From contig NC_068997.1 of assembly GCF_001194135.2 (NCBI RefSeq), positions 21,158,302 to 21,222,153 on the forward strand: DNA of 63,852 bases, given 5' to 3'. Shown here piece after piece: positions 1-63,852 of the stretch. The translations under genes were made by a program, and so were the position numbers. The notes below the pieces were generated by a model. The model was not told where the DNA came from, did no database searches, and saw only the letters and a list, made by a program, of their open reading frames with translations. This stretch comes from Octopus bimaculoides. Its lineage: Eukaryota. Positions within the stretch are counted from its first letter, which is position 1. Each line of letters opens with the position of its first letter.

Positions 1-74
1 ATATATATATATATATATATACATAGGCACATGCATATAAAAACAATCAAGCCTGGTTTCTTTCGAATCGGTGA

Positions 75-265
75 GAGACCTCTACGTGATTGCTTGGCAT
101 CCTAAAAAGAGAACCCAAATCTCTGTCCTGTTCTTAGGAAAGAATACACAGATAGGGGAAAAAAATTAGATGGCCCCGTTTGCAATGATCCTTGGTCTGT
201 TCCGTCAGGCTGGAGCGAAGTGGGGTGGGCTTAACAACAACAACAGCAGCAACAATAACAACTAC
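75..265 (+). mobile_element. Degenerate (AAC)n-tailed retroposon fragment (family C)
   Basis: Loosely matches the copies at 21278 and 40490 (CCAAATCTC segment, 3' GGGCTTAACAACAACAAC tail). Confidence 0.45.
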
Positions 266-284
266 ACAATAGGACAATAAGTTT

Positions 285-733
285 TCTGTGTCGTTAAGAC
301 ATCGGTAAAAACGCCTTGCTGTATTTCTACGGGCTTTTTAAATTTATGGTTCAATTCCTGCCGGGGTTCACTTTACCTTGCATTCTTACAGGGCCGATAA
401 TAAAATAAAGTATCGGTCAAGTACAAGGATATTGATTAACACATTTATCCCTCAAAATTGCTGGCCTTGTGCTTAAATTTGTAACCGCTATTTGGCTTGT
501 GAACGATGAATTGGCATGATCGTTAGAGAGCCGGTAAAAATACCTTGCGGGTTCTTTCTTGCAGCTCTGTACATTCTAAGTTCAAATCCCGCTAAGGTCA
601 AAATGCTACCTTTTATCCTTCCGTGATTGATAATTAATAATTAATATAAAGTACCAGTCAAGTACTGGGGGCGATGGCATCGACTAACCTTATCTTGAAA
701 TCTTAGGTCTTGTTCCTGAATTAGAAGCAATTA
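285..733 (+). mobile_element. Two tandem degenerate tRNA-derived SINE-B copies (about 285-488 and 503-733)
   Basis: B-box-like GGTTCAATTCC and AAGTTCAAATCC, central TTTATCCTTCC..GATAA..AAGTACCAG segment, 3' GGCCTTGTGC..AAATTTG as in younger B copies. Confidence 0.75.
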
Positions 734-1189
734 TTTGCCTGTTTGTATGCTTGTGTATCTTTGGGTTTTTTGTTTTTTTGTGCAGGATTTAGTTTTCTTT
801 TTTCGTTTCATTTATTCCCCCATTGTTCTTTTTACTTTAAATGACGATATTACTGAGATTTCCCCCTCTCCTTCTTCCTTTCTTCCTTTCTTCCTTTCTT
901 TCTTTATAGTCAATCTTGTCTTCATTGCAAGTTCATTCATTTATGTTGTATTTATTATTGTTGTTGATGATGTTATACTTTGTCATTGTCGTTATTGCTG
1001 TTATTGTTATTGTTTGGGGGTTTTTGTTTTTTTTTATACGTGGATGCCGCCGTTGGTCGTTGTTTTTTTTTTGTTTTTTGTTTTTTTGTCTTTTAGCAGC
1101 AACATATATCGATAAAGCCGCTATACAATTAATTATCAACGGAGTTAAAGCTCACCTCAGAATTCAATAACCAGACAGCCATTACCCAT

Positions 1190-1378
1190 TACCTTACCAC
1201 CATCACCACCACCACCACCAACACCAACACCAACACTACAACTACCATCACTATCACGAACACTACCACCACCACCAACAAGAACAACACTACCACCACC
1301 ACCAGCAACACCAACACCACTACCATCAACAACAACTTAACCAACACAGACACACGTGCAAACCTACACATACAAACG

Positions 1379-1418
<40 letters not shown>

Positions 1419-1426
1419 CACACACA

Positions 1427-1472
<46 letters not shown>

Positions 1473-2060
1473 CATATACACACGCTTACTCACATATACA
1501 GAAAGTGTCACATACACACACATATACACGCATATACACAGAGGTACACAAAAACATATTCACTCACAACCGTTTACGCACACACATATACACACACACA
1601 TATACACACACACACATCATATACATGCACACATACCCCTATCCTCACAATGCTTCATTTTTATTATTTTTTTTTCAATAATTAATCTTAGTATTTTTTT
1701 AGGGTTTCTTTTTTTTGTTTTGCCTTTTGTTTTCTTTTGTTTTTTGGGGGCATTAAATTCCTCCTCACCCTGAATATCACCTAACCAACCACCCAACGAA
1801 CCAACCAGCCAACCAAGCAACCACCACCACCACCACCACTACTACTACTGCTCTTACCATCGCCACCACCATCATCATGGCGAGCAACAGCAAGAACAAC
1901 AACAGGAATAATAAGAACAATAAGACCAAGGACAATAACGGCGGGTGAAACAGAACAAATTGAACTCCAGGCATGATGGTGTGGTGGTGGTGGTGGTGGT
2001 GGTGGTCGTGGTCGTCGTCGTCGTCGTCGTCGTCGTGGCGGTGGTCGTAGTGAGGGAGAG
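1190..2060. repeat. Compound simple-repeat block: (CAC/CAA) mosaic, (CA)n, (TA)n, (ACCA)n, (GGT/GTC)n
   Basis: Directly visible repeat units. Confidence 0.9.
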
Positions 2061-2091
2061 AGGAAGGGAGGAGATGAATAAAATAAAACAA

Positions 2092-2097
<6 letters not shown>

Positions 2098-2126
<29 letters not shown>

Positions 2127-2384
2127 NNNNNNNNNNNNNNNNNNNNNNNNNNNNNNNNNNNNNNNNNNNNNNNNNNNNNNNNNNNNNNNNNNNNNNNNNN
2201 NNNNNNNNNNNNNNNNNNNNNNNNNNNNNNNNNNNNNNNNNNNNNNNNNNNNNNNNNNNNNNNNNNNNNNNNNNNNNNNNNNNNNNNNNNNNNNNNNNNN
2301 NNNNNNNNNNNNNNNNNNNNNNNNNNNNNNNNNNNNNNNNNNNNNNNNNNNNNNNNNNNNNNNNNNNNNNNNNNNNNNNNNNNN

Positions 2385-2417
<33 letters not shown>

Positions 2418-2730
2418 TAATAATAAAGTTAGCTCATTAAAATTTCCGTAACCCTGCAGTAATTAGCTTTACTTTGGAAATTATAACCAATAAAATGGGT
2501 GACAGGATCAGAATAGCACCGGAATATCGGAAAAGAAAAGAAAAACGACATTGGTCACCGTCTTCTACTTTTGCTTCTTGTAATTCTTCTTCTTCTTCTT
2601 CTTCTTCTTCTTCTTCTTCTTCTTCTTCTTCTTCGTTCCACTTCTTTTACTTCCTATGTTTCTCTGTACCCATATTTCTGTTAGATTTTTGCTTCCGCCT
2701 TTCTTTCCTCTTCCATTTTTCCTCTCTTTA

Positions 2731-2762
<32 letters not shown>

Positions 2763-3060
2763 TTGCCGTCTTTCTTTCTTTCTTCACTTATTTATTTGTT
2801 TCTTTCTTTCTTTCTTCATTGGTCTATTTTTCTGTCTTCAATTATACTTCTTCTCATTGTTCTCTTAATTTCTTTTAATTATCTCTTCTTTTTCTTCATC
2901 ATCATTCGCTTCATCTTCATCGAAGACATTATTGAGGTTGTCGTCGTCTTTGTCATCATCACTATCACGATTTTCTTCTTCTTCTTGTTCTTCTTCTTCT
3001 TCTTCTTCTTCTTCTTCTTCTTCTTCTTCTTCTTCTTCTTCTTCTTCTTCTTCTTCTATG
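2098..3060. repeat. (AAT)n spanning an N gap, followed by (TTC)n and (TTTC)n tracts
   Basis: Directly visible. Confidence 0.9.
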
Positions 3061-3344
3061 TAATATACTTTGCGTCAATGCTTCCTACGCCCATTTACTA
3101 GTCTTCACCATTATTCTACTAAAGTAGCATCTATCGGATTTCCGGGGATTTTGGTTTCCCGGATATTTTGTTTCGTTTCCTAGTTTTATATTTCCCTGTT
3201 TCATAAGGAACGATTCTAGACAAAAGAACTTCCATATTAATTATACTAATTAATAAATTTACAACTCCTTTTCAGTCTAAACTTTTACATAAGTGACCCC
3301 TTATATATTTCATAACTCGTTTATTTAGATTTTTTTTTTCTGGG

Positions 3345-3577
3345 TGGCGGTGAACTGGCAGAGTCGTTAGAGCATCGGACAACACGCTTTACGACATTTC
3401 TTCCGGTTCTTTTTCTTCCTGTTCTGTACCTTCTGAGTTCAAAAACGTCACCCAGGTAGACTCTTCCCTACATCCTCTCGGGCTCAATACAATATGTACC
3501 AGTTGAGTATTGGGGTCGATGTAAGCGATTTACCCCCTCCCCTAAATTACTGACCTTGTGCTAAAATTTGAAATCAT
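3345..3577 (+). mobile_element. SINE-B copy (GAAAC-type tail)
   Basis: Head GGCGGTGAACTGGCAGAGTCGTTAG, GAGTTCAAA B-box, GTACCAGTTGAGTATTGGGGTCGATGTAAGCGA, end ACCTTGTGCTAAAATTTGAAATC. Confidence 0.85.
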
Positions 3578-4059
3578 TGTATGTTGTTGGTGGTGGAGGA
3601 GAGTGCTTATGCTGGTATTATTGACGTTGTTTTGGCTCCAGGTTAGTTCTCAATCAACAGACTAATGATAACGTTGTCCGGACATTTTTATATATCTTAC
3701 GCTACATTGGCCAATCAAAGACGCTTTCTTTTCCTCAAAACAGAAATTTGTTTCTTAAACAGAAATTTTTAAAAAGGGACGAATTTCACAGTTTATTGAC
3801 CGCTGATCAGAGAAGATGTATCTGACTTCCTTTCCCAGTCAAGAGCATAAATCAGCTGATGCATAAAACAATCACGAATTAAGCTAGCACATAAATGGCT
3901 AGTTCATTTTGCATGTTTGTGCTTTTTCACTGCCCGTCATAAATTAAGTAATACCCAAGACTACTCACCATATATATCCTATTTCTTAAGCTGTTTAACA
4001 CTGTTGTTTTTGGTGGTTATGTGTGGTGGGTTAGGATGTGTTTGCAGTAATACTTAACA

Positions 4060-4225
4060 CCTAGTTACTCTGATCGAAGGTACCTATATTGGAAGGCACT
4101 CCAGCTATGATCATCTTGTCTTTTACATTCAGCCAAAGTGTATCCGGAAATACATTATCCAATGTGCTCTTCGGTTTTTGTTTTTCAAACATAATGGAAG
4201 ACGGGAAATTTGGATATTCTTCCTG
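4060..4225 (-). mobile_element. Family C retroposon fragment
   Basis: Reverse complement resembles the 3' body of the 21278 copy (GCACTCCAGCTATGATCATC..ACATTATCCAATGTG). Confidence 0.55.
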
Positions 4226-5016
4226 AGGAAAATGTCCTCCATTTGGCAGATTAAGTACTGAAAACTGTAGTTCATTAAATACTAATTATACCGTCTTTGG
4301 TATCTTCCAGGTAGTATCCAAAGGGACGAAATATTTGTTTTGCTTTCCAGAAATGTCGAAAATGTAATTACAACATCGTACGCATTTCATTGGGAACAGT
4401 GACTTATATCAAATTCTTTAAAGTATGGAACTGTTTCAATATACCACACAGGGGTGGGGAATGCTTAAATCGAAGAAAGTTAAAATTGTTGTTGACTCTC
4501 TACCTGTCCATGTGTTACTGTATCTCATAAGTGTTTGAAATTACAGATGAATGTAAGCGTTATAAATCTTTGAGTTGAGAAACCGTTTTTCAAGTTCAAT
4601 CTCCGCATTTCAAAGGGTTAATGAAGCGGGTAGCTGAACGTGATCTGCACACAGACCTTACTAAACTATATCTATGGGACTTTTTTTCTAAATATCTTAA
4701 CATACGCATCTATGCCCACATACACACATGCACACTTATTACGAACACTATTAAGAGGAATCGCACAACGGAACTTATAATTGGTCGTCACCTTTCGTGT
4801 AAAACGCGCGCGCGCGCACGCACACACACACACTCACACACACACGCACTGACAAATGTATGTGAACTTGCATCTATATATCTTCTATATAATTATATAC
4901 AGGTATAATTATCCCTTTACGCCTGTCTCTCTCGTTCTCTCTGTACGTATACATATGCACATATATAATATATATGTATATATGTGTATGTGTGTGTGTG
5001 TGTATTATATTATATT

Positions 5017-5222
<206 letters not shown>

Positions 5223-6739
5223 ATAGCAGTGTAGAGATGAAAGCTGAAATATCTATGAACATGTACATCTCTCTTTTTACTCTGCTAGAAGTAAAATGAG
5301 GAGTGCCAAGCAGAAAGTAAGCGTTTTATTTTTTTCCTGTCCTGGAGACTCAGAGAAGCGTCTGTATAAGATGCAAACACAGCAACGGTAACAGCGGTAG
5401 AACAGCACATTATCCACTCGCCTACCTACCCTGTGTTTATAAACACCACACTTCACCCCCTCGATATAATTCACATACATTCATCTTTGATTCAACTGCC
5501 ATTTTCGTCTGCTTTAATTTGTATCATTTACCTTACAACATTTATTCCTCCGTTCATTTACACCAATTCTCATTTTTGCAAACTGCTCGCCATTCTAATT
5601 GTCCGCATGTCACACATAGTTAGACTAGCAGTTAAGCATAACTCTAGTAATCTGTCGTCTGATTGATAGATCTATGGCTTAACTATACCCAGTCATAGTA
5701 TATATTAGTCATGTCTTCTAATTGACAAAAATGGTATTCCTGTCAAGTCAGTCTTACATTTTCTCTATGTTCTGATATAAATCCCACCCATATCTTTCAC
5801 CACCACCACTTTCACATACTTACACACACAATCTCTCTCTCTCTCCCTCTCCCTCTTTCTATCTTTCTTACTCCTCTCCCTATCTTTCTCTATCACATTC
5901 TACACTGTACACTTCTCTCTCTCTCTCTCTCTCTCGCTCTCTCTCTCTCACTGTTTCTCTTTCTTTCTCGACTTTCCAATCCAAGTAGCCATATCAGTCG
6001 AGCAGAGAGCATTCATCATTATTACTGAGTTTGTTACTACTAATTCAGTTGAAATGTTTTAACAGCAAGGAATTACTTTCACGGTCATTCTCTTTTTTGT
6101 TTCTTTTTTTCTCAATCTCTCTCTCACACTCCACACTCCCTCTCTCTCTCTCTCTCTATCTCTATCTCTCATTCTTTCCTTTCTTTTTTTTCTCGCATTC
6201 TCTTCCTCCTTTCGTTTCAACTGTTCGTATCTCGTATTTGAAACCATTTTGTCACTACAACTCTTTAATGGCTTCATCAGATTATCGTCTGCCAGCCTAA
6301 TGCAATTAGATGTAATATTTTCTTTCTCTTTTTTTTTTGCCTTTTTTATTATCATTTTGTATTCTTTTTTCGCTCCTCTCTCTCTCTCTCTCTCTCTCCC
6401 TCTCTGTTACTCTCCTCTTTCATTGCCTACGTAGTTCCTTTTGCCAATCTTACGTTCTTATATTTATAATAATGACGCTGACAGCCCCGAGTAATAATTC
6501 TTACCTTTCTTTCCTTTGACAAACTGTTGCAGTTTCACCATCAACTTCACCAACTATAAATTCCAACCATTACCAACTTCCACCGCCATGGCCACCTCCA
6601 ATCACTATCATTATTACAATCGCAACTCCTATCATTTCTACAACCACTGCTACTTTCACAATTTCCATTAATGGCATCAACACGAGCTCTACAATGGTCT
6701 TCACCATATACTATCACGCGCATTCATAATAACAGTACA

Positions 6740-6818
6740 ATGTGTGTGTGTGAGAGTGAGTGTGCATGTAGGTGTGTGCAATTGTATGTTTGCGCTTGTG
6801 TTTATCTAGCTATCTCTA

Positions 6819-6852
<34 letters not shown>

Positions 6853-6913
6853 CCCATCTATCTATATATCTATCTCTATATGTACACACACACGCACACA
6901 CACACACACACAT

Positions 6914-6995
<82 letters not shown>

Positions 6996-8070
6996 ACATA
7001 TAGAGATAGATAGATAGGTAGATAGATGGGTAGATAGATAGATAGATGTACATATATATATATACATACATACATACATACATATTATACATACCATTAC
7101 AAGCACTAACTAGCGTTACAGCAGCCAGCAGTGATGACAGCCCACTGTCATAGCAAATATTATGTCAAGTATTATTATTAACAATCACATCATTAACATC
7201 TCACCTAATCGCCACCATTACAACAACTATGATCACCCAAAAACATCACCATGACCACAATCACTGCCACCATCAACGCCATCATCACCATCACCACCAT
7301 TATCACCATCAGCACCACCGTCACCATACCCCCTGCCAACCCCAAAACCGCACCACGATTCTCACTACACCAACTCAACCACCACTGTCATATTATACAC
7401 ACCATAATGCCACCGGCAATGCCAAATCTTAATCGTCACTGTCACAACAACTACCACCACCATGGCTGTCCCCTATTGTAACTACATCACAATGCCCCTA
7501 ACTACCACAACTGCCATTACCAACACTACTGCCACTAATAATAATAATACCACCACCACCACCATTACAATAATATCTTCCCAAAATTATCGCAGCTCCC
7601 ATCCCGCCATATGTAGTATCAAATGCTAAAACATTCCACCAATCAAGCCCTAAAACCCAGTCACGACAATACAGACAGTTTCACCCTCAATACCTTTACA
7701 GTAAGACTATACAACCAAACTCAATCCCTACCACATCAATGCCATCACATTACCCTTGCTTTTGCCGTCATTACCACCACCACTACCACCCCCACTACTG
7801 CCACCCCCACTACTGCCACCCCCACCACCGCTACCAGCGTCCCACCCCATAATCATTAGCAACAACAGTAACAACATAGTAGCCCCAAATAACACCAATA
7901 TAAACATTGCCACCATTAACAATGCCAACATCAGTACCATTACTATCACAAACCCCCATAACAACAACAGCAACATTACTAAGTCATATACAACATCAAT
8001 ACCAGCAGGACCAACAATGACAGCAGCAGCAGCAGTAGCAGCTAGAACAAAACAAAACTAAGACAAAAGA
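6740..8070. repeat. Compound (TATC)/(CA)/(TA)/(AGAT) microsatellite followed by a ~0.9 kb ACC/ATC/AAC trinucleotide mosaic
   Basis: Directly visible; includes a 15-bp unit (ACCCCCACTACTGCC-like) three times near 7785-7830. Confidence 0.85.
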
Positions 8071-8589
8071 AAAATAATAATAATAAAAAAGAAGCTAACA
8101 ACGGTAGATTATTAATCTTCTCTCTTTATAACTTGATTCAGATCAGATTGACTACGTTCGGAAGACTGGCTTTATCCGTTGAAGATCAGAGACAACTTAG
8201 TTGTTAAAAAATAAAAATGAAAAATAAAAATTAAAAAAAAAACAAAACAAAACGGAAAGCAAAAACAAAAAAAGCAAATCACCCTAACAAACAAAGAAAC
8301 TAGTGCAATATTTCAGAGTATCCAGGGAATTTAGGTCCATTGACAAACCTCAGATTTTTTTTTTTTTTAGGAACTTTCAACAATGCAGCAAATATGTCTG
8401 CAAGTACGTTGCTAGATAGCTTTATGTTTTATCTCTAAATATATACAACCATCCACAAAGAAAAAAAGAAAAAAGAAACAATCAAAATGTCGCCGTTTAA
8501 TTTCTGTTTGCATTCTAATCCTTATTCCTCTTTAACCTTTTTTTTTTTCAATATTATATTTCGTTTCCATTATGGGTTTTTTTTTCCAG

Positions 8590-9781
<1,192 letters not shown>

Positions 9782-10164
9782 TTTGGTGGGTTTGAGGACA
9801 GTTGACCCTGTGAGACTGGAACTAAGACGATAAAAGGAATGCTAAGGTGATTCGACAGAAGATCTGATATTTTGGTATTAGGATGGCCCAACAGTCTTCA
9901 GTTATTATGGAACGCAGAACGCTTAGGGAAACATTTAACAGGAATGAATGTTTTCTGAAGAGAAAACGTAATGTGTTCGATTGAAATTCTCTATCTTTTA
10001 CTGCTTCCATTCGACTTCCCTTCTTACCATTACCTTGGTATTTTGTTCCATAGTGAACAGGATACGTACCAGTAATTTACGTTGGTCCATGCCGTCAACA
10101 GCCTTCTGTTACACATTAGAGAATCGTATTACTTTCGCAGATCCACCAAAGCCACCGCTTTTAT

Positions 10165-10784
10165 CAACGACGCCATCGTCGTCGTCATAATAATAATAAC
10201 AATAATAATAATAACAATAATAATAATAACAATAATAATAATAATCATAATAATAATCATCCTTACCGACTAACACCACCACCACCACCACCAGCCCCCA
10301 TCAGCACCCTCAGAATTGTCATCATTATAACCAGCATCATCATCTTCATCATCCTCATTATCATAACCATGACCACCACCACCGCCACCACTGTCATCAT
10401 CGTCGTTCACGTCGTCATCGCTTTGCTGAAGATAATTACTGCTATTGTCATCGCATCCTTTATAATTGTAACTGCAAGAGAAGTAAAAATATCGATAAGT
10501 CAACAACCCCCTCCCTCCCTCCACACCCACAACCCCCACAGCACCACCAACACCAACATCACCGTCCTCCTCCTCCTCCTCCTCATCATCATCATCATCA
10601 TCTTAGTCAGCAACTTTATCATCATCACCATGTTGTCATCGTTGTCATCACTGCGATAATCATACGGTAATCACAACCATTTCTTCCCCTCCTCCTCTTC
10701 TTCTTCTTCTTCTTCTTCTTCTTTTTCTTCTTCTTCTTTTTCTTCTTCGTCATCGTCGATGACAAAAATACCATCATCATCATC

Positions 10785-10816
<32 letters not shown>

Positions 10817-10935
10817 CGTCGTCGTCATCGTCATCATCATCATCATCATCATCAGTATCATCATCATCATCGTCATCATCATCATCATCATCATCATCGT
10901 CATCATCATCATCATCATCATCATCATCGTCATCA

Positions 10936-10966
<31 letters not shown>

Positions 10967-11190
10967 CAGCATTGTCATTTATCCTCGTTACTCTCGTTCA
11001 AGTCGTCGCCACTCTTCTGTCTTACCGTCATCATTAACTGGCACCTCTACCACCATCACCACCACCATGGCCAGCACTACTACTACTACTACTACTCAAC
11101 ATTGTCTCTGCCGCTACCACTACCACCACTACCACCACCGCCACCGCCATCATTATCGTCCACATCAGTAGCAATATCCATAACCTTCAT
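10165..11190. repeat. Trinucleotide mosaic island (AAT, ACC, ATC, GTC, TTC, ACT)
   Basis: Directly visible. Confidence 0.9.
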
Positions 11191-11326
11191 TACACGCGAT
11201 TTCCTAACGAGTTCATTTTTCACGGATCAATATTCGTCTGGAAAGTATAAACGTCACAGCAGTTTGATCTGTTATCCTCCCCTTCGCAATGTCCGTGTGT
11301 GAGGAGGATTGATGGGGGTGTAAATT

Positions 11327-11329
<3 letters not shown>

Positions 11330-11368
<39 letters not shown>

Positions 11369-11971
11369 CAAGGAAGGCGGAAAATTTGTATAACTTTGTA
11401 TGCGTATGTGTATGAATGTGTGTGTGTAAGTGTGTATAGGTCAGAGAGAGAGAGAGGGGGGAGAGGAGAGACGCAGGGTGTATGAGTGTATATGTGTGTG
11501 TGTAATAAGGGCATGATTGTTATGCAGTATATTAACCCGACCCCCATGGCGAGTTCCAGGATTCGGCTCTTTATATGGTTGTTTGTCTTTGAACGGGTGC
11601 TCGGGTGTATCCTGCATTGTGTTGTTTGTGTATGCATCTGTGTGTGTGTGGGNNNNNNNNNNNNNNNNNNNNNNNNNNNNNNNNNNNNNNNNNNNNGGGG
11701 GGGGGGGCGTTAATGTGTGTGTGTGCGTGAGTGTGTGTGTATGCGTATGTGTGCGTGTGTGTGTGTGTGCGTGACCTGAACTTTTAACTACCTCTCTCCC
11801 GTTATATCACATATTACCAAAGTATGGTTGTCTTGTACTCCTAGTCTCTCTCTTTCTTTCTTTCTCTCTGTCTCTCTCTTTCTTTCTGTATATGTATTGG
11901 TTCGTGTGTGTGAGTATGTATATGTATGTATGTGCATATATGCATGTTACATTTGTTTGTGTGCGTGTATG

Positions 11972-12051
<80 letters not shown>

Positions 12052-12161
12052 CATATACATATATATATGTGCACATGTACATGTTACAACTGGGTGTATA
12101 TGTGTGTGCTTGTGTGTGTATACGTGCGTGCGTGAATGTGTGTGTGCGTGTGTGTGTGTGT

Positions 12162-12200
<39 letters not shown>

Positions 12201-13142
12201 NNNNNNNNNNNNNNNNNNNNNNNNNNNNNNNNNNNNNNNNNNNNNNNNNNNNNNNNNNNNNNNNNNNNNNNNNNNNNNNNNNNNNNNNNNNNNNNNNNNN
12301 NNNNNNNNNNNNNNNNNNNNNNNNNNNNNNNNNNNNNNNNNNNNNNNNNNNNNNNNNNNNNNNNNNNNNNNNNNNNNNNNNNNNNNNNNNNNNNNNNNNN
12401 NNNNNNNNNNNNNNNNNNNNNNNNNNNNNNNNNNNNNNNNNNNNNNNNNNNNNNNNNNNNNNNNNNNNNNNNNNNNNNNNNNNNNNNNNNNNNNNNNNNN
12501 NNNNNNNNNNNNNNNNNNNNNNNNNNNNNNNNNNNNNNNNNNNNNNNNNNNNNNNNNNNNNNNNNNNNNNNNNNNNNNNNNNNNNNNNNNNNNNNNNNNN
12601 NNNNNNNNNNNNNNNNNNNNNNNNNNNNNNNNNNNNNNNNNNNNNNNNNNNNNNNNNNNNNNNNNNNNNNNNNNNNNNNNNNNNNNNNNNNNNNNNNNNN
12701 NNNNNNNNNNNNNNNNNNNNNNNNNNNNNNNNNNNNNNNNNNNNNNNNNNNNNNNNNNNNNNNNNNNNNNNNNNNNNNNNNNNNNNNNNNNNNNNNNNNN
12801 NNNNNNNNNNNNNNNNNNNNNNNNNNNNNNNNNNNNNNNNNNNNNNNNNNNNNNNNNNNNNNNNNNNNNNNNNNNNNNNNNNNNNNNNNNNNNNNNNNNN
12901 NNNNNNNNNNNNNNNNNNNNNNNNNNNNNNNNNNNNNNNNNNNNNNNNNNNNNNNNNNNNNNNNNNNNNNNNNNNNNNNNNNNNNNNNNNNNNNNNNNNN
13001 NNNNNNNNNNNNNNNNNNNNNNNNNNNNNNNNNNNNNNNNNNNNNNNNNNNNNNNNNNNNNNNNNNNNNNNNNGTGTATGTGACCGTAAATATATTGTGT
13101 GTATGCGCGTGTGTGGGGGTGTATACATACTCATATACATAC

Positions 13143-13206
<64 letters not shown>

Positions 13207-14485
13207 CTATCTATTTGCGTAATGCACACGGTTCACACATGCACACATATATGTATGTATACTCATACTTATATACAGATATATAGATGTGTGTGTGTAT
13301 GTGTATGTGTACATGTGTCTTCGTGTGTCTGTGTGAATATAAATATATATATATATATAATATGTAGGCATACATATGCGTATTATAGACATATTACACG
13401 CATATGCATCGTACAAAGTATTTCTAAAAACTAAATAAATATAGCTAATAAAACTTTGACCCATGACGAGATGAAACAAATTTATGCCCGTGTATATACA
13501 CACGTACAAAAACACACACACACACACACACACACAAACGCACATGCACACACGCACACACATACATTGACCCACACGCACGACGCATATCCATATAAAT
13601 CTATATGTACCAAAATGCTTACATATATACATGTATATATNNNNNNNNNNNNNNNNNNNNNNNNNNNNNNNNNNNNNNNNNNNNNNNNNNNNNNNNNNNN
13701 NNNNNNNNNNNNNNNNNNNNNNNNNNNNNNNNNNNNNNNNNNNNNNNNNNNNNNNNNNNNNNNNNNNNNNNNNNNNNNNNNNNNNNNNNNNNNNNNNNNN
13801 NNNNNNNNNNNNNNNNNNNNNNNNNNNNNNNNNNNNNNNNNNNNNNNNNNNNNNNNNNNNNNNNNNNNNNNNNNNNNNNNNNNNNNNNNNNNNNNNNNNN
13901 NNNNNNNNNNNNNNNNNNNNNNNNNNNNNNNNNNNNNNNNNNNNNNNNNNNNNNNNNNNNNNNNNNNNNNNNNNNNNNNNNNNNNNNNNNNNNNNNNNNN
14001 NNNNNNNNNNNNNNNNNNNNNNNNNNNNNNNNNNNNNNNNNNNNNNNNNNNNNNNNNNNNNNNNNNNNNNNNNNNNNNNNNNNNNNNNNNNNNNNNNNNN
14101 NNNNNNNNNNNNNNNNNNNNNNNNNNNNNNNNNNNNNNNNNNNNNNNNNNNNNNNNNNNNNNNNNNNNNNNNNNNNNNNNNNNNNNNNNNNNNNNNNNNN
14201 NNNNNNNNNNNNNNNNNNNNNNNNNNNNNNNNNNNNNNNNNNNNNNNNNNNNNNNNNNNNNNNNNNNNNNNNNNNNNNNNNNNNNNNNNNNNNNNNNNNN
14301 NNNNNNNNNNNNNNNNNNNNNNNNNNNNNNNNNNNNNNNNNNNNNNNNNNNNNNNNNNNNNNNNNNNNNNNNNNNNNNNNNNNNNNNNNNNNNNNNNNNN
14401 NNNNNNNNNNNNNNNNNNTATCATACACAACTTATATTAGTTTGACACTCAAGAAATTTATATATGTGTGTATATATCAATATCA

Positions 14486-14551
<66 letters not shown>

Positions 14552-15067
14552 CCTCTAAATACCAAGTTCTATGCGAGCAGAGTAAACAGTTTTGTAACAT
14601 ATACCGCTGTTAGGAGTGGAATGACTCAAAACGTTACATGAATTAGAGAATCCGATATCTTTTCGTGTTATTCCAAGATCTGTCAATCTTGCGCGTTTGA
14701 CTATACTTCGCTAACGAGGTTATAATAAATCTGAAACATGGACCCGGATTGTCAACCTGTTGTCCATGATTAGATTCATCTACCATTATATTTCACATTT
14801 GATTATTATTTGATTAATATTTCACCTAAACTTGGATCAAGTACGAAAAGAGCCGGGACAAATGCGATAAGACATTTTTGTTTCTGATCCCTGCTAGTTT
14901 TTCTGCTAATCCGATCCCGCTTTACTGATAATCATGAGAGTTTCCTAACGTAGGCGTAATTTCAATACCGTTTCAGAAGGAAACAGTAGCTTTTATCGAC
15001 CTTCAGTATTGAATGCTAACCTATTTTATCGAACGGAGAGTGATTAAACGTACAGATGACCTCCACA

Positions 15068-15144
<77 letters not shown>

Positions 15145-15200
15145 CGCACGCACACACACACATATATATGTGTGTATGTATTTATATATGCATTTAATTA
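11330..15200. repeat. Dinucleotide-rich block ((GA)n, (GT)n, (AT)n, (AC)n, (AGAT)n) with three N gaps and short unique islands
   Basis: Directly visible. Confidence 0.85.
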
Positions 15201-16618
15201 TGTGTGTATGTATTGTGAAGGTGAACTGTACTTATAATCTCTCCAGGGTCAGTCAATAAATTAAATAAGGCACCATTCAATACTAAGAAGCGATATAACC
15301 CTTCTCAGGTGTTACTGATTTCAGTCTATGTTAGAAAACTAGTATGCCTATTTTTAAACTGGAGTTGCATTAGTACTAAAAGATTAGAACGTCCGATACA
15401 AAATGCTTTGCGGTATTTTTTTTTTCTTTTCCTTGTTTTCGGGTCTGTAAATACTGGTTGCAAAATCGTGACAGAAACGATTTCGCATTTGATCTCAATT
15501 CAAATGAAATAAAAATCAAATATCAAAATACAACGGTTAGTAAGTCTGATCTTCAGCAATATGACGAAAAGTCGGAGCACGTTTCGGATTTATAGAACCT
15601 CGTTATTACAGCATCGTGTAACTCCCTAAACTTCTAGATATTTGACTAACTTGGACAGATATCAGATTCTAATTCATGTAGTTGTCATTGATAATGGACC
15701 ATACCACCCACTCGCCTCCAAGAAAAGATTGAATGTCACAACAGTCCATTTCCTCCACTCGAATATAACTTGAGATTTAATGTGTATATAAGTAAACGCC
15801 AGTATCAATAAGGCGGTATATTTTAACTTGGGCTGATGATTATTGAGGCCGAGACCGATCTTTGCCTTTCATTATTCTGAGGTCGATAAAATAAGTGTCA
15901 GTAAGGTAATGGAGTCAATTATATCGATTATATTTCCTTAAAAAGAATCCTTGTTTCTAGGCAAAAGGAAAACCATTATTAACGTTGTTGATATTATTGA
16001 TTTCTCCCTCCCCTCTCCCTCTTCTCTCTCTCTTCTCTTCTCCCTCTCTCTTTCTTTCTCTCTCTCTCATTAACACACTTGGGTAAGTCGATAACTGGGT
16101 CAGCCTACATACCGAAGGTTTGACTGTTCGCATCCTTTCGTCGTTGTTGTCGTAGTGTTGTCGTCGTTGTAGCTTCGTCGTTGCCGCCGTCGTCGTCGTC
16201 GTCGTCGGCACCACTGCATTTAAGTTTTCATAGGATAAGAAATGAGAGTTGAAACTCGCCAAATAAATAAGCTTACCTATCCGTAACTTAGCTGAAGTAT
16301 TTTACAACTGACGGGTACTTTCTTTGACTTATAATGTTTAGATGAAACAGAACACGACAGACATCTCTCAACTGGGTCGCTCTCATAGAAGAACATTCAT
16401 ATTTCTCACTGATTTGTCTTCATGGGAAAAAAGATAGGCTTCTCCCAACTGGCTTGCTCTAACGGAAAGAAGATAGACCTTTTCCAACAGGCTTGCTTTA
16501 AGACTCACTCCATAAGGACGAAGTTTTCAGTAAGACGAGGCAGCAAATCTTCTTGCATGATCGTGAGATGTGCCAAACGCTATTTCAATGAATGCAAATT
16601 ACAAAGTAGACTTTTGAC

Positions 16619-16680
<62 letters not shown>

Positions 16681-16820
16681 CTTTCGTTTTTATGATAGTC
16701 TACTGCAATTATAATACTCTGATAACCAAAATTTCGTGCTCCGAGTTGAGTACCAGGAGTCGGTCCTGCTTTATTCAATACACAAAACGAAAATTAGTAC
16801 CCATAGATCTAATCGATTAT

Positions 16821-17003
16821 GGGAGCTGGCTGAATCGTTAACACGCCGGACAAAATGCTTAGCAGCATTTCGTCCGACTTTACATTCTTAGCACAAATTG
16901 CACCAAAGTCTACTTTGCATTTCATCTTTTCGAGTACCATTTGGACAGTCTAGCACCCTTCCCCAAAATTTCAGGCCTTGTGCCTATACCAGAAAGAATT
17001 ATA
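16821..17003 (+). mobile_element. SINE-B copy with internal deletion (AGAAAG-type tail)
   Basis: GAGCTGGCTGAATCGTTAACACGCCGGACAAAATGCTTAGC head; end AAATTTCAGGCCTTGTGCCTATACCAGAAAGAATT. Confidence 0.85.
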
Positions 17004-17319
17004 AAATATGTATAAATCGATTATAGAATAACATATAGACGCCATTCTAAAAATCTCTTGGTCATTCTAATATTGGTCAGTATTCTTTAGGTAGAATCGT
17101 TAAGCGTCGAATGAAACAACTTAGTCTATGATACTCACTTACTACAACAGTTTACGGTCCTAGTTCTCAAAGTTCAAATTCTACCGTGAGCATCTTTAGA
17201 TTTCATTCTTCCGAGATCGTTAAAAACAAACACCAGTGAAATAACTGGGACGGATTAATTGGTTATACACATCTCACCAAATTTCCGCCTTGTTATTATG
17301 CTGAAGGTGTAGGTCTTTG

Positions 17320-17607
17320 TTTTATAACGTTTCACTCATTGGAATTGAATCATACAAGAGCCACCGCCTCGAAAGGTCTAGTCGAATAAATCGACGCCCA
17401 GTTCTTATTTTTAAGTCTCATACTTGTACAAGCGCTTTCTTTTGCTGAACCGCTAAGTTACGGAACCCAACACCGGTTGTCAAGGGCTGGTAGGGGACAA
17501 ATATAAACACACACACACACATATACGAGAGGATCCCTCATAATTTTCGTCTGCCAAATTCACTCACAGGCCACCGGTCAGCCCCGGGTTTTAATAGGGT
17601 TTATAGT
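17320..17607 (-). mobile_element. Degenerate, 5'-truncated SINE-A copy
   Basis: Reverse complement follows the body and tail of the 40796 copy (GAACCGCTAAGTTACGG, CACCGGTTGTCAAG, CTGCCAAATTCACTCACAGG). Confidence 0.8.
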
Positions 17608-17897
17608 AGAAGGCTCAGTGGTTAGGGCATCGGGCTCACAATTATGAGGTATGGAGTTCGATTCCCAGGCCGGGCTGTGTGATGTGTTCTTGAGCAAGAC
17701 ACTTTATTTCACGTTGCTCCAGTTCACTCAGCTGTAGAAATGAGTTGCGACTTTGCCCTTCAATCAAGACCGACAGAATAAGTACTAGGCTTACAAAGAA
17801 TAAGTCCCAGGGTCGATTTTGCTCGACTAAAGGCGGTGCTCCAGCATGGCCGCAGTCAAATGACTGAAACAAGTAAAAGAGTAAAGAGTAAAAGAGT
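17608..17897 (+). mobile_element. Chimeric SINE: tRNA head and CORE-like segment of the D/E/F type joined to a young SINE-A tail
   Basis: A-box GGCTCAGTGG, B-box GAGTTCGATTCC, TGTTCTTGAGCAAGACACTTTATTTCACGTTGCTCCAG, then from about 17768 a tail nearly identical to 41085-41215 ending in GAGTAAAA repeats. Confidence 0.85.
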
Positions 17898-18265
17898 ATA
17901 TATATATATATATTGTGTGTGTATATATATATATATTGTTTACATATTTGTACATATATATTTCTATATATATTTAATATACTTAACATTAATATTAATA
18001 TAAATATATGTATATACATATATGTGTGTGTGTATATGTATATGTGTATATATAAGCATTCACAAATAGATACATAGACAGATAGGTACACATAAATTTG
18101 ATTTTACCTTTCTCTGATCTCAAAAGTTTCACACTTCACACCTTCCTATCTCTCTACCTAGCTCCACCCTACCTCTCAACCCCTTCCTTCTTTCCTTTCT
18201 CTTCATCTCTATCTCTATCTCACCACTCTTTCTCTTAATCATTACCCACACCCCATCCTTCATCA

Positions 18266-18327
<62 letters not shown>

Positions 18328-18950
18328 TCATTCTGTCACTTACAATCTCTCTCTCTCTCTCTCTGTCCAACTCTTGTTCTCTTTATATCTTTCACACATA
18401 CACATCCTTTCTAGCGTTCTCTCTCTCTCTCTCTATCTGTGTCTATCTCTTACCGTTTTCCCAGATTGCCTATTATAAAGACTATATTGGGTACTTTACT
18501 AAATGAGCAATTAGTTCATCTGTGAGTATATAACTAGCTGGCTTTGAAGACTTTCTGGCCAACACGTGATTCCCTGATTCCTCTTGCTTCATTGCTTTGC
18601 TGATTCAGTTTCATCTCTGCCAGTCATTTGCAGTTCTACCTTTTGGCTTTTCGTTTTTCTTTTCTTTTCCATTTTATTTTATTTTATTTGTGTTTGTATT
18701 TGTATTTGTTTTGTTTCCTTTTGTTTGTTGTTTTGTTTCCTTTTGCACTTAAAAGCTTTTTCTATTTTCTGTCTTCTCTCTCGCAGCAACATTCCTATAT
18801 ATATATATATATATANNNNNNNNNNNNNNNNNNNNNNNNNNNNNNNNNNNNNNNNNNNNNNNNNNNNNNNNNNNNNNNNNNNNNNNNNNNNNNNNNNNNN
18901 NNNNNNNNNNNNNNNNNNNNNNNNNNNNNNNNNNNNNNNTGTATATACAC

Positions 18951-18983
<33 letters not shown>

Positions 18984-19289
18984 CTACACAGGCACACACC
19001 TACAAGTAAATATGTATATACAGAAATGCGTGTGTATATATGAGTGTGAGTGTATGTGGGTGTATGTGGGTATGTTATATTATCAGTGTTTGTTTGATGG
19101 TTGTTTGATTGTTTGATTGATTGTTTGTTTCTTTGGTTGGATGGTTTGATTGGTTGACTGGCAGGTTGGTTGGTTCGTTGGCTGGCTGGTCGGTCTATAT
19201 TGCAATGATTAAACTTTGTATTACACTCATGAGTCCCGTATATGCACACGTTTATACTCAAATATATATATTCCACTACACACACACAC

Positions 19290-19347
<58 letters not shown>

Positions 19348-19567
19348 TCATACATACATACATGTTTACTCATTCATACAGACATTGTGTGTGTGTGTGT
19401 GTTCATATATACATGCGTATAAAGTCGGCTGAGGATCGGAATTGTGAAATTCAGAGTAGCGACTCACACAAGCTCAGATTTGAATAAATATTATTACACT
19501 TTGCCTCACTGTATTACACACTGCTTTGTGTTTGACAATCTCACTATTAAGTTACGTACCAATCCAC

Positions 19568-19624
<57 letters not shown>

Positions 19625-19864
19625 CAGAAGGAGGGATATAGTTTAGACTGACACACACACACGCTTATGTACGTGTAAAATAAATTGGGAAAATGAGAGA
19701 GAGGCAATGTGAAAATCAGACAGTATGCTATCAGAATTCTTAATAGTTGGTACACACAAAACAACGTATTTTGAATAATGCTAATATATTTCAGGTCGTG
19801 GCTCTTGTTAATTCCTCTAATAATCCTGTTATTGGAGTATAACTTCCATGTGTACGTGTATCTT

Positions 19865-20285
19865 AGTTTTACTTACTTAAGCAACTTTTTTCCCCATGGA
19901 GCTAAGATCATCGACCATCGACAACTTTTCTTCACTGTTATCGGCTCATGGTCGTATTTCCTGCTTCTTTCTGTTTGGATACCTACTTTTTCAATTCTGT
20001 TTCAGTATCCGTTCTCAGATATCTTTAGGTCATCCTCTCTTCCTCCTTCCTTGTGGATTATGTTTCCGCGAGAGAATGCCTTCCTCTCGTAGGTCTTGTT
20101 GATTTTGAATTGTCATTCACGCTCCTGAAACTTTGCCCTACGCAAACCAAGGGGTGACCCACATGTGTCTGGCTTCTATCCTTTGATCTGTCTAGCATAA
20201 GGGGCCCTTCCAGTTGATACCTCTCCACTATATAGCTGTCAGAGTCACTGAGGCACGCAAATCATCTGGACTGAACCTTGTGATA
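19865..20285 (-). mobile_element. Internally deleted (bipartite) non-autonomous RTE-clade LINE derivative
   Basis: Minus strand reads HNPQGRRKRG*PKDI*ERILKQ, the decayed RTE C-terminal motif WNPQGxRxRGRPKxTW (recalled); (TAAG)-type tail near 19870; upstream part resembles an RTE 5' UTR. Confidence 0.75.
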
Positions 20286-20446
20286 GATTTTAGCTTTAAA
20301 GAAATGCTTATAATGGATAAGCTTTTTATAACATTAAATTGTTGAGATTATTTATGTATTTAATGCAAAAGAAAGTTAACTCAAATCCAGCGTTTTATCA
20401 CCGCCCTCACGTGTTCGTAAGTTCACCATCATTGATAGAGGATATA

Positions 20447-20755
20447 GACTGGCCCTCTGCCAGTTACGACGACGTGGGTTCCAGTTGATCTAATCAACGG
20501 AACAGCCTACTCGAGAAATTAACGTGCAAATAGCCGAGCACTCCACAGACACGCAAACCCTTAACGTAGGGAGATTCAGCTTGACACAGAATGTGACAAG
20601 GCTGGCTCCTTTGAAATACGGGTACAACTCACCTTTGGACTGGAACAACGTGAAATAAAGTGTCGTTCTCAAAGACATAACGTGGTGCCGGGAATCGAAC
20701 TCACGACCTTACTATCACGAATCGAATATCCCTAACCATTAAGCCACGCGCCTTC
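20447..20755 (-). mobile_element. tRNA/CORE-like SINE with a distinct 3' body (family F)
   Basis: Minus strand head GAAGGCGCGTGGCTTAATGGTTAGGG..GAGTTCGATTCCCGG, CORE-like CACTTTATTTCACGTTGTTCCAGTCC, unique 3' body ending ..GGAACCCACGTCGTCGTAACTGGCAGAGGGCCAGT. Confidence 0.85.
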
Positions 20756-21009
20756 GCAAGAGGATATACACTATAAAGCAGTACATTTCTTTAGTGTGTT
20801 CGATTACACGTTGCAATGACGGCTAAAACACTTATAATAACACTTTTAATCATTGAAAAAAAAATATATACCCTTGAGTACGCTTCGAATATTCCATGTA
20901 TTCCTCTTTTTGTTTACCGATCGTTTATAAGAGAAAGCTGAAAGATTTTGCATTGGATAAATAAAAATTCGCCTTTGTGCCTTTCTTTAATCCCACTTCT
21001 CTATCCCTA

Positions 21010-21052
<43 letters not shown>

Positions 21053-21108
21053 TCAAATCTGATTTTGCTTGAGTAGCAATTGCATTTCCTGATCCTGAGG
21101 CGACTCTC

Positions 21109-21140
<32 letters not shown>

Positions 21141-21277
21141 NNNNNNNNNNNNNNNNNNNNNNNNNNNNNNNNNNNNNNNNNNNNNNNNNNNNNNNNNNNN
21201 NNNNNNNNNNNNNNNNNNNNNNNNNNNNNNNNNNNNNNNNNNNNNNNNNNNNNNNNNNNNNNNNNNNNNNNNNNTCT

Positions 21278-21507
21278 CATGGGTGGTTGCTCAATCTGTT
21301 AGAAATAGCTGTCAAAACTTCTTCAAATTTCTACTGTGTGTTTGACATCTGGAAAGGACACATTGAAATAATGGACGACAGCCTATCATTTCACTGTAAA
21401 TAAATGGGATTGTCACGGCTGGAATGCTTTTGATGATAGGCCTGCTCTTCGTTCCGATTTGATCTGAGTCTAAACAACAACAATAACAACAACAACAACA
21501 ACAACTG
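21278..21507 (+). mobile_element. Family C retroposon with (AAC)n tail
   Basis: GTTAGAAATAGCTGTCAAA..GGATTGTCACGGCTGGAATGCTTTTGATGATAGGCC..CTAAACAACAACAA; related copies elsewhere in the window. Confidence 0.7.
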
Positions 21508-22319
21508 CGTAATCAACAACATTATAATATAATAACAATTAGATCATCAAAAATCAACATTCACAAGGAATGAATGAAGCGACACAGCAACCACAACAAC
21601 AACAAAAACTACGACGAAAATAAACAAAAAACATCAACAACATCAACAAAAACAACCATCAACGTGACAACAACAAGATTGAACTGGTGCCCTGAAATAA
21701 AATTAAGTTGTTTGAAGGGTGCCGCTTGAGGACAGCAAATGTCTTTAACCATCAATGAGATCCTCGAGACAGCAAACACACTCTTTCTCTCTTCATTTGA
21801 CACATGTCTCTCTGCCTGCTTAAGATGGCGTCTTTTCTCTTTCCTCAAACCTTGCATCCCTCGTCGTCATTCGTCGTTTCTTCTTATTTCCCCCTCTCTC
21901 GGTGTCTTTCTTACTCCATATCTCTTTCTCTGCCTGGTTAGGATGGCGGTTTTTTTTTTCCCCTTTCCTCAGCCACGTATCCCCACCGTCAGTTCTTCTT
22001 TCGCCTTCCTCCGCCCACCCCCCAATATTTCTCTCTCTCCTTCTCCCTCGTTCTTTATCTCTCTTTCACTCTCCATTTATCTCTCTCCGTCTGTGTCCAT
22101 ATCTGCCTGTCCCGCTGACGCTCTTCTCTGGGTCTACAGATATTTAATATCAATTTTAGCTTCTGAATTTGTCGTTCTTTTAGGTTCAATTTAGTCTTCC
22201 CACCGCCGCCGCCGCCGCTGCTGCTTTCCGATAGCTGGTCGACGCAAGTAGCAGCATCTCCACATCTTCTTTCCCCATCCCTCTCTACCTTTTACACTTT
22301 CTTACCACCACGGTTACAT

Positions 22320-23260
22320 GTACCACCACTACCACTACTACCACTATGACTATCATCACGAGTGTCACTGGCATCAACCGAGACACAAATATCGTTACCA
22401 GAAAGACCAATACCTCCATACCATCGCAAGTACCACAGACACAGGCACCAGCATACGTGTTACCACCACCACTACTACTACCACCACCACTATCACCACC
22501 ACCACCACTACTACAACCAATACAGAACTCCCACCACCACCACCACCGCTACAACCAATACAGAACTCCCCCCACCACTACTACTACTATTGTTACTGCT
22601 ACTGTTGTTAATGCTGCTGCTGCTACTACTACCACTACTACATCTACTGCTACTCGTAATAATACTAATATTGCTACGACTAATTCCATCGGATTTTGCT
22701 ACCATGACTATAATCAGTACCAAAACCACTACTACCACCACCCCCTAAACCACCATCACCACCACCACCACCACCACCAGCATCAGTTTCATCTCTCACC
22801 ACTTTCACCACTATCACCATCACCACAACCACCACAACCACCACAACCACAACCACAACCATCACCACCACCNNNNNNNNNNNNNNNNNNNNNNNNNNNN
22901 NNNNNNNNNNNNNNNNNNNNNNNNNNNNNNNNNNNNNNNNNCCACCACCACCGCTACAACCAATACAGAACTCCCCCCACCACTACTACTACTATTGTTA
23001 CTGCTACTGTTGTTAATGCTGCTGCTGCTACTACTACCACTACTACATCTACTGCTACTCGTAATAATACTAATATTGCTACGACTAATTCCATCGGATT
23101 TTGCTACCATGACTATAATCAGTACCAAAACCACTACTACCACCCCCCCTAAACCACCATCACCACCACCACCACCACCACCAACACACCAAACATATCG
23201 CAAAACATCTTTATCGAGAAAACAAACATTAACAACAGCAACAACAACAACAACAACCGG
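22320..23260. repeat. ACC/ACT trinucleotide mosaic containing a ~220-bp block duplicated on both sides of an N gap
   Basis: About 22533-22770 is repeated at about 22942-23180 with a small difference in a C-run. Confidence 0.9.
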
Positions 23261-24039
23261 AGCAAAAACACTCGTAATTAATTGTTAATTCAATTTTTAT
23301 TATTTTATACAAAATTGCTTCCTTGTGCTCGTGTATGTCAATGTGTGCCGCTGTATGTGTCACTGTGTGTGTGTGTGTGTGTGGAGGGGTTATGTTTGAG
23401 CATGTTTGTGGGGTTTATGTGTGTATGTTCCTGTATTTGTCTGAATGTCTGTATACACATATGTATGCAATAAGAATGTGTATGAACATATACATATACA
23501 TACGTGTGTGTGTGTGTGTGTTTGTATGCGTTTGCGCTTGTGCACGTGCACGCGCGTGTACGTATGGATTATGTGTTTATGTATGTACGTGTTTTAAATG
23601 GGTTTCTTGACAAATCTGTAGGTTTATGTTTGTATGTGTATGTGTGTGCGTGTATATGTATTTCTATATCTATGTACAAATATTTGTATGTAATAATATA
23701 CATATATATATATAATATATTATATATTATATATATTTACATAAACACGTGCTCATACGCGCGCGCACACAATCATAATACAATGACAAAGAACACTTTA
23801 AACTTTCCACATTTTATTCAGTTATTCCTTGTTTATTTACATTTTTGCCAAAATTTTCCTTTATTTATCTATTATTTTCTTCACACGCACACACACTTTA
23901 CACGCGTGTTTATACACACACACATACACACACACACACATATATATATGTATATATGTATGTATATTCTTTGTTGTCATCTATTTACTCCTTTCAATCT
24001 CCCCCCCATTTCACACTTTCTCTTCTTTTTCTTCTTCTT

Positions 24040-25260
24040 CTGCAACATCACCACCACCATCATCATCATCATCATCATCGTCATCATCATCGTCATCGTC
24101 GTCATCATCATCATCATCATCATCATCGTCGTCGTCGTCGNNNNNNNNNNCGTCATCGTCGTCATCATCATCATCATCATCATCATCGTCGTCGTCGTCG
24201 TCGTCGTCATCATCATCATCATCATCGTCATCATCATCATCGTCTTCTCTAGCCCCCCCTCCTCATCCTTCTAATTACTACTTCTTCATCTTCTACTTCT
24301 TCCTCTACTTTAACTCTCTCAACCTAAGCTGATGTTTTTATTGAAAAGCCAACTACGATATTTAAATGTTGCTAACCAAACATCAAACATCTACTTTTAC
24401 AAGAGATACAGGCGGCGGCGGCGGCGGTGGGGAGAAGGAGGGGGAGGAGAAGAAGGATGATGAAGATAAGGAGAAAGGGAGAGAGGGAGGGGGGAATATC
24501 TGAGATATTTTGCAAGAATTGGTGGTGGTAGTAGTGGTGGTGATAGTCGTGTTTGGGGTGGTGATTTGACTAGGGTGTAATTTTTGTTTAATTATTTGTC
24601 ATTATTTTCTAAAACTATATTTATCGACAATCTGTTCTGTTCTCAGATGTGTCTTTAAGCATTGGTGACATGGAATGAAAAGGGTACAGAATATGGTTTA
24701 GATTGCAGTTCTTTTACCATCATCATCATCATCATCATCACCAACGTCATCACCAACGTCATCACCAACGTCATCACCAACGCCATCGTTGTCATCGTTA
24801 TAGTAGTCATCATTGTCGTCGAGGTCGTCTTTATCATCATCACCATCGTCGTCATAATTGTTGTCATAGTAACCACCGTCATCGTCCCCGACTATCAACT
24901 CTACCATCACCATTATCACAAACACCATCAGCATCACCATCGTTGTGGTAGTGGCCCTCGTTTTTCTCGCCCTCCCCCTCCTTCTCATCATCGTCTTCAT
25001 CATCATCATCATCGTAATCATCATCATCATTATAATTACCATTACCACCACCTCTATCATCATTACCAACGTCGTATAGTCGACTTCGTCCTCCGCCTCA
25101 TCATCATCATCATCATCATCATCATCACAACCACTACTACCATCCCAACACCACCATCACCATTATCATCGTTGTCGTTCTCCTTCTCCTCGATTCCCTC
25201 CTCACCACCGTCATCATCATAATCATCATCATCATTATCGACATCATCATCACTAAAGGC
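24040..25260. repeat. ATC/GTC/ACC mosaic incl. 12-bp unit CACCAACGTCAT (about 4 units near 24735-24790)
   Basis: Directly visible. Confidence 0.85.
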
Positions 25261-25327
25261 AGCAACAGTAGTATTGTCTTCACGATTATCTTGGTCGATG
25301 TCTTCTTTTGGCTTCCAATGGCCCAGT
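25063..25327 (-). CDS. Candidate terminal exon encoding an acidic low-complexity segment (unverified)
   Basis: Acceptor TTGTTTGTTGTTTGACTCATTCCAG precedes 25327; open frame LGHWKPKEDIDQDNREDN..DDDD to a stop at 25063. No recognisable homology. Confidence 0.2.
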
Positions 25328-25938
25328 CTGGAATGAGTCAAACAACAAACAACCAATTTCACCGAGGTTTTTCGTTTCCGTCTGTCAGAATGAATATCTC
25401 TAACTAACGACCAAATACATTTAAATACTGTTTCTCAAACAAGCAGACTGCATCATGTGGCTTTTATTGTTCCATCATATATAAATACACTTTGTATTAT
25501 GGACCTTTCTAAGTTTGCTTAGAAAAACACTTTATGTTAGTTTCATAGGCAACAAAATTGCAATATAATTCCTGTTATCGTTATTGATTAGACTCAAGTC
25601 AATGCTGACAACAGAACAAACGCATGATCAATGACACTCTAATTGTGCCCAACCTGTCCTTTTTAAGTCGATATATACTTGGGTCTTCTTCTCTACATAT
25701 TTTATATAAGGAGAATTTCTCTTCCGAGATAGTTACCGCAGCGAATGTCTTTACGCGTTTGAGCGTACATAAACGTTTTAGATACAAAATGTCTATAACT
25801 TCTTAATAATTACTGCTTTGTGTAGCCTTTAATTAACTAGATCTTGCCTGTGATTTTTACTGTAATCAAGTAAATATGGCAAAAAATTATCTGAAATAGT
25901 CTGAAGACTGAAAAACTGGTGCTGCCATCAGAGCTCAC

Positions 25939-26191
25939 CCACCATTAACATAACCACTAACAACCGCTGTGTATAATCTCCAAGAAAACCTCGCCTGGAA
26001 TATGTCTTGCCGTATGCTCTGCAAAGATGGCGTAGCTCTGTTCGATAATCCTCGAAGGTTGTTGGGTCGCTATATAGTCTTGAAGCCGTATACGAAAGAA
26101 AACGGCTTAATAAAGGCTCCCGAAGCTTCGGGTTTATAAATGCAAAGATGATCAGTTCCAAATCTAACCTGCCTTCTCTTACTCCATTCAT
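25939..26191 (-). CDS. Candidate coding exon in unique, GC-richer sequence (unverified)
   Basis: 87-aa non-repetitive ORF (MNGVREG..LMV) with a GTGAG donor after 25939; internal acceptor CATCTTTGCAG before 26018 gives an alternative 80-nt exon. No recognisable homology. Confidence 0.3.
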
Positions 26192-26399
26192 TTTTATTCA
26201 AGGCGACTTCACTCGTAGAGGTGTGCAATGAAATCTTGGAAAATTATGAAGATTACTCAGAACTGTGTTATGTGGAGCAAAATTATGTTGTAAAGTGTTG
26301 TTTCTTCAATAAAATGGACATTTTGCTCATTTTCCTGATAGTTATGAATGTATCTGTGTATGTACGATGTGTGTATAATATCCAATATTTACAACATAC

Positions 26400-26670
<271 letters not shown>

Positions 26671-28248
26671 AGAAATAGAATTTATATCTTTCCATATATC
26701 AATAAATACATTTAACATATGCATATAGATATATATTGTTGATCGCTACTTATCAAGATGCTGTTGTTTTGTTTAATCACGCGTTAATCTTGATGCAGCA
26801 GAAACGTGATTAACGATATTCCAACCGTGACTAACTAATTTTATGTTTCTTTAGTTTTTTCTTTGTATGGAATGATTCTTATATTTAACTGCTATTTCTA
26901 GCAAATAAAGCGAAAAATTACCCTCGTCATCGTAGTGTTATGTTAGCGCTATATTTGTTTAGACCTGACTGACCAAAATTTGAACACACTGACTAATCAA
27001 AAGTATTCTATGCTCATTTCGTCGTTTTCTATGCTTCCTACCTCCCAATTTTTTCAAACGCTGATTTGTGAAGGATGCTGCTGCTGCTTCTAGCAGATCG
27101 AATAGCCAGCTAAGGGCTCCCTCCCTTTATTTGTTTAGTTACATAGCTAGGTGACAGGTATACTAATAGAGAAAAAAGGAAAACTAAAGTAATTGATATT
27201 TACAGAGATATTATTTGCACATCAAAAAAAAAGAAGAAAACATGTCATCCATCACTCGAATTAGGATGGCGATAAAGGAGCAGTTTTACTTCCGTGGATG
27301 AATTCCTTAAGCTAATGCAAGAATATATTCGAATGTTCCTAGGTNNNNNNNNNNNNNNNNNNNNNNNNNNNNNNNNNNNNNNNNNNNNNNNNNNNNNNNN
27401 NNNNNNNNNNNNNNNNNNNNNNNNNNNNNNNNNNNNNNNNNNNNNNNNNNNNNNNNNNNNNNNNNNNNNNNNNNNNNNNNNNNNNNNNNNNNNNNNNNNN
27501 NNNNNNNNNNNNNNNNNNNNNNNNNNNNNNNNNNNNNNNNNNNNNNNNNNNNNNNNNNNNNNNNNNNNNNNNNNNNNNNNNNNNNNNNNNNNNNNNNNNN
27601 NNNNNNNNNNNNNNNNNNNNNNNNNNNNNNNNNNNNNNNNNNNNNNNNNNNNNNNNNNNNNNNNNNNNNNNNNNNNNNNNNNNNNNNNNNNNNNNNNNNN
27701 NNNNNNNNNNNNNNNNNNNNNNNNNNNNNNNNNNNNNNNNNNNNNNNNNNNNNNNNNNNNNNNNNNNNNNNNNNNNNNNNNNNNNNNNNNNNNNNNNNNN
27801 NNNNNNNNNNNNNNNNNNNNNNNNNNNNNNNNNNNNNNNNNNNNNNNNNNNNNNNNNNNNNNNNNNNNNNNNNNNNNNNNNNNNNNNNNNNNNNNNNNNN
27901 NNNNNNNNNNNNNNNNNNNNNNNNNNNNNNNNNNNNNNNNNNNNNNNNNNNNNNNNNNNNNNNNNNNNNNNNNNNNNNNNNNNNNNNNNNNNNNNNNNNN
28001 NNNNNNNNNNNNNNNNNNNNNNNNNNNNNNNNNNNNNNNNNNNNNNNNNNNNNNNNNNNNNNNNNNNNNNNNNNNNNNNNNNNNNNNNNNNNNNNNNNNN
28101 NNNNNNNNNNNNNNNNNNNNNNNNNNNNNNNNNNNNNNNNNNNNNNNNNNNNNNNNNNNNNNNNNNNNNNNNNNNNNNNNNNNNNNNNNNNNNNNNNNNN
28201 NNNNNNNNNNNNNNNNNNNNNNNNNNNNNNNNNNNNNNNNNNNNNNNN

Positions 28249-28301
<53 letters not shown>

Positions 28302-28366
28302 CAAGTCCTTATTAAAGACTTTATAAAGGTTTATCATCTACGAGATCATGTAGAAACAGCCTTAAA

Positions 28367-28510
28367 GGCGGTGAACTGGCAGTGTCGGTAAAGGTTTGAG
28401 CAAAATGCTTCATAGTCAGTGTTTCTACTGTCTTGCTCCCTGAGTTCAAATCTCTACGAGATCATCTTTGCTTTCCTTCGTATTTGGAGGAATACGAAAC
28501 CATGCCGATG
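28367..28510 (+). mobile_element. Degenerate SINE-B fragment
   Basis: AAGGCGGTGAACTGGCAG head and CTGAGTTCAAATC B-box. Confidence 0.65.
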
Positions 28511-29479
28511 GATTATCTGGAACAGATGGTGGTGATATATTGTGGAATAATTAAAATAAGGTGAAAGCAAGCACGTTTAAGGATGATATATATTTAAGTA
28601 GATATATATATATAGAGAGATAGATAGATACACGCACACGCACACGCATATATATATANNNNNNNNNNNNNNNNNNNNNNNNNNNNNNNNNNNNNNNNNN
28701 NNNNNNNNNNNNNNNNNNNNNNNNNNNNNNNNNNNNNNNNNNNNNNNNNNNNNNNNNNNNNNNNNNNNNNNNNNNNNNNNNNNNNNNNNNNNNNNNNNNN
28801 NNNNNNNNNNNNNNNNNNNNNNNNNNNNNNNNNNNNNNNNNNNNNNNNNNNNNNNNNNNNNNNNNNNNNNNNNNNNNNNNNNNNNNNNNNNNNNNNNNNN
28901 NNNNNNNNNNNNNNNNNNNNNNNNNNNNNNNNNNNNNNNNNNNNNNNNNNNNNNNNNNNNNNNNNNNNNNNNNNNNNNNNNNNNNNNNNNNNNNNNNNNN
29001 NNNNNNNNNNNNNNNNNNNNNNNNNNNNNNNNNNNNNNNNNNNNNNNNNNNNNNNNNNNNNNNNNNNNNNNNNNNNNNNNNNNNNNNNNNNNNNNNNNNN
29101 NNNNNNNNNNNNNNNNNNNNNNNNNNNNNNNNNNNNNNNNNNNNNNNNNNNNNNNNNNNNNNNNNNNNNNNNNNNNNNNNNNNNNNNNNNNNNNNNNNNN
29201 NNNNNNNNNNNNNNNNNNNNNNNNNNNNNNNNNNNNNNNNNNNNNNNNNNNNNNNNNNNNNNNNNNNNNNNNNNNNNNNNNNNNNNNNNNNNNNNNNNNN
29301 NNNNNNNNNNNNNNNNNNNNNNNNNNNNNNNNNNNNNNNNNNNNNNNNNNNNNNNNNNNNNNNNNNNNNNNNNNNNNNNNNNNNNNNNNNNNNNNNNNNN
29401 NNNNNNNNNNNNNNNNNNNNNNNNNNNNNNNNNNNNNNNNNNNNNNNNNNNNNNNNNNNNNNNNNNNNNNNNNNNNNNN

Positions 29480-29518
<39 letters not shown>

Positions 29519-29924
29519 TACTGAGAGAGAGAGAGAGAGAGAGATATGAAGGGAAGAAAAGATTTATATAGGGATATATTAAATTCATAAATGTATTTTA
29601 TAATATATATATCATCTACACATAACGTAAATGCGTATATATTATATAGAAATAATGTATATATATATGTATATATATACACACACACCAACACATGCAC
29701 AAATATATATATATATATATATATATACATACCAGCATAATGAAGATAAGGGCATTAATCTAGATAGATATCTATAAATATTCAAACGTTCAGCATTCAG
29801 CTTATTGTTCTAAGCGACTGAATGTAGAATAAATTCATGTTCATATAGTCGATCATCTGGACCCAAGTATTACTGGTATTATTTCATCGAACTGATTTTG
29901 TTTTTGTTTAGCTTTTTTCTTATT

Positions 29925-30225
29925 TTTCTTATGTTTTTGTTCAAGCCATTCTCCTGGTTAAACCCAATTGATTAGATTTATTCATTGAATTCTTCCAGCC
30001 ACCAGTATCTCATTTTTAAAGGTTTTATAGGAATACGTTATTCTGCGTAAATTTTCCTTTCTTTGAATTAGTTATGTAACCATCCTGTATTTTATTCAGA
30101 CGTTTGGGTATCTACGGTTGCATTATCTAACGTGTGTCATTTTCAAATACCGTCCAGTGAGATTTGGGAGATATTTGGCTGTTATTTCTGACAACTCATG
30201 TGACCACATAGAGACTTCACTTAGT
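29925..30225 (-). mobile_element. Degenerate family C retroposon
   Basis: Reverse complement contains GAAATAACAGCCAAATATCTCCCAAATC and GGATGGTTAC segments like other C copies. Confidence 0.6.
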
Positions 30226-30701
30226 TTGCTAGGAGTACGTCCATGGAGTAGAAGTTACTAGTATTGATGTATAGAGTCAAAGGTGACGTGTAACGGAGGG
30301 AGGTGGTGGTGGTGGTGGTGGTGATGGATGTCTTGAAATCACTGATCTCGATAAAAGGGATTCGAACTCGAAATCGAGAAGACACATTGTTACTAGCAAA
30401 GGAGACGTCTGTGGAACATCGTATACGATCGATAACTGCCCGAAGTTATCTCATGTTCAAACAATAGATTTTTTTAAAAACGAAACTAGATTGGTGAGTT
30501 TCCACTCTGACGACGATGACATCGACAATGACGATGATGATGATAACGACGATGACGATGATGATGATGATGACGACGACGACGACAGGCAAACGATGAT
30601 GGTGTTGAGGATGACTATGATGAACGATATTCATGACGGTGATGATTTTGACGAAGGAGAATGATGATGATGTTGAGAACGACGTTGATAGTCATGTTCC
30701 T

Positions 30702-30736
<35 letters not shown>

Positions 30737-30808
30737 AAGGATGATGACGACGACGATGCTGATGACGAGGACGACGATGATGTGGTTGATGAGGTATTAT
30801 GATGATCG

Positions 30809-30845
<37 letters not shown>

Positions 30846-30974
30846 CGGCGACAATGGTGAGGATGGAAGGGACGATCACCCGCATCATCATCACAATGGG
30901 GAATGCTGAGTGACAAGGATAACCATGACGAATTGCAATGATGGCGACGCAGACAATGATCAGGATAATATTTT

Positions 30975-31189
30975 TTTTCTACAATGGGCACAACTGCCTG
31001 AAATTTGAGGGGAAGCGGTTAGCCGATTACATTGTCTCCATCGCTAGGCTGATATTTTATTTTATCAACGCCGAAAGGATGAAAGGCTAAGATGACCTTG
31101 GTCACATTTGAACTCAGAACAAAAAGTCAGAAGAAATTCTGTTAAACATTTTGTTCGACTCACTAACGATTCTATCAGCTCGTTGCCTT
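30975..31189 (-). mobile_element. SINE-B copy (array member 1)
   Basis: CCGAAAGGATGAAAGGCTAAG..TTTGAACTCAGAAC..CTAACGATTCTATCAGCTCGTTGCCTT. Confidence 0.9.
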
Positions 31190-31200
31190 AACAGTAATAT

Positions 31201-31233
31201 TCTTTTGTGCTATAGGCTCAAGGCCCTCAATCT

Positions 31234-31314
<81 letters not shown>

Positions 31315-31469
31315 TGCATCGACCCCAGTGCTTGGCTGGTACTTACTTTATCGATGCCGAAAGGATGAAAGGCAAAGTCAACCTCGAAGGAATTTGAACC
31401 GTAAAGACGGACAAAATGCTACGAAACATTTTGTCCTATGTGCTAACGATTCTGCTAGTTCACCGCCTT
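31201..31469 (-). mobile_element. SINE-B copy (array member 2) with internal (GA)n expansion at 31239-31308
   Basis: Full B body and head; the (GA)n lies where other copies carry a short GGGGAGGGG purine tract. Confidence 0.9.
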
Positions 31470-31486
31470 AATGATAATAATTATAA

Positions 31487-31701
31487 TCTTTTCTACAATA
31501 GGCACAAGACCTGAAATTTTATTTGGTGGGGATAGATGATAACATCAAGCCTTGTATTCGACTGGTACTTATTTTATCGACCCTGAAAGGATGAAAGGTT
31601 GAGTCGACCTCGTCAGAATTTGAACTTAGAACGTGCAGACGGACGAAATCCTGCTGAGCATTTAGCCCGGCGATCTAACAACTTTGCCAGCTCACCGCCT
31701 T
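31487..31701 (-). mobile_element. SINE-B copy (array member 3)
   Basis: TTTTCTACAATAGGCACAAG tail end; CTTTGCCAGCTCACCGCCTT head end; followed by a long (AAT)n to about 31820. Confidence 0.9.
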
Positions 31702-31711
31702 AATGATGAGG

Positions 31712-31783
<72 letters not shown>

Positions 31784-32128
31784 GTAGTAATAAAAATAAT
31801 AATAATAATAATAATAATAATGTTGGACTTTTCGTCCACGATGTTAGTCGGAGATCGTCTTCCTGATGATCTTGTGGCTACGATGATCTTGTTGTTGTTC
31901 TAGATTAGTAACCAGGTGAGCTCTGTTGAGGCAGATCTACGATGAAAGACCTTCCAGCTGTGACCACCACCTCTAGCCCTCCATTATCCCCCCCCCACCG
32001 TATTAAACATATCCTAACCACTTAAGGACCATAAATTTGTAATTTGGGAGACCCGGTAGAGCGTCCCTCGTTGCATGTACTTGTTAGTGTTGTTGTTCTT
32101 CTCCTTGTTATTATTGTTGTTACTGTCG

Positions 32129-32163
<35 letters not shown>

Positions 32164-32569
32164 GCTGTTTGTGTTATTGTTGCTAGTAGTGAAAATCTGC
32201 TGAAAGAAATTTAATAAATAACAAATTTATATTAAAAAAAAATAATAAAAACAGAAGAATTCAGAAACTGTTTATGCTTATGGTGGATTATATCAGAAAA
32301 CTTCTAAAAACATGTTCTTTAAATTGTAATTTTTTTTTTTTTTCATGTTTTCCTATTATTTCGGTGGTAGTAGTAGTGGTGGTGGTGATTGGGGTGTTAT
32401 TTAATTTAGTTTCATTTTTGTTTGTTTTGTTTTATATTTTGCTTTGTTTTGTGTTGTTTTTTGTTAATTTTTCATTCCAGAATCAATTTACAACAGCTAA
32501 GAGCTTATCGATACATCTAAACCCTAAATGAAATCCATTTTAAATTTTATAATCATTATCACCAGTTTT

Positions 32570-32575
32570 AAATGA

Positions 32576-32626
<51 letters not shown>

Positions 32627-33012
32627 TATAATTATAATAATAATGATGATAATAATGATGATAATAATGATAACAACAACGATGACGGTTGTGGTGGTGG
32701 TGGTGGTGGTGAAGACAGTGATGATGATGACGATGGTAATGCTGCTGATGACGATGATGATGATGATGGCGTTCGAGAGTGGTGGTGGTGATGACGACGA
32801 CGACGACAATGATGATGATGATGATGATGATGATGGAAGGGGTGGTGGCGGTTGTGGTTGTGGTGGTGGTGGTGGTGGTGATACGCGTTGACTAATAGCG
32901 ATTAAGCTTTTGTACAAAGAGTTTAAATTACACCAAAGCATTACATGTCTTAGATGTTATCTCCAAGCTTCCTTTCTACAGTTTGTTGTTGTTGTTGTCG
33001 TTGCTTTTGTTG

Positions 33013-33073
<61 letters not shown>

Positions 33074-33075
33074 GC
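32570..33075. repeat. (AAT)/(GAT)/(GGT)/(GAC) mosaic and (TTA)n
   Basis: Directly visible. Confidence 0.9.
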
Positions 33076-34618
33076 GATGTTTGTTTGCTTGTTTTTTTAA
33101 TTTTTTTTTTGTTTAAATTGGATATAATTTTANNNNNNNNNNNNNNNNNNNNNNNNNNNNNNNNNNNNNNNNNNNNNNNNNNNNNNNNNNNNNNNNNNNN
33201 NNNNNNNNNNNNNNNNNNNNNNNNNNNNNNNNNNNNNNNNNNNNNNNNNNNNNNNNNNNNNNNNNNNNNNNNNNNNNNNNNNNNNNNNNNNNNNNNNNNN
33301 NNNNNNNNNNNNNNNNNNNNNNNNNNNNNNNNNNNNNNNNNNNNNNNNNNNNNNNNNNNNNNNNNNNNNNNNNNNNNNNNNNNNNNNNNNNNNNNNNNNN
33401 NNNNNNNNNNNNNNNNNNNNNNNNNNNNNNNNNNNNNNNNNNNNNNNNNNNNNNNNNNNNNNNNNNNNNNNNNNNNNNNNNNNNNNNNNNNNNNNNNNNN
33501 NNNNNNNNNNNNNNNNNNNNNNNNNNNNNNNNNNNNNNNNNNNNNNNNNNNNNNNNNNNNNNNNNNNNNNNNNNNNNNNNNNNNNNNNNNNNNNNNNNNN
33601 NNNNNNNNNNNNNNNNNNNNNNNNNNNNNNNNNNNNNNNNNNNNNNNNNNNNNNNNNNNNNNNNNNNNNNNNNNNNNNNNNNNNNNNNNNNNNNNNNNNN
33701 NNNNNNNNNNNNNNNNNNNNNNNNNNNNNNNNNNATATATACGTATACATATCTATGTATGTGCGTATGTACAGGGAGAGAGATGGTGGAGAGAGAGTAC
33801 TATTTAATTAAATGTGAAGCCGTATTTTCCCCTTAAACCAACAGCTTGTAAATGAGATTCCGTTTTATTGATTTACATATTTATTTTTTTCCCTCTTTTT
33901 ATTACGGGTCCCCTTTATCCCTTTATTTCTGTCAGTTTTCATAATTAACCGTTGTATACTTAGCGATGAGTTTACCTCACACACTTCTTTCTGGCTATCC
34001 ATTTAACCACAGATACGTCAACATTTGTTCTTCCAATACATTAACAAAATATTCTTCCTTTAGTAACAGACGCTACACTGGATCAAGCTGAGGTATTTCA
34101 ATCCCTAAACACACAAGCAAACAAGCACGCACACATATATGCATATGCAGACACACAAAGAAATACTTAGACGCATACATGTGTACACACACAGACGCTA
34201 GCAGACATACATCAATGGATGCTTGCATATGCAAACTATGGCAGTTCCATACACAATAATGACACCAGAACACACGCATACACGCACGAGCACAAACACT
34301 CATATGTACATACACACACTAGCTCATATACCCCAATGGCTCCTTTTATAGGCAAAGAATAGTAGTTGTATACGCAGTCATACCACCACGTAACCATACA
34401 AACTCAGTCGTACATTCACTGAGACACATACAAACACACACACATAGACATACACACACAGAGTCAACTAACCAGTGAGGGAGTCACAATGGGCTCACTC
34501 AGCTTGCTAGAAACAGAAGCCATGCACATATTTATCACTTCACACCCTATCCTCATTTATAAAAGCGAAGAACACATAGCACAATAAAGTCTGTACGCAA
34601 GGCAAATGAAAAAATAAA

Positions 34619-34830
34619 TCTTTTCTACTCTAGGCACAAGGCCCGAAATTTTGGGGGAGGGGGCCAGTCGATTAGATCGACCTCAGTATGCAACTGGTAC
34701 TTAATTTGTCAACCCCCGAGAGGATGAAAGGCAAAGTTGACCTTGGCGGAATTTGAACTCAGAACGTAAAGACAGACGAAATACCACTAAGCATTTCGCC
34801 CGCCGCGCTAACGTTTCTGCCGCCTCGCCA
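34619..34830 (-). mobile_element. Relatively young SINE-B copy
   Basis: TTTTCTACTCTAGGCACAAGGCCCGAAATTTT..GGATGAAAGGCAAAGTTGACCTTGGCGGAATTTGAACTCAGAACG..CTAACGTTTCTGCC. Confidence 0.92.
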
Positions 34831-34855
34831 TCTTACATATACACATACATTATAC

Positions 34856-34947
<92 letters not shown>

Positions 34948-35247
34948 TCATACACACACATGGTGATCGCTCCATTCTCACAGTTCGATGCCGTCGCCTT
35001 GTGCTTCCTCGCTGTCAGTAGCATCTCTGACATTCCGCCCATGACCTTTCAGAGGACCATTTGGTCAGATTGTATAACTGCATGACTTGAAGCATGAGTG
35101 ATATAGACCAGAGCTGCAACTTACGGCACACTTCCGACTGGCTAGGTCCTCCCATGTCGCCACTCATCCACCACCATAGGATGTTCAGGAGATGGAATGA
35201 TAAATGAGATCACACCAAAAAGAACACCTGTATATCATTGGATTATA

Positions 35248-35482
35248 GTGATAACCGCTTGCTTCCTAATTACATGGTTCCAGGTTCAGTCTCACTGCGT
35301 AGCACCTTGGGCAAGTGTCTTCTACTATTGCCTCGAGCAATCGTTGTATGTATGCATTTAGGTGTATAAATGTGTGTGTATGCATTTGTGATATAATACG
35401 TGTGTGTGTATGTGTGTGTGTGTATGGTTGTTCCCTCACCACCACTTGACAACCGGTGCATGTTTGTTTACGTTCCCATACA
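35248..35482 (+). mobile_element. Internally deleted SINE-A copy
   Basis: GGTTCAGTCTCACTGCGTAGCACCTTGGGCAAGTGTCTTCTACTAT, microsatellite, CACCACTTGACAACCGGTGC. Confidence 0.85.
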
Positions 35483-35711
35483 TTCGACTCTCTGGATCAC
35501 TGTGATTTGTGCCTAATGACGAGCCAAAAAAAGACGACTAGTAACGAAATGCTTTTATATCAGTGTTTTTTCTCTCCTAAAAGGACGCTTTGACAATTGC
35601 TTGGGTTCCCTGAATCCCGGTGGTTTTACTGCGCCCCCTGACACCTACCAAGGATATTTCTGCGTCCCCGTGTTCACATGAGTTGTCATCACATATGTTA
35701 GTCAACCCATA

Positions 35712-35850
35712 GCTGATACCCTGACGGGTGCTACAACTCCAGGTTAGAGTGGTCTTGAGAACAAGAGTAGCTAGGAGGTTCCACATTCGCTGAAAGCCTG
35801 GAAATTCCGGAACAGAGCCTCAGTACCAGTTGTCGTTTCAAGTCATACGC
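35712..35850. mobile_element. Old interspersed-repeat fragment
   Basis: CCCTGACGGGTGCTACAACTCCAGGTTAGAGTGG..GAGCCTCAGTACCAG..GTCATACGCAGGACAC resembles a molluscan repeat I recall; single copy here, unverified. Confidence 0.35.
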
Positions 35851-35939
35851 AGGACACACACACACGCACACACATATATATATATATATAAACGTGACGT
35901 AAAACTATTCTATACATATTGAAGAGCTAATTATGATTA

Positions 35940-36253
35940 ATAATAAAGATAATAATAATAATAATAATAGAAGAAGAAGAAGAAGAAGAAGAAGAAGAAG
36001 AAGAAGAAGAAGAAGAAGAAGAAGAAGAAGAAGAAGAAGAAGANNNNNNNNNNGAAGAAGAAGAAGAAGAAGAAGAAGAAGAAGAAGAAGAAAAGAAAAA
36101 GAAGAAGAAGAAGTATTGTCTGTTGCTTACTCCGAGTTCTATAATCATATAAAGCGAGGTGTATACAATATATCAAGTAAAGATTTAAAACAAAATATCG
36201 AATTATAAATAGTATATATAAAGAAATGAAAGGGTAATATAGAAAGTGAAAGA

Positions 36254-36297
<44 letters not shown>

Positions 36298-36504
36298 CAC
36301 ATAGAGAAACAGAGAGACAGACAGAGACAGAGAGAAAGACAGAGACAGAGGGAGTAAGATTAAGTTTGCCGAGGATAAAGAAACAGGGTTGGAAAAAATG
36401 GAATATACGATTAAACATATACACACATACACACACACATCTATATATACATACATACATAAGTACATATATTCATGCATACATATAGAAATATACGTTT
36501 ATAC

Positions 36505-36558
<54 letters not shown>

Positions 36559-36838
36559 ACGTATTCATGTATTCATACATTATACAGAGCTACCAGAGAG
36601 AAATAAGGAGACAACGGGGTAAATGTAAAAACANNNNNNNNNNNNNNNNNNNNNNNNNNNNNNNNNNNNNNNNNNNNNNNNNNNNNNNNNNNNNNNNNNN
36701 NNNNNNNNNNNNNNNNNNNNNNNNNNNNNNNNNNNNNNNNNNNNNNNNNNNNNNNNNNNNNNNNNNNNNNNNNNNNNNNNNNNNNNNNNNNNNNNNNNNN
36801 NNNNNNNNNNNNNNNNNNNNNNNNNNNNNNNNNNNNNN

Positions 36839-36906
<68 letters not shown>

Positions 36907-37033
36907 CACACAGAGAGAGACATATACACACAGAGAGAGACATATACACACAGAGACAGACAGACGAAGGAGTGACAGAGAGAGGAAGAAAGAGGCAGAA
37001 ATATAGTGCGAGAAAGAAAAGAAACATATTTGT

Positions 37034-37084
<51 letters not shown>

Positions 37085-37140
37085 AAAGAAAAGAAGAAAG
37101 AAAGAAAAAACGTAAAGAAAAGAAAAGAAAGCAGGAATAG
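35940..37140. repeat. (AAT)n, (AAG)n, (GA)n, (TA)n, a ~20-bp unit GAGAGAGACATATACACACA (3 units) and (GAAA)n
   Basis: Directly visible. Confidence 0.9.
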
Positions 37141-37855
37141 AAAATAATAGAAAGAGTTATGAGAATTATGATATCGATGGAAAATGGTAGTGTTTAAAGT
37201 GACACAAGAAAATACAAAAAAAAAAAAATACACAGAATAAATATAAAAAACAAAAAAATAGCAACGACAAAAAAAAATAATCATTATCCATTGCATACAG
37301 ATAGAAAGTCACATACACTCATACGATAATAGATATTTATACACATTAAAAGGCGATTCAATACAAACACATATTGCACACAAGCAGTTCCTCACACAAA
37401 TGATTAGACATACAAAAGACCATTCATAGTTATATATTAAACATATATTCACACAATCGTTTTCTCACATAAAAAGTATATACGCATTATTCACACTCGT
37501 ATACTACCGGCTATTCACACAAGTGGCGTTTCACACGTATTTTTTACACATACACGTAATTATATATGCATACGTACATACAGACAAACGCGCGAATACA
37601 TACATACGTATAGATACATACACGTATGCATACAAAGCGATTACTTATACAAACATTTAATACAAAGAGTCACTCCAGTTTGAAAGAAATATATTTCTTA
37701 TCAACAGAGCAATCGTTGTACGTATGTGTGTGTACATATATGTACGTATATGAATCTATGTACGCTGGCGTGTGTATATATGTGTGTATGCGTGCGTGGT
37801 ATAATTTATATATAATGCATATATAATTTATATGCAATATATTCACACACACAAG

Positions 37856-37896
<41 letters not shown>

Positions 37897-38072
37897 ACAC
37901 ACACACATACACTCGTATATGAATTGTTTTTTGTTCGACAGAAAGTTACAAGTGACTCAAGTGCCCAGAGTATCGTGGAGTCGGTTTTGATAAACGCTAT
38001 GCGCCAAACACTCGACCATCCAATACGCTTTGTAACTTTGTGCCAATTAAAATTAATAAAAATGCAAACATA

Positions 38073-38350
38073 ACGCAGGCGTGGCTGTGTGATAAGAAGC
38101 TTGCTTCCTAATTACATGGTTCCAAGTTCAGTCCCACTACGTGGCACCTTGGGCAAGTGTCTTCTACTATAACTCCGTATATTGGTGTGTAAATGTGTAT
38201 GTATGCGGGTGTGTGTGCCTCTTTAGTTTGTGTTTGCCCCACCACCACCACCACCACTTGACATCCGATGCTTGTTTGTTAGCATTCCTATAGCTTAGCG
38301 ATTCGACATAAGAGAACGATAGAATATGTATCATCAGCCTTTACAAAAAG
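38073..38350 (+). mobile_element. Internally deleted SINE-A copy
   Basis: GCAGGCGTGGCTGTGTG head, CACCTTGGGCAAGTGTCTTCTACTAT, later GAGAACGATAGAATA. Confidence 0.88.
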
Positions 38351-39412
38351 AAGTAGCCCTGTCTGTCTCCCTTCAGTTGCCACATCTTTAATGTTTCTTT
38401 TGGGTCAAGGGTACTGAGATTGAGAATGTGTCTATGTCTGCTCGCAACTACATAAGCACCCAAAAATGATTATTAATACATAATTACGATTAGTAAATGT
38501 CATCAAGCCGTACTCGCTCGCGAGTGACGGCTGATTGTATTTCTACTTTTATACATACTCATACAGGTGAAGTGAGCATAATTAGATACTGCTCCCTTTT
38601 TAACAAAGTACGAACGCCCTAATGTAGGGATGAATTGGAAACAGGGTTGTGTGATGTTCGTGCATTAACCAGAAGCATTAGTATGTATGTGTGTGTGTAG
38701 GCGGGCTCGCTTATGTGGCGGTCTGAAATTTGCAGCTCTGTAATTTCAATATTCTCGGACAATTGCAAACACGAAGCAGTCGGGGTACTTTTTCCATCCA
38801 AGAGCATAATAAACATACATACTTTAAAACACAGCTGACATAATATATATTATGTTATCTTTCATAACAATTTCCGTTTAATCGCCGTCTGTCAAATTCC
38901 TGGAGACGAATACCATTTTGTCTTGTTAGAACTAAAATTGATGGCCATGAAAGAGACTCCAATTTTGTCATAACTCGTTTATATAACTAAAATTGATGGG
39001 TATGTAGGGATCTCCCCGTCTTCACCGTAATCTTGTAGTAACCCGTTTGTATTAAACTGAAAGACAACGTTTATCATACTGTAAATGTTAGTGACCTTCA
39101 ATTCTGAAAAGTTTAAGGGACGAGAAAAAGCGGGTCAAATGCTATTACATTATAAATAAAAGACTGTAAAATGTCGTGTAAATATCCACGTGTCTATTGA
39201 AGCGGCGCAAATTGAGATAACGTTTAGACCATTAAGCGAGTTTGCTCCTTTAAAGGCTTTAACCGTTACGTTAAGATGGTACTGGGGAAACAAACACGGA
39301 GCCAAGTTTGACTAACCTCTTCTTACATTTTTATTTACCACTGTGTTGGGTCTTTGAGAAGATTCCAGTGATTTCGCGTGTGTGTGTGTGTGGAAGGAAG
39401 GAACGAAGGAAT

Positions 39413-39454
39413 GAACGAACGAACGAACGAACGAACGAACGAACGAACGAACGA
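39413..39454. repeat. (GAAC)n tetranucleotide microsatellite
   Basis: Directly visible. Confidence 0.95.
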
Positions 39455-39703
39455 AGGTTGCCTATATTTCAAATAGAATTTTGAATTCAATTAAAACATC
39501 GGTTTGTCTCAAATGACTGGTACCTGAGTGAAGGTGATTGACCAAACTCAAAAATAAACAGTCTGAAAAATTACAGATATTGATCTCTTCCGCGGGTGTA
39601 TTAGTTCCCTATTTGCGAAGATGAAGGATAATATCGATTTGCTTGACTTTAGTATATTACTTCTATTTGCGTAACTAATATGGAGGAAACGCAAGGCACT
39701 CAC

Positions 39704-39787
39704 TGTCCGTTTGTCTGTCCGTCTCTTTCTCTCTTTTTTTCTCTCTCTCTCGCTTTCTTTCACTCCCCTCTCTCTCTTTTTCTGACC
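39704..39787 (-). other. Candidate 84-nt purine-rich exon (unverified)
   Basis: Acceptor TTTTAATTTTACAG|G and donor CA|GTGAGT; phase-0 frame is open (GQKKRERG..DKRT). Confidence 0.25.
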
Positions 39788-39892
39788 CTGTAAAATTAAA
39801 ATGCATTAATAGGAATATTGTAATGTAATTTATATTCAGCGTTACGGTTCTTGGTCAACTCAAGATTTTATAAATATCAAGGATCTTTTTGC

Positions 39893-40305
39893 CAAGCAGG
39901 CATGGCTGTGAGGTTAAGAAGCTCGCTTTGTAACCACGTGGTTTTGGGTTCAATCCCACTGCTCGGTACCTTACGTAAGTGTCTTCTACTTCAGTCTCGG
40001 GCTGAACAATGCTTTTCAAGTAAATTCGATAGACGGAATCTGCGTAGAAGCCCGTGTACGTATATCTATCTATCTGTTTACCCTCCCCCCACTGTCTATG
40101 TGCCTGTTTATCTATCTATTTATCTATCTATATTATGTATCTTTGTGTTTGCCTCTCACAACTGCTAGACAGCCAGTGTTAGTTCTTCGGCAAAAAAGAA
40201 CGATAGAATAAATACCACGCTTAAAGAAAATAAAGTACTGAGGTCGGTAAGCACTGCTCCCACAAGGCCGTAATCTAATGACTAATACAAGACAACAGAT
40301 AAAAA
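39893..40305 (+). mobile_element. Degenerate near-full-length SINE-A copy
   Basis: GCAGGCATGGCTGTGAGGTTAAG head, AAGTGTCTTCTAC, GACGGAATCTG..GAAGCCCGT, internal (TATC)n, decayed tail. Confidence 0.85.
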
Positions 40306-40489
40306 TATGTATCATTTTTCTGTGATATTCTTAAGTTATTTATATTCTAAATACATATTTGTTTTATTAAGATATCCTAAATATATTTTGCGATATTGTA
40401 ATAAAGGTTATTTATTTGCAACTCCTTTAGGCTCTGTCATCTGCGAGCATAATCATGCAGCATCAAGTCCGTTTAAATCTAGTCATCAA

Positions 40490-40735
40490 TGAGCGAGTGA
40501 GCCAGCCACATCATCTCATTCGGCTTGCTGAAAATAGTAGCTAAATCTCCGAAACATCAAAGCTTGCCATCTTAAGAAAATAGAGAAACAGAAGCTACTT
40601 TGAAATTATTATTATGCACTTTTAGATGTGCTATGTTTGACATATAAGACGGAGTAGCCACGACTGCAACGCATTTGGTTACTATAGATCTGATGCTAGG
40701 CAAAAACAATACTAACAACATCAATAACAACTGAT
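40490..40735 (+). mobile_element. Degenerate family C retroposon
   Basis: GAAAATAGTAGCTAAATCTCC..GGAGTAGCCACGACTGCAACGC..decayed (AAC)n tail. Confidence 0.55.
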
Positions 40736-40795
40736 TTGGGTGGAATGGAAAGAGTTTGAAAATATGAACTCGATTTCAATAAAGATTCTTGTTCA

Positions 40796-41215
40796 GGCGT
40801 AGGAGTGGCTGTGTGGTAAGTAGCTTGCTTACCAACCACATGGTTCCGGGTTCAGTCCCACTGCGTGGCACCTTGGGCAAGTGTCTTCTACTATAGCCTC
40901 GGGCCGACCAAAGCCTTGTGAGTGGATTTGGTAGACGGAAACTGAAAGAAGCCCGTCGTATATATGTATATATATATGTGTGTGTATGTGCGTGTTTGTG
41001 TGTCTGTGTTTCTCCCCCCAACATCGCTTGACAACCGATGGTGGTGTGTTTACGTCCCCGTAACTTAGCGGTTCGGCAAAAGATACCGATAGAATAAGTA
41101 CTAGGCTTCTTCCAAAGAATAAGTCCTGGGGTCGATTTGCTCGACTAAAGGCGGTGCTCCAGCATGGCCGCAGTCAAATGACTGAAACAAGTAAAAGAGT
41201 AAAAGAGTAAAAGAG
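40796..41215 (+). mobile_element. Young full-length SINE-A (tRNA head, CORE-like segment, internal microsatellite, (GAGTAAAA)n tail)
   Basis: A-box TGGCTGTGTGG, B-box GGTTCAGTCCC, CACCTTGGGCAAGTG (CORE-like, recalled from MIR/CORE-SINEs), tail shared with 17768-17897. Confidence 0.95.
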
Positions 41216-42377
41216 GCTTTATTAAAATGCAAAATAATACCACCAAGTCTTGAGGGCATGAGATCGGGTATTCTCTGGAGCTTCATGATGTCTGTATTTT
41301 CAGGTAGGAGGGAAAAGGGGCAGACTACGCGTAATAATGATCAACTATTAACTGAGCTCATTCTTCATAGAAGAAAAGATGTTGAACTCTCATATTGTTC
41401 CATCTATCTGTGGTCACCAAGATTATATTAGGAATGTATGAATATTGATTCGGTCTATTAAATTATAACTCAGCTAAAAAGAAATTATTGTATTAAAAAA
41501 AATGACTAATTGATTAATAGAATAATTAATGTAATGAACGACTTTAATTAATTTCATATAATAATAAAAAAAATTCATGTCATACAATATTTGTTTACAA
41601 AAGGCAAATACGTTTTGACTTTAGAATGATGTCACTTACTGAGAAAAAAAAATGGCACTTCAAACTGTTATTCACTTAATTTTTCCTGAAGTATTATTAG
41701 GAAAAGAAAAGCTACAACTTGAAATAAGCTTTATATAACTTAGCAGAAAATAATTCATAATTATATATCACTGAGGTTACGTGCTAAACTGTTAACATCA
41801 TTTTAAAAGTACGTGCGTGAGCATATTGATTATAATCTATTATACATATTACGGAGTAAAATAGCAATTTATGTACCACACTTAATGTATATACACACCG
41901 TTTATATGCAAGTTACTGTAGCTTTCGCCCGAGATAAAATCTTTTATGAATGTGCTGTATTTATCACAATATATATCAGAGACGAAAAGTAGTCCAGGCA
42001 GCCACACAAGAATATAAAGTAATATATCCTAGAATATTGTAGTTGGAAGATTAAATATAAATAAAAATAAGAACAAAGATATGGAATTATTACTTGAAAA
42101 TATTTAATGATCCTGATATTTCGAGTAAAATACCCTTTTACAAGGGCGTGGAAAGCAAGAGTGAGAGAAAAAGTATTTATGTAGTTGTTGTATCGTGCTT
42201 ATATTTTATTTTTGTTTCGTTAAAATCAGAAAAGCTATCTAGGACACTTGTACGTTGGTTGTTAGGCAATATCTCAGTAGATATATGTCCAATACGACAA
42301 TGCATTATTAATAAACTCGCGTAACGAAGTGCATTATTGCTGACAAAGTTTAATTGGCCATACAAATATAACAATAA

Positions 42378-42582
42378 CCCCTTCTACTATAGGCACAAAG
42401 CCTAAAATTTTGCAGGTGGGTGCTAGTCGATTACATCGGCCCCCAATGCTCAGACAGTACTTATTGTATCCCCAAATGGACGAAAGCACAAGCGATCTCG
42501 GCGAAATTTGAACTACATGAAGACGGATGAAATGCCGCTAAGCATTTCGTCTGATATACTATCGATTCTGCCAGCTCGTAGC
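42378..42582 (-). mobile_element. SINE-B copy
   Basis: CTTCTACTATAGGCACAAAG tail end; CGATTCTGCCAGCTCG head end. Confidence 0.85.
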
Positions 42583-42595
42583 GGTACATGTAGTA

Positions 42596-42859
42596 GTATA
42601 ATAATAATAAATGCGCCCTTTCAAAGCCTAGCCAGGCTCATGGGCCCGGTTTCCCGGTTTCTGTGGCGTATGTGTTCCCCAGCTGGACGGGACGCTAGTC
42701 CATCGCAGCGCTACTCATTTTTGCCAGTTGAGTGGACTGGAGCAACGTGAAATGAAGTGTTTTGCTCAAGAACACAATGCGTCGCCCGGTCTAGGAATCG
42801 AAACCACAATCTTACGATCATGATGCCGACACCCTAACCACTAAGCCACGCGCCTCCAC
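42596..42859 (-). mobile_element. Young full-length SINE-D with 10-bp target-site duplication
   Basis: A-box TGGCTTAGTGG, B-box GGTTTCGATTCC, CORE-like TGTTCTTGAGCAAAACACTTCATTTCACGTTGCTCCAG, (TTA)n tail; TSD ACATGTAGTA at 42586-42595 and 42860-42869. Confidence 0.95.
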
Positions 42860-43569
42860 ACATGTAGTATATATATAAGTGCAATCATATATAATTGTAA
42901 TTCAATCGATTTACAGTGTAATACTGATACTTTATTAGCCGCCTTTTACAAATCCCAAGCCGTAGACAAAGGTAAGGAAACGATATGAAGTTATTAGTTT
43001 CACGCCGTAAGGAAGAAATATAAGAATGAGCTCGATGTTTTGTACTGTAGTATGTTCTTCCTTGTAGCGTAGCACTAATAACTACATACTGTGTATTCTT
43101 CTTGGGTATTCTTTAAACGCATTTTTCTTCCAAGTCAACTGGGTTGTTCAGAAAGCATCTACACAGTGTTTCGCTTTTCTAGAAATGGCGAACAATTTCT
43201 TTTCAAACCACGCTTAATCATCTTAAAAATTGGCAGCCATATTGAACAATACAGACCTGAGTTATATTGCATGAAAATAAGAGGGAATATTCGTAGCTGA
43301 AACGCTTTGATCATAGGACTATATTTAATATGATTTGACCTGGTGATAAGCAATAACAAAAACAATGGCAAAAGACAACAGCAAAAATTACAATAGCCAA
43401 ACAAAAAACAAAAAAAAAGCAAACAAAAAAAAAACGTATACCTTATCCCGAGGAATCAGTGATCCAAGATTGAATTTAAAGTAGAGTACACGACTAATGT
43501 CTGCAATCTTGAAACTTGTTTCAGTATTGGATTATTTCTCCATCTCTGTGTTGGCTTCCATAATAAAAT

Positions 43570-43594
43570 AATGATGATGATGATGATGATGATG

Positions 43595-43666
<72 letters not shown>

Positions 43667-43670
43667 TATA
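43570..43670. repeat. (GAT)n-(AAT)n compound microsatellite
   Basis: Directly visible. Confidence 0.95.
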
Positions 43671-44160
43671 AATAAATGAATAAATAAATGTCCATAGTTA
43701 CAAAGGGTGAGAAGTGATTCTTCGATTTGACACTTCATGTCAGTTGGAATATCGCCAAACTACTATTGATAATGTTGTTGTTATTATTGTTGGTGCTGTA
43801 GTTGTTGTTCGGCTTTATTATGTTACTATTGTTATTAGTGGTAGAGCAGCCGATTATTAATTTATTTATCTATTTATTTATTATTTTGCTGGTCTACAAA
43901 AAGAAAAAAAAAAGAAAGAAAGAAAGCTTCTTATCGCTTAATCGTCTCTATCACTGATCAGTAGTGAGTGAATGAGGGGGGAGGCAGAGGAGAGACGAAG
44001 AGACGGAGAGAGAGGAAAGGAGTGACCTAGTAATCGCGTGAAACAATAGCAGTCTGGAAATGTCATCGAAGCAACAACAAACAACAAAATAACTCAACTC
44101 CTTTGATACCAAAACAGTTTACAGGACAAACAAATCGATCGATCATACTGTCTGCCATAC

Positions 44161-44308
44161 AGGCGGCGAATTGGCCGAGTTGTTAGAGGCGTCCAATAGA
44201 ATCATTTGCAGTATTCGTTCTGGAGTCCCGAGTTCAAATACGTCCGATGTTAGTTTTCGCTTTCATCTAATTTTTGGATTGATAAATAAAGTACCAGTTT
44301 TGTACTGA
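44161..44308 (+). mobile_element. Degenerate SINE-B, probably interrupted by the adjacent SINE-D
   Basis: AGGCGGCGAATTGGCCGAG head, GAGTTCAAAT, GATAAATAAAGTACCAG. Confidence 0.75.
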
Positions 44309-44315
44309 GAAAAGA

Positions 44316-44560
44316 GTGTGGCGTAGGCATTGGGATGTTGTACTCATCATCACAAGATCGTGGTTTCGATTCGCTAACCAAGCGATGCGTTGTTTTCTTG
44401 ATCCAAACACTTCATTTAGCATTGTTCAAATCCACTCAGCTTCAAATGTGTAACCCTGCAACGGACCGGAGACTCATTCAAGAAGAGTGTTGAGATCTTG
44501 GTTACTTATATGCCATGGAAACCGGGTAACCAGCCCTTGTGCTTGAGACAGTTCTTACTT
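44316..44560 (+). mobile_element. Degenerate SINE-D copy
   Basis: GGTTTCGATTC, AAACACTTCATTT..CCACTCAGCT, GCCATGGAAACCGGGTAACC match the 42596 copy. Confidence 0.8.
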
Positions 44561-44622
44561 ATATCGAGGTCGATTCTTCTCTTTCATTCTATCTCCCTCT
44601 TTCGTTCCCTCTCTCTTTATTT

Positions 44623-44825
44623 GAGCTGGCAGAACCGTTAGCACGCCGGGCGAAATGCTTAGCGGTATTTCACCCGCCGCTACGTTCCGAGTTCAAATTC
44701 CGCTGAGGTCAACTTTGCTTTCATCCTTTCGGGATCGATAAATTAAGTGCCAGTTATGTACTGGGGTTGAGCTAATCGATTATCCCCCAAAGCTTCAGGC
44801 CTTGTGCCTATAGTAGAAAGGATAA
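44623..44825 (+). mobile_element. Young SINE-B copy (AGAAAGG-type tail)
   Basis: GAGCTGGCAGAACCGTTAGCACGCCGGGCGAAATGCTTAGCGG..GAGTTCAAATTCCGC..GGCCTTGTGCCTATAGTAGAAAGGAT. Confidence 0.95.
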
Positions 44826-47244
44826 TCTACCAAGAACTACAATATACAATATAATCGTTCTTTAAAAAAAAAAAAAAAAAGCATGAGAGGATATGATGTG
44901 AAACAGATTTGGTTGCTGTTTCCTGCTGGTTTTAGCTATCACGTAAAGTCTGTCTTATATAGAGGAAGTCTCTGTAACGGGAATAAATCGTTGAATTTAG
45001 CTTGGCAGACCGGCGCCTCATGGACTCCGTTATCATATTATGTATCCATTTGTTTCTGTGTATCAAAGTGTAAATGTAGCTATCTATGTTTATATATGTG
45101 TGTATGTGTGTGAATGTGTGTGTGTATCTATATGTATGCGTAAAGTTAAGTGTAACATTATATGTGTGTGTGCGTGTGTACTTGTGTGTGTAAGTGTGTT
45201 TGTGTTTCTGTGCCAAATTAATCAAAGAATGTTTACATGCGTTGATTAATGAACCTTATTCCAGAATATGTCACCTTGTTATTTAAAAACAAACACACAC
45301 ATATGCACACACACACATATGCACACACACACATGCACACATACTCACATACACACTACATTCTCACACACTGACACACTCATACACACACACACGCATA
45401 TACACCAAAGGAAATTAATTCTTAACCGTTACTTATTTGTCGATCATTTTCCTGTCTTTGAAAACTCTTTGAAATCGAATTAAGTAAAAAGAAAACGAAA
45501 ATAATAATACAAAAAAATACGAATAAATAAACAAACAAACAAATAACATAACGCGAAATGAATAAAAAAAAAAAAAAATATATTTTTCAGAATCATTATA
45601 AAGATCCAAATTGTTAGATGGTGTTTCCTTGAAACTAATTAATTGTATTTTTATTTAATTTATTTATATATATTTTTTTTATTTTTAACAAGAAAAATAA
45701 CTCCACCTGTCACAAACTATAAACATATANNNNNNNNNNNNNNNNNNNNNNNNNNNNNNNNNNNNNNNNNNNNNNNNNNNNNNNNNNNNNNNNNNNNNNN
45801 NNNNNNNNNNNNNNNNNNNNNNNNNNNNNNNNNNNNNNNNNNNNNNNNNNNNNNNNNNNNNNNNNNNNNNNNNNNNNNNNNNNNNNNNNNNNNNNNNNNN
45901 NNNNNNNNNNNNNNNNNNNNNNNNNNNNNNNNNNNNNNNNNNNNNNNNNNNNNNNNNNNNNNNNNNNNNNNNNNNNNNNNNNNNNNNNNNNNNNNNNNNN
46001 NNNNNNNNNNNNNNNNNNNNNNNNNNNNNNNNNNNNNNNNNNNNNNNNNNNNNNNNNNNNNNNNNNNNNNNNNNNNNNNNNNNNNNNNNNNNNNNNNNNN
46101 NNNNNNNNNNNNNNNNNNNNNNNNNNNNNNNNNNNNNNNNNNNNNNNNNNNNNNNNNNNNNNNNNNNNNNNNNNNNNNNNNNNNNNNNNNNNNNNNNNNN
46201 NNNNNNNNNNNNNNNNNNNNNNNNNNNNNNNNNNNNNNNNNNNNNNNNNNNNNNNNNNNNNNNNNNNNNNNNNNNNNNNNNNNNNNNNNNNNNNNNNNNN
46301 NNNNNNNNNNNNNNNNNNNNNNNNNNNNNNNNNNNNNNNNNNNNNNNNNNNNNNNNNNNNNNNNNNNNNNNNNNNNNNNNNNNNNNNNNNNNNNNNNNNN
46401 NNNNNNNNNNNNNNNNNNNNNNNNNNNNNNNNNNNNNNNNNNNNNNNNNNNNNNNNNNNNNNNNNNNNNNNNNNNNNNNNNNNNNNNNNNNNNNNNNNNN
46501 NNNNNNNNNNNNNNNNNNNNNNNNNNNNNNNNNNNNNNNNNNNNNNNNNNNNNNNNNNNNNNNNNNNNNNNNNNNNNNNNNNNNNNNNNNNNNNNNNNNN
46601 NNNNNNNNNNNNNNNNNNNNNNNNNNNNNNAAACGCATTCTTAAATAATGTAGTTGAACATTTACATATGAAGTTGCTCGCGTATACGTATACTACTGTA
46701 TTCCATACATGGACAAATAAATACGATCAAACGTATAGGCATGCCTGAGAGTTTAAGACGTTTGCAAGTTAGCCGCGTAGATCCAGGTTCGCTCTTACCT
46801 TGCGTAACTTTGGGCAATTGTATTATTATTTTTTTTTTTATACATCTAACATCGAGTTGATCAATATCTATGTTGCCAGTATAAGTCTCACCAACGGTGA
46901 TTTTATCTTCCATTTTTCCAGAGATAAATAAAGTCCAAATAGATAACAAGTGGGTTCCTTTCACTCAAATCCTTACCTAATTTTCTGATTTAAAAAACAA
47001 AAAAAAAGCACTACGCAATGACCTTTAGTATTGCGATGATGACAACACTGGAAACATTCCGGTATCAATAAACCTCCTCTCAGAGAAGCATATCCTAACC
47101 ATTACCACTGTTCTTAGTCAGCTAGGGAAGGATTCACTAAGGTAAGGTTACTAGATTTAATATAGTGTCATTTCTACTTGTAACTGTGATACCCCGTGTT
47201 CCTTACATTCAAAAACACACTTATGATTCCAAACTGACATTCCC

Positions 47245-47420
47245 TATTCAGCTGCTGTTTCTGCAGCTGCTGTTTCTGCAGCTGCTGTTTCTGCTGCTGC
47301 TGTTTCTGCTGCTGCTGTTTCTGCTGCTGCTGCTGCTGCAGCTGGTGCTGTTGTTGTTATTGTTGTTAATGTTTAGCCCATGTCTTCCCTCATCGAATAG
47401 ACTTATGGTCTAAGGTGCTC
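47245..47420 (-). repeat. 15-bp minisatellite (CAGCTGCTGTTTCTG-like) grown from the (AAC)n tail of a family C fragment
   Basis: Five to six units, then GTTGTTGTT..GTTTAGCCC, the family C 3' end. Confidence 0.8.
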
Positions 47421-47940
47421 CGACCTTGTTTATCTCGCCTTTATGTTTAACCTGGGTTAACTACACAGTGTCCAACATGAGTGGAATCTTCTTTTCATAC
47501 TGTAGTCGTTGACTTTATGTCGATTTTTGTTATTATTTACTAGTACGTCGAACGAACATATATATAAGCTCCTTGACTGGCGTGTAATGGTTACTATGAC
47601 TCTACGGTCAATACAACTGCGGTGGTAGAAAGAAACTTTTTCTTACACTGTAACACAGCTGTTAGTAACCTGTTTTATACTTGTTTTATGTGGTTAATTA
47701 CTTATATAAGTAACAGCAGATGACATCTGTCATTTGATGAAAAAGCGAGACAGAGGGTTGTAGAAGACAATGTGCAGAGATATAAAGTTATGTGACAAGA
47801 CAATGAATGTCACAACTTCCCATTATTCCTTCGGTTTTAATATTGAGGCGTTATGTCTACAAATCATAAAAAACACACGTGCCAGCTGAAAATTATGATT
47901 CATATATATATGTGTGTGTGCGCATGCGTGCGATTGTGTG

Positions 47941-48015
<75 letters not shown>

Positions 48016-48121
48016 GGAAAGAAGTATAACAGATAAGGAACTTAAAATCATTTTGAGCACGTAAAACGGCGAGAATCAAATCAATGATGTATATATATAT
48101 TTATTCATGGTGTGTATATTC

Positions 48122-48156
<35 letters not shown>

Positions 48157-48399
48157 NNNNNNNNNNNNNNNNNNNNNNNNNNNNNNNNNNNNNNNNNNNN
48201 NNNNNNNNNNNNNNNNNNNNNNNNNNNNNNNNNNNNNNNNNNNNNNNNNNNNATATATATATATATATATATATAGTCTTAGTATACGCACTTGAAAGTA
48301 CATCAACTTTATATATATATTATGGACAGTATCTATACAAACGTGGAACGGCACTAGCTGTAATATTTCGGCACAGAAGGTGTTAAAAATCTATAAAGC

Positions 48400-48479
48400 T
48401 CGTTCAGAATATCGTCGGTTGATCGTCAGACCTGATCGTAACACTGAGTCTGACAAACCACCGACGACATTTTGAGCGA
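48400..48479. ncRNA. Candidate pre-miRNA-like hairpin (alternatively a palindromic MITE)
   Basis: 32-nt arms (48400-48431 and 48448-48479) with 26 Watson-Crick pairs plus 2 G-U, 16-nt loop, in unique sequence. Confidence 0.4.
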
Positions 48480-48635
48480 ATCTTGTGTTATTCTTTGTTT
48501 TGTATTTTTAATACTCAAGTCTCTTTGCAAACTTTTTCTGAGACAAAATATCACGGATAACGCTTTTCCACTGTCATAAGTGTTCTATACGTTGTTATAA
48601 TTTTTTTGGGGGTTTTTTTTTCTGTTAAGCAAGAA

Positions 48636-49290
48636 TACCTTCACAAATATCGATTTATGAAGTAGTAGTACCTTCTCATCTGTTTATTTATTAAGTAGCA
48701 ATATCTTCAGCACTGTCTTATTCATAACTGTTTCTTTTTATTTTATAACTGTTTCTTTATAAAGCAGTAATGATTTCACAACTACATGTTTATAAAGTAG
48801 TAATAATTTCCACAATTGTTTGTTAATATCCTTATAATTGTTTCTTTGTAAGGTTGTAATACCGCCATAACCGTTTCTTTATAAAGTAGGAATACGTGCA
48901 CAACTTCTTGAAAGGGATAATACTTTCAAAACTGTTAATTTCTAAAGTAGTTTATACATTCACAACTATTTCTCTTTAAATTAGTAACATTTTAACTCTA
49001 ATAATAGAGTTACACTTTTTTCTGCAAAATAGGGGTAGCTTATCCTGTTCAGGCTATATTATTAGCATTATCCTGCGTTTGAGAATTTAAAATCACTTTT
49101 TTAACATTCTAAGACATCTCAGTGCTTCTAAAGCAAACTTCATTTGTTTGTTTACGTTCATTGTAATTTGGATTTTAACTCTGTTTTATAAAATAGCAAT
49201 ACTTTTAATACAGCTGTTTCGTAATAAACTAGTAATATCTTAATCGTCCTTTCCTCATAAAGCACTGATAAATAGCATTTACCCTTCTAA
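48636..49290. repeat. Degenerate ~33-bp AT-rich minisatellite
   Basis: Units such as ATAACTGTTTCTTTATAAAGCAGTAATGATTTC and ATAACCGTTTCTTTATAAAGTAGGAATACGTGC. Confidence 0.75.
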
Positions 49291-49843
49291 ATTAATGTAT
49301 TAATGCCTTCACGTCTGTGACCTTGTATTATGATAGACAATACGTCCACAAACACCTTTTTTTTTTTCATAATCTTGAAACTCTTAAGCTTTCACTACAG
49401 TACGACTGAATAAATAATACGATTTCTAATATAAACACATGTAGAAATGTCTTCCAAATAGAATGTTAGCTGTTTAGTCAATGAGAAATAACTATTTTCT
49501 AGATTTAGAAAAACCTCGAAAGATTCAGCGAAAAGCAAATATACAAGTCTGTTAAATAAGTAAAGAGGAATAAATATACGACTCATTGTTTGCATGTATG
49601 TCATATTTCCTGGTGTCATCTATGGTGGAAGAAGTATACTTCTAAAGTTACTCGCCATATTCGTGAATTTATAAAGCACACTTGCAGTGTAAAGCGTTAA
49701 ACATCGTTTCTCCTTACGAACCCTATATACAGCTGAATCGAATGAAAATAACTCATACTTATAAATCACTGAGGTCACGTGCTAAAGAGCTAATAACACT
49801 GTAATATGCGTCCATGGGAAATCTATAATGATTAAAAACTGTT

Positions 49844-49941
<98 letters not shown>

Positions 49942-50970
49942 AAGCCCTGTAAAACAGCCACCCATGTTCCACACAATAAAAAGGAATATTTTCCTACGTC
50001 TACGAAAGTGTTGTATAAAGAAGATCGAGATTACACAGAGTTCAACACGCGTTCGAATTTTTCTCCTAGGATTTGAACTCAGAACTGAACGAGACAAACC
50101 ATTGATGAATTTATACACCACACATACAGTTTAAAGCGTTAAACTTCATTTTCCCCTCATCAACTGTATTTACGGTCAGATCGATTGTACTAGGTGATAG
50201 TTAAGATCGATTGTACTAGGTGATAGTTAAGCATTTGGAAAAAGCATTAAAACGACAATAGTCACTTGATACGAACCGCCGACCCTTCGACCACACTAAG
50301 CTAAAACCCGCATAAATAAGTCAGCTGCCACACCCCGACTTTTGCTAATGTACACATCATCAATCGATTATCCCACAATCTTATATGTCCATCAAACTAG
50401 TATTATTCACCACACGAATTGTTTCGCGTATGTAATCATGTTAAAATTTCCGCCAAATGTAAACGTTTTGATAAACAGCAATCAAATAGGTGTTCTTTTG
50501 AAATAACAACTTCCTTACAAGCTAAAGAAATATATAAAACACGATACTTCTTGTATTTTTCTATGTTTGTTGGTTTTGGTAATTAAATTTGGCGACTTTG
50601 TAGTTCAGAAGTAGAATAAATAATGTTGATTTTTTTTTCTTTAACTAAATGGAAACACCTTGTATATTTAGGGAAATAAAATTGGATGTAACGAAGTGCA
50701 TGCCTTTCTCGTGAGCATTATTAAAACATTTAATTGAGAAAAAATTGTTTACAACTACTGATTACAAGATAAAAGTCGTGACCCAGCCTTGTAGGTTATT
50801 TCCCAATATTTACATCTTTTGTGAATTACATTTATTTCTTACATGAAATTGAGGCCAAAATATACCAACTATAGATTATTGAATTTACCCTGGTGCTTAT
50901 TTTATTGATCATGGAGGAATAAAACATTAAAATAATCTCACTTTCAGAGTGAAAGATTACAATAAATATT

Positions 50971-51174
50971 GGTTTCAAATTTGGAAACAAGGCCCGCAAT
51001 TTCAAGGGAGGGGCAAGTCGATTACATCGACCCCTGTGATCAACAAGTACTTATTTTATCGACCCAAAAGGACGAAAGGCAAAGTCGACCTCCACGGAAT
51101 TTGAACTCAGAACATAAGAATTATTGCTAAGCATTTTGCCCAGCATGCTAACGATTCTGCCAACTCGTCGCCTT
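50971..51174 (-). mobile_element. SINE-B copy (GAAACC-type tail)
   Basis: GGTTTCAAATTTGGAAACAAGGCC tail end; CGATTCTGCCAACTCGTCGCCTT head end. Confidence 0.92.
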
Positions 51175-51264
51175 GAAGGTGTAGTAAAATATTGCAAGTC
51201 ATTAACGTGGCTACTCTATCGTTTTGGTCACAGTAGCACTCTCCGGGGGTAAAAATGATATAAT

Positions 51265-51560
51265 AAGGCAGCGAGCTGGTAGAAGTGTTAGCACGCCAGA
51301 CGAAATGTTTTGCCGCAAGCTGTCCGTCGTTATGCTCTGAGTTCAAATTCTAACATCGGTATAATACCGCAAATTTTTGAAGAAAGTATAACCCAGGATT
51401 TAACTGGTACTTATTTCCATCGACCATGAAAGAATGAAAGGTAAAGCCGGCTCAATCAAAAAATGAACTCGAAACAAAAACGGTCGAAATTAGACACCGT
51501 ACGGAATTTTATTAGCAATTCTGCTACACTAATAATTCTGCCATGCAGTTCCTTTGATTT
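51265..51560. mobile_element. 5' half of a plus-strand SINE-B (51265-51352) and a degenerate minus-strand SINE-B (about 51385-51535)
   Basis: AAGGCAGCGAGCTGGTAGAAG..GAGTTCAAATTC; ACTGGTACTTATTTCCATCGACCATGAAAGAATGAAAGG. Confidence 0.75.
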
Positions 51561-52832
51561 CAAGATATTGAAGGCCGTAGAGCAAAATGTAAGCGATATA
51601 AAATCGAAAATGGCAATGCAGTTTCGATTCACCGGTGAGTCTATTTTACTTAAATAAACTCAGCTATTGCCCTTTAGAAGGACATGGAACTTACATTTCC
51701 CGTTTCCCTTCATATTACCCCCCCCCCCCCCACTCAAAGTAAAGAACTCTGACAAAAGAAGATAACATTGATAAAGGAATACAGATAATAGCAGAATTAA
51801 ACAGGGAAGGAGGACAACAAAGCACTGGAATTTTAGCGGAATTAAATAACATTAAATAGACATGCAAAGAATATGCTTAGAATTAGCGGTACTACCTTCA
51901 TAACAACTACCAATATTGCTACAATAAGCAATAACATTTTCGTTATTGTGTTCTACATGTTTGTTAATGTTCTTATTATTGTTGTTCTTATTGTTGATGA
52001 CGATATTGTTTAGGCAAATGTTTGGCCATTATTAATCCACAATTTAGAAATAGTGAAAAACCTCAAAATAAAACTTTTTTTTTTTACAAGAACTCGTTTT
52101 TGTTTGACAATACTGTTTGGAAAAGGTAAGGCCAACAACGTATTGTCTGCAAAGAAGTACAAAACCTCACAGACACACACATACACGTATAGATACAAAG
52201 CCACACTTACACACACACTATGCTACTCATATACGGTATACTATACACACACACGCGCATACGCACATTATTACATACAAAAGAGGTGCAGCAAAGACAA
52301 TGCAAAAAGCAAAACATAACTGATAACTTTATAATGCATTTTTAAAGGTTTATCCGTGATTTGTGTTTTGTATCTTTATTACTAGAATTGCTTTAGAGTT
52401 GACCTATATTGTTTGCAAAGTTCATTATTGATATTCCTCAACAAAGAAACGGCGCTTTTCAATGGAGACGAGGAATTACATCGAGAATACTACAAATGGA
52501 AAATAAAAAAATAATAATAAAAGAAAATGAAAGAAAGAAAAGGAAAAGGAAAAGAAAACTCCATCTAAAAGAACAACACAACAACACAGAACCCACAGTC
52601 AATCCGCAGTTTATGATTATTTCCGAAACAATCTATGTTGCTTGCTGTTACTACTACTACTACTGCTACTACTACTACTACTACTACTACTACTAGAAAC
52701 AATGATGATGATGATGATGACGATGAAATATTAATAGTAAAACATAGGAAATGAAGCATATACTAAAAATACAATTCAAGTGAAATTCTACAGGAGCTAA
52801 CATGCCCACAAATGCTTTATGGAGGGACGTAT

Positions 52833-52867
<35 letters not shown>

Positions 52868-54114
52868 TATATATTCATATCAAGGCGTATACATGTATAA
52901 TATATATATANNNNNNNNNNNNNNNNNNNNNNNNNNNNNNNNNNNNNNNNNNNNNNNNNNNNNNNNNNNNNNNNNNNNNNNNNNNNNNNNNNNNNNNNNN
53001 NNNNNNNNNNNNNNNNNNNNNNNNNNNNNNNNNNNNNNNNNNNNNNNNNNNNNNNNNNNNNNNNNNNNNNNNNNNNNNNNNNNNNNNNNNNNNNNNNNNN
53101 NNNNNNNNNNNNNNNNNNNNNNNNNNNNNNNNNNNNNNNNNNNNNNNNNNNNNNNNNNNNNNNNNNNNNNNNNNNNNNNNNNNNNNNNNNNNNNNNNNNN
53201 NNNNNNNNNNNNNNNNNNNNNNNNNNNNNNNNNNNNNNNNNNNNNNNNNNNNNNNNNNNNNNNNNNNNNNNNNNNNNNNNNNNNNNNNNNNNNNNNNNNN
53301 NNNNNNNNNNNNNNNNNNNNNNNNNNNNNNNNNNNNNNNNNNNNNNNNNNNNNNNNNNNNNNNNNNNNNNNNNNNNNNNNNNNNNNNNNNNNNNNNNNNN
53401 NNNNNNNNNNNNNNNNNNNNNNNNNNNNNNNNNNNNNNNNNNNNNNNNNNNNNNNNNNNNNNNNNNNNNNNNNNNNNNNNNNNNNNNNNNNNNNNNNNNN
53501 NNNNNNNNNNNNNNNNNNNNNTATATATATATATATATATGTATGTATATACGTGTGCGTGTATGTAACGTTTATTGTAGGGCTTATATTGCATAAGCAT
53601 CACTAAATGTATTTGGATCTGGATGGGTTGTTGTGTTGTTATGGTTACGCTTTACTATTGAATTCGCAGCCAAATGTTAACAATATAATTACATAGATTT
53701 TCATCATTATTATCGCTTTATTTCTATTGGCCGTTGACATTGCACGTTTACTGCCGGATAAGTTTGTTGATGCCGCATGTTGCTATCAATGCTGCGATAG
53801 CGGTCGGGATGGAGCCGGTAGTACAGGCGAAGGTGGTGGTGGTGGAGTAGATATTATTGAGGTGGTGATGGGGCTGATGGTATTGGCTTGTAATCGCCGT
53901 CGTTGTGTACGGATTTCTGGTTTCTTGTTCTGTACTTTGTACCGGTGGTTTTTGATGAGCGAGGATCACGTTGATAAAGATTTCAAAGTGATGATAGCAG
54001 GAATACATGCACACATACATGCTCGCATATGTCAGTATATATGTATAGATACATATAGATTAGCAATAAATTCATAGCTATATATAGATATAGATGGTTA
54101 TATATATATTTTAT

Positions 54115-54169
<55 letters not shown>

Positions 54170-54600
54170 TATATGTACATATATNNNNNNNNNNNNNNNN
54201 NNNNNNNNNNNNNNNNNNNNNNNNNNNNNNNNNNNNNNNNNNNNNNNNNNNNNNNNNNNNNNNNNNNNNNNNNNNNNNNNNNNNNNNNNNNNNNNNNNNN
54301 NNNNNNNNNNNNNNNNNNNNNNNNNNNNNNNNNNNNNNNNNNNNNNNNNNNNNNNNNNNNNNNNNNNNNNNNNNNNNNNNNNNNNNNNNNNNNNNNNNNN
54401 NNNNNNNNNNNNNNNNNNNAATGAATATAATATATATCTATCTATATATATACAATGTATATATGTGCATAATAATTATAATATACATGTATTCTTATAT
54501 GTAATATAAATACACACACTCACATATAGATACACATAAACATATAATAAATTATAGACAAAGTGTTATATATATTATACCTATATATAAATTATATACG

Positions 54601-54636
<36 letters not shown>

Positions 54637-55129
54637 TGAACACAAAAACATATATCTCTATCTGTATGTATGTTCCTGTATGTAAGTGGCTGAGTCAGTC
54701 TCGTACACACACACACATACATACATACATACATACATACATACATACATACATAGCAAGATAGATATCTTGAGTGAATTCGAGTGACTCAACTAAATTG
54801 CAAGCGACAAGAATAACAACCTATCACAACTAAACAAAGCGTAGTTTCACTTTCGTGTCAGCTTACATTTTGTAGTTGTTGTGTAACACAATGTAAGCTT
54901 CGAATAAACAGACCGACGCTGAAATCTATTCATTCAGAGACAATTTCATCTTTACTCTTAGTTGTAAATCCTCTTCTATGCGATCTTAATGTGTACTTTT
55001 ATGCGAACAACGTGTTCTGTTGTGTGTAATTTTATTTGGTTTCCGCTGCCGTTCTGTTATATTTCGAATGACTACTTTGGGGCTCACTGGTTAACTGTTA
55101 GAACGAAGTCCTTTGTTTTGAGGGGAAAC

Positions 55130-55630
55130 GTGAACTGGAGTGGATAATGAGTGTGATAGAGTGAGTTGAGTATTAGGGTATGCGTGAGCTGAGCGTTGGC
55201 TGAAAAAACTTGAGTGGTTAGAGAGGTGAATTAAATGGTGAGTGAACTGTGACTAAAGTGTGGAGTAAGACGTAACTGGTATGGTGAGTTAAGTATTACT
55301 TGAATGCTTAATATGGTGACTTGAGTTGAGTGTTGGCTGTAATAAAATTTGAGTGAGACTTGTGTTTTGGGCGAGATAACTTGAATGGTTAATGAAGGAA
55401 TTTGACTGTTGGGTGAGGTGATTTAACAGATTACTGGAGTGTGACTTGAGTGATGAGGGAAGAGTGACATCAATGATTAGTGAAACGTGACATCAATGTT
55501 TAGTGAAGTGTGACTTGGATGGTTTGTAGGTCGACTTGAGTGTCGGCTGAAGTTGAAGGATGAGTTGGGTATGGCGCGAGTGAGTGGGACTTAAGTGTCG
55601 AGTGAATGACTTGAGTCAATGAGTTACGTA
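55130..55630. repeat. Degenerate G/T-skewed repeat built on a GTGACTTGAGT-like motif
   Basis: Motif or variants recur many times, e.g. near 55317, 55441, 55510, 55533 and 55607. Confidence 0.65.
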
Positions 55631-55959
55631 GGCTTTGGGGGGAATTCTGGCTGAGGTAACCGAGTGACGATGTTCGATATGATGACGATTTAGGATGACG
55701 GCGATGAAAGTGGTAGTGGTGCGGTGGCGGTGTGGGGAATGAAGGGATGTGATGTAGGGAGTAGGAGTCAAGGCGTGGTGGTGGTGGTGGTGTGAGATAA
55801 GTGTAGCACAATGGCGGGGTGGTGGTACAGAGTCGAAATGGCGCATTAAAGCATGGCGGCGGATTAGAAATTCATCCTGTGGGAAATTTAGAGAAAGCTT
55901 TCATAGCTTTCTGTTCACACTTCTACCTCTATACCTTTACTTACACACACACACACACA

Positions 55960-55991
<32 letters not shown>

Positions 55992-56589
55992 TACACACAC
56001 ACACACTCACACACACACGCGCGCACACACATTCATGTAAAAATATACACATGTACTAAATCCTACATATACAACAACATGTATGTATGTTTGNNNNNNN
56101 NNNNNNNNNNNNNNNNNNNNNNNNNNNNNNNNNNNNNNNNNNNNNNNNNNNNNNNNNNNNNNNNNNNNNNNNNNNNNNNNNNNNNNNNNNNNNNNNNNNN
56201 NNNNNNNNNNNNNNNNNNNNNNNNNNNNNNNNNNNNNNNNNNNNNNNNNNNNNNNNNNNNNNNNNNNNNNNNNNNNNNNNNNNNNNNNNNNNNNNNNNNN
56301 NNNNNNNNNNNNNNNNNNNNNNNNNNNNNNNNNNNNNNNNNNNNNNNNNNNNNNNNNNNNNNNNNNNNNNNNNNNNNNNNNNNNNNNNNNNNNNNNNNNN
56401 NNNNNNNNNNNNNNNNNNNNNNNNNNNNNNNNNNNNNNNNNNNNNNNNNNNNNNNNNNNNNNNNNNNNNNNNNNNNNNNNNNNNNNNNNNNNNNNNNNNN
56501 NNNNNNNNNNNNNNNNNNNNNNNNNNNNNNNNNNNNNNNNNNNNNNNNNNNNNNNNNNNNNNNNNNNNNNNNNNNNNNNNNNNNNNNNT

Positions 56590-56772
56590 GTGTGTGTGCA
56601 TATGTGTGTGTATACGTCCACTTTTCCACATTACCATTTTCCTAACTCTATATATATATATCTGTCTATCTATCTCTCTTATGTATCTAGGTATCTCATA
56701 TACAGATGTGCGTGTGCGAGTGTGCGAGTGTATGAGTATCTATATGTATATACGTCTATCTATCTATCTATT

Positions 56773-56836
<64 letters not shown>

Positions 56837-57196
56837 TATCTATCTATTTATCTATCTACCTTTATATATATATATAGTCACTATTTTGCTCTTACCTACG
56901 CTCACGTGCAAAATCACCTAAATTTTCATCAGTGTTAGATCATGCTCACACCATAAAATACACTGAAACACACGCATGTACGCAAGTGTGCACATACATG
57001 CATACATACATACATATGTGTGCATATACGCATGTGTATAAGTGTATGAATATGCTCATGTGTCTTTCTGTATGCACATGTATCTGCATGCAGGTACATG
57101 TGTGTACATGAATATATGCGTACGTCTGTAAGTATGTACATGTTTTATATATACATACTATGTATATGTGTGTATGTATGTAACAGTAAAGGCATG

Positions 57197-57262
<66 letters not shown>

Positions 57263-57901
57263 TATATGCATTTATATGTATATAAATGCAAATTTGTAGG
57301 TATAATCTATGTGTGTGTGTGCATATGTATGTATGTGTATACATGTGCGCGCAAGATTATGTGTCGGTATGTATTTGTACATATTTTCCATCCATTATAC
57401 ATACACAAGCGAATAGAGTACACAAAAATATATATTGATGTATACATAAATGCATATTACATCGTCATACGCAATCATACAATGATACCCGCGTTCATAT
57501 ATACGTCCTGTATTTTTTTCCTATTTTTTCACCCACGCCCCTCTATCTTTCTCTCTCTCTCTCTGTAAACTCCCACATACACACATACACACACAAGCAT
57601 AAATATATTTCCATACAAAATCATTGACACATACATTTGCCAATATATAATACGCAAACATTGAAGCTTTTTACTTCATCTTTCCGAGCTTTTATTTGAC
57701 TGGAGTTCCCCGCTTTTTTTCTTTGTCGACTACCAATTTTTCGCGGCTTTTTACTGCATGCCGCGCACCACACATATACACATCACAAACAAATACACAT
57801 CACATTGATAAACACACACACACACATGTGCAGACACATACACACACGCATAAAAATGTGCACGCTCATACATTTATACATACACCTGCACGTGTATGCA
57901 C

Positions 57902-57945
<44 letters not shown>

Positions 57946-58247
57946 AAAGATATATAAATACAATGCACATGTATAGGTGCACATACATAGATGCATATAT
58001 TCACATACAAATATGTATGCACACACACACACACACTCATATATATATGTGTGTATATGCACTTATAGTTGCATATATATGCATATATATACGCACACAT
58101 ATGTAAACATACACATAAATATATACATGCATACACACATAAACATGTATATATATACACACACATATGCATACACATACACATGCATACACATACATGC
58201 ACATACATACGCATACACATACACATTCATGCATACACATACATATA
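56590..58247. repeat. Long alternating purine-pyrimidine mosaics (AT/AC/GT/GC) with short unique interruptions
   Basis: Directly visible. Confidence 0.9.
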
Positions 58248-59027
58248 NNNNNNNNNNNNNNNNNNNNNNNNNNNNNNNNNNNNNNNNNNNNNNNNNNNNN
58301 NNNNNNNNNNNNNNNNNNNNNNNNNNNNNNNNNNNNNNNNNNNNNNNNNNNNNNNNNNNNNNNNNNNNNNNNNNNNNNNNNNNNNNNNNNNNNNNNNNNN
58401 NNNNNNNNNNNNNNNNNNNNNNNNNNNNNNNNNNNNNNNNNNNNNNNNNNNNNNNNNNNNNNNNNNNNNNNNNNNNNNNNNNNNNNNNNNNNNNNNNNNN
58501 NNNNNNNNNNNNNNNNNNNNNNNNNNNNNNNNNNNNNNNNNNNNNNNNNNNNNNNNNNNNNNNNNNNNNNNNNNNNNNNNNNNNNNNNNNNNNNNNNNNN
58601 NNNNNNNNNNNNNNNNNNNNNNNNNNNNNNNNNNNNNNNNNNNNNNNNNNNNNNNNNNNNNNNNNNNNNNNNNNNNNNNNNNNNNNNNNNNNNNNNNNNN
58701 NNNNNNNNNNNNNNNNNNNNNNNNNNNNNNNNNNNNNNNNNNNNNNNNNNNNNNNNNNNNNNNNNNNNNNNNNNNNNNNNNNNNNNNNNNNNNNNNNNNN
58801 NNNNNNNNNNNNNNNNNNNNNNNNNNNNNNNNNNNNNNNNNNNNNNNNNNNNNNNNNNNNNNNNNNNNNNNNNNNNNNNNNNNNNNNNNNNNNNNNNNNN
58901 NNNNNNNNNNNNNNNNNNNNNNNNNNNNNNNNNNNNNNNNNNNNNNNNNNNNNNNNNNNNNNNNNNNNNNNNNNNNNNNNNNNNNNNNNNNNNNNNNNNN
59001 NNNNNNNNNNNNNNNNNNNNNNNNNNN

Positions 59028-59069
<42 letters not shown>

Positions 59070-59379
59070 GAAGAGAGAGAGAGAGAGAGAGAAATGGGAG
59101 ACACAGAGAGAGAGAGATAGATAGATAGAGAGCAGAAGAGAGGTTGGGGATAGGAGGATAAACTGGATGGCGTGGGGGGTTTATTATAGTGTTGCTAAGG
59201 AAGATGGGTGATCAAGCTAGGCAGCCAGAATTCCTGGCTAAAATTACTCCAAGAATCACGACCTACGTTTGGAAAGGCTTCTTTTGATCATAGATTGCTC
59301 TGACCATAAAATTTCCATGCAGAGAGTTGGTTTCCATGTGTATAAACCGGTATTATACTAGCTAATGAGCATGACTGAG

Positions 59380-59510
59380 GGCGATAAAAAGGAAAAGGTG
59401 GAGGGGGAGAAGTGGAAATAACAAAACTTATGCCGGAAGTCGACAAATCTCTGAGAGAGGCAGTTCCAGGAAGAGGATGGCGCGTAATGTCAGCGCCAAA
59501 CTGTGTGCCG
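59380..59510. promoter_or_regulatory. Possible promoter/enhancer motif cluster (ETS and YY1-like)
   Basis: CCGGAAGT at 59433-59440, CAGGAAG at 59467, GATGGCGCG at 59476, locally CpG-rich. Motifs only. Confidence 0.2.
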
Positions 59511-60069
59511 AGTAGAGATTATATACATACATGCATTGCATATGTATATATATATATATATNNNNNNNNNNNNNNNNNNNNNNNNNNNNNNNNNNNNNNN
59601 NNNNNNNNNNNNNNNNNNNNNNNNNNNNNNNNNNNNNNNNNNNNNNNNNNNNNNNNNNNNNNNNNNNNNNNNNNNNNNNNNNNNNNNNNNNNNNNNNNNN
59701 NNNNNNNNNNNNNNNNNNNNNNNNNNNNNNNNNNNNNNNNNNNNNNNNNNNNNNNNNNNNNNNNNNNNNNNNNNNNNNNNNNNNNNNNNNNNNNNNNNNN
59801 NNNNNNNNNNNNNNNNNNNNNNNNNNNNNNNNNNNNNNNNNNNNNNNNNNNNNNNNNNNNNNNNNNNNNNNNNNNNNNNNNNNNNNNNNNNNNNNNNNNN
59901 NNNNNNNNNNNNNTATATATATATATATATATATATACATATATACATATATATTTGTATGTATGTATGTATGTATATGTATAAAATATTGTTTCCATTT
60001 CTATCAACACCAACATCATAATCATCATCATTACCGTCATTTTCATCGTTGTAAGGGGCTATGTTTTCC

Positions 60070-60102
<33 letters not shown>

Positions 60103-60107
60103 CATCA

Positions 60108-60141
<34 letters not shown>

Positions 60142-60149
60142 CATCATCA

Positions 60150-60193
<44 letters not shown>

Positions 60194-60611
60194 GTGTTGA
60201 TGTTGATGCCATTGTTGTTGCTAACGTCAGTTTTTGAAGTGGATGCAGTTTCAACACTCTTGTTATCAAGATTATTTGAGGCTGTACTCCAGCCTGGCCG
60301 CAGTCCTACTACTAGAAGAATCATTGAAAAAATATATATATAAAAGACTATCCTTCAAACTCGTCAGTGTCACAATGATCATCATCGTATTATCATATTA
60401 CTTGATCATTCCCCCTCCTCCTTCTCATCTTCATCGTCGTTGTCGTCGTCAGATTTATGATCATAAACAAGGGCAATTTTCATTACATGCATCACTACCT
60501 CCTCCCCCTCTCTTCCTCTTCGTCATCATCATCATCACCATCATCAACATCAGCATGATCAATACTATGTTGTTGTTTAGCCCCTTATATCTGCACCCAT
60601 AAAACAGTTCC

Positions 60612-60835
60612 CGTACTTGTTCCAGTCATTGGATTGCAACCATGCCGGGGCACTACTTCGACGGTTTTACTCAATTAAATTTATATAAGATATTTATTCT
60701 ATCGGTCTTTTTTTTGCCGAACTGCGAGCTTACAAAGACATAAACAAACAAGGTGTCGCGTAGCGGGGCTGAACTCAAAACCGTATGGTCACAGAGTGAG
60801 CTTCTTAACCAAACGGTCGTGTGTGTTAATATTGT
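60612..60835 (-). mobile_element. Degenerate, internally deleted SINE-A
   Basis: GTACTTGTTCCAGTCATTGGATTGC tail, TATTCTATCGGTCTTTTTTTGCCGAAC, GAGCTTCTTAACCAAACGG head remnant. Confidence 0.7.
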
Positions 60836-60877
60836 TGGAGGGTATCAGTCTGGTCGCAATTTAATTTTAAAAATTAG

Positions 60878-61600
60878 TATCAGCCTGGTGCAAAAATATT
60901 TGCGGTTTTTTAACCACCGTTTTAAAGAAATATATCTTCGCTTAGAATGAATTTTTTTATTAATCGGAAATTTGTAGATTTTAACAATTATTATTACCAT
61001 TAAAAAATTTAAGCTATTTTCTCCATCGGGAGCCATGTCTATTTATTCTTGTAGTGTGAAATTCTTCATTCTATGAACCTATAAATTCTTCGAAAGCGTT
61101 TGAGCAGCTTCTTGGTTGTTGAAAATCTCTTTTTGCAGAAAATTATTGAAATATTTCAAAAAGTGGTAGTTGGTGAGCGAGAGAGAGAGGGAGAAAGAGG
61201 GGGAGGTGTGGGGGAGTAACTTGTGTGAGTAAACAGTTTCGTAGACATGTTCGTTCATTTTCTGACCACTTATTTTCGAGACAACCGGTCAGACGTTGTC
61301 ATGGGGAAGAATTTGTACTTTTCGATTGATCAATAGCACACATAAGTGCTGCAATTCTTGATGTATATTGTCGATTTCTTGGCAATATTTCTCACAGTAA
61401 TAGTTTCATTAGGATTCAAGAATTGCAGTAGATTATTCCACCTGATGCCCACCCTATAGCTGCTATAACCTTTTAATGAAACTTTAGTCTGGTGAAGTGT
61501 TCTGGTGTTTTACCTTGGTGCAGCCATCCGTAAAACGGTGCTTGTTGTCGAATGGAATCTATTTTTGGTCACTTTTCACAACACGATCCAAAAATAGATT
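60878..61600 (-). mobile_element. Decayed, 5'-truncated mariner (Tc1/mariner, DD34D) transposon
   Basis: TA then TCAGCCTGGTGCAAAAATATTTGCGGTTTTT resembles the Hsmar1-type TIR (recalled); transposase remnant on the minus strand. Confidence 0.88.
61010..61595 (-). pseudogene. Mariner transposase catalytic-domain pseudogene
   Basis: Fragments FLDRVVKSDQK*IPFDN, FLNPNETIT, EKYCQEIDNIHQELQ, ILPHDNV*P, YSP(H)L, SLTNYHFLKYFNNFLQ parallel FLDRIVTCDEKW, HDNARPH and YSPDLSPTDYHFFKHLDNFLQ; stops and frameshifts present. Confidence 0.88.
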
Positions 61601-61626
61601 TTTGCTTATTAAACTACAGCACTTAC

Positions 61627-61792
61627 TGTGAACCTCAAGATTTTAACTACTGTTATCGAATACTCTGATCCTGTATTTCTTAAAGCGAAGTGCAACATCT
61701 TCAAATAACGCGAGAACCAATCAGGAGGTGGAAGCCATAGTTTCTTTTGTTGTTGCGTTTATATTGTGTTTTTGTTGGAGTGGCTGCCGTAC
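61627..61792 (-). other. Candidate 166-nt exon (5' UTR plus possible start codon; unverified)
   Basis: Acceptor TTTTCTTTTTATTTCCAG|G and donor CACA|GTAAGT; an internal ATG opens 24 codons that end in phase 0 at the donor. Confidence 0.3.
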
Positions 61793-62025
61793 CTGGAAAT
61801 AAAAAGAAAAGGAGGATCCTTCGGCAGCCTCTAGAAAAAGAAAACAAAGTGTCTGATAAGAGTGGAATATCCTCAATGTATGCTCAAGTATTTCAGCTAA
61901 TCCCTTTCAATACCAGTGAACCAGCTGACAGGATTCAGCGCAAAGAGGCTTTCAAGATATGTGCACTTAGTAAAGAATATCTCTCCCCCTCTCTCTCTAA
62001 CTCTCTCTCCGCCTCTCTTCCTCTC

Positions 62026-62106
<81 letters not shown>

Positions 62107-63207
62107 TTCTTTCTCTTCCTCATATATTTGAATCAGTATTTAATTCTCTTAGTTTATGATCTGGCTTCGCAAATGCTTTTATATTTTGATAAATTTGTAA
62201 ATCAAAAATTTAACCAGACCGGCATGGATCTTCAATCAGATAAATAAGGAACTAATAGTGTGCTATTAAATCCCTTTCTAATATCTAACTTAATAGTTGT
62301 AATTTTTTTTAAACTACCGATCAAGAGGTGAGAGGAAGATGAAGAAATTTTGAGATGGTTTGAGCCTTTAAAAAGGCGAAGAGCTTCTGATGAGAAACAT
62401 CGAACATAGTATTAGATAGATAGACAGATAGATACCTTAAATAGTTCGATAGATCTTCAATGGCTTCTTATTGTTTTCTTATATTTTGTTTTCATATCTC
62501 TCTATCTATACATGTGTGTGTGCACACGCGCGCGTGTGTATGTGTGTATTTTTCTTTTATTCACACAGAATCTCCTGTCGATTTTAACATATTAGTGTCA
62601 AGCTGTCCAGTTAACTACGTGATCTCCACATTGGCAGAGCTGTTAGAGAATCTGACTGTATGATATTTAATGTAGTTGTTTGCGGCCTGAGTTCAAGTCC
62701 TACCTCGGGTCAATTTTGCTCAATAGATAAAGATATAAAATATCATTTTAGATCGGAGGAGAAGCTGAATGTTAGAGGAGGGTTGAAATTCCTTGTATTT
62801 TCTCTACCTTTGTAGGTTCTGAAAAATGTATTTTTCGACAGCCAATAAAAAGAATGCTGCGGTTCGAAAATCCTCAAGCATTTCAGTAGATCACTCTCGT
62901 TTCTGGCACACCAGCAGACAGAATACAAGTGGATTTTCAATAATTGAACACACAAAGAACAATATCTCTCTTATGGATATAATACTATAGTATATTCAAC
63001 GTATTTGGTTACATGATGTACATGGACATACGTGTGAGAGTTGATATTTTGTGTTTGATTTTATTGACAAGTCTAGACCAGTTATTATTTGCTTTTCATT
63101 TGCTATCACATATCTGTTCCATAATTTCATGCGTTCTTCTTTCCTTTCTGCATGGAATCATACAACTTCAAGCGGATCAAAATTACATCAAACTAATTAT
63201 TATATAA

Positions 63208-63852
63208 GCCAAGACCCCCCGTGCTCCACTGGTAATTATTTCATCGACACCGAAGAGTAAAAGGCAAAGTCGGCCTCGGCGGAATGTGAAATGCCAATAA
63301 TAGTAATAATAATAATAATAATAGTAATAATCCTTTCTACCGGAAGCACAAGGCCTCAAATTTGAGGAAGGGGTTAAGTCGATTACTTATTTAACTGACC
63401 CCGAAAGGATGAAAGGCTAAGTCGACCTCGGCGGAATTTGAACTAAGAACGTAAAGACAGACGAAATACCGCAGAGCATTTCGCTCGGCGTGCAAACGAT
63501 TCTGCCAGCTCGGCGCCTTCGTATATAATAATAATAATAATAATAATAACGGTTTCAAATTTTGCCACAAGGCCAGCAATTTTAGGGAAGGGCATAAGTC
63601 GATTTTATCGACCCCAGTGCGTAAGTGGAACTTATTTAATCGACCCGAAAGGATGAAAGGCAAAGCCGACCCCGGCGGAATTTGAACTCAGAACGTAGCG
63701 GCGGCTGAAATACCTCTAAGCATTTCGCCCGGAGCGCTAACGATTCTGCCAGCTCGCTGCCTTGATAATAATATAATAATAATAATTTCAAATTTTGCCA
63801 CAAGGACAGCTTGGGGAAGATGATTAAGACGATTACAACGACCCCAGTGTGT
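63208..63852 (-). mobile_element. Head-to-tail array of four SINE-B copies (partial 63208-63290, 63331-63519, 63551-63763, 63786 to window end)
   Basis: Each has CCGAAAGGATGAAAGGC-type body and/or a B tail end; copies are separated only by (AAT)n spacers. Confidence 0.92.

What the first reader, a model, noticed from the sequence alone, without database searches (positions are those of the whole stretch)
48400..48479. 80-nt hairpin with pre-miRNA geometry in unique sequence
Seen: 5' arm TCGTTCAGAATATCGTCGGTTGATCGTCAGAC, 16-nt loop, 3' arm GTCTGACAAACCACCGACGACATTTTGAGCGA; 26 Watson-Crick pairs, 2 G-U and 4 isolated mismatches, with weak pairing continuing below the base. It folds equally well from either strand; the minus-strand loop contains UGU. 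Established: Microprocessor substrates have ~35-bp imperfect stems, and coleoid cephalopods have a large lineage-specific miRNA expansion. Inference: a candidate novel miRNA, or a small palindromic MITE. I do not recognise the arms as a known miRNA.
Basis: partly seen in the sequence, partly recalled or inferred. Interest (0 to 1): 0.7.

Follow-up and report, generated by a model that had tools for sequence, protein, structure and literature searches.

The report
Lone 80-nt palindrome in octopus DNA
The 80-base hairpin is real and far better than chance, but nothing testable here shows it is a microRNA or a transposon; it is most likely an ordinary, slowly decaying local inverted duplication in non-coding octopus DNA.

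Summary
Arms 48400-48431 and 48448-48479 are 32 nt with a 16-nt spacer. Each strand forms 26 Watson-Crick pairs, 2 G-U pairs and 4 mismatches. RNA MFE is -36.2 (+) and -38.5 (-) kcal/mol, z about -6.3. It is the only non-microsatellite inverted repeat of this quality in the window, and 20 shuffled windows gave none.

The interpretation could not be confirmed. Structural miRNA criteria are met on both strands: a stem of about 35 bp, a 16-nt loop and 17-19 of 22 duplex positions paired. No basal UG or CNNC sits at the canonical offsets. The two strands are exactly symmetric. Rfam gives no family match, and the arms are absent from the octopus miRNA paper's held supplements. Small-RNA reads, orthologues and genome-wide copy number were out of reach.

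The MITE reading has no target-site duplication and no second copy in 55 kb of window plus 24 kb of Octopus vulgaris.

The context is non-coding, rich in SINEs and microsatellites, and is octopod DNA. A second, weaker pre-miRNA-like hairpin lies 5 kb upstream, so such hairpins are probably common here.

Best reading: an in-situ inverted duplication, evolving neutrally, at most raw material for a miRNA. Low interest.

The parts
48400..48431 (.). Left arm of the palindrome (TCGTTCAGAATATCGTCGGTTGATCGTCAGAC). It is the 5' arm of the + strand hairpin and the 3' arm of the - strand hairpin.
   Evidence: the repeat finder I1; pair counts; folds.
48432..48447 (.). 16-nt spacer / apical loop (CTGATCGTAACACTGA). 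On the - strand it reads UCAGUGUUACGAUCAG, with GUG/UGU at loop positions 4-5.
48448..48479 (.). Right arm (GTCTGACAAACCACCGACGACATTTTGAGCGA). It differs from the reverse complement of the left arm at 6 of 32 positions: 4 transitions, one of them at a CpG, and 2 transversions.
48396..48399 (.). Left part of a weak basal extension of the stem (AAGC). It pairs with 48480-48484 and brings the stem to about 35-37 rungs.
   Evidence: 150-nt fold of the - strand. RNAfold does not choose it on the + strand.
48480..48484 (.). Right part of the weak basal extension (ATCTT). Base 48481 is bulged.
48419..48444 (+). 13-nt near-tandem duplication TTGATCGTCAGAC / CTGATCGTAACAC (10 of 13 identical). It supplies most of the loop; without the second unit the centre of the palindrome would be only about 3 nt.
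   Evidence: 47 of 2000 plain shuffles and 46 of 2000 palindrome-preserving shuffles reach the observed score (p about 0.023), which is marginal.

Best explanation
A solitary, partly decayed DNA palindrome created in place. One 32-nt stretch was copied in inverted orientation next to itself. The likely route is replication template switching or fold-back priming during repair, in a slippage-prone region rich in microsatellites. A 13-nt slippage duplication may later have widened the centre into the present 16-nt spacer. The two arms have since drifted apart to 81% identity. Shown: the palindrome itself, its statistical significance, its single-copy status in the DNA available, the lack of a target-site duplication, the non-coding setting, and the equal folding of both strands. 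Inferred: the mutational mechanism and neutrality. If the locus is transcribed, the RNA would form a hairpin of about 35 bp. That hairpin could be seen by Drosha/DGCR8, Dicer or ADAR, so it is raw material for a miRNA rather than a demonstrated gene.
For: The arms are adjacent with a short spacer and no flanking direct repeat. There is no other copy in 54.9 kb of ungapped window or in a 24.3-kb Octopus vulgaris locus. The two strands are exactly symmetric, each with 26 WC, 2 GU and 4 mismatches and with similar MFE. That is what a DNA-level palindrome under no strand-specific RNA selection would show, although four transitions carry little statistical weight. The arm differences look like ordinary decay: 4 transitions, one CpG to TpG, and 2 transversions. 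A central 13-nt near-tandem repeat points to slippage at the locus. The hairpin lies between (TA)n, (GA)n and (TG)n tracts, about 150 nt from an assembly gap. No exon or transposon protein domain is detectable in 223 stop-free segments of the window. A second complex hairpin of similar geometry lies at 42984-43088, so such structures are not rare in this DNA. Published precedent: template switching generated more than 6,000 miRNA-suitable hairpins in primates, of which at least 18 became miRNA genes (PMC10710096).
Against: The mechanism cannot be shown without an outgroup sequence that lacks one arm. The sample searched for further copies is about 79 kb of a genome of roughly 2.7 Gb (size from my own knowledge), so a MITE family of up to a few thousand copies would probably be missed. 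The significance of the tandem duplication is marginal (p about 0.02). Neutrality is assumed, not measured. The hairpin meets all structural miRNA criteria, and expression was not examined.
Confidence: 0.5

Rival explanations
1. Relic of a very small palindromic MITE: two terminal inverted repeats of a cut-and-paste DNA transposon with almost nothing between them, inserted here and since decayed. This is the architecture of human Made1.
For: [quoted passage not shown] The source genome is repeat-rich, and many SINE copies are present in the window.
Against: No target-site duplication appears at either plausible boundary. The flanks are ...TATAAAGC | ATCTTGTG..., or ...ATCTAT | GTGTTA... if the 3-bp extension is included. 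There is no second copy or fragment in the window or in L016. No transposase domain is found in the window. The termini could not be compared with Repbase or Dfam.
Confidence: 0.25
2. A lineage-specific canonical miRNA gene. A Pol II transcript of one strand folds into this hairpin. Drosha cuts about 11-13 bp above the basal junction and Dicer removes the loop. The predicted products are UAUCGUCGGUUGAUCGUCAGAC / GUCUGACAAACCACCGACGACA on the + strand, or UGUCGUCGGUGGUUUGUCAGAC / GUCUGACGAUCAACCGACGAUA on the - strand.
For: The stem has 32 bp plus 3-4 basal pairs, and the loop is 16 nt. In the predicted 22-nt duplex, 17 (+) or 19 (-) positions are paired. Three alternating mismatches sit in the middle of the duplex, and the predicted 5p arms start with U. 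MFEI is 0.95 and 1.01. The sequence is single-copy and not low-complexity. The source is an octopod, a lineage with 90 novel miRNA families (PMC9699675).
Against: There is no expression or conservation evidence of any kind. Neither strand has a basal UG or a CNNC at canonical offsets, and the UGU is 3-4 nt inside the loop rather than at the junction. No strand is favoured. Rfam gives no family: nothing at gathering score, and the best sub-threshold hit is plant MIR6217 at 29 bits against a cut-off of 110, a generic long-hairpin match. Arm 13-15-mers and six candidate seed-site 7-mers are absent from the held supplements of the octopus miRNA study; this is a weak negative because the files are truncated and hold no precursor sequences. 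Base rate: 162 miRNA genes in O. bimaculoides, against 1-2 comparable complex hairpins in about 79 kb sampled here. In primates, roughly 18 of more than 6,000 suitable template-switch hairpins became miRNAs.
Confidence: 0.07
3. A hairpin with another role or fate when transcribed (an ADAR editing substrate in an intron or UTR, or an endo-siRNA source), or a DNA-level role such as a cruciform or protein-binding palindrome.
For: A near-continuous duplex of more than 30 bp is long enough for ADAR (my own knowledge). The octopus study reports that most A-to-I editing falls in introns and 3'UTRs, where hairpins are enriched. As DNA the hairpin is also predicted to be stable (-17.7 kcal/mol, z -3.8).
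Against: No transcript, gene model or exon can be placed at the locus. There is no conservation information. This reading describes a consequence of the structure, not evidence of function.
Confidence: 0.08
4. An assembly artefact: a chimeric fold-back read or a misjoin beside a scaffold gap.
For: The window is a fragmented draft with 21 N-gaps, and the nearest gap (48157-48252) is about 150 nt upstream.
Against: Fold-back chimeras give essentially perfect palindromes. Here the arms differ at 6 of 32 positions and are separated by a 16-nt spacer. The hairpin is also embedded in about 1.5 kb of contiguous unique sequence.
Confidence: 0.03

Closest known systems
Template-switch-generated hairpins and the de novo miRNAs that arise from a few of them (Monttinen, Frilander & Loytynoja 2023, PMC10710096)
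   Same: Both are short in-place inverted copies that create a complete stem-loop of pri-miRNA size. Both have adjacent arms, no target-site duplication and a single copy. Most such hairpins are non-functional.
   Different: Here the event itself is not demonstrated, because no outgroup or ancestral sequence is available. The arms are already 19% diverged, whereas fresh template-switch events give perfect pairing.
Made1 MITEs / the hsa-mir-548 family (Piriyapongsa & Jordan 2007, PMC1784062)
   Same: Both are 80-nt near-palindromes made of two long inverted repeats and a very short centre, and both fold into stable pre-miRNA-like hairpins on either strand.
   Different: Made1 belongs to a dispersed family with mariner-type ends and TA duplications (the TA duplication is from my own knowledge). 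This element has no detectable second copy in the DNA available and no TSD. Its spacer is 16 nt, against 6 nt in Made1.
Canonical animal pri-miRNAs, including the 90 novel octopus miRNA families (Zolotarov et al. 2022, PMC9699675)
   Same: It shares the stem length of about 35 bp, an apical loop of at least 10 nt, an imperfect duplex with central mismatches and comparable thermodynamic stability.
   Different: There is no evidence of processing, expression or conservation. The sequence motifs are not at canonical positions. No strand is favoured. There is no match to any described family that could be searched.

Membership tests
Canonical animal miRNA gene (MirGeneDB-type criteria) | Imperfect hairpin with a stem of about 35 bp, an apical loop of about 10 nt or more, and single-stranded flanks | tested here: met
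   32-nt arms plus 3-4 basal pairs and a 16-nt loop. MFE is -36.2 / -38.5 kcal/mol with z about -6.3, and the centroid equals the MFE.
Canonical animal miRNA gene (MirGeneDB-type criteria) | At least 16 paired positions within the mature/star duplex of about 22 nt | tested here: met
   17 of 22 positions are paired on the + strand and 19 of 22 on the - strand, for the duplex next to the loop (structures; pairs).
Canonical animal miRNA gene (MirGeneDB-type criteria) | Small-RNA reads of 20-26 nt from both arms, with homogeneous 5' ends and 2-nt 3' overhangs (Drosha and Dicer signatures) | not testable with these tools
   No small-RNA read data are available. Arm sequences are absent from the held supplements of PMC9699675 and its preprint and from searchable full texts.
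Canonical animal miRNA gene (MirGeneDB-type criteria) | Presence of the hairpin in a second species (the rule Zolotarov et al. used for a novel octopus family) | not testable with these tools
   The orthologous locus could not be reached. The DNA collections hold no cephalopod copy and gave only chance 20-mers. Local ORF translations are not in the protein collection. The one octopus locus fetched (L016) is unrelated.
Canonical animal miRNA gene (MirGeneDB-type criteria) | Primary-sequence processing motifs: basal UG at about -14, apical UGU/GUG at the junction, CNNC at +16 to +18. These are supportive, not obligatory. | tested here: not met
   No UG or CNNC was found at the expected offsets for four cut-site registers on either strand. 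GUG/UGU occurs only in the - strand loop, at loop positions 4-5.
Canonical animal miRNA gene (MirGeneDB-type criteria) | Match to a described miRNA family | tested here: not met
   Rfam 15 gave 0 hits at gathering score in the whole window. In E-value mode there were only generic plant long-hairpin models far below threshold, such as MIR6217 at 29 bits against 110. MirGeneDB itself could not be searched.
MITE (non-autonomous cut-and-paste DNA transposon) | Terminal inverted repeats | tested here: met
   Met trivially: the whole element is two 32-nt inverted repeats.
MITE (non-autonomous cut-and-paste DNA transposon) | Target-site duplication flanking the element | tested here: not met
   The flanks are AAAGC | ATCTT at 48400/48479 and TCTAT | GTGTT at 48396/48484. 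There is no direct repeat, and no TA or TTAA abuts the ends.
MITE (non-autonomous cut-and-paste DNA transposon) | Many dispersed copies in the genome | tested here: inconclusive
   No copy was found in 54.9 kb of ungapped window or in 24.3 kb of O. vulgaris. That is under 0.003% of a genome of about 2.7 Gb (size from my own knowledge), so only very abundant families are excluded.
MITE (non-autonomous cut-and-paste DNA transposon) | Termini shared with an autonomous transposon family | not testable with these tools
   No Repbase or Dfam library is available, and no transposase domain is present in the window.
Template-switch / in-situ inverted duplication | Inverted copy lies immediately beside its template, with a short spacer, no TSD and a single copy | tested here: met
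Template-switch / in-situ inverted duplication | The ancestral or outgroup sequence lacks the inverted copy, and the change is explained by one switch event | not testable with these tools
   No orthologous sequence could be obtained.

The most novel reading that the evidence does not exclude
The hairpin is a young, octopus- or species-restricted miRNA gene born from an in-place inverted duplication. It would be absent from the current 162-gene O. bimaculoides annotation, which required presence in two species and which its authors call an underestimate. It would then be a caught-in-the-act example of how the coleoid miRNA expansion, whose source the authors call unknown, gets its raw material.
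Probability: 0.06. Interest if true: 0.4.

Novelty: new member of a known kind. Interest (0 to 1): 0.15.

Why it matters
As it stands, it matters little. Short palindromes with pre-miRNA geometry are expected by the tens of thousands in a large, repeat-rich genome, and very few are genes. If small-RNA reads and an outgroup showed it to be a processed hairpin that arose by one in-place inversion, it would be a concrete cephalopod example of de novo miRNA birth by template switching. That bears on the open question of where the 90 novel octopus miRNA families came from. Practically, the result warns that hairpin geometry alone has very low predictive value in this genome. A second such hairpin lies only 5 kb away.

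Tried and rejected
- Rfam: the whole window at gathering thresholds gave nothing. Around the hairpin at E up to 10, only generic plant long-hairpin models appeared, far below cut-off. tRNA scan: none.
- Other copies, DNA collections: a degenerate 20-mer matching both arms was scanned against metagenome, prokaryote-genome and viral collections. It gave 15 single hits confined to the 20-mer, about the number expected by chance. These collections hold no cephalopod DNA, so this says nothing about copy number in the source genome.
- Orthologues through spurious ORFs: nine local ORFs were looked up exactly and none is in the collection. A 59-aa stop-free frame across the hairpin had no candidate. 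A 98-aa SINE-derived frame had no hit.
- Ten larger window ORFs were looked up by DNA reference, with no hit. Caveat: those translations may carry V or L at the start and a trailing stop, so this negative is weak.
- Octopus DNA sample: a typed octopus rhodopsin retrieved O. vulgaris rhodopsin and its 24-kb locus. This confirmed the octopod origin of the window through shared repeats, but it is an unrelated locus with no hairpin copy.
- Literature: arm 13-15-mers and six candidate seed-site 7-mers are absent from the held supplements of PMC9699675 and its preprint. Those files are truncated and contain no precursor sequences. Full-text search for arm 13-mers found only an unrelated Arabidopsis primer. 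SINE 21-23-mers gave no paper.
- Gene context: ORF listing and Pfam on 223 stop-free, non-low-complexity segments gave only chance-level hits (best E 5e-4 among 223 queries). No exon or TE protein could be used as an anchor.
- The apparent similarity of the right arm to 50084-50108 (family D9) was rejected. Local alignments elsewhere in the window do not exceed those of shuffled hairpins.
- Assembly artefact: rejected because the arms differ at 6 of 32 positions.
- CpG content as an age clue: dropped. The hairpin has 8 CpG against 4.5 expected, but the flanks are not CpG-depleted either (8 against 8.1).

Full report
OBSERVATION. The repeat finder reports arms 48400-48431 and 48448-48479, 32 nt each, 81% complementary, with 16 nt between them (sequence). 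Counting pairs gives 26 Watson-Crick, 2 G-U and 4 mismatches on the + strand, and the same numbers on the - strand. The 80-mer folds into a single hairpin on both strands: -36.2 kcal/mol (z -6.39) on + and -38.5 kcal/mol (z -6.23) on -. None of 200 dinucleotide shuffles folds as well, and the centroid equals the MFE. In 150-nt context the - strand adds a U.G pair and three more pairs with a 1-nt bulge (48396-48399 with 48480-48484), giving a stem of about 35-37 rungs. On the + strand further pairing needs a 17-nt asymmetric bulge and A/U-rich partners, so it is weak. The - strand loop contains GUG/UGU.

IS IT MORE THAN CHANCE? Yes. I scanned the whole window for inverted repeats of at least 26/32 with a 3-60 nt spacer. 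After microsatellites are removed this is the only one, and 20 block-shuffled windows gave none. I also folded every 80-nt window on both strands at 5-nt steps. Everything that folds better is (TA)n/(TG)n, and the only comparably stable complex window is a tRNA-like SINE head at 42776-42855. A palindrome like this therefore needs a mutational mechanism. It is not a random coincidence.

CONTEXT. The window is a fragmented draft scaffold with 21 N-gaps, 54.9 kb of ungapped sequence and 36.5% GC, full of (TA)n, (GA)n and (TG)n tracts. The nearest gap is about 150 nt upstream of the hairpin. I recognised tRNA-derived SINEs from memory and then tested the source taxon. A typed octopus rhodopsin retrieved the O. 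vulgaris protein and a 24.3-kb stretch of O. vulgaris chromosome OX597836.1 (L016). The window shares several interspersed repeats with that unrelated locus at 80-91% identity over 110-410 nt. No gene could be placed. Long ORFs are microsatellite or gap artefacts. Pfam on 223 stop-free, non-low-complexity segments gave only chance-level matches. There are no tRNAs and no Rfam family at gathering score anywhere in the window. The hairpin sits in intergenic or deep intronic non-coding DNA, with no known miRNA nearby.

TESTING THE miRNA READING. The structural criteria are met on both strands:
- stem of about 35 bp and a 16-nt loop;
- 17 (+) or 19 (-) of 22 positions paired in the duplex next to the loop;
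- three alternating mismatches in the middle of that duplex;
- U at the predicted 5p 5' ends;
- MFEI of 0.95 and 1.01.

Everything beyond geometry is either negative or untestable.
- For four cut-site registers on each strand there is no basal UG near -14 and no CNNC at +15 to +22. The only UGU/GUG is 3-4 nt inside the - strand loop.
- The four transition differences between the arms split 2:2, so each strand gets 2 G-U pairs and 2 A-C mismatches and no strand is favoured. This is weak evidence, but it is what a DNA palindrome without RNA-level selection would show.
- Rfam in permissive mode returns only plant long-hairpin models far below threshold (MIR6217 at 29 bits against 110).
- The arms and six plausible seed-site 7-mers are absent from the held supplements of the octopus miRNA study and its preprint and from searchable full texts. 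Those files are truncated and do not list precursors, so these are weak negatives.
- Small-RNA reads and orthologous loci, which actually define a miRNA, could not be reached.

BASE RATE. Zolotarov et al. annotate 162 miRNA genes in 138 families in O. bimaculoides, and they accepted novel families only if present in both octopus species (PMC9699675). Relaxing my filter by one pair reveals a second complex hairpin at 42984-43015 / 43057-43088. It has a stem of about 36 rungs and z of -4.4 and -5.3. L016 has none. One or two such hairpins in about 79 kb extrapolates to 10^4-10^5 in a genome of about 2.7 Gb (size from my own knowledge). This is very rough, and the window was selected for containing the finding. 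In primates, template switching produced more than 6,000 miRNA-suitable hairpins, of which at least 18 are miRNA genes (PMC10710096). Either way the prior that a hairpin of this quality is a genuine miRNA is of the order of 1%. I allow about 6-7%, because the hairpin is clean and single-copy and the lineage is known to gain miRNAs.

TESTING THE MITE READING. [quoted passage not shown] However, there is no target-site duplication at either plausible boundary. There is no second copy or fragment in the window: a 20-mer search at up to 3 mismatches, word-7 BLAST, and Smith-Waterman hits that do not exceed a shuffled null. There is no copy in L016 and no transposase domain in the window. The copy-number test has little power because under 0.003% of the genome was sampled. 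The MITE reading therefore stays alive at about 25%.

BEST EXPLANATION. An in-place inverted duplication best fits what is seen: adjacent arms, a short spacer, no TSD, a single copy, both strands equivalent, and a slippage-prone neighbourhood. Template switching at a replication fork or fold-back repair are the likely routes. A 13-nt near-tandem repeat, TTGATCGTCAGAC / CTGATCGTAACAC (48419-48444, 10 of 13 identical, p about 0.023), supplies most of the loop. Without it the palindrome centre would be about 3 nt, which hints that slippage enlarged the loop later. The six arm differences (4 transitions, one CpG to TpG, and 2 transversions) look like ordinary decay of a once better palindrome. Shown: the anatomy and the statistics. 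Inferred: the mechanism and neutrality. If the locus is transcribed, the RNA would be a plausible substrate for Drosha/Dicer or ADAR. It is potential miRNA raw material, not a demonstrated gene. An assembly artefact is unlikely, because fold-back chimeras are near-perfect palindromes and these arms differ at 6 of 32 positions.

VERDICT. This is an ordinary kind of feature and a new instance of a known kind. Interest is low (0.15). The decisive steps are small-RNA read mapping, whole-genome and cross-species BLAST, and a MirGeneDB/Dfam look-up.

Noticed in passing
window 42975-43097: A second complex hairpin with pre-miRNA-like geometry. Arms 42984-43015 and 43057-43088 match at 25 of 32 positions with a 41-nt spacer. 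RNA MFE is -36.0 (+) and -33.7 (-) kcal/mol, with z of -4.4 and -5.3. It lies just upstream of a tRNA-like SINE.
   Followed up: partly
window 42600-42860 (-), 63380-63852 (-), 40809-41204, 34620-34828, 16796-16949, 50931-51349 and others: Many copies of at least two tRNA-derived SINE families. They match repeats in an unrelated Octopus vulgaris locus (L016) at 80-91% identity, which identifies the window as octopod DNA.
   Followed up: partly
window 48640-49270: Degenerate repeats of about 33 nt (consensus roughly TTCACAACTGTTTCTTTATAAAGTAGTAATA), irregularly spaced, starting about 160 nt downstream of the hairpin. The repeat finder detects them at 60-77% identity, but Tandem Repeats Finder does not.
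   Followed up: no
window 47236-47373: A 15-nt minisatellite, (GCTGCTGTTTCTGCA)n, of about 7 units that grades into (GCT)n/(GTT)n. On the minus strand it would read as a Gln/Ser-rich frame. No evidence that it is coding.
   Followed up: no
window 50178-50229: A perfect 26-nt tandem duplication, AGATCGATTGTACTAGGTGATAGTTA x2 (family D13).
   Followed up: no
window 49659-49709 and 50101-50151: A 51-nt direct repeat at 82% identity, 442 nt apart, flanking the long (TG)n tract at about 49850-49930 (family D8).
   Followed up: no
whole window: 21 assembly gaps totalling 8,940 N. Those I inspected are bordered by (TA)n, (TG)n or (GA)n microsatellites, so the gaps probably mark unresolved simple repeats. 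Long 'ORFs' in the window are artefacts of these tracts and gaps.
   Followed up: partly
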